The notes below the pieces were generated by a model, which was given only the letters and a program-made list of their open reading frames with translations, was not told where the DNA came from and ran no database searches. From the NCBI RefSeq assembly GCF_026571515.1, contig NW_026855312.1, forward strand, positions 124,001-188,000: 64,000 nucleotides of DNA, read 5' to 3'. The translations under genes and the position numbers were made by a program. The stretch comes from Ruditapes philippinarum. Its lineage: Eukaryota. This document shows positions 1 through 64,000 of the stretch, one piece after another (positions within the stretch are counted from its first letter, which is position 1; each line of letters starts with the position of its first letter).

Positions 1-299
1 TTTCTGTGAATACCATCACTCGTCGCAAACAAATTCAATACTGATAGTAAATAGTAGAAAGTTGAAATTCTGTAAAAAATACTTATAGATATAGAAACAC
101 TTATATTTGTAACCATAACTGTTAGAAAGAAAACCAGAAAAAATACTTTTTCGACAGTTTGCTTTAAAAAAAAAGTATACATAAGAAGGAAAAACATGCT
201 ATGAGAAATGTGGCTTCATATTTCATAGACAGTTGTTGTTACAGTAACATTCTCTGTATTTATTATTCTTATTATTCTTTGTCTATTTAATATAACATT

Positions 300-480
300 A
301 ATGTGGAGTCCTAATACACAGTCAAATATCCAAAAGATCGAGATGGAACAGCGCACAGAATGCTCGGTGGCTCACCAGCGATTACTTACCCAGAGCAGTA
401 ATCACAAACATGCTATGTGAGTAACAGTGAAAACAAAAGGATTTATAGCCAAGCTACTAATGTTTCAGAAAAGATCGTTT
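300..480 (+). mobile_element. Degraded CR1/L2-type LINE ORF2 3' fragment
   Basis: Translates WSPNTQSNIQKIEMEQR, followed by frameshifted pieces (RWLTSDY, ITNML, KLLMFQK). These resemble the post-RT region of CR1/L2 LINEs (W.P.....I..LE.VQRRA.R). Confidence 0.55.
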
Positions 481-981
481 ACCTTCGTTGCTGTAGCAAT
501 GCTTAAACATCATCGCCTTTCCCTCAAACAAATCTATAATCAATGTTTCTATTTATCATAAGTCCTCTTTTTGTTTGCAATTCCACCATTATTCTTTGGA
601 ATGTTCTACAGGACCACGCTTCACAAGCCTCTTCATTAAACGAATTTATGTACATATATAAGGTTCATATCTCTAAGACAAATATTCTAACACGTTCCAA
701 TGTTTCACCCTTGAATTTTGTTCAACTGGGACAGAGTGAGAATCCACATTAACACTGCGGATGACCACGTGACCAAAATCGTACAATGGGCTCATAAAAT
801 GGCTGCCTTCCCGCTCGGTTAAAGCAGTGAAATTAAGGTAAGCATACAGTTAACGTTAAATTTATATGTAAAACTAGGCCGCTTGGAATCCCTGTATAAA
901 AACCACGTACTGTTCTGTTATTGGTTACTTTGTAGCTCTCTCTGCTTAGGCCTGAAAGTCGAAAAAGTTGTTTTGGGTGAT

Positions 982-1190
982 GAGTACAATGGCCGAACAG
1001 ATACTAAAATGCGTTGTTATAGGTAAAAGAAACACATTTTGAGCAAAATTAGCAATGACATCTTCTGCACAATCGGAAGTTTGTCCGTCCAGAACAATTT
1101 CCATCCTTTATAAAGTTGCATCGAAGTTGTGCATCTTTTTATAAACGAGTACAATGGCCGAACCAAATTTAATGAGTACAATGGCCGAAC
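982..1190. repeat. Three perfect copies of the 17-mer GAGTACAATGGCCGAAC; probable DNA-transposon subterminal repeats
   Basis: Exact copies at 982-998, 1147-1163 and 1174-1190; partial copy GTACAATGG at 781. Confidence 0.6.
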
Positions 1191-1995
1191 GATTTTATTG
1201 CCTATCCTATTTCGTCATTTTTTTCCATTGAATTATGCTTGTTTCTCGCTTTCTGTCTTTGAAATCATACAAATATGATATTTGAAAGTAAAAAGTAGGA
1301 AAAAGTATTAAATTAAATGAATTCAATTTGCTTGCTATAAATTCTCATCTTAATAGTATTTTGCTTTGATAACTTGGAAATAAAGTCAGGTTTTTTGTTT
1401 TTGTATTTGTTGTTGTTGTTGTTTTTTTTGTATTTCAGACGCAGAAAAAGTGGTTCCTTTAAATGAAAAGCATATGGAATATATACGTAATGTACATATT
1501 AGATTAAGGTAGATTGACATGTTTGGGTAATACACCAATGTTAAGACGAAAGGACGTAAATATAACAGCATAAACAAAAGAAAGAAACAAAGGGTTTTTA
1601 TGATAGTGAATAAAGGATAAATATATGAGTATACTCATTAGATTACAAGAGATAGAATCTATCATACTTGTCAAATATACGAAATTTACCTGGCTGCTAG
1701 ATTCCAGTAACCGAATGTTTATCATTACTGTATTTTCTTTAGAATATTCGCCAACGCTGTTTTACATTGAAGCAATTAATATACCGAAATGATCAAAAAT
1801 AAGGTAATAATCTCAACAAAAAAAAAAAAGAAAAAAAAAGAAAATGAAGAAGAAAACTCAATTAAGTTCATATAATTAAACATGCTGTGTCATACGCTTT
1901 GTTGAACATGATTGATGTTCTTTCTTTAACACGTACATTGGCAGGTTTTTTTTATTGTATACATAACATTGCATTCTTACATTTCCTAGCTTTAC

Positions 1996-2078
1996 AGAAC
2001 GTCGGTGCTTGTTCGTGCGGAGTGGCACCTGAGGTCTTCCTACACCAGTAAAGCTTGAAAGTCACCACATGTCCTCCA
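1996..2078 (+). mobile_element. tRNA-SINE family 1, 3' fragment
   Basis: GGCACCTGAGGTCTTCCTACACCAGTAAAGCT matches the reverse complement of the full copy at 29755-30017. Confidence 0.7.
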
Positions 2079-5000
2079 CAAGAAAAAAATATATATAAAA
2101 ACGTAAGTTTAACTTGGAAGTATCGCTTTCGCGTCGTATATTTCATGTTTACCAAATTAATTTAACGTATTCCAGATTTGTAGTCATAACAAGTTATTTA
2201 ACGCCAAGAATGAAATGGTTATATATTTTCTACGCAGTGTTAATTTACTGTGTTATATTTATATAAGTTAACCCTACTTTACGTAGTATGGGTCGCGTCT
2301 TTTATTGCATTGATTTAAATTCAGAATGCATCTTTTCACTCACTCATGCAAAACATGTTGCATAATATTGTGGAAAACATTGAAATTAAAAACCTTTGAA
2401 TTTATCAAAAGTAATTCAACGGATGTATAAAGTCATTGCACAGATGATTTTATACAAATATACTGCATTCAATGTTTGATGATGTTTCAGCAACGTATTT
2501 AATTTTGCATTTGAAGAGTTTTAGCGTTCCCATTTGTGATATTTTCCTTTAATTTTCAAAGATAACTATCAACAGATATACTGGTAGACTAATATTAATG
2601 TTCATAGTGTAAAGAATTTATAGTATTATAAAGATATCATCAAACGCATCATTGGAATACATTTTATGACTAAATTTCTTTTGCATTTCCACCATACATA
2701 GAGCAACATCATCGGCATCAACAATTTATTTCAGCATTAAGTAATACATGTATATACATTATTTCAAGAATGCAATACAATTTAATTCGTGTTATAAATA
2801 TGGTTCTTTAGTTATGTTATATAAATACAGTAAGGTCCTGCAAAGGTACGTGACAATTAAGAAGAAATACAAAGAGCAAATGAGGTGATCTTTAGTTGGC
2901 GTGTCTGTAAAAGGAAACACATTGTAGTTTAATCTTTTATTAACCTCTAATCATAGTTCAATTCTTAACATCAATACAAAAATTTTTTTTTTATAGAAAT
3001 ACATTGCACACAGCCATTCTAAAATAGAATTATAAGAGACTACTATGTATATATTATTTACGGACTTTTACAACATTTCTATACCAAATCTTTAAAATAA
3101 ATGTTTAATGATTTTGTCAATCCTGCAACAACTTTATTACATTACCGAACATAGCAGAACTTTTTTTTTGATTTGTACATAGTACATCATCATATACATA
3201 CAGTAATGATTTTCAAGTAACATTTTCATTTTATGACATTACCAGGGATAGCTGATACTAGCTACTCTTGTCCAAGACATGAGTTTAGTAGCAAACAGAT
3301 TAGCAAGCAATTTCTAGCACATAATAAAACCTTAAAAATAGATAAGAGCTCAGCATTTATATAAAATTAAAATATAGTTTAAAACTTACAGAGCAAATAA
3401 AAAAAAAACCCGACAATGATAAAATTCACCATATATACATAATTTAAACATTAAGTAATAGCTTAAGACTTATTTTGTTATAGAGAATTTTTTGCATTTT
3501 TTTCTAACCATATCAGGGTTGGAGAACAGAAATTTTAATTTTGAGGCCCAAATGGAAGATTGGGTAACCAAATGTGTAGCCTCAGTAAATAAAGACTTTT
3601 TCATAATCATTTAACATATTGAAATTATAGTTAACATTACAGGCTTTTGTCTCTCCCTAACATACATTTGGCATTTTAGCATAACATGGAGTTCTGATCC
3701 AACACAATCATACAATCACTTACATTGTAGTAAGTAGCGGTTTAACAGAACATGATCAAAGTACTTACATTACATTGTATATTTAATTTAACGAGGAATA
3801 CTCTTTTTTATTTATAAACATTTATACATTTGTATTTATCAGAATACTTCTATATTACTATTATAAATTAAGTTTTTGGACAAAAAAAATTAGAAACTAT
3901 ACTTTGTGTTCATTATTAATGTTGAATGATATGTAATTCGAAATTTCCCCATTGTCATGTATAATACATGATATTGCTTAGGCGGTGCTAGGGGGTGGCA
4001 GGGAAGGTAGCTTGTACTTGCCAGTCTTCAACGAACAGCTCAATTAAACTGATCCTGCAACGCATTTTTGTCATTTTGTATACGTTCTACTTTGTACGTT
4101 TTTTTACTGAACTTATGATGGATTCAAAGTGCCTGCATACTTGTTACTAATACAAGTCGTAGATGAACATATTAAACGTTTTTAATATTAATTACTTTTG
4201 GAAATGAAATTAATGCTTGTTTCAAGATATAAAACAAAGATTATTGTGAGGAGAAAAAAACAACAAATAAAAATGAGCCACATTGTAGAATTATGTAGGG
4301 CTCCGTAGGTTTTTCTTTATCTTATTCGCATATGCAGTACTACATAGAATAAACTGTAAAGTTCCCATTAAAGTTCGCGAGTTAATGGTTTTAACTTAAA
4401 CAAACTTAAGAAGTAATGTTTCAATAGCTTTAGTAAAGTAAACGAAATAAACCTACAATAACTAAGACAAATTATGAATGCATTGACCTCGTCAAGCATT
4501 ATAAAAGGTGCATATGAATAATTTACATATAAAGTATTTGCCCTCGAGATATGATAAAATGCTATATCTTTTAATTTATGGGGAAAAACATTAAGCAAAA
4601 TTATGCTGTAACATACATTGTGTAAGTTAGAATAGTATTATAACAGAAGAAGGTACGTACCGTTAATGGAAATCGTATTATATATGCTATATAAACATCA
4701 ACATATTGTATCTATTTTAATAAAGAATAAAATTGGTACATTAAGCATAACTTTCCCTTGTCCAAAATTAAGACTGATTAACGTGTTTTTTTACACGTAC
4801 GTCAATTACTTATATCATAATTATGAATAATCTTTCATCTTCCTTCTTTGAACAATAATTGAATATTTGTAATTGTTTTGCTGTGTCATAACTTATTTTA
4901 ACGTTTCATACCAATTTCCTATATTTTTTCCTATATTTCCTGTTACCAAATATGTAATCTTTGTTGTTAAAACTTCGTTTAAAATTTACCAATTAAAAGT

Positions 5001-6211
5001 GTTAAGCATAATCATACCTGAAATCATAACATTTACATTTGTTTGGTATAGTCCTACCAATTTGCTGTCGAAAAGGAGAAACAAATGTATTTTTATATAG
5101 CCATAAACCAGTACTAAATTTTACTTTTCCACCTTGCGAACGTGATGTTTACTATTATAATACATGTTTTATGAAATCGTCTCTTCGGTGTAAAAATGTC
5201 GTACAAAATCATACAAAACGTCGTATTTAAAAATGAAATACTTAATATGTTGTTAAAGTATCTCAAGCATAACATGAGCTAACAAATTTGAATAGATTTG
5301 TATCAATTCGTTTGCGATTACATTTGTGACTTGTTTTTCAATACATTACATACTTGTGATGTGAAGTTTTGGTATACAAAATGTATTTCAGTTTTTAAAA
5401 ATCTGGAAAATTCGAAAATTGCGGAATAAAATGAACATGTAATGTCTATAAGGAGTAACTGCAAGCTAATTATCAACTTTTTTGTATATCTTTACTTGTA
5501 TGAACAAAATTTGAGGTAAGACTTATGCAGACAGGTGTACACATCGTTAGAAGGTTCATTTTTATGGGTTTTAAGTCGACATAGGGTAAATTTAAAGCAA
5601 CCGTGGGTAATTGTTTAGTTGACCTATTTCACGGAGAAGCTAAATGTTCTACTAAGTCTCCTTAAGTAGAATTCGAAAGCAACAATTTTCAACATTACCT
5701 TCAACAGTTATATCTTATTACAAATCATATGGATAATATCAGTACTATATGTTTGTAGGAAACTTTTGAAATATATATATAACCATTTGAAGAGGAGCAG
5801 TTTTTGTTTGTTTTGTTTGGTTCGGTCAAATGATACTCTAACAATAATGTTATCTTTTTTACAATATCTCTATCTTAAAGTAGTTCTTAACACGCCTTGC
5901 TTTTGGAATGAACATTCTGTCTTTCATTTTTACATAATAATAGAAGTACTAATTATAATTATTTAATTGACCTACACACATTATATTATCTATAGAATAA
6001 GCGCATGCGGACACATCTTCATGTTTTATCTAAACCAATTGATAGTACTTGTCTTATTATAACAATTTAAAATGATATAGCTGAAAACACAAAGTTTTCA
6101 AGTTTTTTTTTCTACCTGCACACCCATAAACGCAAATGTACTTTAAATAACGAAAACAAACCAAATAAATATACAGATTGGGGTTTTTATTGCATATGCT
6201 TTATATCAAAT

Positions 6212-6374
6212 GAGCCATGTCACGACAAAACCAACATAGTGCTTATGCGACCAGCATGGATCCAGACCAGCCTGTGCATCCGCGCAGTCTATTTGTAATA
6301 GGGTTGGTAAGCGAACAGCATGTGATCCGTGCTGGTCGCAAACCCACTATGTTGGTTTTGTCGTGACGCGGCTC
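6212..6374. mobile_element. MITE, Sola2-like (GAG..CTC termini, 4-bp TSD AAAT)
   Basis: Long TIRs (GAGCC..CACGACAAAACCAACATAGTG / CACTATGTTGGTTTTGTCGTGACGCGGCTC). AAAT sits on both sides (6208-6211, 6375-6378). Confidence 0.8.
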
Positions 6375-6975
6375 AAATGTTTCGACCGAAGATTATATCT
6401 TTTAAATCGCAATTATTTCTTTCAAACTTGTACAATATCACAAAAAGTATAATTATAGTTATCAACAAGCCTATAAAAAAGGTGTACACACATTTGTACT
6501 CTCATTACTTTAATTTGTCAGTGAAAGTTTATTTTATGTTTGAAATAGACTACTTTTTCTACGGTTGATATTCAAATAAAAATATATCCTGTTTCCGTGT
6601 ATACATGTACATATGAGTAATTAAATAGATTTCGGTACATTTTTGTTTAAGTTTTGGAAATTTAAAGATTTTTAATACGTTATTAAACACAATATTATAA
6701 AAATTAATTATTTTACCATGAGACTTTGATTTAACTGAAAGATGTCAATTAAAAAACTCTCTTGCTTATTTTTTTATAAGCAAAAATAGCTTAACGAGCT
6801 CAGATTTTACTTAAGGGTCATTTGCTCTTGTTTGAGCACATGTATATTTTTAGGTTACATGTTTACATGTGACAACTTGTTATTGTTTCTTGTAAATATA
6901 AGATATTGTAATTTCAGTTTTCATTGAAAAAAACAACAATGTAAGGCAATTAATTTTGTAAATTTACCTTTATAT

Positions 6976-7189
6976 GAACCGCGTCACGACAAAACCAACA
7001 TAGTGGGTCTGCGACCAGCATGGATACAGACCAGCCTTCGCATCCGCGCAGTTTGATCAGGATCAATGATGTTCGCTTACCAACTCTATTACAAGTGAAG
7101 AAACTGACAGCGAACAGGATGGATCCTGATCAGACTGCGCGGTTGGATCCATGCTGGTCGCAAACGCACTATGTTGGTTTTGTCGGCTC
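6976..7189. mobile_element. MITE, same family, TSD ATAT
   Basis: Same TIR and GCGACCAGCATGGAT core. ATAT at 6972-6975 and 7190-7193. About 560 bp upstream of the gene A ATG. Confidence 0.8.
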
Positions 7190-7747
7190 ATATCATAGAA
7201 TGATTAGTTATAGTGCAAAATGGTTAATACCCGTTTTTTTCAATGTTAATTTTAGCTTTTATTTTCATTACTTTCGATATTTCTCATTTTAAAGGACTTA
7301 TAACAGAGTATTAGGTTTTATAAATGCATGTACGGTACGGTTTTAGGTGTAAAACGCAAAGAAAAGAAGTTTTTAAAAAGTATTTTTGACACGCATATGA
7401 TTTGAATGAAATCGTGTTTATTAATAGATTTCGCATTAGCTACAATGAACTATTGAATCTGGGATGTATAACATCAAGGTCTGCTGACTTCAACCTTACA
7501 CATTAGGCACAAACTTTGTTATACTTACAGTTTATTTTAAATGATTGCAGATTCGCCTTTTGAAAGGATATTGTAAACATCTGAACTTTTATATCAGTCA
7601 AACTTTGCTGGTCGTGAAAATTGATATCCGTTTTACTTGTGGTTTAATTGATGAAAAAAAAACAAAAACAACACGTACACAAACTTAAATTTTGCATGGA
7701 ATAAACACTGGATTATAAGATTGGTCTAGATTTCTGCGAGGATTAAG

Positions 7748-10700
7748 ATGGGTTTACTTAATCATATTTGGACATTAAAGCCAATATTGGTGACAATTAT
7801 AGCGTTTATTGCGCCAATAGTTCTTCTTGTGGATTACTCTGAAGATTTTGAAGTGGTAAGTAGGCAATATTTTATTTTAATATCTGCATGATCTCTTGTT
7901 CTGAATGTTGGTTGATTTATAGATTATCAAAATGATGATTCTTTCTCAGCCAATGTTTACATGCAAATTATGATTAATAGAAAGTTTCCTGACCCATGAA
8001 TGGATATAACATTCGATCTATAATATTATTGGATTATAAGATACAATTTAAAAGTGAATAGATGAATATAAAATGTTAGAATAAAACGTAGAAAAAATAG
8101 ATCTATTAGGATATTTCTCTTCAATTGTGAAAGAAGTTTTAATGTCAGAAACTATGAAATTCTTTGCTTGCTCGTTTTAATATAAAGGCATAAATCAAAT
8201 TTACGTCCTTGTTCTTTTTTTTCTATCCTTCATAATATTATCTTGCAGTAAATATCTTTAATCTATAAAACTTTAGTTGGAAGTATTTAATAAATTCATG
8301 CTCGTATGCGTTGGTATGCTCGTAAACACGATTGTTAGCAAATAAAAAATACATTGGCGACATCACGCTCTTTCTATAAGTTTATATGTTTTGCTGTAAT
8401 GTAATGTAGGACCTGTATATATAGACGTATTCATGAACACGTTATATAACGCTACAGAATATATCATAAGGTGTTTGAGGAGCGACAGAGACATGACATG
8501 ACATTAGATTTTTCAACTCTAATCATGCATAAGTCGTGGCCTAAACCATCTTATTTTTATCAAGCACAATTTATGCAAAAACGAACAAACAAACAATCAA
8601 ACAAACATCGACAAATCTTTAAAAGTAACAGACGAAAAAGGTAATCACCAAATTTTGATATTCTAACTTATTATTCAGTTTTGACCTTTCTTGTCAATAA
8701 GAATTTTGTACCTGCGGCAAGAACAAATTTACAGTTAATACCTGGGATGACTATCTTCATTAGCATTATTTTTGTGTGACCATTCAAACAGTTTCACTTT
8801 TCACTTTAAACGTATAACACGGTCAATAAAAGACGTAAGTGAATGTTTTTAAGCACCGAAATGAATCTTAGCTCAATATCTGACGCTTTGATTATTTCTC
8901 AAATTATGTATAAAATATATATAAAGATTTATACGCCAAAACATTATGCCAGTTTACAGGGTCATCGTCACGGATGTGACGTAATGACGTCATGTTGTGT
9001 TGCAACGTCATTTTATAATATTGAAGTTACATTTCAGATATTTTGGTTATTACTAGTATAACAAAAAATAAATGGCAATTGCGATCACTAAGACATGCGT
9101 GTATTGAAGAAATAATGATGCAAATGTGATTTGATGAAGAACAATAAAACAGATTATAGAAAAAATACGTAAGACCCTCGCGATTTTTACGAGAATTGTA
9201 TCAATTAAACAAATCTATTTTGACCTTTCGTGACCTTCAAAACATCTACTTTCATATAAATATATAAATACACATTAATATACAAATACAATAAAACAGT
9301 CGCGTCACGTATCACTGATCAAAAACTTATCTTGCAAAATATGCTTGTTCTTTAATGTTGATGAAGACAAATTGTCGAACATTTCATTTCACGGAGTAAA
9401 TGTTCTTTCAATTTCATCGGCAATATATGTCTTTATAAATAAACGACATAATTGGTTTGTTCGTTAATTAAAAAGAATTTTGTCTGTATTACGAGTCTTC
9501 ACTTTAAAGTATCAAGGTTTTGCATGCATTTATACATGTTTTTCGCTTGCAAACCTATAATCGTTAGAATTGAAGAATAAAGTAATACTGTTTACAAGAC
9601 ATTAAGTTAAATGTATACTTAATATCAGTTGTTATTTAAATCTCACACATATTTTGAACTTGAAAAGTACTTTGCATGTTTGTTCGTGCAGATCTGCTTT
9701 TATTATGTCACTTGAGAGGCTTGTTATTCTTCTTGTTGATTTGGTATCACGTGACAAGTAGTTTTTTGATAAAATTTGTTATAAAGTAGTTGCCATGTCA
9801 ACAAAAAGGAAGAAATAATAAACCTGCACTGTTATATGTAATTACCAATGACAGGCAGTGACTGGCAAATCTTCTGACGGCACATGTATGTTTATATTGT
9901 ATTGTAACAATAAATTATTGTTAAAGTTGTTACGACAACCTGGCCTATTAAAATAATTAGTAGTTTCAAAAAGAAAGAGAGCAAATAATGACACAGTTTT
10001 CAAGTTTTTCTGCATACACCATGTAGACGGAAGTTGAGATAGCGTTCATATTTATATATTTAATTGTATTTGAATTTAATTGATGAATTCAAGCGTTCCT
10101 GTAGCAGAGAAGAGTAAAAAGCAGAAAAAATAACTTCTATGTGCACATTCACATGACAGAGTGTTTAACATGTACAAGAATTAATGTTCTAATTGAACAA
10201 TTAATTTAGCAATTCCACTGACTCGCCGATAATGACGCCAACACGTGATAATACAGTGATAATTATTATTTACTATCAACTATAATGATTCAGGTAGCAT
10301 GCATTTATTTGATGCCAACAGATCGTTAAGGATAACATTTTCAATTCACTGAAATCTACAGTTTTTTTATTCAAGAAAACCTGAAGACATTAATGAATTT
10401 GATATGATTTATATTGTATTAAAATTTATATTGAATCTTGTTGATTTAAGATATATAAGATTGCTATACAGTCTCTTTTTAAATGTAAAATTTCTTTTGA
10501 GTACACACAGAAAAGCTTTGTTACATTTTAAAATGATCATACTATAGGTAAACATAGTATGACCAGCTGGCATTTTTTAGAAAGGATCAAATCAATTTGA
10601 CCAGTAAAAGGAAATGCAGCTTCGCGGACATTGTGCATTTTCTTATTCAAATTAGACATATTCAATACATATTCAATAAATATTCCATAAGAATTGCATT

Positions 10701-13700
10701 AATTTCAATAAATTTCTGGAATAAAATCATTTTATCAAAAGATGAGCACAATGTATGTTTAAACTTTACTACTGTTGATTTTTCATGCCATACGCATGTC
10801 GTGTCAATTAATTATTGTAACTAAAAGCATTTTATATCTAATTAAAATAAAGTAAAGACAATACTTCCTTAATTTAATCCCGACAAATTTTACCTATGTT
10901 GTCTTACGAAATGGTCAACCACGAGGAGTTCATGCAAGATATAAAACTAAAGGCGAAAACGTTTGTGAAATTTAAGTTCAGTTTTAATTCATTTTTGTAG
11001 ACCTATAGTGATACATTTTCGTTAACATTCGTGTAGCCTACTCTATTTCCTAAACAGCGTGACTTAGAAATGTCAATTTCAAATTAATTTGTTCATATCT
11101 TAAAAGTTTAGATCTTTTAGATTATGATTTACTTTAATATAATTAACAGTTAACAAGAATGATTGAAAGGAGCGATTAATTTAAAATCTTCAATGATATA
11201 GATCTATCGTCTTTACTTTAAGTACATATACCATATCAAATAACATTCTGATAAAGCTGAAAAAGAATTATAATATTACATAAAACATTGTCCTTATTTG
11301 TATCATTTGTATCAATGTTGGAGCAAATTGTCCAACATGAAATTAATAAAAAAAATCTTGCTAATTTTAATTCCAGCAATCAAAATGTGCCTACGTAATT
11401 GTCGTCATGGCGATACTGTGGCTCACCGAGGCAATTCCTATACCAGTAACATCTTTGATGCCGATCTTTCTGTTTCCGTTGCTTGGGGTTGCAAAGGCCA
11501 AGGACATAAGCTCGGCATACGTCACGGTATATCTTTAATACATTAATTTTGTCATCAAATATTTAAAATAAGATCATAGGTACCATTAAAAAGTATAAAG
11601 CTATATATGTCCTGTCTGTTGAATGAAAAAAGAAACTGAGCTTGATAAATCACGGCAAAAAGTTAATTTTGAAAGAGGTTAGGTATTTTTAGTGGTAATT
11701 CACTAGCATATAATCTTTTGTAAGGTTAGTAATACTTCAACAATAAGAACTAAGATATTTTTAGAAATAATTCCCAAACAAAAAATCTTTTGTTTGAACT
11801 AAGCTACTTTGAGTAATGATTCACGACCTTTTAACTTTTTGCAAGATGAATGCTATATTTAGGGAAAAAAAACATTATTAGCTAAATTTTAAGTGTCAAC
11901 AAAACGTTAAAGTTAATATGGCGACCTTCTTGTTTTACTGGTGCAGGAAAACCTCAGACACCCCTCTGTGCATTACTTCAGCCACATACGGGCGCCTGGA
12001 TAGGCCCGCAGACATTCCGTAAGCTTGCTGGAAACTTTCATCACATTAAAGAATCAAAAAGTTTCTGACGGGATTCGAACCAAGGCCGATGAGGGGCAAG
12101 TCAAATCAGCGACCTTAACCACTCGGTTTCGGAGGCCAATAGTTTTAGAAAAATAAAAAAGATTATGTAAACCTTAAACTGTAACTTATATTCTATATCA
12201 CTCACTATAAGCTCAATTCCAATTCAGGATACAACTATGTTGTTTTTTGGCGGCCTGATCATTGCAGTGGCTCTAGAAGAGACGGGATTACACACTCGCA
12301 TATCTTTGTGTGTGATGATGCTCGTCGGAGCGCAACCTATATTGTAAGTTTTCTATTTAGATGTAATAATTTGATTTTTGCCATTCAAAAATTAACATAT
12401 TGTTTCGCATCTTTGTTTCATGGAACTGTCTCTAAGCATTAAAAATATTTAATAGAACGATAACATAAGTTTAATTAGCGCGAAATTCTAGGAAAAAAGA
12501 ATATAGTAGAAAATCAGTTGTTCAATTGCATGTTAGCTCAATAGGTAGAGTGTTAGACTGTGGTTCGGGCGACCCGGGTTCGATTCCCGGACGGTGCAGG
12601 TCACTTTCATTGTGATTAATCATGAAATCGTTTCTACGGTCATTCGCATTGTACTTGCTCTTGCATGTACAGAAGTTTTAGTTCCTTGCGAAAGTGAAGG
12701 CAACTAGTACTGCTTGACAGCCTGCCCAGGAACGATGCGGGTGGTTGAACTGTGCTCTGGGGAATTCAATGTGGCTAATTGTCGTGATCCGAAGTGAAAA
12801 CTACCAACTCCACATCCACATCAATTGCATTATATTGTAAAAGATGATTACTTCTTAGCTTATAAATGTTTATTTTTCAATTAAAATAATACACATTAGA
12901 TTATTCAGGCGTCTTCAATTTGTATTACATGTTCTTGTAAAAGATGAATCATTTTACGTTGAACAAAAACTGGCTCAATGAAAATAATAGGTTTACAAAC
13001 GAAGAAATTAGCATATCTCATGCATGAACACATGTTAATCATGGTAATTAATTGTCTATGAATCACAAGCAATCTAGCTTTATATCACGTTTATCTGTCA
13101 ACATGCTCGTATTCTTGTATCGCTTAATGTAATACATTTAATTAGATACAAATCAAAATCACACACACACAAAAAAAAAGATCAGAATTATTTAAAGTAT
13201 TCGTTTCGCTTATTTGAAATTCATTTTTGTTGTGTTCTAGTAAATACAAAATAGCACTTCTACTCTGTTAGTTTATTTGCCTGGTCTGTCTGTACACAAT
13301 TTTCTGTTCGTTTAGGTGTCCATCTTTTTTGATGAATTGCTATTTTACTATTGTCGGTTATTGTCTAATGCGTTCAATGTCTTCTTCTGTTGTCTTTATT
13401 GTATAGATGGTATAGGTTTATGTTTGGGTAAGTAACCACAGTTGATAAGAATACACTGAGCCATCCACTGAACACATTGCATTTGTCTATAACATACTTT
13501 TCTGATGTTTTCTGAACCTAGGCATAATGAAACATATTTTTTTATTCAGTCTGATGGCGGGTTTGATGGTGACCACGTGGTTCCTGTCAATGTGGATCAG
13601 TAATACAGCAGCGACCTCTATGATGATTCCTATAATTACGGCTGTGATAAAAACCGTAAGCGAAGTACGGACAAAAACGTTATGTACGTATGACATACGT

Positions 13701-16700
13701 GCTTAATATTTCATCTTTATAAAAATATATTCTGTTTTGGATTTTATGTCAAAGACGACGCACATATTCACCCGGGAGCAATACTTCTGATAAAGAAGTT
13801 AAGTTTTTGCCAAGGAATGTTGTGTTACCGCATCCCTCATCATCAAGCTGTAACCATTTTTATGATGAGGGGTATATTAGGTTTGTGACAATGGTCACCT
13901 AAGTCTCCAAACTTTCTTGTCTTATTGTGTCCGTCAAAATCACATTTTGAATTGCTTATGTTAAGGAGTGTTTGGAATACATGTATTTCTTTAAATAAAT
14001 ATCAATCTACGGCAGTTCTTGAAATGCAATTCCTATCAAATTAATATATATTGCGACGTTTCCAATATTTTATTCACGTGGTAGATTTTAAGTATTAACA
14101 TGTATTTTGTGCATAAATAAAAACCCAAAATACAGCTGTATTGGTGTAGGTTTCTGGACAGCTGATAACAGGACCTTTACGATGTAATAGATTTGCATAT
14201 TTTGCATCTTACATTGTAAAAGTTGCATTAATTTTCTTTTGTTCATGTAATCAACAAAGTAAATGCTCTCTACATTTAAAATAACCCGTACTGTATACCC
14301 CTTTTATTCTTTAAAGTCACTTTTCCAGACATTCTTTAATGGCTTGTATTCCCATTTTACGATAGACACGGCAGATAATCCAGCATTTAAAGATGACGAT
14401 TCTGAAAATGGTGTCCCAAAAGACAAAATTGATGTCAGCAGTAACGGCGACGTGATGCCAGAATCAGAAAGGTAAAGCAAAATACAATTTAATAGCTATT
14501 TGAAAATTGTCAAAAAGTAATAGATAATCAATATTTTGCGACGCATAACAGGCAATATAAGAAAAAAAACCTGAATGCTCTAGACCATGATTATGAGGCT
14601 GTTTGAAACCATACAGACTATTTTTCAGAGTTAAACGTATGATATACAATAACAAAAATAAAATAAAATAAAAAAACCACTAGAACGTTTAAATAAATAA
14701 ATAATATAAATAATAAAGAAGAAGGAAAAATCTCTAATGATCGGAATGAATGTTAGGTGTACATTTTCGTTTTAAGTAATAGAAAATTTCGCTTTGCATA
14801 TTATTTCCTAATTTACAAGGGGGAATTATCAAATAGAAATATGTTCATAGGACACGGATGCTGGATTTTCAGTTTACGGACAGACAGACAGTCAGACAGC
14901 AGTACAACAGGACAAACAGCTAATGAATAATTCTTTATACCACACTCTAAGAATTGAATTGGAAACATATATCATATATCATTTATTAAGGTTGACATAA
15001 TATGAAACAGTTAAAATGAAACTCTTAAAGGTCACCCAGCTCGGCAAAATTGAACCGTTGATTGTTCTGTTTAACCGGGCTTGTGATAAATGCAAGCTAT
15101 CGTCTGCACCCTTATAGTACCTGGCACCACCGTCTTAGCCCCAATAACACAGACTTCAGAATTTGGAAACATATTTCAGCACGTGCAGTGATTCTTTTCC
15201 TTAAACAGAAAAATGATAAATAACTATTTGATATTTGTTATATATTGTTTTTCCTATTTTGAAAACGTGTCCATTCTCATAACGACTTTCTTTTTTGAGT
15301 TTGGATTTCTTCTTGGTGTTTCCAGTGTAAGAGAATGTTGTAAAATTTGATATATGATGTAATAGAGTACTTTAACGTTTATACTAGATTTTTTTTAAAC
15401 TGTTGGCAACTTATAAACTTCGTGAACTTTTTGAAACGTGCCCCAGATAATAACTAGATACAAACCTGCTGACAACTTTTGAACTTTTTGCAACGTTCCC
15501 CAGATAAACACCAGATTACAAAACTGTGGGTAACTTTTGAACTTTTTGCAACGTGCAGGTGAACAGCATGATATAGCTAGATGATAAAAGTGCAAATCTT
15601 TCGCTGAAATCTAACTTAAATTTCAAATAAGTAGTAATTGAATGCTGCAGTCATTTTACAACATTTAAAGTTATAAACCTTTTCAGTAACAGCATTCAGA
15701 CGAAACATTTATGTCTGTACCAAATACCTTTAGTTTACTTTAAAGGAATGTGTAAAGAAATGAAAAAGTAACTTAAAACTAAAGTAAACATGGGGACAGC
15801 CTACAACTCTTTAAAACATACATTGTAAACATGTTGAATTTCATGTGAATTAACATAAAAATGTTTAAACTTGAAAAAAGACAAAAGTATTAAATTTGCT
15901 TGTAGTAATAGATGTTTATAACCTGGGTACTTAACTTAAAGCAGATGTAGTAAGGTGTCGATGAGGAGAGCTATAGTCGTTGAGAGCTTTATGCGGCGTA
16001 ACAAAGCATGGCTATCATATATTAGGAACATATTTTTGCGAGTGAAAATAATGTCGATACCTTTTTCCCTAATATATTTCCCGAACATGTTTTGAAGGGA
16101 AAGCGATTCCTTCTTAAAAGGGAGAATTGGTTTGAAATGTGTTATTCAAGATCCATTTTACGTAACTGTTCATGCCCTTTATTAAATAGTAGCTTCATAA
16201 AGAATTTATGTAAAGATGTTCAGGTCGCCAGAACGAATGATTTAATGAACAGTTCTTAGAAATGATTAAGAGGTAATGAATGATTATCATTGTTTTTTTT
16301 TTGTAAATATACAAATGTGTTTTCCATGGGGTCAAGTGTATTCGTTCAATATAAGAACTAAAGAGTACCTAATGCCTCTTCTAAGCCTACAAGATAGTGT
16401 CAATCTATTGATAATGATGTTTGCCACTCTGTCTAAGTCTCATGGGTTCGTTCCAACATGCTTCCCTACTTGACACCAGTAATGGATTGTAAAATGTTTT
16501 GCACTCGACAGTGGTTCATATCATTCTCCAGCTTTCATCAAAATCGGACGTTTAAAATAAACTGACCCTAATGGAATTATTTGCCCGTAACAGTTTAACT
16601 GATTATTGTCGGAACGAACTGACTTTATATATTCCGTCATGATCCCGGCTGCATAAGAATGAGCAAGCAAGTCCTATATTAGACTACAAGTACCTTTTTT

Positions 16701-19700
16701 CATTCTCGCTTTAAAATAGTGTAGCTCATTGAACATTAATTTAAATGTGGAACCATATTCGTTAATTTTCTTTGATATGATCTAATTTTAGTAATAAAAA
16801 CTCATACAAAGTAAGTGATAAAGACATAGAGGCAGAGCTTCCTGAAGAGATGGACGATGAAATGAAAAGATATGCTAAAGCATTCGCTCTTTGTGTTGCT
16901 TACGGCGCTAATATTGGAGGTATTGCCACACTGACTGGAACACCACCAAATCTTGTCTTGAAGGAGAACGCCGATGAGTGAGTCATACCATACTTCCATT
17001 TACAGTTTGTATTATTATATGTATATATGTGTATATGATATATTGAAGCAGGTATGTTATATTTTAATTGTATAGTAGTAGATACAGACGTACATGGCGA
17101 GAGGAATTCGAAAGTTCAGTTGAACTACAGAGGCAAGCAAAGGCACTTGCTCTAAGTGTGGCATACGGTGCTAACATTGGAGGAATAGCAACGGTAACGG
17201 GCTCTCCTCCAAACCTTATCCTTAAAGAAAACGCTGATAGGTAAGTAGAATAACTTAAATCAGAAAGAAAAAAATAAATTCAAAACTTAATTCATTAATT
17301 ATAATGGATAAAAAATGATGAAATAATTGATATAGCATTTAGGACTGGAAAGCTTATTTTTTATTTGTCATTACATGTAAATATTAAATGAGTGAAATAT
17401 TCTAATTTTTGATTGGACGTAATCTTTTCCATTTTTATTCAAATTAAAGTAAATGATAAGTATATAAAAGTCATCTTATAAAATATATAGTAACCTTCAA
17501 CTATAATTGCATTACGTTCTGTATGGATTGCAGCCTTGCACGGTACGTTTAAATATTATTTTTCACTTTATTTCCTCTCCCTCAGTTAAACCTTCCCGTC
17601 CTTTACCTATATTTTGCCCTACAATATTTTACATTTTTGCTTTGGAAAAACATCATATGACATTTGTGTACCCATATGATGTAAATATATCCCATATACA
17701 TCAAGAGAATAGCATGTTTTGTTATGTTGGCAGTGGTGATAGTAAGATTTTATGATTATTTTTATTACTTCAAAGGATAGTTATTTCTTACATTGACAAT
17801 GGAAACAAAAAGTTTTATTGTAATAGCTTTACACTATTGTCACAGTTGTTATTTTATCATGTAAATCAAGATTTGTAAACATGTTCATTTTTTTCTGTGC
17901 AGCATATCATATTTCAAAGGTATGACCCGGAATGAAATAAGTGGTGCAACAAAGATGTTATTTAATTTTTTTCGCAGAAATTGTTACAGAAATGGTTTTA
18001 CATAAAAAATACTATAAATTGTACATATACATATATCTAGATATTTTCCCTTCATCGTTTTGCATGATACTACTGTTTTCCTTTAATACTTAGCTTAATA
18101 TTGATATAAACTGATACCCCGTCTTGTGTATAACCTAATTTTTACGCATGTGCCAATTTTGCAGTTAAATTTGGCTTAGATTTAAATTTAGAACCTTTTT
18201 TAAATCATTAAAGCTAGAGTTCTACCGCTTTCCTACCTTCCTAAATTAAAGGTTAATAATTTTGCTGAATATGTTTCAATAGGAAACAGAAATGTATGGA
18301 ACGCCAAATGATCATAAACTCAACTATTTAGGTCTCTCGACAATTACTTGAACCTTTCTGTCTGAAAGTTTTACAGAATTTCCATTACATAACCATTTGT
18401 TTACTGTTTCTAACAGTACTTTTTAAAAAAAACAAAACTGTTTTGTTATTTACTCATATAGCCATGTATGCCTCATATAAAAATGATTCAAAAAGTTGAT
18501 AGACGAATGATTGGTTAAATAACATTTTTTTTCGAAATACATTTTGTATCTGTATTTACATCTTGACTTCGAAAGTAAAATCCTCTACCATATGATTTTG
18601 ATAATTATATCATTATGTTTTAACATTTATACTATAAGATAGTTTTTAAAAGTTGGACAGTGAACAATTTTACAAATAAAAACTTACAATTTTATTTGCA
18701 TTAACTCATGTAATATCACAAAAATATAAATATACGTGTCATGAGATGGGGTAAGTTTCAGAACAGGTAAGTTATTTCTTATATCATTTTTATTTCAAAG
18801 ACATTTCAGTTATTCGTGAATAAGATTCAAGATTCAAATATATTTTTATATGGTAACGGACACATGATTCTTCTACAGTGTAATTTGATGAATATATATT
18901 AATATCAATATAACTCAAAGTCAACATGAGACAATTTATGGATTATGCATCATATTTACTCTGATGAGTCGAAACATGAGATGGCCCTGAAAGAGAAACA
19001 AGTATGTTTCATCATCATCATCAACAACAACAACAACTATAATAAATATTTCATCAAAATAAATATTATGCTTTAATTTTTTATACATAATTAGTTTATT
19101 AGATATACCATTTTTCGTAGGCAAAGATTTTGATTTTTTGTTTACTTTATAGATTTACTTTAAGAACGTCGGTGGTTCTATTCAGATGCCAGTTCGTACA
19201 GGTCTGAAGTACTGCAGGGACAGAGACATGAAGTCTTCTTTCACCAGTAAAGCCGGAAAGTCGTCATATGACCTCTACGTATTCTTTGTTTGTGCGACGT
19301 AAAACAAACCAAAAAATACTTAAATTAATTTAACTTCTTGGAGTTTTAAGTGATACTGACATTGTACATTATCAAGTAATATAAACATCTCTTCTTGAAT
19401 CCCTTGTTAGCTCATAAGCAGGCTAGCTTTTTTTCGTTCCTGTTAAAATTTGAACTTATGCAGGCGACGAGCAATTGGCACATGAGCTGTGTGAACTTCT
19501 ACAATTCACAATTATCAGATTCTCACACATCTTTAATTATATAAGCTGATATTTTCCCACATGCGCGTAAGTAAAATTCCTTTGCAAATAAAGATAACCG
19601 GAATGAAACATTGATTTTTTTTTTCAATATTTTCAGACTATACTCGGAAGCAGGATATAAAGGAGAATCCGAAATATCTTTTGCAAAATGGATGGGCTTT

Positions 19701-22700
19701 GCATTTCCCTTATCTCTGTTGACGGCAGTGATTGGTTGGTTGTGGCTTATTTTATGCTTTATTCGATGCGGGTATGTACCAATAAACCACGACTTGCAGG
19801 TTTCTGCTTACACCTATATGAAGTCTCTTGGTCGTGTATGTAATCTATACATTTTGTTTTATTGCCAATGAACAACTTTCTGTTCCTAAGTCTAGTGTAT
19901 TGTACTACTATTTATGAACGAAAATAATGTAATGTTTTGGGTATGAAAAGAAATATATTTCTTTTATTTATACCACAGTCAATGTGTAGCAATTAAAGTA
20001 TTAACATGGGCACACGTGAATGATTTCATACTTATGTGTCTAGTTTAGCTTTGCTTCGTTTTGATGTAAAATTTACACCAATGTATAGTTTAACATAATG
20101 ATGTTATACTTGAATGCACATTTTAACATGAAGTAAAATTGTCAAATACTTCAATGTACACCTGAATACTAATTAGGACTGACAAATACCTCCATGTACA
20201 TGTAAACCGGAATGGTTTGCCACATAAAACTTCCCATTCATTTCGATGAAGCATTTATAGTTTAAGATTATTTTCACTTCCACACAATTTAAAGCACTGG
20301 TTACAAGTTGTATATAACACTCGAGTCTTATCTTACACACTACTTTTAAATATTTTCCTAATATTAAGACATGACGGATTTTATCTTTAATCATTCAGTA
20401 AAAAATAACTTTGATCTATAGTTAAAAATACATGCTTTTGTCAAGGCTTTTAACAGTTAAAATGCCTAACGTAGATAGAAATATTCCAAAAGAAGATGGC
20501 ATTAATTAAGAGACGTTCAAATTCTTGTGATAATGCAGATTTATTAAGAAAATAATAATAAAATGTCTTTAAGATGATTTAAAATTGTTATATAATATTC
20601 AATCGTTGAATGTTGATTTAAAATTGTTATATAATATTCAATCGTTGAATGTTGATTTAAAATTGTTATATAATATTCAATCGTTGAATGTTGATTTAAA
20701 ATTGTTATATAATATTGTTGATTTAAAATTGTTATATAATATTTAATCGTTGAATGTTGATTTAAAATTGTTATATGATATTCAATCGTTGAATATTTAA
20801 TTCATTAAATCACAGCATATTTGATTATTATTTAATTTAATCTTTATTTCTATTAGATGTTGTAAAAAGATGGACCCTGAACAGAAGAAGGCTGTGAACG
20901 CCACCATTAGAGCTCAGTTTAAAAGCCTTGGTTTCTTGACGTAAGTAGATCATTCAAATTAAAGAATTTCCACCAATACTATTATTTATACTATTTTTTA
21001 AAAGTAAACCAAAAACTCGAATTTTAAAATGTTGTTGTTTTGTTTATTGTGTGTATGTGTGTGCTTGTGTGTTATAGATGTAAAAATATTTCAAAAAATG
21101 AGTATTTATTTATATGTAATATAGATATGTATTTGTGTCTGATATAAATGTGTATATGCATGCTATATAAAATGTTTATTTCACAACTTATAAAATATAA
21201 CCAATGAAGTTTCAACGTTAGAATCACTAAATGGTTCCGATAGAAATCATTCGAAACCAGTCTTCTTAAGTCTCGTTTCCATTTCTATAGTTAATCAATC
21301 CATATCAAATGCATATCGTACCATAGATTGCCTCGTTTTCATTTTCAGCGTACATAATTTCTTTAACAATTACATATCATATCTCTTAAAGCCTCGTTTT
21401 CATTTTTAGAGTCCGAGATATCTATATCAAATGCATATCGTACTTATCTAGCCTTGTTTCCATTTTCATGGCTAAATAAATCATATCAATTATTGTAATT
21501 GAAGTATCAAAGTTTCGTCAAAATGTCAAAAATGATGGTGTGAAATAAAGATGTTATTGTATTGTATTGTTGAGAACAATACTGATTCTATTGGACTCGT
21601 ACACATCTGCAAAACCTATACATTTGTTGCATTTGACTCAGCTAGCGTTTATTTTCATTTCCAGGGTTTAAAAACCGTATCAATTTCTTATTGTAGATTC
21701 AGCTTCAAGAATTAAAGTTATGTCAAAATGTCAAAAATGATTATATGAAATAAAGTGGTCATTATAAATTGTTGGGAACGATACTGTTTCTACTGGACTC
21801 GAACACTGCTGCAAAACCTGTATTAGACTCATAAAATATAGTTTGACATCTGTATTCTTGTCCAACAAATTAATTTTAGCAATGTGTATTAACCTGGTCA
21901 AATTTATATAAAAATATGAATGTATTTTATATTGAAATAATTTGTTTTAGTCTTGTACTCATTGTTAAATAAGAAATAAAAAATATGGTTTTCACAAATA
22001 TTTCATTTTTTAATTTAGTCTGGCCGAGCTCCAAGTTTTGATTGTCTTCATTATTCTGGTGATCTTATGGTTGTTTCGTAATCCACCTAACATTGACGGA
22101 TGGGGTGATATCAGCGCATTTAAACCCGGGTAATTATACCTACATATTAACGATTTTGTAAGCATGTGTAATTCTCTTTATGTATCAATTTACGGATAAT
22201 TTTCATAATGACAACTACTTTTCGAAAACATTATTATCACATATATCACTATGAAATCAATGAAACAAAGCTACAGAAAAATGTTACAGTAAAGAATATT
22301 CATGGTATTTACTAATTCGTTCAATGTTTATTTGTCGGCGATATTTTGATGGAAACGAAAAAGATAAAATGACACAAGAATATACGTACAATTAAATAAG
22401 AAAGCAAACGTTTTACACTGTAGAAATATTAAATGACTTAAAACAACCAACATGTCTATTTGGTATGTCAATTCACACATTGTTTCTTATGATTCCTATA
22501 CATGAGAATGTTTCTTATGTGTTTTTTTGCATGACAGCGCATGCGCATGTGATTGAGATAGATTGTTGTCAGTGTATTGCCAGTGGACTGTATTGAATTG
22601 CAAAACAATGTTTGACATGTTTGTATATGTGTATGTTACACTCGACTCAAAGCATGTGATGTTTATAATACAGCTTGGTCTGAGTCTTTGGGCTGTTCTA

Positions 22701-25700
22701 ATATTTTTATTTTATATGACTCATATGCATGTGTTTATGCACAGTGTTTGTTATACATTATATAGATATGTGTCAGACTCGACTCCGTGCATGCTCTTAA
22801 GTGTTCTGTTGTTTCTATTACCAAGGGAAGTTCCACAAATATTCTGTTTATTAAAAGAAGGTACGGTTAATTTATTCTCATATTTGCACAGTAGCGTACA
22901 CACATATACATGTATACATATACAGTCTTGTCTTTACGATTTTATGATTATGATGTGCTATGTGAAATAAATGATACTTGCTGATTTACAATGTAATATC
23001 AACAAAGCAACTCTAGCTTTGATAGTGAAACTTAACTTTAAGTATCATTAATTAAAACGCAATTTTACGTCATGAATAAAATCAAAGAGTAACATAACGG
23101 TCTATCTGGTCTATTTAGTATATCTTGCATGTCAGACAGGGTTGTCTTTTCTTACACCGGTACAAAAACAAACAATAAAAAATCAAAGCAATTTGTTTGG
23201 GTCTCAGAATGTCAGAAAGGTGAAGGTTTTGAGATTATAAATCAATTTGTTTTTGTATAGTGCCACCAATGTTTTCCAGTTCTTTAACTGTAGTAAATTG
23301 GCTATAAGACTAATTGAAACTCAATTCATTGTTTATTTGACTTTTAAACAATTTAAAAAAATGAGTTGCCTTAACTGGGATTTGAGCTCCAGACATCTCT
23401 CTTCCTAAGCGAGGGCCACGGTGAAGTTATATGTTAACGACCTGAAGAAAATCCTATTATTCTATATTAGGGTTTGTAACCCTTATTTCGACGCTAACAC
23501 ATATATGTAGCTTACTATAAGCATATATATCTATAAAGAATAAAACAATATTAGAAATCTTCGACCATTCGGGAACTTTTTTGCTTGAAAATTAATGCGC
23601 CTGTCATTTGACAATCTTTACGCAGTGATATCCCCTGATTTTTTTTCGGCGTTAGTGTACATATAAAGGGAAGTAACCGCTTCAAAAAAGCGGACTATTT
23701 TCGGCATTTGCAATTAACAACATCAGGGTCTGAAATTTCGACTCAAACAAATAAAAACCCTTCTTACTACACCGTAAGTAAAGTCGCATTTTGAATGACG
23801 TCATTCCCAAACGCCTGTGCTCTTTGGGTGACGTGATTTTTCTGTAGAGAATGAAGCTGGAAATTAATACGCTACTATAAATGATAATATAAGTTTAATT
23901 TCTCTAAAAAATGTTCGAAATATTATTTAGCCCTAATTTTCAAGAAAAGGAATCGAACAATGGCTTTCGTCATTGTTACAGAGCCTTGTTACTGTCCTTC
24001 AAAGTAACTTTAGGGCTAGTTGTTCTGGCGCCGTGTTCACTGAGAAAAGTTCAGGATCATAATCAAATTATCATGATTTTATTTTCACTGGTTTACGAAA
24101 CTAAAAAATTGATCGTATTTTGTTAACATTTAATGGTGCATAAACAAAATGTAAAAAAAAATGCCAATTTCAAAAAGAAATAACCCTTATTTGAAAGCAA
24201 AATAACACATAGCAAAACAAATACAAAAATAACCGGATAGCAATAAGGATCATTTTTAGGATCAGTATTTGGATCAACTGTAAAATACCCACCTTGGTTG
24301 ACTTTGTCATGGTTCAGAACTGTTCACTTTTTAGGGGAGAAGATGTGTAAGCGGCTTAGTACCTCTGTCGGTAGAGCCGCAATACGGTATTCCGAGGGTC
24401 CCAGTCAGGCTGCACATTTTTCTCACCCTGTGACATTTTAATTTCAGTTTTATCAAGTTGATATTCAATATTTAATTTATGAAGATAAAAAATGAATAAG
24501 ATTTTAGTTTCAAATTTGATCCTGATCTAGATCCGGATCCTTTAATCTCAGTAAATACTTACCCCGGTCTGTACCGAAAGCCAATCTATGACTCTTATAC
24601 ATGTAATATAAATGTATACTTACATACAAAAATATTTAGCATAATAATTTGCAGGACTCCCTTCCTATAAACCGATATTGACATGGCAAGCAGTTAGTGC
24701 TAAATTACCATGGGGAGTCATCATTCTACTTGGTGGAGGTTTTGCAATTGCCAAAGCCAGTAAAGTGAGTTCATGAATATAATTATAATATTATTATGTA
24801 GTCAGAAAAATTTAAAAACTAGACATATGTTCAGTTTACATTTTATATTGTATTTAAGCAAAACAAATACTTTGTGCATGCCAACTTTACATTTGTAAAT
24901 GATTTTCTAAACGCTTTATATATTGTTGTGAGCGAAATTTCAAAACAAAACGAGCAGAAATATAATTTTTACATTCGATACTTCAATACAATTTGATATA
25001 GTAATCAAACTGGTTATACTGAATGTGGACACTTGACAATACGCGCCATCTCTCATATCTAATTGTTTATTCTCTTAGTTGGGTTTACGTCGCACCAACT
25101 ATGTCTTTACTAGTGGAGGAAAACCTCATGTCCTCCTTCCTTAGAACCAAAGACGTTCCATAAGCTAGCTAGATAGCTGCTTACAGGAAAAAATTCATAG
25201 TTCCTGGTGGAATTCGAACCAACAGGTGTGAGAGGCAAGTGGCTTGAACTCTGCCACGGACGCCAAAAACATGCTGCAAGTTATAATGTTATTTGCATTA
25301 AAAGCGCATGCAATGTCAAACCTACTATGTCTACTACTTCATTTGTAATAATCAAATGCTTATAAACCATAAATTATCCTGGAATATTCATAGGATTCGG
25401 GATTATCTTTATGGCTGGGTAATCAACTTTCTACATTCGACAACTTAGATAATTGGGTTCTGAACTTGCTAGTATGTGTGATAGTCGCCGGTGCAACCGA
25501 AGTTACAAGTAACACTGCCACCGCTACACTTTTGATGCCTATATTGGCAGAACTGGTATGTTTCATTTATGGTATTTTAACGAACAAAACATGTGGTCAT
25601 CCACTTCTTGAGATTGAAATTGAGAGCAAAATGAGACTACTAGTCTACTAAACTCTAATGATTATGAGTTCAAATTGCAATACCAGTTGTTCTGAAGCTT

Positions 25701-27542
25701 GGTTGAGATTATAATTAAGATCGCCTCTCTTTTTTCCATCTACAAAAATTATAGCTTCATTAGCCTTAGCCTTTTGAAAAGAACTCTTTAATTCTCTCGT
25801 TGTTTCATTGCTTCCAAAGTATCACCCCTTTACCGTGATTTTAGAAAAATACTAATAGAATCTAAAATAAAAATCATTCTCTATTCATATTAAATGCAAA
25901 TTTCCCTTGCATGCTTAATATTTAACCAGAAAACCGCAAATAATTGGTCCTATTGTATTGTACTAATTACAAAAACCGTAAGTGCTAGTAGTACCTTGAT
26001 GTAAAATGTGGTCTCATTAATCATTCTTACATTTCATGTACCATCATTTTTCAGTATATGTACATGCTATGTGTAATTAAATTTACGTATCATATGCTGT
26101 ATAATGTATATGTAATGTTGTATTGAGCTTGTTATGCTTATACCAATTAATGCTCTGTTAAATGTAACAAAAGTGACGGAAAGAAGTTTTTAAGCTTCAC
26201 GACAAAACCAACATAGTGCGTTTGCGACCAGCATGGATCCAGACCAGCCTGCGTCCGCGCAGTCTGATCAGGATGCATGCTGTTCGCTTACCAACCCTGT
26301 TACAAGTAGAGAAACTGAAAGCGAACAGCATGGATCCTGATCAGACAGCGCGGATGCGCAGGCTGGTCTGAATTCATGCTTGTCGCAAACCCATTATGTT
26401 GGTTTTGTCATGGCACGTCTCAAATATTGTTGTAACTAAAAGTGACAACCGCAATTTACACATAGATAAGTATGATTATTTGGCTATAATAAAGTATATT
26501 TACGCCAATCGCACATGCCCATGATAGCTCGATAATCATTTGTGAACACTTATAGGGGTATTAAAGTACTGTATTTCAAAATATATGTATATACCAACTT
26601 TTTCTCAATCTTGACACTGCTGTAAAATAATATTGGAAGAAAAATATCAAAAGCGTGACATTGAAAAGTAAGATTTTTTATTATTTTTTTTCTACAAAAA
26701 CCAAAGATAGAATGAAAATGTAGAAACAATCATTTAAATACATAACCTGATGAAACTTAAAGTGATCACTCCTTTTTATTATTATAGAGCCAGGTCAGCA
26801 TCCGTGCTATCTGGCCTGGCGGGAGGCTTCCTTTATTTTATTGTTTTTCCGTGTTGGAACAATACATGTGACAATAGCCAGACACAAATCGTGGCCAGTG
26901 ATAAAAAAGAAATATATATTTTACAGGGTATTGCCACAGAAATTCATCCACTTTACCTGATGATGTCTGCAACTGTTGCTTGTTCATTTGCCTTTATGTT
27001 ACCTGTTGCTACTCCACCAAACGCCATTGTGTTCTCTACTGGTTACCTTACAATACCAGACATGGTAAGTAAGACATACATGAAATTATCTTTAGACATC
27101 TTCTGTATTTGTCAAAAAGTGTGATATATTTAAACTTATTCTTTAACCTATTTAGTTTTATTATACAATAAAATTTAAATTCTTGTCAAATAATATGATA
27201 TTATTTAAACTCGTCATGATCGAACCACTTAATGTAACATGTAATTTTAACTTAACTTGTCATTACCCTTCTAATGTTACATGTAGTATACAATAAAATT
27301 AGATGTGTTTTTTTAATATGAAGAATATTTGTAAGAAAATCCTCGAACATTCAATGTGACATAAATGTCTGTCAAAAACAATACAAAATGTCTCTTATAT
27401 ATTTTTCCAGGCTTTGGCAGGTCTGCCGATGAATATAATAGCCGTTTTGTGTCTTACATTTGCTATCAACACGTGGGGTAAATCCATGTACGATTTGGAT
27501 GAATTTCCGGAAATTTTCCTCAACCAGACAGCTTCTACTTAA
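7748..27542 (+). CDS. SLC13: SLC13/DASS-family Na+-dicarboxylate(/citrate) cotransporter, gene A (INDY/NaDC-like), 14 coding exons, ~588 aa with exon 6a or ~581 aa with 6b
   Basis: Exons, all GT-AG with continuous phase: 7748-7855, 11377-11526, 12228-12343, 13550-13683, 14366-14471, 16792-16977 (6a) or 17076-17240 (6b), 19637-19771, 20857-20940, 22019-22129, 22766-22860, 24655-24764, 25394-25555, 26927-27064, 27411-27542 (TAA). Motifs: [24 protein letters not shown] (first SNT), [38 protein letters not shown] (second SNT), [14 protein letters not shown]. Confidence 0.95.
11916..12137 (-). mobile_element. tRNA-SINE family 1, degenerate copy in gene A intron 2
   Basis: GGGATTCGAACC...GAGGGGCAAGT...CGACCTTAACCACTCGG is shared with the 29755-30017 copy. 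Confidence 0.7.
12530..12810 (+). mobile_element. tRNA-derived SINE family 2 (Meta-SINE-like central domain)
   Basis: A box TAGCTCAATAGGTAGAG and B box GGTTCGATTCCC, followed by GATTAATCATGAAATCGTTTCTACGGTCATTC, which resembles the conserved mollusc SINE core. No tRNA acceptor stem closes. Confidence 0.65.
15395..15557. repeat. ~57-bp degenerate tandem repeat, ~3 copies
   Basis: GAACTTTTTG(A/C)AACGT recurs at ~15424, 15481 and 15539; the first two copies continue CCCCAGATAA. Confidence 0.65.
16792..16977 (+). CDS. SLC13: SLC13 gene A exon 6a (TM5; TLTGTPPNL)
   Basis: ttttag| ... GA|gtgagt; 186 nt, phase 2/2; [61 protein letters not shown]. Confidence 0.9.
17076..17240 (+). CDS. SLC13: SLC13 gene A exon 6b (duplicate TM5 exon; TVTGSPPNL), candidate mutually exclusive exon
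   Basis: tatag| ... AG|gtaagt; 165 nt, phase 2/2, no stops; [54 protein letters not shown]. The exact acceptor is ambiguous (in-frame AGs ending at 17075, 17078, 17081, 17087). Confidence 0.8.
19162..19310 (+). mobile_element. tRNA-SINE family 1, 3' half
   Basis: GAACGTCGGTGGTTCTA...GTCTTCTTTCACCAGTAAAGCCGGAAAGTCGTCATATGACCT...GCGACGTAAAACAAAC matches the family tail. Confidence 0.7.
20575..20795. repeat. 39-bp minisatellite, ~5.5 near-identical copies, just upstream of exon 8
   Basis: Unit TGATTTAAAATTGTTATATAATATTCAATCGTTGAATGT; one copy has an internal deletion. Confidence 0.9.
21270..21820. repeat. Degenerate ~59-bp tandem repeats plus a ~110-bp local duplication
   Basis: CTCGTTT(T/C)CATTT recurs about every 59 bp. 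GTCAAAATGTCAAAAATGAT...TGGACTCG...CTGCAAAACCT occurs at ~21517-21618 and ~21722-21819. Confidence 0.6.
23178..23480. mobile_element. Dispersed repeat, copy 1 (copy 2 at 55568-55900)
   Basis: ATTTGTTTGGGTCTCAGAATGTCAGAAAGGTGAAGGTT is identical in both copies and similarity continues ~300 bp; minus strand has a tRNA-like head. Confidence 0.75.
24345..24440 (+). mobile_element. Short degenerate tRNA-derived SINE fragment
   Basis: A-box-like TACCTCTGTCGGTAGAGC, then GGCTGCACATTTTTCTCACCCTGTGACATTT. Confidence 0.4.
25077..25264 (-). mobile_element. tRNA-SINE family 1, degenerate copy
   Basis: GACGTTCCATAAGCTAGCTAGATAGCT...GGAATTCGAACC...GAGAGGCAAGTG...GCCACGGACGCC. Confidence 0.7.
26198..26421. 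mobile_element. MITE, same Sola2-like family, left end truncated
   Basis: CACGACAAAACCAACATAGTGCGTTTGCGACCAGCATGGATCCAGACCAGCCTGCG plus its inverted counterpart. Confidence 0.8.
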
Positions 27543-27581
27543 CTATAGTTAAACCAGACAGCTTCTACCTAACTTTGGTTA
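27522..27581 (+). repeat. 30-bp tandem duplication spanning the gene A stop codon
   Basis: AACCAGACAGCTTCTACTTAACTATAGTTA / AACCAGACAGCTTCTACCTAACTTTGGTTA. Confidence 0.85.
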
Positions 27582-29754
27582 AAAGGCAGTCAAGATACTC
27601 TGTTTTCGTTTTATTTGCCTGTGTCTATCCCCGGGTACTATTATATTATTGTAAATGATTACGGACAGAAAATGATGTAAAACGCAAGGCAACACCTCAT
27701 TAACATTACAGAATAGACCTTCGCTTTCCTACGCCGTGCCGAACTACATAGGATAGAACTTGTAATAAATTAACACATATAAAACCACTCCATTGTTCAT
27801 TTTATAAAGTTGCTACATTTAAAAGACAATTAAAAACACTGTGTAATAAAATGTTCTACGTATATTTTTTACATAAAAGTTAACCGAAATAAACGAGATT
27901 GAAAAAGTGATATTACAATAGCCTTAAAAATATAACGTATCTTTTTTTTTTTAAAATAGCTTATTACACTTTGTTTTAATAACGTAGTAAATTGTCCTTT
28001 CATCTTCATTAGATCTAGAGATACTAATATTTTTATGAAGTGTTATCAGTTTTCGGTAAAAGAAAATTAATTCTTATGACTGTATCCATCTAATTCCATT
28101 ATATATCATTATTTTTTATATTAAAATGTATCAGTTTGCTACGAAATCCATTCAATGGTCGACATGACCTAGCTTTGTAACATTTATAAAACAATGCAAT
28201 GTTTTTCTCGTATGACTAGACAATTGAATAAAACATGCGTGTCCTCCTGCTGTTGGCTTAGGCTATCTTCAATCTTTAATGTATTTTCTGTTGAGAAATG
28301 TTAAAAAAACTTTAACAAAGAATTAAAATCAACCAATTTAGAAACTACAGATCACCGATAAAGTGATTACAAAGATCTACATTAAAAAATCATATACTAG
28401 CAGATGTGAGATTTTAATTATCTTATATTAAAAACATTATTATCTAGAACATATCTAATAATGGTATTTCCTAAATTATTTGTATATTTATATCTTAACA
28501 CAACTATTTTTGTTTTGTTTAAAATGATATTGTCCAAGTATAAGAATCAATATTACAAAAAGAAAACAAGAGGAAACACAATATATAGGAGAAACATGCA
28601 GGGTAAGGAACGCATTTAACGTAAACAAAGATAATTATGGAAAATCTTTATTGTTGTATTGTTGTATATTGTTTTATAATCAGAACCTTATATCCCACTT
28701 TCTTTTAACATATTCAAACATATTTGTATCATTTTTGTCTGTGAATATGCTTGTTTAAAATGTACCTATTGTAACTGATAGGTTAATTCCTTACATACTC
28801 TCTTTTTACCATATATGCTATATTTTGTACATTCCCTTTACAGAAAAATTGTAATATATAATTATGTAAAATAACAATAAACTTTTTTTTGTATACAACG
28901 ATTTTGTTTCTTACACCGTTTTTATGATCCAAAAATAAGTCGCACATACTTTGAAGGCGTCATAAGTTACACCTGTGTGAAATGTAGACAACGAGAACAA
29001 CTTGTGCATGTGCTCACATTTGACTCTTCCTTTCATCTATATAGATAATAATCTTCAAATCTATACATCACTTTTTTTCCTCTGCTGGTTGTGTTTCATT
29101 ATTATATATAATGTTTTATTCAAATCATTTGTAAACTATATATATAAAAGGGAGAAAATCAATGAAATCTTATGAGGCAAGGCAATGAGTTAAGACTATA
29201 CTAGAACCACCGGCTATTGGACTAACTTTAGAAGGCAGTCTGAGACCGACTCAACTGAATAAAACCAATGAATAGTTAGGTGGTAACAGGTACAGAAAAA
29301 TGTTAAATAAAATAAGAAATAGGGAAATGATAAAACCCATTAAAAGACCGGAAGGATTTGACACAGCAAAAGCTATTCATAGTAAGGAAGGAATTGGTAC
29401 AAATTAAGCTATTTAAGAAAAACAGAAATGGACATGTAAAACTCATCAAAATGAGGGAGGCATCACAATAGATGAAGCCTTTAAAAAAGGGAGGGATTGA
29501 CAAAATACTAAACCCATTGACATTGAGAAATGCATTGACACAAATTGAGCTATTCAAATAAGGACGAAATTAGTAAATACATCAAACTACACAGGTATTT
29601 AGAACACTGTGAGAAGGCATTTCACATCGATATGAAATCACTAGTTATGAACGACACATTGATAAGTTTTATATATGAGACATTTCTGGAAAAGTTAAAA
29701 CCGAAAAAACAACTACTTTTATTTCGGTATATGTGCATCCAGGATAAATAGAAA

Positions 29755-30017
29755 TGTTGTTGTTTTACGTCACATCGACACAGTATAGGTCATATCGCGA
29801 CGTTCCAGCTTTTACTGGTGTAGGAAGACCTCAGGTGCCCTTACATGCATTATTTCAGACACGAACGGGCACCTGAGTAGAACCATCGACGTTCCGTAAG
29901 CTAGCTGGATAGCTTCCTCACATGAAAGAATCCAAAGTCCCTGTCGGGATTCGAACCCACAGCGATGAGGGGCAAGTGATTTGAAGTCAACGACCTTAAC
30001 CACTCGGCCACGGACGC
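29755..30017 (-). mobile_element. tRNA-SINE family 1, full-length copy
   Basis: Minus strand: A box GTGGCCGAGTGGTTAAGG, B box GGTTCGAATCCC, ~180-bp body, (AAC)n tail. At least five other partial copies occur in the window. Confidence 0.85.
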
Positions 30018-30795
30018 TATAAAAAGGGGCAACTTAAACATTATTTGGTCAAGAACCTTTAAGGTGACTCGCTACGATATTTATTAGGATATCTTCTTAT
30101 TTCATGACATCATCACATAATTTTAACTGCGATGGATAATAACAAATATGAAATGTTCTGATGCCTTTGAAACACAATCAGTGAACAAAAGAAAATAAAA
30201 AAAAGAAAGAGGTAGTTTAATTGTAAAAATGTTTTGGATATAAAGAAAAATGCAAACAAGCACAGAAAATAATCTGTAAGTTTCGATAGAGACGGTCATG
30301 TTCAAAGTATACAGTTCTCCAGGTGATACATTAAAAAGATCGGCAACAACTTTATAACACACTAACTTACAAGTAAATCAATGAGTTTCACTATAACCAT
30401 CACTCTCCATAATGTAATAATATCATAAATCATACTTATTTCTATTTGGTTTAATTGAATTATTGCTTTCACTTTCAGTAAATCATTTCAAATATCCATC
30501 ATCTACAAATTTTGATAAAAAAGGTATCAAATAATCTAAGATAACAATAATAAAGGCTTGTTGTAATTTTACTATTTGTAGCCGCAAATGTAGGACAAAT
30601 GCTGATTTAAACTTAAAATATAATCAATTTTTCATAGAATGATTGTAACATTGTTTTCCTAACATTAATTGAGGCACTAAGTAACTAATGCAAGCCAGAT
30701 AATTTGGTGTTAATAGTTCGACAACATCGACGTCAATATATGTCGGTTGTTATCAATTACTTATCACTTTAGGGACGCAAAACAGGTTTGGCTTT

Positions 30796-33646
30796 ATGAA
30801 GAATTTTATTTGCGCAAGAAACCTTACAACAATAACAATTCTAGGAGCAGTTTGTCCCCTGCCTGGTACTACACCAAACATGGAGTTTGAACTTGGACAT
30901 ATCCTTTCTATAACTGCTATGGATTTTATAGGACTTTGTGTCAATACCTTGTATCTCTATACAGTGAAGGTATAATATATATTTTATTTCTTAAATTGTT
31001 AAATATTTTCTTTCCATTTTAAGTATTTATTTGAGACACAGAGGCATGAGCAAAAGCCTGTTTCAAAAAGTTTATAATGTTTTAGTGTTCTTATTATTTT
31101 TCAGTTTCTTTTACCAATTTTTATGTTTTTATTATAATTATTCATCCCGATTAAGATCAAGTTTGTTAACAAAATAAATTGCAATTATAAAGACTTAAAT
31201 TCTGTATTACATGTTATATGTGCGTTTCATAAACGTTAATGAATATGTTTATTTTAGACCAGGACGCTTCATCTAAATGCGATTGATATTCTTCAAGCAT
31301 GTAAAACCGGATTAAGCTTGGTTGCCTTAATTGCATGTATTTGGACAGAATTTTGGCCATGCTCTACAAAAGTATGCACTGGAGTTAAAGGTATAATCAT
31401 TATATTATCATATGCACTTGATTAAAAAGATAAGATGCCCCTTTCAATGCAGTATTATTTTACTTAGCCCAATCATTGGACTAATGTATAAAGGTTTGCG
31501 ATAATGAGTGCAGATATTCCATATATCTTAAATACAAAAATAAGTGAAAAAATAAATAAAGAATAAAACACCCGAATTTGAAGTAATCCCACTCCACTTT
31601 GTCGGTCAAAAATGAAGAAATTCTTTGCACTTGTTTACATTTAATCTAAGATGACATTTTCATATTTCCTGTTACTTTACCCTTTGGAATGACAAGACTA
31701 TATTGACATGCCCTATTTGCTTTAGATACAGCATCTGTACAACAACTGAAATCAATGAATGACTGAGTGGTAAATTTAAATCTGATATTTCAGCCATTGC
31801 AGACATCATGTTCTACTATTCTACCTGCTGTACCTTTCTTGCAATAGCTTTTGTACGATACAAGGCGTGTGAGTATCGCGGTCAAGCCTCACTGTTACTG
31901 ACACAACGGTATGCCATCAAAACCCTACTAATCTGCTTAACGCCGGCTGGAATGTTCTCTACAGCAATTCTTTCTGTGATGATCAACAATAAACCATCGA
32001 GCCTATCAAATGCTACAAGCGTTGATGACATTGAGCTTCTTAGTGGCGACTCTAAAATAGCCTACGAAATCATTCAAATAATTGTTTTTGTGTTGAGTCC
32101 AATTTTCTTGAGCACACTTATGTATTTTAGAATATGTAATGTTGTCACACAAACTGCAAGAACAATGGAAGGATCAATGTCAAACAGAAAACATGACCCG
32201 GCAAAATTGATTACATCATCAGTGACTGTTCTCCTAACGAGTATGATTACAATATGGGGAATATATACTATAGTCAGATTTGTACATATATTTGTTAAAC
32301 TGAACGAACTATATTTTATATATTGGAAACTGGTTGTTTTAATTGTTCAACCAACTGTAGAGGCAATGCTTCATAAAACTGGCAAAAAGCCAATCTCTTC
32401 GAGAGTCCACACGCTATCTCATGCACGATCAACAAGGCAAATTTATCCAGTCGCAACAGCAGGCTATTCAGCAAGTATGATAGAAGACTCTGAAAACACA
32501 ATGATTGGAGGGAAATTGCCAGTTCTTATGGAAGAGTATGAAACACAAGCGAAAACGTCAGATGAACCCGAACACAATCACTCTGACTCAGATAAAGTAA
32601 CCAGCAAAAAAGAGACAATTCGGGTTAGGAGACAGAGTTTCATACATCCACGAGCTTCAGTTGTAATAAAAAATGCGGCTTTGATCGGACTTGAATACCA
32701 AAGTAAAGCGAACATTTTGGATACTTACAATAAAAAGAAAACTTCGACAGGAAAACTGAATTCGGGGTTGCTCAACATAGAAAATGACACTTTTCAAAGA
32801 GCAAGGCGCCTATCAAACTGTTTACGATTTTCTGCTGCTGATGACGGCCATTCATACGATGAAATATACCATTCATATAGAACTTTATATTCACGGAGAG
32901 GCTCAGAAAAGAGCACAAAATCTACCAATTCAAGTGAGCTGTTTGATAACGCACATACCGAAAGACTTAGCAAACAGCATGGAAGAAAAATCTCTTCATC
33001 AAGTGAAGGAAATGAAAGTCCGTCACAGAAGCGTTGGAAAAAACTTTATACCACAGCAAAAACAGCTAGGAAGTTTTCAATGTACCGGAAAGGTAAAAAC
33101 CCTTCTATCGTAGAGGAAGAACATTTGGAAGACACGACCAATGAGTTGCCGATTTTGACAGATAAAAATGTCATACGGAAGTCATGTTTACAACATGCAG
33201 ATCAAGATATAAGCATACCATCCTTTTATCTTGACCAACAACGCCTAAGTCTAGATAGCAGTCCCATACCTAAAAAGAAGAACGTCCCTGAAAAGAAAAG
33301 ATCGATTTCATGTGTCAGCAACGTTTGGATGAAAAATAATCACATGCCCCCTAGAAGGAAAAAATCCGTTTCCTTCACTTCAAACATTGAAGTAGATGGT
33401 GCATCTATGTCAGAAAGGGACGCAAACATGACAAGATCTATCTCATACGACTCTAAGATTCGTATATCGTACAGGAAAGATTCCGATGAGAGGACAGCAA
33501 AGAAGGTGCGACACAGTCATGATCATAAACTAGACAACAAAAACAACAAAAGCGAGAGAAGAGACATAGAGAAATGGTTGAATGATAGGAACACGACTAG
33601 ACAAGAATGTATTGCAAAGTTAATGGAAATGAAAGAGTACTTTTAA
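30796..33646 (+). CDS. Divergent rhodopsin-like (class A) 7TM receptor with a very long C-terminal tail, ~719 aa, 3 coding exons
   Basis: Exons 30796-30969 (start could instead be ATG 30880), 31258-31390 and 31794-33646 join in frame with GT-AG. TM1 FIGLCVNTL, ECL1 WPCSTKVC, TM3 end AIAFVRY (DRY position), TM5 SPIFLSTLMYFRI, TM6 ITIWGIY, TM7 LIVQPTVE. Confidence 0.8.
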
Positions 33647-34522
33647 ATACAAAAGCAAAGTTACGGATAGACATGTAGTACAGTGTTCAGTAATTGAATT
33701 TCCTTAAGTAAAACTTTAATTGCACTTTTCTTTGCATGAAAAGCCAGTTGATTATGAATAAAATCTAAAGAAATAAAAAATAATGAATGTGAAATGCAAA
33801 AGAAGACCGGAATAACAGCAAAGAAATACCTTGTGTTCTTTTTAAAAGTGTCAAGTACTTTATAAATATATAATTAGACATAAAGCCAAGTTTAAATGCT
33901 ATTTTTCAAAGCGATTTATTCAAAGTTGATTCTGAAGTACAATATATATCACTATCTTGATGCAGGTATAAAATTTGGTTATGAAATTCTCATACATTTC
34001 AGTGCCTTTAATTTCAATATCACAACAAAGAGTATAAGATTTGCAACATATGAATGACAGGTGAATAGTAAGTTTTGAATTTTTATGTTTATATGCGAAG
34101 CAGAACTTCTGTTTAGCCAGTATTTGACCATACCCATTTTGATAGGAACCACCAAACCAGGCTAAGTCTGAATTATGGAGTACCCACTGTAAATACTTAA
34201 GTTAAAAGGATTCAGTATGACATAGCAAAATATCTGATTAACTACAGTTTGTGCAAGCTAGCTGGGAAAGTTTTTCTTGACGGCGACATTCATAAGCGTT
34301 ATTATTTTATTAACTGCGAGAGTCGGGATGATGAATGACCTCTCTTTAAACACGTTACATTTTTGAATATTTAAGGCTAAGATAAAACATTTCCACAAAA
34401 CTTCATTAAACATATATGTAATCGTTTTGGATCGTTGATGACATATTCTTTCTACCTTCTTCTTCTAACCCAATTAAAACTTTAGCTAACAATATTTGAT
34501 TGATTGCTTGGAATGAAGCTTC

Positions 34523-34893
34523 TTTTAACCGAAGTCCCCAGTGCAAAGGCCACCGCAAAGTTCTTAAACTTTATTATTGCTTGTTAATTTTCATCTTATT
34601 TGTCATTTCTCTTCAATCTAATGCTATGGACTAAACTTCATAGATCTTTAATCCATTAGACTTTATTTTTGTCCTGGTCATTTCTCCTCAAGTATGAAAG
34701 CTATGGACTTGAAACATCATAGAATGATAGATGTTATTGATAAGAAGTGCAGTGTACAGAAACTGCTGCTCTGCACTTATGATTTTTTTAGTTATTGCCC
34801 TTTGTTATTTTTCATATTTCATTTTTGTCCTGGCCATTTCCCCTAAACTACATTGTTCACAAGGCGACACATCCGACTCGCGGAGTTCTAGTT
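34523..34893 (-). mobile_element. Non-autonomous Helentron/HINE-like remnant
   Basis: Minus strand starts AACTAGAACTCCGCGAGTCGGATGTGTCGCC. Internally repeated TTTTTGTCCTGG.CATTTC and GCTATGGACT units and GTTATTGCCCTT are typical of bivalve tandem-repeat-carrying elements. Confidence 0.45.
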
Positions 34894-35289
34894 TCTCTTA
34901 TTAGTCTATCTCTCATATCTTAAGCTCCGACCATAAATTCATAAATCCTTATCCATTTGGTCTGTGACATTCCGTGGTAATGAATGACATTGAATGTCAT
35001 CTTCCTATACTTTCTTGTTTATATTCAAAATGATGAAGAATACAACTGCAGGCACGTGTATTCGCATGGTAGTTGTGTCAATGTATCTGAACAATAAACG
35101 ATTATATCAACACTGGTCATGAATTCGTCAGTTCTTTTTTCGAGATGAGATGCTGAATACACACATGGGAATAATTCATTGTCGAAAGCCCCGATTAAGA
35201 CAACCAATGAGTGTTTGTTTATGACATCATAGAACTGCTTGTTTAGGGCGTCATCTAATTATTAGTTTATGACATCATCATGTCATCAT

Positions 35290-38200
35290 CTAACTAACAG
35301 GGATTGTCACATTCTTGTTAAATGTGTCTGGAAATGTATCGAGATTAAACATTGATGATCCCCAAGTGTTGATCCCGAGGGTGAGGCATAAAACAGCTAT
35401 AACATTCATTGGAANNNNNNNNNNNNNNNNNNNNNNNNNNNNNNNNNNNNNNNNNNNNNNNNNNNNNNNNNNNNNNNNNNNNNNNNNNNNNNNNNNNNNN
35501 NNNNNNNNNNNNNNNNNNNNNNNNNNNNNNNNNNNNNNNNNNNNNNNNNTAAATCTATCAACGAAAATATTGAAAAAATATTGTTTAAATTGTTTGATAA
35601 GTTTTGTTTTGGTAACATTGGAAAACAAAACAAAATCCTTCAACATTTGGAAAAGCACTAACGCTTTCCATCATACATATTTGATATTATTTGTCATAAT
35701 CTTACTTTAATTTATATTAAAATATATCTATTCCTGTCAAATAAATCATAAAATCCAACGAATTGTGATTAAAATAATGATAAGAAAAACACTGCTCCAT
35801 ACCATATCTGGAATAGTAAGGTAACCTGAAGAAAAGACGATGGCGTTTGGAGGTGTTGCAACAGGTAACATGAAAGCAAAGGAACATGCCACGGTTGCTG
35901 ACATCATAAGGTATAGTGGATGAATTTTTGTTTGTATAGCCTGAAACATAAAGGAGCAACTAGAAGCATCAACAGGGCAACAACAGGGCAACAACAACAA
36001 AACAACAACTAAAACAAATGACAACAATAAAATAAAGTACCTGACTTGCATGAAATCGCAAGAAAATATTGTTTGCAGACCATTTCATTTTGTTAAACTA
36101 AGAGGATTAAAACAGTTTCAATGACACTTTAGGAAATTCGAATATGCTATCTAGTACATTTTAAAGGAAAAAAAAAAGAAACGCAAACAATTGCGGTTCA
36201 TGATAATTGTTTTTATTTATTGACAATTCAGAAAGAAAAACACCAAACACACTTTTAATGAAACTTAATATTATAAAAAATATACTTTTACAAATACAAC
36301 TGCCATGTGTTAGAGTTATCTGACAAGATAATGAAATATGACATACCAGTTCAGAGAGTATTGGCATTAATAAGGTAGCTGAAGCTGTGTTACTGGTAAC
36401 TTCAGTGGCTCCTGCCACAATAAAACAGATAATCAAATTCATAATCCAACTATCCATGCTTGAAAATACCCGCAGTTCGTAACCAACCCATTTGGACAGG
36501 CCAGATTTCTGTAAAACGATATCCAATACAAAAGCCATAAGGAACATGTAATATTAGTACTTCATAGTTTCACTTTATGTAGTGCATACATGAGCTGTTT
36601 ATAATCAAATGGAATGATATTGATATATTCTAAAGAATGTTCTATACCGTGATGTTAACACTAAAAGAAATAAAGTAATTCAAACTAATTATTTGAAGTA
36701 ACGGAAACTTTTGTCTACAGTTTATGTCTACACTGTGGATGAAACGAAATAATAAATATATTGTACACGTCTGTCAAATCTAAGAATGTTACCTTTAATG
36801 ACAAATACCATCCAATCATTATCAATACGTTCGTAAGAAATCAAATCTTTTATTATAATAGTGACATATGTAAATGTAATAATGATAACAAATATAGATT
36901 AAACAAACTTCCGAATCAGAAGCGTTTCAACTAAATAATATAATGGCAAAACCGCTATAACATTCTACAAATGGTAAAATATTTTAGTTGAAGTTATAAA
37001 AGTGATTGATGGTTAAAATAATAAAACTTAATAGTGTACCAGTCTACCGTATGTTTAACATATATTTAAAGGAAGGAGAAATAAATAACTTAGAAAAAAA
37101 TGTCTTACAATTCATTTGTTGTGCACAAATTTAGAATACAATGTACTTTAAAAATGTTACGCCTTCGCAACTTTCTAGAGAAAATTGTTTTTAAATTTAT
37201 TTACGGTTGTCTTTGAAATATATGCTCGTAGCTTAGAGTTTTAAGTACGAAACCATATATATGTTAGTTCTTGTAGTTATATAAGGCACGAATCTTATAC
37301 ACATACCTTACTGGCATCTGCAATGGCGAATCCGCCTCCAAGTAGAACTATAACACCCCAGGGAAGCTTCTGACAAACTGTCTTCCAGTCTATGAGGGGA
37401 GTGTATGATGGTTTGTCTGAAATAAAGATTAAATTTCTAATATACTACATCGGAAACAGTCAGTATCATTGTTTTGGTTATACGAAAATAACTTTATTTT
37501 ATCCGTATATTTTATAAACAAGCTTTACCGTCTTTTGCAAGCCAAAAAACTCTAGGCTTTTCCGCCGGAAGTAGAAACAGAAGAATGCTGAGCAAAATGC
37601 ATGGTGTAGAATCTGAGACAAATCTGAAAATAAATCAAACAGGAAGTTAACTTACAAAATGTCTTATTTTTATGGAAAAAGCAGGAAACGTAAAAATCCA
37701 GACACAGTGCATTAATATACTACTTTTCTTTTTCATTTTTTTTACCTTGAATTTCACAAATACTTCCAGGAATAGTTTATCCTTATTTAAGATATGTTCC
37801 TTGTGATACATTAGTGACGCAGTCAACTACACGTATTTAAGTTATTTCTTTTTCTGATAAAATAAGCTTTGGGTAAGCTACTCATCAACAACTTTTTTTT
37901 TTTTAACTTTGTCACACAATAAATCGTTTATAATTATTATGATATTATATTGTTGAAATAAAGGCTAACAAACATAAAGTCTGTCATTTAACCTTTAAAC
38001 CGTTAAATTTCTTGAATGAACATATCTCTATTTCATTCAGATCACATTTAGGGAAAATGAAAAACATGAAGAGACTGAATAGAGAAAAGTGCAAACTATG
38101 ACAAGACGGAGTGCATCAAATATTAAACTTGGTGTCGCTTGGAGAAAAAAAATGTTTCCCATTAGCAGTCATCATAAAATATAACATTGGACTAAGTACT

Positions 38201-41200
38201 TACCCTTTCTTTAAAGAACCTGCACGTCCCCATCCTGGTATATTAGGAGGAGCTCTAAATAACCATAGACATACAAGACAAACAAAAACAATCATAACTT
38301 GAGTTTCTCGCAGCCTATAATAACAGAAAAAAAACAACATACTGGTCAACTGAAGCCTTGAATGGGGTGGGGGAGATATGTGAATCATTTGTTAAAACAT
38401 GTATATCACGACTACAGCTTTTGATGACTATTTATCATACAGCATTTGATGACTTCTTTTCACACACTTTCTATTGAACTTTCTTACTTTTAAAGATTTT
38501 ATGTTTGGTAATAATCATCACTAAAAATGTTGATTTTTAATGTATTTTGCACTTAATTTCAATTTGAAAAGGAAGTTTTTTATACATTCAGTTAAAATAG
38601 ATAAAAATCCTTTAAAGTTCAACAATAAAATAATTATTTGAATAAAGTCTATGCAAATCCACGTTTTTAGATTGTAAGATCTATGGTCAAATTATGTCAG
38701 CTAATAAAACAAAACATCGGCTTTCCGTTTTCATACCCATTTTAACATGGTGTTCGCAATAAATTGAAGGGGAAGGGTGACAAAAGTTAAACAAGCAGTG
38801 ATTTGTAGTGCTATACTTTCTTCAGCTATATTGCACCGTCACGCAAAAATAAGTTACATAAAGGAAATTTCAACCACAATGTGCGTTTAAAAAATACGTA
38901 CGATGGTTTGCCGAGCTGTTTCAAATGAGTTTTAATCGTTCTATTTATAGCTGCTCTTTCTTCTGCATTTGCTTTCTTGCAGCATCTACAAGTAAACATA
39001 TTGATAAATTAGTTAATATGAATAAGATACTTTGAGTTGGAGAAGTAAGTAAGTATTTGAAATATCAGTCAACTGTAGTTGTATTTTGGTAAAGATATTA
39101 ATTCTAATACGTCCATTTTCTGATCAATATTAGATACATACCGGGACGCCGAAAATACAGAATTCATTCAAAAAATGATAATGAGCACTACATTTTGATG
39201 TTGAAGAACAAAGAAAGTTATTAGATAAAAGTCAATTAATGGATATTCTACGCAAGGTGAAATACAAGTACTTTCATGGAAAATTCAATATGTGCACAAT
39301 ATAGCAATCAGTACTGCGTGTGATGGCTGTTACTTGACGCAAACATTTATCGTTTATCAACTATATTTTCCTGGCCTCTTATACAAATGCTCTCTTTTCA
39401 TATATAATTAAATTACTGTACGTTCGTAATTTTAATTTGCATGATTTATACGAGTTAAATACACGGATACTGTCAATTTGTAAAAACAATTCTCATTTTT
39501 CCTCAAATAATGGAATTGTGCGGAATTATACGAGATCGTATAGATTCGTTATCAATATTTTGACAGCTTATATGGCAGTGTTAAAGTGGTTGTTGGTATT
39601 ATAACCCAATATAGATCGGGTTATATAAACTTACAACGTTTTATACCAGGTCATATAATTTCTTTATACAATTAAATGAAAGATGACATTACCCACAGCG
39701 TATGAAGAGTAGAATTAACCACAACCATGCAAACACCGCAGTGAATAAGGACAGAGGGAAACCGAAACCCATCCATTTTGCAAACGATATCTCGGACTCT
39801 TCGCCGGTGTACAATTTATACAACCTACAAATATACGAAAAAACAGTTCAATGAGTTAACCCTGAAGATAGTCCAAGTTAAGTTTACCCTGAAGTTCGCT
39901 CAATTTTTTCCGTAAGTTTAAAAATTACCTTTAATCTGTATTCATAGGGAACGAGCGATTGAAACTATGAATGAGAGAACATAAGCAAAGCCCTACATTT
40001 ACTTAGCAGTTCATAAATCATATAACATTATGGCCTTAATATACATATAATATACCTCATTTGCATTTCTAGATCTAATATGACGTCACCCAGTCCATAA
40101 ATCGCCTACAGACCGGCTACCCAGTCCATAATTCTTATATGGACTGGATGACGTTATATTAAATTTAGAAGGGCGTATGCAAATAAGGTATTATATTTCA
40201 ATGTGTTGATAAATGATTCCTTTTACTGAATTTATTGTAATGTCTCACATAAATTTATTACATGTTGATCAAAAGTCATGATTTGTCTTTAATTTAATTA
40301 TACAGATTGTGAAATTCTTTAAGTCCGGTTTTTTTTGCCTAGTAACATAAAATATTTATTTTGATTAAAAACAAAAATGGTATATTAAATAAGTGCATGA
40401 TTTTTTTGCTGCATCGCTTGAAAATAATAAAACAATCCGACTAGTGTTTAAGATATTTCACACTGAACAAATAAAATCATTATTTGAAAGCAAATTATAG
40501 TACAAATGACAACAACAAAAGGGATGTAAGGATTTAGATTCGGTATAATATAACAAATAAAGCATGGCCTTGAGAGCAATATGCAAGTTTACGACTGGTT
40601 GGTCAGACTTAGGAAGGTCTATGGCCCGAAGCCATTAATTATATATTGTGACGAGTTTTCTTTTCAAAACGAAAACATGCAGTCCAAATTTAAGACGATA
40701 AGAAGAGAAATATATGCTTACTTATCAGCCTCTTGTTTTAATACAAGATTCGGCGGGGTACCAGTCAGGGTGGCAATACCTCCAATATTTGCACCATAGG
40801 CTACACTCAAGGCAAAAGCTTTAGCAATGCGTCGAATTTCAGGACTACTGGACACTGGTTCTGAATTAGCCTCGCTTTCATCGCGCTCAACATTCTCTGT
40901 ATTTGTGGCATTGACCGTGTAGAAATGACTGCAATGATGTGTAAAAAAGTAATGTTAATAAGGCTTAAAGATATACTATGCTCATCGTTGAGTAAAATAG
41001 TTTAATGTTTAAAAGTCTTACCGAATATGTCTAATTTGATTAAAAGAATGAATGAATTATGTATTGGAAGCTGCTTTCCCTATTACATGTCAAGTAAAAG
41101 CTGTCTTTTCTTTAAAAACAAAAGTTTTTTAATTACAGTATATGTTCATATTGTAACCACCTACAGTGTGTAGAATTTAAATGCAACATATCTACTTTGT

Positions 41201-44200
41201 ATGCAGTTAAAAGATGTTTATTTCATATTTACAAAGAGACAGTGTAGCAATTATAAATATTTTCAAATACTAAATCTGAGCATAGTATATCTTCAATGGC
41301 AGAATGTTTTGTTTATTTATATATCTTTTTTTGTCTTTTCTTTAATAAAAGTGAGAAGAAGCAAGTATACGTATTGGTATTTCTCAATGGTTTATCTTCA
41401 AAATTAAAACATCGTATCAAACAAATTACAAGCCGTTGTTTCAGTGAGCAAGGAACGTTTCACTCATTGCTTAGTACTGGTTGGTTCCAGAAACCGATTC
41501 GAAAGTGTTTCAATAAGCTATTAGCTTCCAACACAATCGAACAAAAATATATTAGTTTACACTATGACAGAGTATCATTTCTGTCATAACCAGCCACACG
41601 GGAAATACTACATATGTTTATTTCTTTGCCCAAAGGGATACACTTTTTCATATTAATAAAATTTATATAATATATTTCATACCTTTTTGGATCCATTAAA
41701 TCACAGCCAATGTTACTCTCAGCCACGCCATTAAACTTTGTTTTATCTAAATCGTTGTTTGGAAGTGGGTCTTGTGTAACTTTGGAATCTTTTAATTGCA
41801 AATCACTAGCAGAATATACATCGCTTTCCGTATCAAACGATGACATGCCACTGGACATTTCGGTACTGGAACCAATTTCATATCCGGCATTTTCTTCACC
41901 AAGGTTATCTGATAAATTAAATGCATGTATATACATTTGTATTCTACTAGACGCAAATCTTGTTTTTACCGGTCACAGTTTTCTGTTACCGTAACGTGTA
42001 GCTATAACGGTAAAAGTTTGTTTGTACCGGGAAATTAGCATGGAAAATCCCACATTTGCCAACTTCCGGATAACATCCATTATAACGAAATAAATAAACA
42101 GTTATTGTTATGGGTAGTGTGTGAGATTAAGTCAATTGTGGTCAATATTAAAATTTTGACTATTGGCAGAAGATATATCCTTTTATTTGGCATGAATATT
42201 TTATATAAATTACTTGTTGAAAGGTTACAAAACATCACTCAATAGGGAATTCGAGGGCTGATCAGAGGGTTTGAATTATTTTGAGATATCCCTAATAATA
42301 ATATACAATCAATATTGTTCGGGTATCGATGAAACTATTTTTGTACACAGATATACAGGTTTTCTTTGCAATTACTATACGAGTAAATGTTGCCCTTTTT
42401 ACAAACAAGAAGAAAAGCAGGTACCCATTGCACTTTTTCGAACATCTTCCATGTTTTGTAAGATAGCCTGAATTATAGGAAGCATCATAGAGGTCGCTGC
42501 TGTATTGCTTATCCACATTGACAGGAACCACGTGGTCGCCATTAATCCCGCCATCAGGCTGAAATACCAATTTATATTAGAATATGTCCCATAAATTGAA
42601 TCAAGGTCGACTTGGTCTTACTTTTGTCCAATTCAGATGTCGTTGGTTTGATTAAGACACTGCCGCTGTTGGTATGATTCATAACATTATGTATTGAAAT
42701 ATTAACAAAACCTGTTCATAAGTTGAGAAATATATTCCTTATAGATTGCCCAAAACGGCAAAATTGAAAATGTTTTAGGCTTGGTTCGACTGAGCCTTTT
42801 TATAGACAGAAATGGTAAGTGCACGCTACCGTCCATGCCGCCCTGTAACCGTCTTTACCAGTATGCAACATTTAAATTGGAAAATGGTGGAATGATAATT
42901 TTTCGTTGAGTTTACTCTACAAACCATTGCATATTTGATAATTTCTTTTCCGTAATAGCCAAATTGTGGATTTGCCAGTTTTTAATGGCTGAAAAAGCAA
43001 TGGCCTAAAATGACATTATTTGCCAATCAAATTTGACCTACAATATTGGCTGGGCTCCGACTATCCTCATCACACCCAGTGATATTCGTATATGTAGCCC
43101 ACTTTCCTCTAGTGCCACGGCAACAATAAGTCCACCCAGAAATAGCATTGTGGTGTCCTGATGTATGAAAATCAATATATAAAATATATTTTGAACCGCT
43201 TTAATATTAATAAGATAAAACTCAGTTTAGCATAAAAATGAAATAGAAGTAAAATAAGAATTACAAAATATTAACATATATATCATTCAAAAAAAAGGTA
43301 TCGACAATGAAGTAAAAAGTAACCACAATGAAGAAAATAGTAACAACAATGAAGAAAAAAGTAACCACAATGAAGAAAATAGTAACAACAATGAAGTAAA
43401 AAAGTAATCACAATGAAGAAAATAGTAACGGCAATGATTAAAAAAGTAACCACAATGAAGAAAATAGTAACAACAATGAAGAAAAAAGTAACCACAATGA
43501 AGAAAATAGTAACAACAATGAAGAAAAAAGTAACCACAATGAAGAAAATAGTAAGACAATGCAGAAAAAAGTAACCACAATGAAGAAAATAGTAACGACA
43601 ATGCAGAAAAAAGTAACGGCAATGAAGAAAATAGTAAAAACAATGAAGAAAAAAGTAATCACAATGAAGAAAATAGTAACAACAATGAAGAAAAAAGTAA
43701 CCATAATGAAGAAAATAGTAACAACAATAAAAAAAGTAACCACAATGAAGAAAATAGTAACGACAATGCAGAAAAAAGTAACGGCAATGAAGAAAATAGT
43801 AACAACAATGAAGAAAAAAGTAACCATAATGAAGAAAATAGTAACAACAATAAAGAAAAAAGTAACCACAATGAAGAAAATAGTAACGACAATGCAGAAA
43901 AAAGTAACGGCAATGAAGAAAATAGTAACGACAATGAAGAAAAAAGTAACGACAATGCAGAAACTGTATGATTACGCATTTGTTCCTTGATAAACATCCG
44001 CTATTTTTGGTTTTCTACTTTAATATATACATGAACAGACGCAAAACTGTTGAGTTTTTAGATCTTTGTAAGTAAAAACACACTTTATTGAAAGGTTTGG
44101 AGCTTTTTTGTACTTTCTAACCCATTATAATCTGTACATTTTCAATGAGCATTTGAAAACTGTTTTGATATTATAACAGTGGCGTTTATCATTGATTCAT

Positions 44201-47200
44201 ATAGAAAAAAAATCAACTAAATTAGATATAACAGTTGACTTTTTTGCGCTTTGTATATAAGTGAAGTTTTAACACAGAGGTTTCAATGGGGCAGCTGGGA
44301 TACGAACGTTCACAGTAGCAGCAGAAAAAGAAAAAATATAAACAAAGATAGTTAAAGAAACGAAATTTATTCTCATATATACAACTGCTAAAAATTAAAG
44401 GGTAAATCAGCTGAATTAATCATTTTCACCAAAAAAAGCCCTTAAATCTTAAATCAACATTACTTTCTCAACAAGGTAAGTTTACAACCCGTCACTTAAT
44501 TAAACATTCGACGTTCTTAAGTGTTCAAGGGTTGTACATCTTTTTTATTCTCTTATTTTGGCGACGGCGACATTAGCTTGTATTGGGTCATTTTATATTG
44601 GGTTACAGAATATGTCATATATTAAGTGACAGGGCATAAGAGAGAGAGACAGAGAGAAGAGCACATAGTATTTTTCTTTCATTTTGTGCCGATTTATGTC
44701 AAAAATAATGAAATTGCGATAAAACAGCTATAATATATGAAACTCTTAAGTAACTGGGGAATAACACTGGCTGGGGCGACATCTCGGGATGTTTCTGCAA
44801 AAAATTGTCTCGGCCGGACGGCCTCGCCATTTATTTAGCAGAAACATCCCTCGGTGTCGCATATCCTCGTAACAACTCGTTTCATATAATATAATAACTA
44901 TAACATGACTGTTGTACCTTTATGTAAGAACTGCTGACATCGGCTGCTGGTAGGACTCCCATTAGTGGGAACAAGAACACTGGTATTAATGCAGTAACAG
45001 GTATTGGAATGGCCTCTGTCAACCATAATATCGCCATCACTGTTATCACGTACGCACATTTTGATTCCTTTAAACAATATAGAGCAAATATTTACTTCAT
45101 ACTGATACTTTTATTGATATGATCTAATTTGAAATCTATATGCAAATATACTCGAGCTAGTAAAAGCTCATACAGAATTGTGGTGCAAATTTAGTCACCT
45201 TAACACTGAAAAACAAAATACTACAAATCGAAAATTAGAAGGTGGGGCAACAGTTTTGATGTACGTGAACTTATCCAATACCCCAATAAGAGATTAAGTT
45301 TAAATAATATATTTTTATGACTTTGTCGGTTGATAGTTGATTTAGATAAACAACTTCAACCCATACAGTTGTTCAATTTAAGCCTTAATTGTGTTTTAGT
45401 GCTATAATGTCTCTAAGAGTTCAAAATTATTTGCCGACCAACGATATCGCCCCATTTCACATTAATCGTTAACACATACACATTTCGTCAATAAGCTCAT
45501 TTTTAATAATTATGTGTCCGGGACGAAATGCACGTATATGAACGGATTTAATCTTAATTGTTCAAATCTTACTTGCGAGGGTTTTACTGTTTGGTTCCCT
45601 ACCCAAGTGTTTAACAAACAGTATAAGAATAGCACTTCTGGGGTTTGTTTTTTTTTGCTTGGAAGATAAACATGGAGATAATAATTCTATCACTATTAAT
45701 TATACTTGAAAATTACAAACTTGTTTAATTGAATCTGTTCATAAGAGGTAATGAAAAGTCTCCCACGCCCCTAGCACCTGTGTAGCCTGTGTAAGTAGCA
45801 GTTAGACCTCACGACTAATTAATAAAAATGTTATTCTAGTTTGATTGTGATAAAAGCTGATATCTTATTTGTAACAATCTCGCCTCAGCTTCCTGGAACA
45901 ACAAGGACTTGCGTCATTTAAGGAAACATATTGTGACACTTGTAGGGTTCAAACCCAAGATCCCTGAGTTGAGATGCAGACAACTTAAGCATTAGGTCAT
46001 CTCTCCCTTCAAAATTATTTTTCAAGCTGAATAATTTCAGTGGACAAAGAGGTGAATGTCTATGTAAAACAACACACAAACATTTTAAAAAACTATTGAA
46101 TGAAAAAAAAAAAAAAATTCTACAAAACAACAATTTTTCTTCAAAATTATATGTAAGGCCATGTTTTAACATGGAAAAAACGCGATTGTGGATAACTTCA
46201 GGTATTTTCATCATTTTTTGTGAATGAAAAAAATTTAAAAAATTCTACAAAACAACAATTTTTCTTCAAAATTATATGTAAGGCCACGTTTTAACACGGA
46301 GAAACGCGATTGTGGGTAATTTAAGGTATTTTCATCACTTTTTGTTAACCCTTTACCTCATATATACGCGAAAAAACTTACTTTCGACCCCCTCTTTAAG
46401 GCCTCAAATAGTGAAAAAATGTCCTTTTTTGGCCCCAAACACATGTTTTCGTTTGGGAAATGTTGATAAAAAAGTAATCACTTTTTCGGCGCCGCCCCCG
46501 TCAAATTGGTACAAAAGGGAGTTGCCAGAAGGAGGATGTGCCCCCTTCTGTTTGGGGGATTTGAAGGGGGCGGCAGTCCCCCTCATCGCCAAGAGAATAT
46601 TTGACTTGTGAGAGGCCAAAAAAGACCCAAGGTCTATCATAAGGTAACGTGTAACCAACGCTGAAAAGCCTTTGAGTCTATCTCAGGCCTTTGAGAAGTT
46701 GCAGCACTTTGAAATCAATATTGATTGCAGAAATCAACAAAAAAAAATGATTTTTGGCAATTCTGAGATGTCCCCTCGTTGCCATGGTAACAGGAAATTT
46801 AAGACTGAGCATGTTGTTACAAAGGCAGGGGTCCAGTCAACATTTGGGCCAAGTTTGATTAGTATTGAAGCAGTTTTTGTAGTTTTATAGCAATCTGAAC
46901 TTGTAAAGGGATACTTTTCAACGAAAACAGCCATTTTTCACAAAATGTTCATGCAGAAATGGGTTAATCTAAGTTTAATATTAATAGAAAGTGTCGGAGC
47001 TACTATTGAAACCCATCCTTTTAGTAGAAATATTCACTGAAATAGTAATTAAAAGTCAAATAAGTCACAGAAAGTAACTTAAACTTGGATATTTAGCAGA
47101 TTATAGAATCTGTACTTTAGGTTTAAACACTCATAAGTACAGTAATGACTGTTTTGCAACGGCGGTCTACGTTTTTACCAATATGTGCCATTTATATACA

Positions 47201-49426
47201 GTACAGCAACGACGGTGTTTCTGTACGCCGTAGATAATCTTAGTACAATCTTTGAATGAAATATATCAGTCAGATTTCCAGCTCTTGTGACCGTGATGCA
47301 CTGATTACCAAGATCAGTATTTCAATAATAAGAATGTCATTTTCAGTTCAACACAGCAATTTTTGTTGCAAAAACCTGTTTATTAAACGCCGCATTAAAA
47401 ATAAAGCGAAAACTTTCACCGGTTGGAGATCATATTGTTAATGCTAAAGGATTTGGCTTTACTTCTTTAAGTCAAGTACGGTCAGCAGTTATCTGTTATG
47501 TGTGGTCCTATTTCTCCAGATGAAGCCAATTTTTCATTTGACCATGCACCATTTGTACATAGATTAAGCACATGTACATAAAGACGCAAATTAATAGCTT
47601 GAAAAAAAATCACAAAATTATCAATGACATTTTTTTAGTCAGAAAGAAATATCATGACCACGGATATGTATAGAATTCGTACAGCTTACTTGATATCGAA
47701 CTTTGATATATCTTGAAAAGGTCACAAAAACATTAAAAACATAAATTTAAGTTCAAGGTTTAACTTTACTGTACGAGGAGGGCATAAAAACATGCGTGTC
47801 AAATATCCAAGATGTCATACAACATGACAGGGCGTTGAACTTTGTCATATTTATTTTAATCTGTTCACGAGACCTTTTGCCCATTGTCCACAATAAAAGA
47901 ATTTGCTCGAGTGTTAAAGTAGACAATAGACATGCTAACATAAAGGTCAAATTGGTTTAACTTTTTTGTTATAAAAGCAATACTACGTGTATGTTTAAAA
48001 CTTATTGACAAACCATACAAAAACTGAAAAAATAAACCTATACTATTAACAGATCAAATTTATACAAATCTGCTTTTGCTTTTTTGGGTTAAAAAAGATG
48101 CACTAATCTTTTCACTTTATTAAAGAAAACATTTAAACTCTTTTCATTGTTATTAAAGCCTTTCTCGTAGTTTGTGAAATAAAATCCTGCGCAAAAAAGT
48201 AGAGTTGCCTGACCCCAAATACGGACACAATTTCATGCATATTTTCTTTTTGACCTAGATGAAGAATCGTTATGGAAATATAATGGAAGAAATTCCATAG
48301 TGCATATATATGCTTTAATTATAATTGTAAGATTTTCCTTAAAACTCAGACAATAAAATAGTCAATATGATGCTTTTTGTTTTAATTTTTGTATCATTTT
48401 TTTTGTGTAAACCACCTCACCTTACTTATACCGCAGTAAAAGTCTGCGCTTACACGTAAAAGTAAAATGACGTGACATTGCTGGTTCAGTGTTAAACAAC
48501 AAATAAGTAGAACATTCTTTAATAATAAGTTATAAGAAAATAGTGTACATGTGCTTCAAACGGTTTGTTGATGGATTTTACAACATTTATGTCCTCGTCA
48601 CATAATTGATATTAATTAACTATGTTGATGAAGTTTGACATGTAGCACACGCCACATTGTTGTACAAACTGTCTTCATCTCGTCATTCTTGTAATTCATT
48701 TCTTTCCATTTAGTGAAATGGCCCATATACGAGCGTTTTATACATTGATCAGTAAGTGTCAGTGAGTGTTCATCTTTATACATTTGCTTGCTTTTTTACG
48801 TGTAACTATACAATCAAATAATAACAGGCAATATTGATGTTAGTAGTATATCTGAGCTATTAAAAGAGGCTGTCACTTCTTCATCTCACGGCGTTCTTGC
48901 AATCATTTTATGACAATCGTGCGTTTTTACCTCTGATTAAAAACAATCAAAACGTTACAAGTTTTTTTGCACCAATTCGGCATGAAACGTAGTTTGATAA
49001 GCTTAAACCTGACACATGGATGTTAGGAAATAATCAATTTCATCTGACCAGTAACGGTATAATGTTATAATAAAATATCACATACGATTTAAATGCATAG
49101 GACTAGATGTCAAAATGCAAAACACAATTTTCAAATTAATCTGATTTTTTTGTTTATAATAATTAAGTGCTTATTCTTTACATTATTTAAGACAGTAACA
49201 CGCCACCATTCGGTTTACAATGCACTTTTAAATAATTCTAATATATTATTCCAATCGTTTATGACGTGATTTCTACGAATAACAGTTATTATAATGTATG
49301 CATAAAACATTTACTTACACTTTCAAAGTCCGATGGATAATTTATCACTAAGCTGATAGGTAGCAGGAATGCTAGCAATGGTACAAATAATGGTTTTAAT
49401 GTCCAAATATGCTTCAAATAATTCAT
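35290..49426 (-). CDS. SLC13: SLC13/DASS-family Na+-dicarboxylate cotransporter, gene B (paralog of A), 14 coding exons, ~636 aa
   Basis: Exons 5'->3': 49426-49319, 45067-44918, 43157-43042, 42558-42425, 41908-41683, 40928-40722, 39824-39693, 38985-38902, 38314-38204, 37623-37529, 37416-37307, 36508-36347, 35940-35803, (gap)35414-35290 (TAG). Same intron phases as gene A. Motifs [47 protein letters not shown]. Confidence 0.95.
35415..35549. other. Assembly gap (135 N) covering the acceptor and first codons of gene B exon 14
   Basis: Run of N; alignment to gene A exon 14 suggests ~13 coding nt are hidden. Confidence 0.95.
40046..40197. mobile_element. Small palindromic MITE-like element
   Basis: Imperfect inverted arms ATACCTCATTTGCAT...TGACGTCACCCAGTCCATA / TATGGACTGGATGACGTTA...ATGCAAATAAGGTAT. 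Confidence 0.6.
43304..43962. repeat. 21-bp minisatellite (~31 copies) in gene B intron 2
   Basis: Unit ACAATGAAGAAAA(T/A)AGTAAC(C/A/G); it accounts for the repetitive ORFs on both strands. Confidence 0.95.
44733..44889. mobile_element. Small palindromic MITE-like element beside gene B exon 2 donor
   Basis: TATATGAAAC..GCGACATCTCGGGATGTTTCTGC / GCAGAAACATCCCTCGGTGTCGC..GTTTCATATA. Confidence 0.6.
46097..46343. repeat. ~125-bp tandem duplication
   Basis: AAATTCTACAAAACAACAATTTTTCTTCAAAATTATATGTAAGGCCA...CGCGATTGTGG...GGTATTTTCATCA occurs twice. Confidence 0.85.
46348..46962. mobile_element. Possible piggyBac-like non-autonomous element
   Basis: GC-richer block bounded by TTAA|CCCTTTACCTCAT and ATGCAGAAATGGG|TTAA; TIR match is imperfect. 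Confidence 0.35.
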
Positions 49427-50099
49427 ATTTTACATTCGTCTGATTTTCAAATTTAAAATTTAATTGACAGCGTGTAATTTTATCCTTTTTTACTGTTTGC
49501 TTTAAACACCAGCAATGCGCATTTTGATTAAAGTAAAACCAAATAAACGCTAGTCTTATTCCGTTCTACTTGAATTCGCACCGTCTTATGATTGTATTGT
49601 TAATTAGTTAAAAGCATCATTTTTTATGTTTGATTACCAAACTTCACTGAATAACGGATGTACACCGTAATATGTAGACCGGAACAGGTTAACCTTTGTA
49701 AACCGTATACAGGTTTATAGAAGTAAAAAAACAGAAGTATGCGTTAGTCGTGAATAATTTATTCAGTCATTTAGATCTACCTTTCTTTACACTTTTCCAC
49801 AAATAACTTTTATAGAAATTCGATATTTGGTATAGCAGTAAAAGCAACAAAAACATATTAAAAGAATAAAATAAAATAAATGAATAAATAAATAAATAAT
49901 AATAATAATAATAAAAATATGGATTAAATTATTGATGTTTACTAATCTAATATTGTATACGTTAAATCAAGGTTCACTCGTTAAAAAGGGAGGAGACTCT
50001 TTAGATTCTTTATTTGGTATTGAACAAAGTAAAATTTTAGAATGACAAAACAGTTAATGTAAGACTGTTTATTTTTTATACATACGAGATCTGATTTAG

Positions 50100-53000
50100 A
50101 AAGTATTTCTATTTAATTTATTTGGCTTGAACTTGTGTTATGCATACAGACCACCATCTTCTAAAGTTGAGTGGCTTGATTATTTAGCTGAATCCTTAGA
50201 AAATCATATTTAGAGGAAAAGAATGTATTGTTATTTAAGATTTTAACAACGTGATAATTGTTCTAAATCTTGGTTAGATCTAATGCAGTCTGTAAATTTT
50301 TCTCAGCTTGTTGATCTTCTACCTGAGTAACTTCAAGCTCTGCTACATTGATAGATCATGCATTTTCAAACATGCCTCACAAAATAGTCGATGTTTTGGT
50401 ACCTTCCTTATCCATTAGCGACCATTTTCCCGTTTGTCTTACATGCAAACTTTCAAACATCAGTGTTAAGGTGACAACGGAGTCAATTATCATTGAAAAT
50501 ACCTAAAATGAGATTTTTTGCTTAGTAGCTTTATCCATCTTTTTTGAACACATTCGTGATTTAATTTTGGGAGCAGTTAGTCCAAAAAATGTGTTTTTAA
50601 ACGTTTTATTACGTTACCTTTACCATTTTTATCTGCTATTCGCGTAACCTGTCAATTATCGATAACGCTCCGCCCGCTGTTGAGGCAACAATGAGGGAAA
50701 TCGGTAGTTCCATATATGCGTGAATTACCGGTCCATACTGGTCCATACTACTCGTAATTCATGTATCATACAAATACCGAATATCGTCTACCTTTTATTT
50801 AGCCTTTTTATAAAATAAGAAATTGTCGGCCAATGTACGTAACATAATGTATGAAACATAAATAAGCTATCGTCGGATACCCACGGCCGAACCATTAACA
50901 TTTATCATTTACTGCATGTTATGTGACATGATTATCAATCGTGGGTATCCGACGATGAAATAATTAAGCATAGCGGCAAATAGCACGACCACGGGGTTGA
51001 TTAAAATATAGTTGCTAAAATATCCATATAATGTGTGAAAATTATTTGTCTGTCCCGTTAATCTGATAGATATTACATTGAGTTTATGGACTTTGTACGC
51101 TTTACATTCAACCTCGTTTTACTAACAATGTCAAGTAAAACAACAACATTTTTATTGTGAACGCCTATATGACTTGTGGTAAGGTGTCCCTGACAAATTT
51201 CTATACCATTTTAGGTTGTCTAAGATTTATATCAATTTGGAGGAAAAAAATATATAATATCCTAGCTGTTCTTATTTCTACATCTACCATGGACTTTAAA
51301 AGACCGTCAGAAGCTCAGTTTTTTGTTATTTTAATTGATATTTTAACGGAATTTCATTAACGAATACACAGGGTGACACTGGTAAAATATAATAATAATG
51401 CTGAAATGCTGATAATAATAATAATAATAATAATAATAAACTTCAAAAGTGAAACAATTAAATACCCAGCTAGCGGTGTGCAAATACTTTCCATTTCCCC
51501 CACCGAGTGCCTCAAATTCTACCGAAAGTCACGTGACATGGGCGACCGATACCAGACGGACGATAAATCACGTTAAGATTTGAAGAAATTTCTGTTATAA
51601 ACTGATATTAATCAGCAACTTTTTAATTGGTCAGATATCACTGGGTCATAAAATGTTGTTAGAGTATGTTACCGCAACTTGTGACCCTCTCTGGTGCGAT
51701 ATTTGTGTATTATGCAATTATTTAGCGTGAAACGTAGGGGTCCGAGAGAGAACAGCCGACTTATGACACTTCGTTTGATGCGGGTTGGGCTAATTTTGAA
51801 TCGGCATAACTTTTTTAATAATCAAGCAATTAACATGCGGTTTAAAGCACGTGAAAGCGAATTCATTTACGGAGGGAACCGTGTCAGGGATTTTGTTTGC
51901 TCAATCAGCGGCTTAATTATCTTTAATTACGTAATATGTATGGTGAAAAAAGTCGCATAAAATGTTTGACGTTACGTGATATTTTTTTGAGAAAAGATAA
52001 AAAAAATTGCGACACGGTTCCCCAGATATTAAAAGTATGTTTATTTTCCAAAAGTTTGATGACAAAAAAATAAAAAAATGACTTTGATATGACGATTTAA
52101 AATTTTAGGATTTTTATTAATAATCAATCATTTACAGAGGCATTTTTCAAATATGTTATTTTTTATGATGATCCACGACATTTAATGCACAAAGATTAAA
52201 TAAATAACAATTATCACTAAAATAAGTTGGTTTAAATGACATTTATGTGAGTACCACGGAAAGTGTCTGTTGTCACCTTAAAGGTCCCATGCATAAGACA
52301 AAATTGTTCCTGTCTCTTAAACACTTTGATGAAAATTGATTTTTACTGAATTGTCAGAGCAATCCTTGTCAGAAGTAGTATAGATCTGTAGAAAATCAAG
52401 ATAACTCTATATATTTGTTCAATGATAAATTTGTGTCTGTCCTTGACATGCACCAACCAGAAAAAAACGAGTAAAGAAGGTCACCCAACAGAACTGGATT
52501 AATAAAACGTCCTCGATGCTATTAAAACAGAAAACCAGTTTCATAGAGTTAATGACACATATAATTACAACATATGGAAACAACACGTTAATTCTCTCAT
52601 ATATGATTGTAAGCGACAATATTATAATGATACCATCAATCAAAACAAACACAACCCAAAGAATTTATGGACTGGTCTCAATGAATTATCTGGTTTCCCC
52701 CTTTCAAAATACCTAAAATAGAACTCACTTATGTGTTGAACCAATTAAAATCGATTGATATTACAAGACATGTGGGTCAGATGATGGTCTCAGTGCAAGG
52801 TTTCTAAAGTTATCGGCCCATATCATTGCTCCCATACTTACCACTATATTCAATAATAGCATTCTAAACAATACATTTCCTAAATCATTCAAAAATACCA
52901 AAGTCATTTCTATACATAGGGTTCTAAAAGTGATCAAAGTAATTATAGGCCAATTTCTATACTTCCCTTGATATCACTTCTTGAACGTCATGGCAGTTCA

Positions 53001-53630
53001 CATTTAAAGCAATACCTTGAGAAAAATCATCTTCTTTACCAACGTCAGTCTTGATTCAGGTCAAATCATTCATGTCAAACTGCATTGATTAGAATTATTG
53101 ATGATTGGATTACAGCTATTTACAAAAATGAAATAGTTTGTTCAATTTTCCTTGATCTCTCTAAAGCTTATGACTATGTGAATCACTCTAATATTATTGA
53201 AAAGCTTATAACCTTATCCCTTCATCAGTTGCTTGGTTTTCCTCCTATTTAGATTGCAGGACCCAAAAAACTTACATATCTGGTTTACATTCAGAGCCAA
53301 GTTCAGTAACTACTGGAGTTCGTCATAGCTCAGTGCTAGGTCTTATACTGTTTTTAATCTATATCAATGGCCTGCCTTTGTCTATGTAAAAAACAGAAAC
53401 TGGTATTTTTGCTGATGACACCACCCTTTCAACCTCTGATGTATCCCTTAACAGAGTTGTTGAATCTCTTACTCATGATCTTTTAAATGCCAACAAATGG
53501 TGTGATTTGAATCGCATGCCTATCACTGCTCCCAGAAAAAACTAAGGTCATATATATTTCCTTAAAACCAAACAAAATCATATTTATTAAAGTAATCCCC
53601 GTATTTCATATGAAACAGAGCAAATTGTGT
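50100..53630 (+). mobile_element. Decayed CR1/L2-clade LINE ORF2 (AP endonuclease + RT), split by an insertion
   Basis: EN motifs ATLIDHAFS and ISDHFPV (~50343-50435). RT motifs NYRPISILP (52941), Q.*FRSNHSCQTAL, FLDLSKAYDYVNH, G..SSVLG.ILFLIYIN, FADDT (53408). Multiple stops and frameshifts. Confidence 0.9.
50470..52277. mobile_element. Non-autonomous TTAA-targeting DNA transposon (Kolobok-like), 1808 bp, nested in the LINE
   Basis: TTAA|GGTGACAACGGA ... TCTGTTGTCACC|TTAA, TSD at 50466-50469 and 52278-52281. Purine-purine termini with a TTAA TSD fit Kolobok. No transposase ORF seen. Confidence 0.8.
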
Positions 53631-54744
53631 GTAAAGTCTAACCCCCCCTAAACATACGCTTATTATTATTTATACAATTTTGAAACATTGTCAGAATAAA
53701 TAAAGCACCAATGGTTAATTTTCCTTTTCTAAATGCATCTGTGCATCTAACGAACAATATATGATAATTTAAAATATGCCATGCAGAGAAGAGGTACAGT
53801 GCAAATGACTGTAGGATTAATTATAAATCTATTAATAATCAATTTTTAATCTTTGATTAATCAATTATTAGTCAATTATTTATATCCCTCATAGTGGTAA
53901 CTTGCAGAGATGGGACAGATAGAAATTTACTGGGGTCTGGTAGTTGTTTTACGTTCATGCTAAACAAAAACAAACTTATCGTTGTGGTGGTACATCAATA
54001 AAACAGGTACAATTTTTACATCCGATGAACCTATGGAAACGATTGGACAACAGTCAGATCAATTCCGCTTAAAATCTTACTAACTTTGGTAGATAAAGAA
54101 TCAATCAAGATTCCGAAAGCTGTTTCGTCATGCGAAACATTTGGAACCTTCCGGTCGGACCATTCAACTCATAATTGTTGCCTCTGATAAGCAATGCAGA
54201 ACATAAACAGAGTAACATTAATTTTCGCGCTATATCCAAGCAACCGCTTACTGGTTGAACTATCCATACCAAAAGGACACGGGTATATAATTGGCATGTT
54301 CCTGCAAGATAATTTAACTGAGTGTTATGCCCCTTGAAAAGGTAAAAATGTTTTATCTTGCTCGATATTGGTATTAATGGCTATAACTTGATATTAATTA
54401 ATGGAGTATATATGTACTTGGACAAAACAGCTTTTTGGACAACACCTTCAATGAGTTCAACCTAAATCGGACAACCACTTTTTAATGACATTGACCTTTG
54501 AAGTAAAATAATTGAATTTGGCTTAAATTGGTTTTAACTTTGATTGACAGATATAATTTATGCTTTCACAAGAAAACTTGGGAGTTATTCAGGGACTCGC
54601 TCATGCTTGAAAAAATGCACGGAAGGCCTTATGACCTTTAAAATGCCAGTGTGACATAGACACCCAATAAAAGCAAACTTATCACCCAATAGACGGGCTA
54701 TAGGAATCCAGCTTAAAATAAAAAATGAATAAATAAGAACCGGG

Positions 54745-54815
54745 CTTCGAACCTTCAGCGGAGAGAGGCAAATGTTTTGAAGTCAGCGACCTTTACAATT
54801 CGGGTACGGACGCCC
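54745..54815 (-). mobile_element. tRNA-SINE family 1, head fragment
   Basis: TTCGAACC...GAGAGGCAAATG.TTTGAAGTCAGCGACCTTTAC...ACGGACGCCC. Confidence 0.6.
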
Positions 54816-55567
54816 CTATCATCTCCGAGATGATAATGAATAATCGGCGAGGGGACACGAATACCTTACAAGATGCAGACATTTTTTATGATTCATGAAT
54901 GAACCACCGATAGCAGGTTGATAACCTCATAAAAATATCTTAATTACATTTTTTTTAATTATTTTCATTTCAGATATGACAAAAAATCATCGTATTTTAC
55001 TATGATAAGTATAACAAACAACATTAATCTTCGATCTTTCTTTAATCTTTAATTTGTTTAAATAAAAGTAAACGGTACAGAACTGTCTATTCATGATATA
55101 TGAAGTCCACAAAATCCAGCCACATAATCTAGTCATAGAATCTAGCAACAAAACCTAGACAGATACACAAGAAATATGATAAACGGTAAATTTAAATAGA
55201 TTTTATAACACAAGCATTTTACAAATTACTTGGATAATAAAAAAATTGCTGACTGCTTAAAATGCATAAAGTGCATAACTAATTGTGACCTAAATTGATA
55301 AAACATACAGTCATGATTGTATAAAGTATAATTAAACATTGCAAAACAAACAATGTAACCTAGCAAATATAGCAAAAACGAAAAGCAAAAAATTATAATT
55401 AAAAAAAAATATGTTACAGCATTTAAACTTGTCTATAAATTTGCTTTATAATACATGATCATCATAACATTGGTAAGGTAAGGCATTATGGTGAGTGCAG
55501 TCCGCCCGGTCAGCTCAATAACGAGATTTATAGTTCAGGAGTCGGTGTTTGTTTCTCACCGCTGATT

Positions 55568-55900
55568 AAAAATCAAAGCACAGAAGGCAATGAATTTGTT
55601 TGGGTCTCAGAATGTCAGAAAGGTGAAGGTTGTGAGATTATAAACCAATTTGTTTTTGCTAGTGCAACCAATGCTGTTTCCAGTGTTATTACTGAAGTAA
55701 ATTGGCTATTAGGCTAATTTCAATTTAATGTTTATTTGGCTTTAACAATTGAATATATATATAAAAAAACATGAGTTGCCTCGCCTGGGATTTTAACTCC
55801 AGACCTCTTGCTTCCTAAACGAGCGTGCAACCCTTTGACCACGAGGAAGTGATAAGAAGAGCCTGAGGAAAACGACATTATTCTAAATTAAGGGTTTGCG
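55568..55900. mobile_element. Dispersed repeat, copy 2 (see 23178-23480)
   Basis: Direct homology to the gene A intron 10 copy. Confidence 0.75.
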
Positions 55901-56035
55901 ATATTTTGTTCACGGTAAACCTGGTGTTTAACCACTGATGTAAATAATCATATGACCAAAAGTGTTTTAAAATCGGTGATAAAACAAAATAAATATAACT
56001 AGCTATAAAATACTAGCTATAAATAGACTGTTAAA

Positions 56036-57153
56036 AACAAGATATGTTTGTAAAACATGTATGCCCCCTATCAGCAGCCAATTAGTCATGTGATCAGGTT
56101 ATAATGACTGATTTTTGACCTAGTGAACAAAAAATCAATGAGGGTTATCTACTGGTCATGACTAGTCACTAGGTAATACTTATTGTGACCGCATAAGTTG
56201 TGTGCAGCAATTTAATGACAACGTTATTACAAATCTTACCAAATAATATATGCATACATTTTATAAATCATGTAGGCCTCATTTATTACATCCAAGTTTT
56301 AATACTACATAAGACCTTCAAATGTGTATACGAAAAGCATTATTGGTCAGAAACTGTCTTTAAGTACAAAGTCAATATGACGCTGACCCCAAAATCAATA
56401 GGCGTCATCTGCCGGCTAAGACCAATGCACCTTCAAAGTTTGAGGGCCAACAGCTCATGGATTGTCAAGTTAACGATCGTCAATCGTTTTTACCAACAAG
56501 ATAAATATGACCTTCACCTTTGACCCCTTGACCCCAAAATCAATAGGGTTCATCTACTGGTCATGAGCAATCATCATACCAAGTTTGAAGTTCCTAAGCC
56601 TAAGAGTTCTTTAGTTATTGATCAGTAACCGTTTTAAACTACAAGGTCAATGTGACTTTGACCTTTGACCCATTGACTCGAAAATCAATAGGGTTCATCT
56701 GCTGGTCATTAACAATCATCATATCAAGTTTGAAGTTCCTAGGCCTAAGCATTCTTTAGTTATTGATCGGAAACCGTTCTTACCCAAAATGTCAATGTGA
56801 CCTTCACCTTTGACCCCTTAACACAAAAATCAATAGGGTCAATTACGGGTCATGACCAATCATTATACCAAGTTTGAAGTTCCTAGGCCTAAGCGTTCCT
56901 TAGTTATTGATTGGAAACCGTTTTTACTTACATGGTCAATGTAACTTTGACCTTTGACCCCTTGACCCCAAAATCAATAGGGGTCATCTACTTGTCATGA
57001 CCAATCATCATACCAAGTTTGAAATTCTTAGGCCTTAGTGTTCTTTAGTTATCACTCGGAAACCATTTGGTATACGACGGACGGACGGACGGACCGACCG
57101 ACAGACAGACAAATGCAAATCAATATACCCCTCTTCTATGAAGTGGGGGCATA
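56036..57153 (+). mobile_element. Helentron-associated (HINE/pearl-like) non-autonomous element with an internal ~145-bp satellite array
   Basis: 5' AACAAG...TATGCCCCC pairs with 3' GGGGGCATA. Four to five ~145-bp units (TGACCTTTGACCCC..CAAAATCAATAGGG..CCAAGTTTGAAG), a (GGAC/AGAC)n microsatellite and a terminal hairpin CCCCTCTTC..GAAGTGGGGG. Confidence 0.8.
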
Positions 57154-58039
57154 ATAAGCTAAAAATGCTGGCTCAAATCAGTATAATACATCTATACAAT
57201 TACTGATTCTTAAATGCTAAGCATCAGCGCGTATATAATTATTTTGGTTTTCAAAAACATACAAAACAATTAATAGTTTATTAGTTTCTTCTGTTTTATA
57301 TTGTCTTACACTTATTTGATTTTGATTTATTTTCGAGATCATTTTATCCAATGTTTTAATGTTAAACGACGATTACTGCTTATATATGCCTTTGGTAAAA
57401 CAGGCTATTGACACTCATTCTCACTTAAGTACGACATTCCATGTCTTCCATGTTCTATGACAATAGGTGGAAATATATATGCCCGAACATTCATGTAAAA
57501 TGTTTTAACAATTTGGTATTGTATCTATGATTTAATTTGAGCGCAAGTGTAATCGCTTTTGAGTTTGACTTTGCTAGTGACAATCGCTTTTGCATGGAAG
57601 GCGTTAGAAAAACAGAATGTCTTCAACTAAATGAAGCTTATTTCATTATTGCATTATTATAGAATATTGATAATTGCTACGCTGTTTCTTTGTATCAAAG
57701 ACCGGCTGTTTTTCTTTTATAGAAAATGCGATTTTATTTGACCTGTAATAGGAAACAGACATACGCAGTTAGAATTTCATAGATTTCAATAAATTTTCTG
57801 TGTTGAAAATATTTTACCCGCGGATTAACATAGTACATCTTAAAAGAATTCACGTTAATTTGTATTCTAAAAGCATCATTTTTTCAAAACCATTTACAAG
57901 CTATTAAAAACCGTGTGTTTGACAATACATGTATGCTTATAAATGCCACAACGTGAAATGACTGGGCTATATCATAATAGTGACTGAACTGTCACGTAAA
58001 TGGTAAAATAATAGTGGAATATTCACTGAGTACTAGGAC

Positions 58040-59051
58040 CACAGGCTGGAGTATCGGACCTGGGATGAAAATATATGACCATATTGATAATAAAACCTGT
58101 GTTAATCTTAAAAGTGTCAAAAACCAAAAAAAAAATTGTAAAAAATGACCCCCTTTAAAATATACTATAAGCTAAGAGAGGCCGGAAACTCCAGATTCGA
58201 GCCTACGAGCACTTGAATTTACTAAATAATTCGTGAAAAAATCGTTGTAGACAGATTATTCGGTTACGTAAATACTAAATATCACTTGAATTTACTAATA
58301 ATATACATACATAAGTTGGACCACTCACACCCGTCAGTAGCATCTGATACACTTACAATTCGAATTTCAAACCTTTCCACGGCATTTAGATTCCTTTCAA
58401 CGCCATTGTCAATCAGCTGTTCGATATTTTGTAACGAGTCTTCTGATTGGCCAATAGCAACGAAACCGCAACGTTTCACACAAGGATGCATAATGGCGTA
58501 GAAAGCGATTGAAAGACCGTGTAAATGTTTGAAACTCAAATCTCGTGTGTATCAGGTGCTACTGACGCTTGTGAGTGGTCCAACTTAATGTATTTAGTAA
58601 TATTATTTAGTAAATTCAAGTGATTTTGACCCGTACTCAGCTGACAAACATGTATTAGTCTATGTTTACGTACCGAATCGTTGTGCCGCATTTCTGTCTA
58701 CCAACAATTTTTTGCAAGAATTCGCTCGTTTCCTGATAGATATTTCATGAATGGGAAGGGCTAGAGACTTGGGGTCGGTCTCATTTGGAAGCTTAATACA
58801 AACGTTAAATAGTGATATAAGTCGTTTTTAATTGTCCGGCCAATTGTTTTCACAACGGCTCGGGAAATGAATCCCTTGCTCGTAGGCTCCAATCTGGAGT
58901 TTCCGGCCTTCTCTTAACTTATAGTATATTTTAAAGGGGGTCATTTTTTCAATTTTTTTTTTTTTGGTTTTTGACACTTTTAAGATTAACACAGGTTTAA
59001 TTATCAATCTGGTTATATATTTTCATCCCAGGTCCGATACTCCTGCCTGTG
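58040..59051. mobile_element. Foldback non-autonomous DNA transposon, ~170-bp TIRs, 8-bp TSD ACTAGGAC (hAT/P-like)
   Basis: ACTAGGAC at 58032-58039 and 59052-59059; CACAGGCTGGAGTATCGGACCTGGGATGAAAATATAT... is mirrored at the right end. Confidence 0.92.
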
Positions 59052-60347
59052 ACTAGGACATTTAATTCCACACTATTGGTGTAAACGCAATCATTTTGGA
59101 GTATATTGTATTAATTGTATGGTAGTAGGTTCTTTGTAGCAGATATTGTGAGAACTATCCAGTATTTTTCTTTAAATGAATAATTTCTAAAATCTTAATA
59201 ACATTTTCACAGATATTTTATTTCAATGGGATATGATAATTTATGCATCTGCAAATAAAATATTTACTTTATTATTATATTAATTGTTTAATCATTGTTA
59301 ATAAGGCCCAATCTTGCAAAAAGAATATCTGCTCCATATTAATAGATAAGTATAAGTTAATCTTAAATCATACTAAATATATTATTCAAAGTATTAACAC
59401 GTATTTCTTTCTGTCAATCCATAGCATTGATTGGGTCACTTAGGGACACTTGAAAAATCATTTACGAGTCATAAAAAGTTGTCAATATATATATCACATT
59501 TGACAGTTGAATAATATATAAGTAGACAATATCAAGTATTCGTCAATAAGAATACATTTTCTAGTTTTTCCATTGTATATATCTGGGGATTTTGTAAGGT
59601 TATTAAATTTTGAAAATAAAATGTAAGCATATTCGGTATGAAATGCATTTCCACGACTTGATTTAAATAGATATAGTTTGCGTAACTTAAATAATTGACC
59701 CCCTTCCAAGATGTTCATATAGTAAGATGAAAGAAAGTTTATTCTTAGAAATTTAATAAAATCGCCACACCAACTGCACAAATTTAAGGACCATCGTCTC
59801 GATTAGATGACGAAATTTATTTTCTGATTCTATCTAGAAAAGCTGCCATAGGGAAAACTCTAGGCTAGGACATCAGTATCATCTGTACTGGAAATATTTT
59901 ACATTTAAGATGTCGAGATACAATTAATTATGAAATGAAATAGAATTCAAATATACAAGAAAGTTCATTTTTCAGTTCTAGCATTAATTTATGAAATGTC
60001 GTGTTAAAGTGAGAATGAGAGTGTTTTTTCCCCTTGATTCTCTATGTTGTACATATGGTGTAGCGTACCAGATAAGCGGAGTGCTAGATTTTTATCTGAC
60101 CTGTTCATCATGCAACTTGTTCAATTTATTCTTCTTCTATATTTAGATTGTACATTATATTTGATTTGTTTTTACTGCAAATTACAAAATATTTTGATAA
60201 AAATCTGACTCTCCGCTTGTCTGGTTAACTACTTCATACACACTACTCACCGAGAAGCAAGGAAAAATCTTTTATATACACATATATATAGATGTATAAA
60301 CTGTTGTTTTGTTGATCAATGCAAAATATAAATATTTTTTTATCTTC

Positions 60348-62078
60348 TTATGGAAGCAACACTGTAAATTGTATATCGCCATCACCGTTGTATCTATCTA
60401 AGCAATTATGTGCACCTGGATTTTTGCATGGTATAAACACATTAGTTGTATAGTTCGGTCGATGGAATTTATGTCCTGTATGCCTCCAATGATCAGCATG
60501 TCTGTACAACTCTCTACCATATCTATTCCTCAAAGCCATTCCAGGGTTTCTTGGGGCATTTGCCCATTGTCCGTCAAATGAAAGTTTTGTAGGAGCTATA
60601 CCGCTTGAAAAAAGCATTTTGCTGTCCATTACAGGATGACCAGTAAAATCACCATATTTACCTTTGTAATAAATTGGGAAATTAACAGCATCATGTATAT
60701 TGTTACAACATTTAGGTGAGAAATGATCGATTTTAATTGGAACGTTTTTAAATGCCGTTTCAAGATGCTCACAGGCCGAACAATTTTTAAGGGAAAATCG
60801 CAAATCGTAGTCTATGTCCCAGGGGAGAATTTTCCCTAACTTGACAGCCCCTAACCCGGTACCTTCCTGTAATTCACATATTGTGCCAGTTTCCTCACAT
60901 TTTTGCATAATTAGTTTAATACCATCACTGTATAATTTTATCGCACAAGGTGACAGAGCTTTCGTCGGTTTACTATTTATCTCAACTTTTTCACAACTTC
61001 TAGTTATTGTCTCACCATTTGGTGTAATGACCTTGAAAACATTCCAATGTTTAGAAAAGGATACCCAGTTTGAACTCAACTTAGTGCTTTGGCTTTCTAT
61101 ATGGAACATAGAGTCTGGACAAACAATTGTTTCCCGGCCTGACTGAGCAATTCTGAGAAACCAATCTTCGTATAATCCACTATTTTCTTCAAGACTTTTG
61201 AATATGTTTTCCGTTAAATATGTCGTAGTTGTTATAAACGGACCTTGTATATAATCACAAAACAAACATTCATGATATGACTCATCATATCCCTCCATAT
61301 ACTTCAAAGTGTAATTTCTATACACCGACTGGAAACATCCTTTCCTCCAATGACCATTTGATTCACGGAACGCACCACCCACAGCTGTCACATTTATACT
61401 TTCTATTTCTCTAACTAGTCTTTCTAACCTTGAATCGTTTGTGAATGTATTCATTTTTCTTGCAAATAAGACATACGGAGTTTTAACATCTTTTATCAAA
61501 CTGTTTAGTGCAGCCCCCTCAGACTTATATTTTGATGTAATAATTTTTACCCCTCGATATTTATTAACAGTATTATTCGGATAACTTTCGGTGTTGAGTG
61601 CTATTAAAATTTTAAAGTGTTTCATAACGCTTTTGACTGAGATAATGAATTTATCAATCAGATCTGCTAATAAGCTTCCATCACCACTTGGTTTTGCTAT
61701 ATATTTAATCACAGTTACCAGTTCTGAAATCGGTACACCATAAGAACATTTATCAGTGACAAACCCTTCATAATACATCGGATACCCGTGATTTCCGCCT
61801 AAATAACTTTCCCCACATATATGTTCAGATTTAACACTTTGTCTTTCATACACATTTTTAGAATCCACTTTGATATCTTCAAGTATATTGTTCATGATAG
61901 AAATAGCTTTATTCAAATAATCTGAAGTCTTAGACCCACGCACGTGTTTCTTCGCGTTGTAAATGACTTTGGCCAGTGCTATAATCTTTTCTTTAGTTCC
62001 CTTTTCTGTTATATTATCCAAATCAAGGTACATAGGTAGACGTCTTGACCATTCCCGAACAGCAGGTTCAACGTATGG
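60348..62078 (-). CDS. Fukutin-related protein-like (FKRP/LicD-family phosphotransferase), large terminal exon; upstream exon(s) not found
   Basis: The 561-aa ORF extends in frame to a phase-0 acceptor (ctgacag|CCA at 62078). LicD motif EGTGLGAVKLGKILPWDIDYD, GT-A-like stem (ALNSLIKDVKTPYVLF, CDYIQGPF) and late P.NP..ALRNRYG motif. Confidence 0.85.
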   Translation of the reverse strand, partial: PYVEPAVREWSRRLPMYLDLDNITEKGTKEKIIALAKVIYNAKKHVRGSKTSDYLNKAISIMNNILEDIKVDSKNVYERQSVKSEHICGESYLGGNHGYPMYYEGFVTDKCSYGVPISELVTVIKYIAKPSGDGSLLADLIDKFIISVKSVMKHFKILIALNTESYPNNTVNKYRGVKIITSKYKSEGAALNSLIKDVKTPYVLFARKMNTFTNDSRLERLVREIESINVTAVGGAFRESNGHWRKGCFQSVYRNYTLKYMEGYDESYHECLFCDYIQGPFITTTTYLTENIFKSLEENSGLYEDWFLRIAQSGRETIVCPDSMFHIESQSTKLSSNWVSFSKHWNVFKVITPNGETITRSCEKVEINSKPTKALSPCAIKLYSDGIKLIMQKCEETGTICELQEGTGLGAVKLGKILPWDIDYDLRFSLKNCSACEHLETAFKNVPIKIDHFSPKCCNNIHDAVNFPIYYKGKYGDFTGHPVMDSKMLFSSGIAPTKLSFDGQWANAPRNPGMALRNRYGRELYRHADHWRHTGHKFHRPNYTTNVFIPCKNPGAHNCLDRYNGDGDIQFTVLLP

Positions 62079-62369
62079 CTGTCAGAATAAATAAATATAT
62101 ATTTTTTTATTATTACAAAACCTTAGGTATAAAGTATGAAAAAATGCAAAGGACAATAACTCCAAAAAAAGGTTCAAAAGAGAATTATGACTCTTCTAGA
62201 GTCACAGAACTTCTTCAGCATGAAATATAACCAAATATGACAGACAATTTCGTGACGGAAGCCGGACAGACAGACATACGGATAGACGAATAGTTGGACG
62301 GACAACGCTACGAAGGACCGGTAGGGCCATATAAACTTCACGTATTCCCGATTTCATCTTCATTAATTC

Positions 62370-62697
62370 ACAATTAAAACTTCGTGAATTCACATTATCT
62401 AAATACGGAATTCACGAATTCACGATTCAGCTTCATGAATTTACGATTTCAACTTCACGAATTCACGATTTCAACTTCATGGATTCACGATTTCAACTTC
62501 ACGAATTCAACTTCGTGAATCCCGATTTCAACTTCACGAATTCACGATTTTCAACTTCTCGAAATCACGATTTCAACTTCATGAATTCACGATTTTAACT
62601 TCACGAATTCAAGATTTCAACTTCACGAATTCACGCTTTCACTTTCACGAATTCACGATTTCAACTTCACGAATTCATGATTTCAACTTCATGATTT
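62370..62697. repeat. 21-bp minisatellite (TTCAACTTCACGAATTCACGA-like), ~14 copies
   Basis: Directly visible tandem array containing EcoRI sites. Confidence 0.9.
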
Positions 62698-63414
62698 ATA
62701 AGTGTATGATAAATTAGCTTTTTATCATCACCTCCTTAAATCAGATAATTTTGTTCCGAGAATACTAACAGTAATTTGTTAAGTGAATTGGCCTATAATC
62801 GAAAGTATGCATAACAATGAATTGATTGTACATTGATAGTATTAAGTATCAATGAGAACAAACCACGAATGAATAATATTGTATTTTATGCTTTTCACTT
62901 GATTACGCATTTATCCCGTGAAAATTATCAAAAGATATAATTTTTTTTTTTTTTTACTTTTTGTTCTACTAGAATAGTTTCTTTTTATTATTAAAACAAG
63001 CGATCATTCATATTTTTTTAATAAAATGAATAATATCAACGCCATTTAACGTTTATTGTCGAACTGATTCTTCAACCCAAGACATCTTGTATCTTATGAG
63101 AAATTCGACTATTAGGGGCTACCAGTGGGGAAAACAGATTTTAATATTTAAGTTATTGTTAAGGAAATTTCGTTTCAACTTGTTTTAAGCATAAAAAAGA
63201 AAATGTGTTTGTTTGTTGTGTACGATGTATTCTTTTTACTTTAAAAACAGTATTCTGACTCGATTTTCATTCGTGGCTACGCGACTCGTGAGAATACTTT
63301 TTTAAAAGCTCCATCGATGTAATAAAATTTCATCTTACACACAAACAAATATCCTCTACACGTATATATGGATGTTGTTTGCGAGATACAAAGTAACATG
63401 ATACGATATTACAT

Positions 63415-63437
63415 ATAATAATAATAAACTGAAACTA

Positions 63438-63497
<60 letters not shown>

Positions 63498-63549
63498 TAA
63501 TAATAATAATAAATAAATAATAAATGATAGTAATAATAAATAAATAATA

Positions 63550-63589
<40 letters not shown>

Positions 63590-63590
63590 T
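63415..63590. repeat. (TAA)n microsatellite and AT-rich derivatives
   Basis: Directly visible; explains the poly-Y and poly-I ORFs. Confidence 0.95.
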
Positions 63591-64000
63591 ACATTTCTAT
63601 TGTTTTTGTCAATATTTCAAATTGTAATAGAAAATGCAGCCATTATAAACCAATCCACTTTTATTTAAATATGACAACAGATTATTGGTCATGGTATATA
63701 ATGCATTTAAAAATAAATACTCATTTTTACCTTCATTTTGTAACTGCTATACACGAAAGGTATAACAACAAAAGAGCACAACAATATCATGCCAAGAAAC
63801 AGCTTCAGTTTTGAATCTATATCTTTCATTTTTTCTTTCTGAAAGGTAAAACAAGATAAATAAATAAATGAATTCAAATTATTAAAACTGTTACATAAGC
63901 CTTACATTTTACTAGAAAATCAACACATCAAATTATATGATTTTATGAAGAGGAATAAAAAAAATCATATAAGCATTTCAACAAGTTCAAGTTCACTGAT

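Follow-up and report, generated by a model that had tools for sequence, protein, structure and literature searches.

Several transporter genes generate isoforms of different ion or substrate affinity by means of mutually exclusive tandem exons; exon 4 of SLC12A1 (NKCC2), with its variants A, B, and F, and the alternative exons of SLC7A2 (CAT-2A/2B) are examples. Research on epilepsy, metabolic disease, and lifespan has targets in the SLC13 family (NaCT, NaDC1, NaDC3, and INDY), and mutagenesis is still being used to work out how its binding pocket discriminates between citrate and dicarboxylates. Full-text literature searches found no mutually exclusive exon pair described in SLC13/INDY carriers or in the clam Ruditapes philippinarum; genome-wide surveys of tandem-duplicated mutually exclusive exons are available (PMC8373072, PMC9741552, PMC5740500).

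A short loop between transmembrane segments 5a and 5b (the TM5a-b loop) contributes to the binding site of these carriers. Na1 of VcINDY is coordinated by the G199 carbonyl, and S200 forms a hydrogen bond with N151, the residue that holds succinate (PMC5413979); the S200A substitution nearly abolishes transport, with poor substrate binding (PMC13394699), and in humanised VcINDY the S200T substitution gives a hydrogen bond to citrate (PMC5413979). T227 and G228 of human NaCT form hydrogen bonds with the substrate analogue PF2 (PMC13370374), the T227M substitution abolishes citrate uptake, and G219 and T227 are sites of common epilepsy mutations (PMC6063891). The citrate site of Drosophila INDY is lined by T245-A246-T247 of the same loop (PMC11782487).

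We describe here an SLC13 gene of R. philippinarum (gene A), for a Na+-coupled di/tricarboxylate transporter, in which the exon for this loop is present as two adjacent copies, 6a and 6b. The two copies are very probably a real either/or exon switch, ordinary in kind, and it is probable that the one gene gives rise to two transporters identical except for the TM5 cassette, the mature mRNA carrying either 6a or 6b, with a functional shift as a likely consequence.

Gene A and its paired TM5 exons

The window, which is the whole stretch of 64,000 nucleotides analysed, corresponds to G000:C3799:124001-188000 of the 1.41-Gb R. philippinarum assembly; positions without a contig name refer to the window. 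Gene A was located by tblastn of bivalve SLC13 proteins and the R. philippinarum protein P0158 on the window, and its limits are those of the first and last coding matches:

7748-27539, plus strand: gene A, an SLC13/DASS transporter of about 15 coding exons and 588 aa

The gene is represented in RefSeq by XP_060587393.1/XP_060587394.1 (P0158), named "solute carrier family 13 member 2-like". The two accessions are the same protein, in the 6a form only, and the gene model lacks exon 6b. P0158 aligns with the plus-strand exons at 87-100% identity; values at the low end come from local alignments that overrun exon ends. It has a full-length match to the Pfam family Na_sulph_symp (PF00939; 276 bits, cut-off 27), a profile that also matches the window exon by exon, and it contains both SNT motifs (WISNTAAT and VTSNTATA); the G-[ST]-P-P-N loop of TM5a-b is GTPPN in 6a and GSPPN in 6b. 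With this profile, the two Ser-Asn-Thr motifs, and the TM5a-b loop, gene A belongs to the SLC13/DASS family.

The region of the duplicated exon is organised as follows (a slash marks each splice junction):

14359 (approximate)-14471, plus strand: exon 5, the common upstream exon, encoding a variable cytoplasmic loop; ends AG/gtaaag with two split-codon bases
16792-16977, plus strand: exon 6a, 186 nt; acceptor ttttag/T, donor GA/gtgagt; 100% match to P0158 residues 205-267
16978-17075, plus strand: AT-rich intron between 6a and 6b, 98 nt, gtgagt...tatag
17076-17240, plus strand: exon 6b, 165 nt; acceptor tatag/T, consensus donor AG/gtaagt; not in the R. philippinarum RefSeq protein
19637-19775 (end approximate), plus strand: exon 7, the common downstream exon; acceptor ttttcag/A

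Exons 6a and 6b both read through without stops in the frame shared with exons 5 and 7. Each opens with the last base of a split Ser codon, and the split codon at the 3' end is completed by exon 7 to give Glu (GA+A) after 6a and Arg (AG+A) after 6b. They are adjacent homologous exons of the same phase, with canonical splice sites and open frames; the coordinates, the 98-nt spacing, the shared phase, and the donors gtgagt and gtaagt reported in an earlier note on this DNA all hold on re-reading of the sequence and translation. The homology lies in a core of 34 codons, 5' of which the peptides encoded by 6a and 6b are unrelated.

The acceptor of 6b (17072-17081) is situated within a tag-tag-tag run with three in-frame AGs at 3-nt spacing, an arrangement of the NAGNAG type through which the 5' end of 6b transcripts might vary by one or two codons.

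Age and conservation of the two exon types

The last 34 codons of 6a and 6b comprise 10 identical codons, 19 with synonymous differences, and 5 with non-synonymous ones (F/L, C/S, L/V, T/S, and V/I); this codon-by-codon comparison reproduces exactly the 29 identical residues of 34, the 19 synonymous codons, and the five replacements counted earlier. The Nei-Gojobori estimates for these 34 codons are 0.815 for pS, which is saturated, and 0.080 for pN (pN/pS of about 0.1). The intron sequences flanking the two exons have 32-42% ungapped identity and are no longer alignable, which rules out an assembly duplicate or a recent copy. Judged by their sequences, 6a and 6b arose by an old tandem duplication, and both copies have been kept as coding sequence under purifying selection; their resemblance is not due to chance. 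The earlier note had proposed as much, and the proposal is borne out by the difference between pS and pN and by the conservation of both exon types across clams.

The orthologue in Mercenaria mercenaria, recovered by region searches that started from full-length bivalve proteins, has two RefSeq isoforms, both computed models: X1 (XP_045172066.2, P0208, 602 aa) and X2 (XP_045172067.2, P0161, 587 aa), which score 268 and 269 bits, respectively, against PF00939. By alignment and direct comparison, X1 and X2 have an identical prefix of 209 aa and an identical suffix of 324 aa and differ in a single replaced block, 69 aa in X1 and 54 aa in X2, whose limits coincide exactly with the limits of exons 6a and 6b in the window. 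The X1 block, which begins DKKSYKV, is of the 6a type (TLTGTPPN); the X2 block is of the 6b type (TVTGSPPN).

Constraint between the two clams was measured as protein identity, which is 82% for 6a and 83% for 6b, with values of 81% for the N-terminal part and 90% for the C-terminal part of the rest of the protein; identity between types (6a versus 6b) is 60-65%. The type-specific residues F/L, L/V, and T/S are retained in both clams, and the 6b-specific N-terminal stretch RRTW(R/L)(E/D)EFE is conserved at the protein level, although it is non-homologous to 6a. A search of 1.8 billion representative proteins, for which 6b was the sole query, added a third species: P0001 (ENA), a genomic open reading frame of 69 aa, is 87% identical to 6b over all 54 residues. 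The match takes in the 6b-specific stretch RRTW.DEFESSVELQRQ, and P0001 ends at the same ...DR followed by a stop that is created by the 6b donor AG/GTAA. In all three species 6b has an open frame and a preserved donor, free of the stops in relatives that the earlier note had named as grounds against its reading.

In a tree of TM5 exons built on a 44-residue core, 6b of R. philippinarum, 6b of M. mercenaria, and P0001 form one clade (support 97/92), in which the R. philippinarum branch is the shortest (0.043), and 6a of the two clams forms another (83/84). Since Mercenaria shares both exon types and the exons group by type, the duplication is older than the Ruditapes-Mercenaria split, and both versions have been under the same constraint since then. 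Both copies are thus conserved in other species and under purifying selection, and 6b, on the same comparisons, is not a pseudoexon.

Searches were run with single exons or with public proteins. In a wider region search of the protein collection, transcript-derived orthologues of gene A came from the two RefSeq species only. When the 6b-type block of Mercenaria X2 was itself used as the query of a region search, it was the only sequence returned, a result that, with limited word sampling, is no evidence of absence. The isoform sets of Dreissena and Gigantopelta were considered as instances of the same event and rejected, the fetched isoforms having the same TM5 exon. Multi-stretch matches from the representative search were likewise set aside: P0003, P0023, P0034, and P0075 are unrelated repeat proteins, and P0015 is a model with a duplicated segment.

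Proposed exon choice and the carboxylate site

Exon 6a aligns to residues 193-233 of human NaCT (Thr to T227, GG to G219/G220) and to the equivalent stretch of NaDC1, NaDC3, NaS1, and VcINDY. The assignment of the duplicated segment to the TM5a-5b loop, with the Thr/Ser position corresponding to NaCT T227 and VcINDY S200, was made in the earlier note and holds in the alignment; the position adjoins the Gly whose carbonyl coordinates Na1 (PMC5413979, PMC13370374). The T253S substitution in NaDC3, a Thr-to-Ser change as from 6a to 6b, suppresses transport (PMC5413979).

An AlphaFold model of the 6b-type isoform of Mercenaria (pLDDT 86, pTM 0.84) has a helix at residues 223-245, a break at 246-251 (VTGSPP), and a helix at 252-267, with pLDDT of 88-96 in this region. 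Its best fold matches in the PDB are NaDC3, NaS1, NaCT, INDY, and VcINDY (E-values 1e-34 to 1e-15), with TM-scores of 0.86-0.93 to NaDC3 and NaCT. The elevator fold, with two helix hairpins and broken TM5 and TM10, is present in this model; since the model is confident and superposes on NaDC3, NaS1, NaCT, and INDY, 6b is predicted to be compatible with the fold, and to encode TM5a, the TM5a-b loop, and the start of TM5b.

At the Thr/Ser position, 50 of 61 lophotrochozoan homologues have T and 11 have S; at the L/V position two residues before it, 53 have L and only 2 have V, so 6b carries the derived state. The G and N of the TM5a-b loop are invariant in the 61 homologues, and neither 6a nor 6b lacks any of the invariant family residues (GG, G, and PN). 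Since single-exon homologues may have either residue here, the Thr/Ser swap is a conservative one and may have little effect.

In the mechanism that we propose, splicing would put either 6a or 6b between exons 5 and 7, giving two carriers with a common scaffold and a common second half of the binding site, each with its own TM5 half-site and preceding cytoplasmic segment. The swap would turn the loop TLTG-T-PPN into TVTG-S-PPN, alter three further helix residues, and give the cytoplasmic stretch before TM5 an unrelated sequence. The Thr/Ser residue, which comes after the Gly whose carbonyl is expected to bind Na1, would contact the substrate or the Asn that holds it, so that the two carriers are likely to differ in how tightly they bind substrate, in their preference between citrate and dicarboxylates, or in their activation by Na+; the direction of the difference is not predictable from sequence. 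The divergent N-terminal part of the cassette may alter regulation.

The presence of exactly one exon per transcript is seen in the annotated Mercenaria isoforms; we infer the same for R. philippinarum, in which 6b would be spliced and the isoforms would differ in affinity or specificity. The mutually exclusive reading put forward in the earlier note gains comparative support in that X1 and X2 swap exactly the 6a- and 6b-type blocks and that both types are equally conserved. At 186 and 165 nt, both exons have lengths divisible by 3, so that the inclusion or the skipping of both exons stays in frame; frame or nonsense-mediated decay (NMD) therefore cannot police the choice and is excluded as the mechanism of exclusivity. 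Every splice site around 6a and 6b is of the U2 type (GT-AG), and the intron, at 98 nt, is not clearly shorter than splicing allows. An inverted-repeat scan of 14400-19700 revealed no convincing docking/selector pairing, giving only AT-rich matches of 70-86% that are no better than chance. A hairpin in the AT-rich intron between the exons (16995-17095), which would bury the 6b acceptor, was rejected as evidence (z = -1.5, with 15 of 200 shuffles folding as well).

The lengths that make frame uninformative would also permit transcripts with both exons (and hence a duplicated TM5) or with neither, or a 6b cassette added after 6a; the 6a-6b junction would read GA+T (Asp) in frame, the 98-nt intron is spliceable in principle, and no mechanism of exclusivity was found in the scans. 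Mercenaria, however, is annotated with two single-exon forms only, with a repeated TM5 helix-break-helix the remaining transport domain would have inverted topology, and each exon retains the invariant GG, G, and PN expected if each works alone; we consider such non-exclusive use very unlikely. Somewhat less remote, though still improbable, is a history in which 6b is a conserved alternative exon of the clade that R. philippinarum has stopped using or uses at trace level, leaving effectively one transporter. The R. philippinarum RefSeq models contain 6a only, and the protein collection held no transcript-derived protein of this species with 6b, a blank that is weak evidence with searches limited by word sampling and length windows. 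Against this loss, 6b of R. philippinarum is intact, with a consensus donor and the short branch described above, and matches its orthologues at 83-87% identity, no less well than 6a does, so silencing would have to be very recent.

The reading to which we give the least credence treats Mercenaria X2 as an artefact of homology-guided prediction, with 6b conserved for a non-coding reason or as a slowly decaying pseudoexon. XP_ records are indeed computed models, but the low pN/pS with saturated synonymous sites, the open frame and donor kept in three species, and the protein-level conservation of the RRTW(R/L)(E/D)EFE stretch all argue against it; non-coding conservation would not spare amino acids while third positions saturate. 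An either/or switch between 6a and 6b accordingly remains the reading that we prefer.

Other TM5 exon copies and comparison with known systems

Gene B, a paralogous SLC13 gene lying tail-to-tail with gene A on the minus strand (49426-35293), has a single TM5 exon at 40724-40912. An assembly gap (a run of N at 35415-35549) adjoins its last coding exon (35293-35412), and the start of this exon may be cut.

Copies of the TM5 exon in further R. philippinarum paralogues are located on other parts of the assembly:

G000:C12791 100743-100874 (L008:744-875) and 98565-98711 (L001:8566-8712), minus strand: tandem TM5 exon pair in a distant SLC13 paralogue
G000:C3799:250066-250197 (L002) and G000:C10164:52776-52907 (L003): TM5 exon of a third paralogue, identical in sequence at the two places

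The two exons on C12791 are about 2 kb apart, are both open, and both end GAT AT/GTAAGT. They have pS of 0.99 and pN of 0.10 and are sisters in the exon tree (98/94); as each other's closest relatives, they stem from an independent old duplication, and they are a candidate second exclusive-exon pair. The third paralogue (XP_060587377.1 / XP_060555751.1) has Ser as the only version at the Thr/Ser position (TLTGSPPNLVF), and the two contigs that carry it may be haplotigs of one locus. Outside the molluscs, the ostracod Cyprideis torosa has an SLC13 gene model (CAD7227426.1, P0002) with three consecutive copies of the TM5 exon at residues ~251-410, probably an unrecognised three-way exclusive-exon cluster that the predictor has read through.

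Recurrent duplication of the TM5 exon suggests that diversification of SLC13 carriers favours the TM5 half-site. A stronger form of this idea, in which invertebrate SLC13 genes (gene A of venerids, the C12791 paralogue, and the three-copy ostracod gene) have repeatedly evolved the TM5a-b cassette as a swap module that in each case switches substrate selectivity (for instance between citrate and C4-dicarboxylates) or Na+ affinity by altering the Thr/Ser residue and its neighbours at the Na1/substrate site, is tentative, and we regard it as doubtful; if it were true, evolution would have performed the experiments of VcINDY S200T and NaDC3 T253S many times over. Exons 6a and 6b provide a natural, selection-tested pair of pockets in an otherwise identical protein, and they differ at the very residue to which VcINDY S200T, NaDC3 T253S, and NaCT T227M point. 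Succinate and other carboxylates accumulate in anaerobiosis, and one may speculate that a switchable carboxylate carrier could matter for the tidal hypoxia of clams.

The Mercenaria isoform pair was already public in RefSeq, uninterpreted, and exclusive exons that retune the binding site of a transporter are a classical kind of event. Gene A resembles the substitution events derived from tandem exon duplication that have been surveyed elsewhere (PMC8373072, PMC9741552, PMC9013439) in its old duplication, in the purifying selection on both copies, and in isoforms that differ in one homologous block at a functionally critical site; unlike those events, it is restricted to venerid clams, its family is absent from the lists, and the mechanism of exclusivity is not apparent. 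As in NKCC2 and CAT-2, tandem-duplicated exons of the same length class and phase encode a membrane segment that lines the binding site, with one exon predicted per transcript. In contrast to these two transporters, the clam gene encodes a carrier of the elevator-type DASS class, has its cassette in the TM5a-b helix break beside Na1, and has two variants only. With NaCT (SLC13A5), NaDC3 (SLC13A3), NaDC1 (SLC13A2), and Drosophila INDY, it shares the family (PF00939), the fold, and both SNT motifs; whereas Thr is fixed at the loop position in the vertebrate proteins among these, the clam gene offers Thr or Ser.
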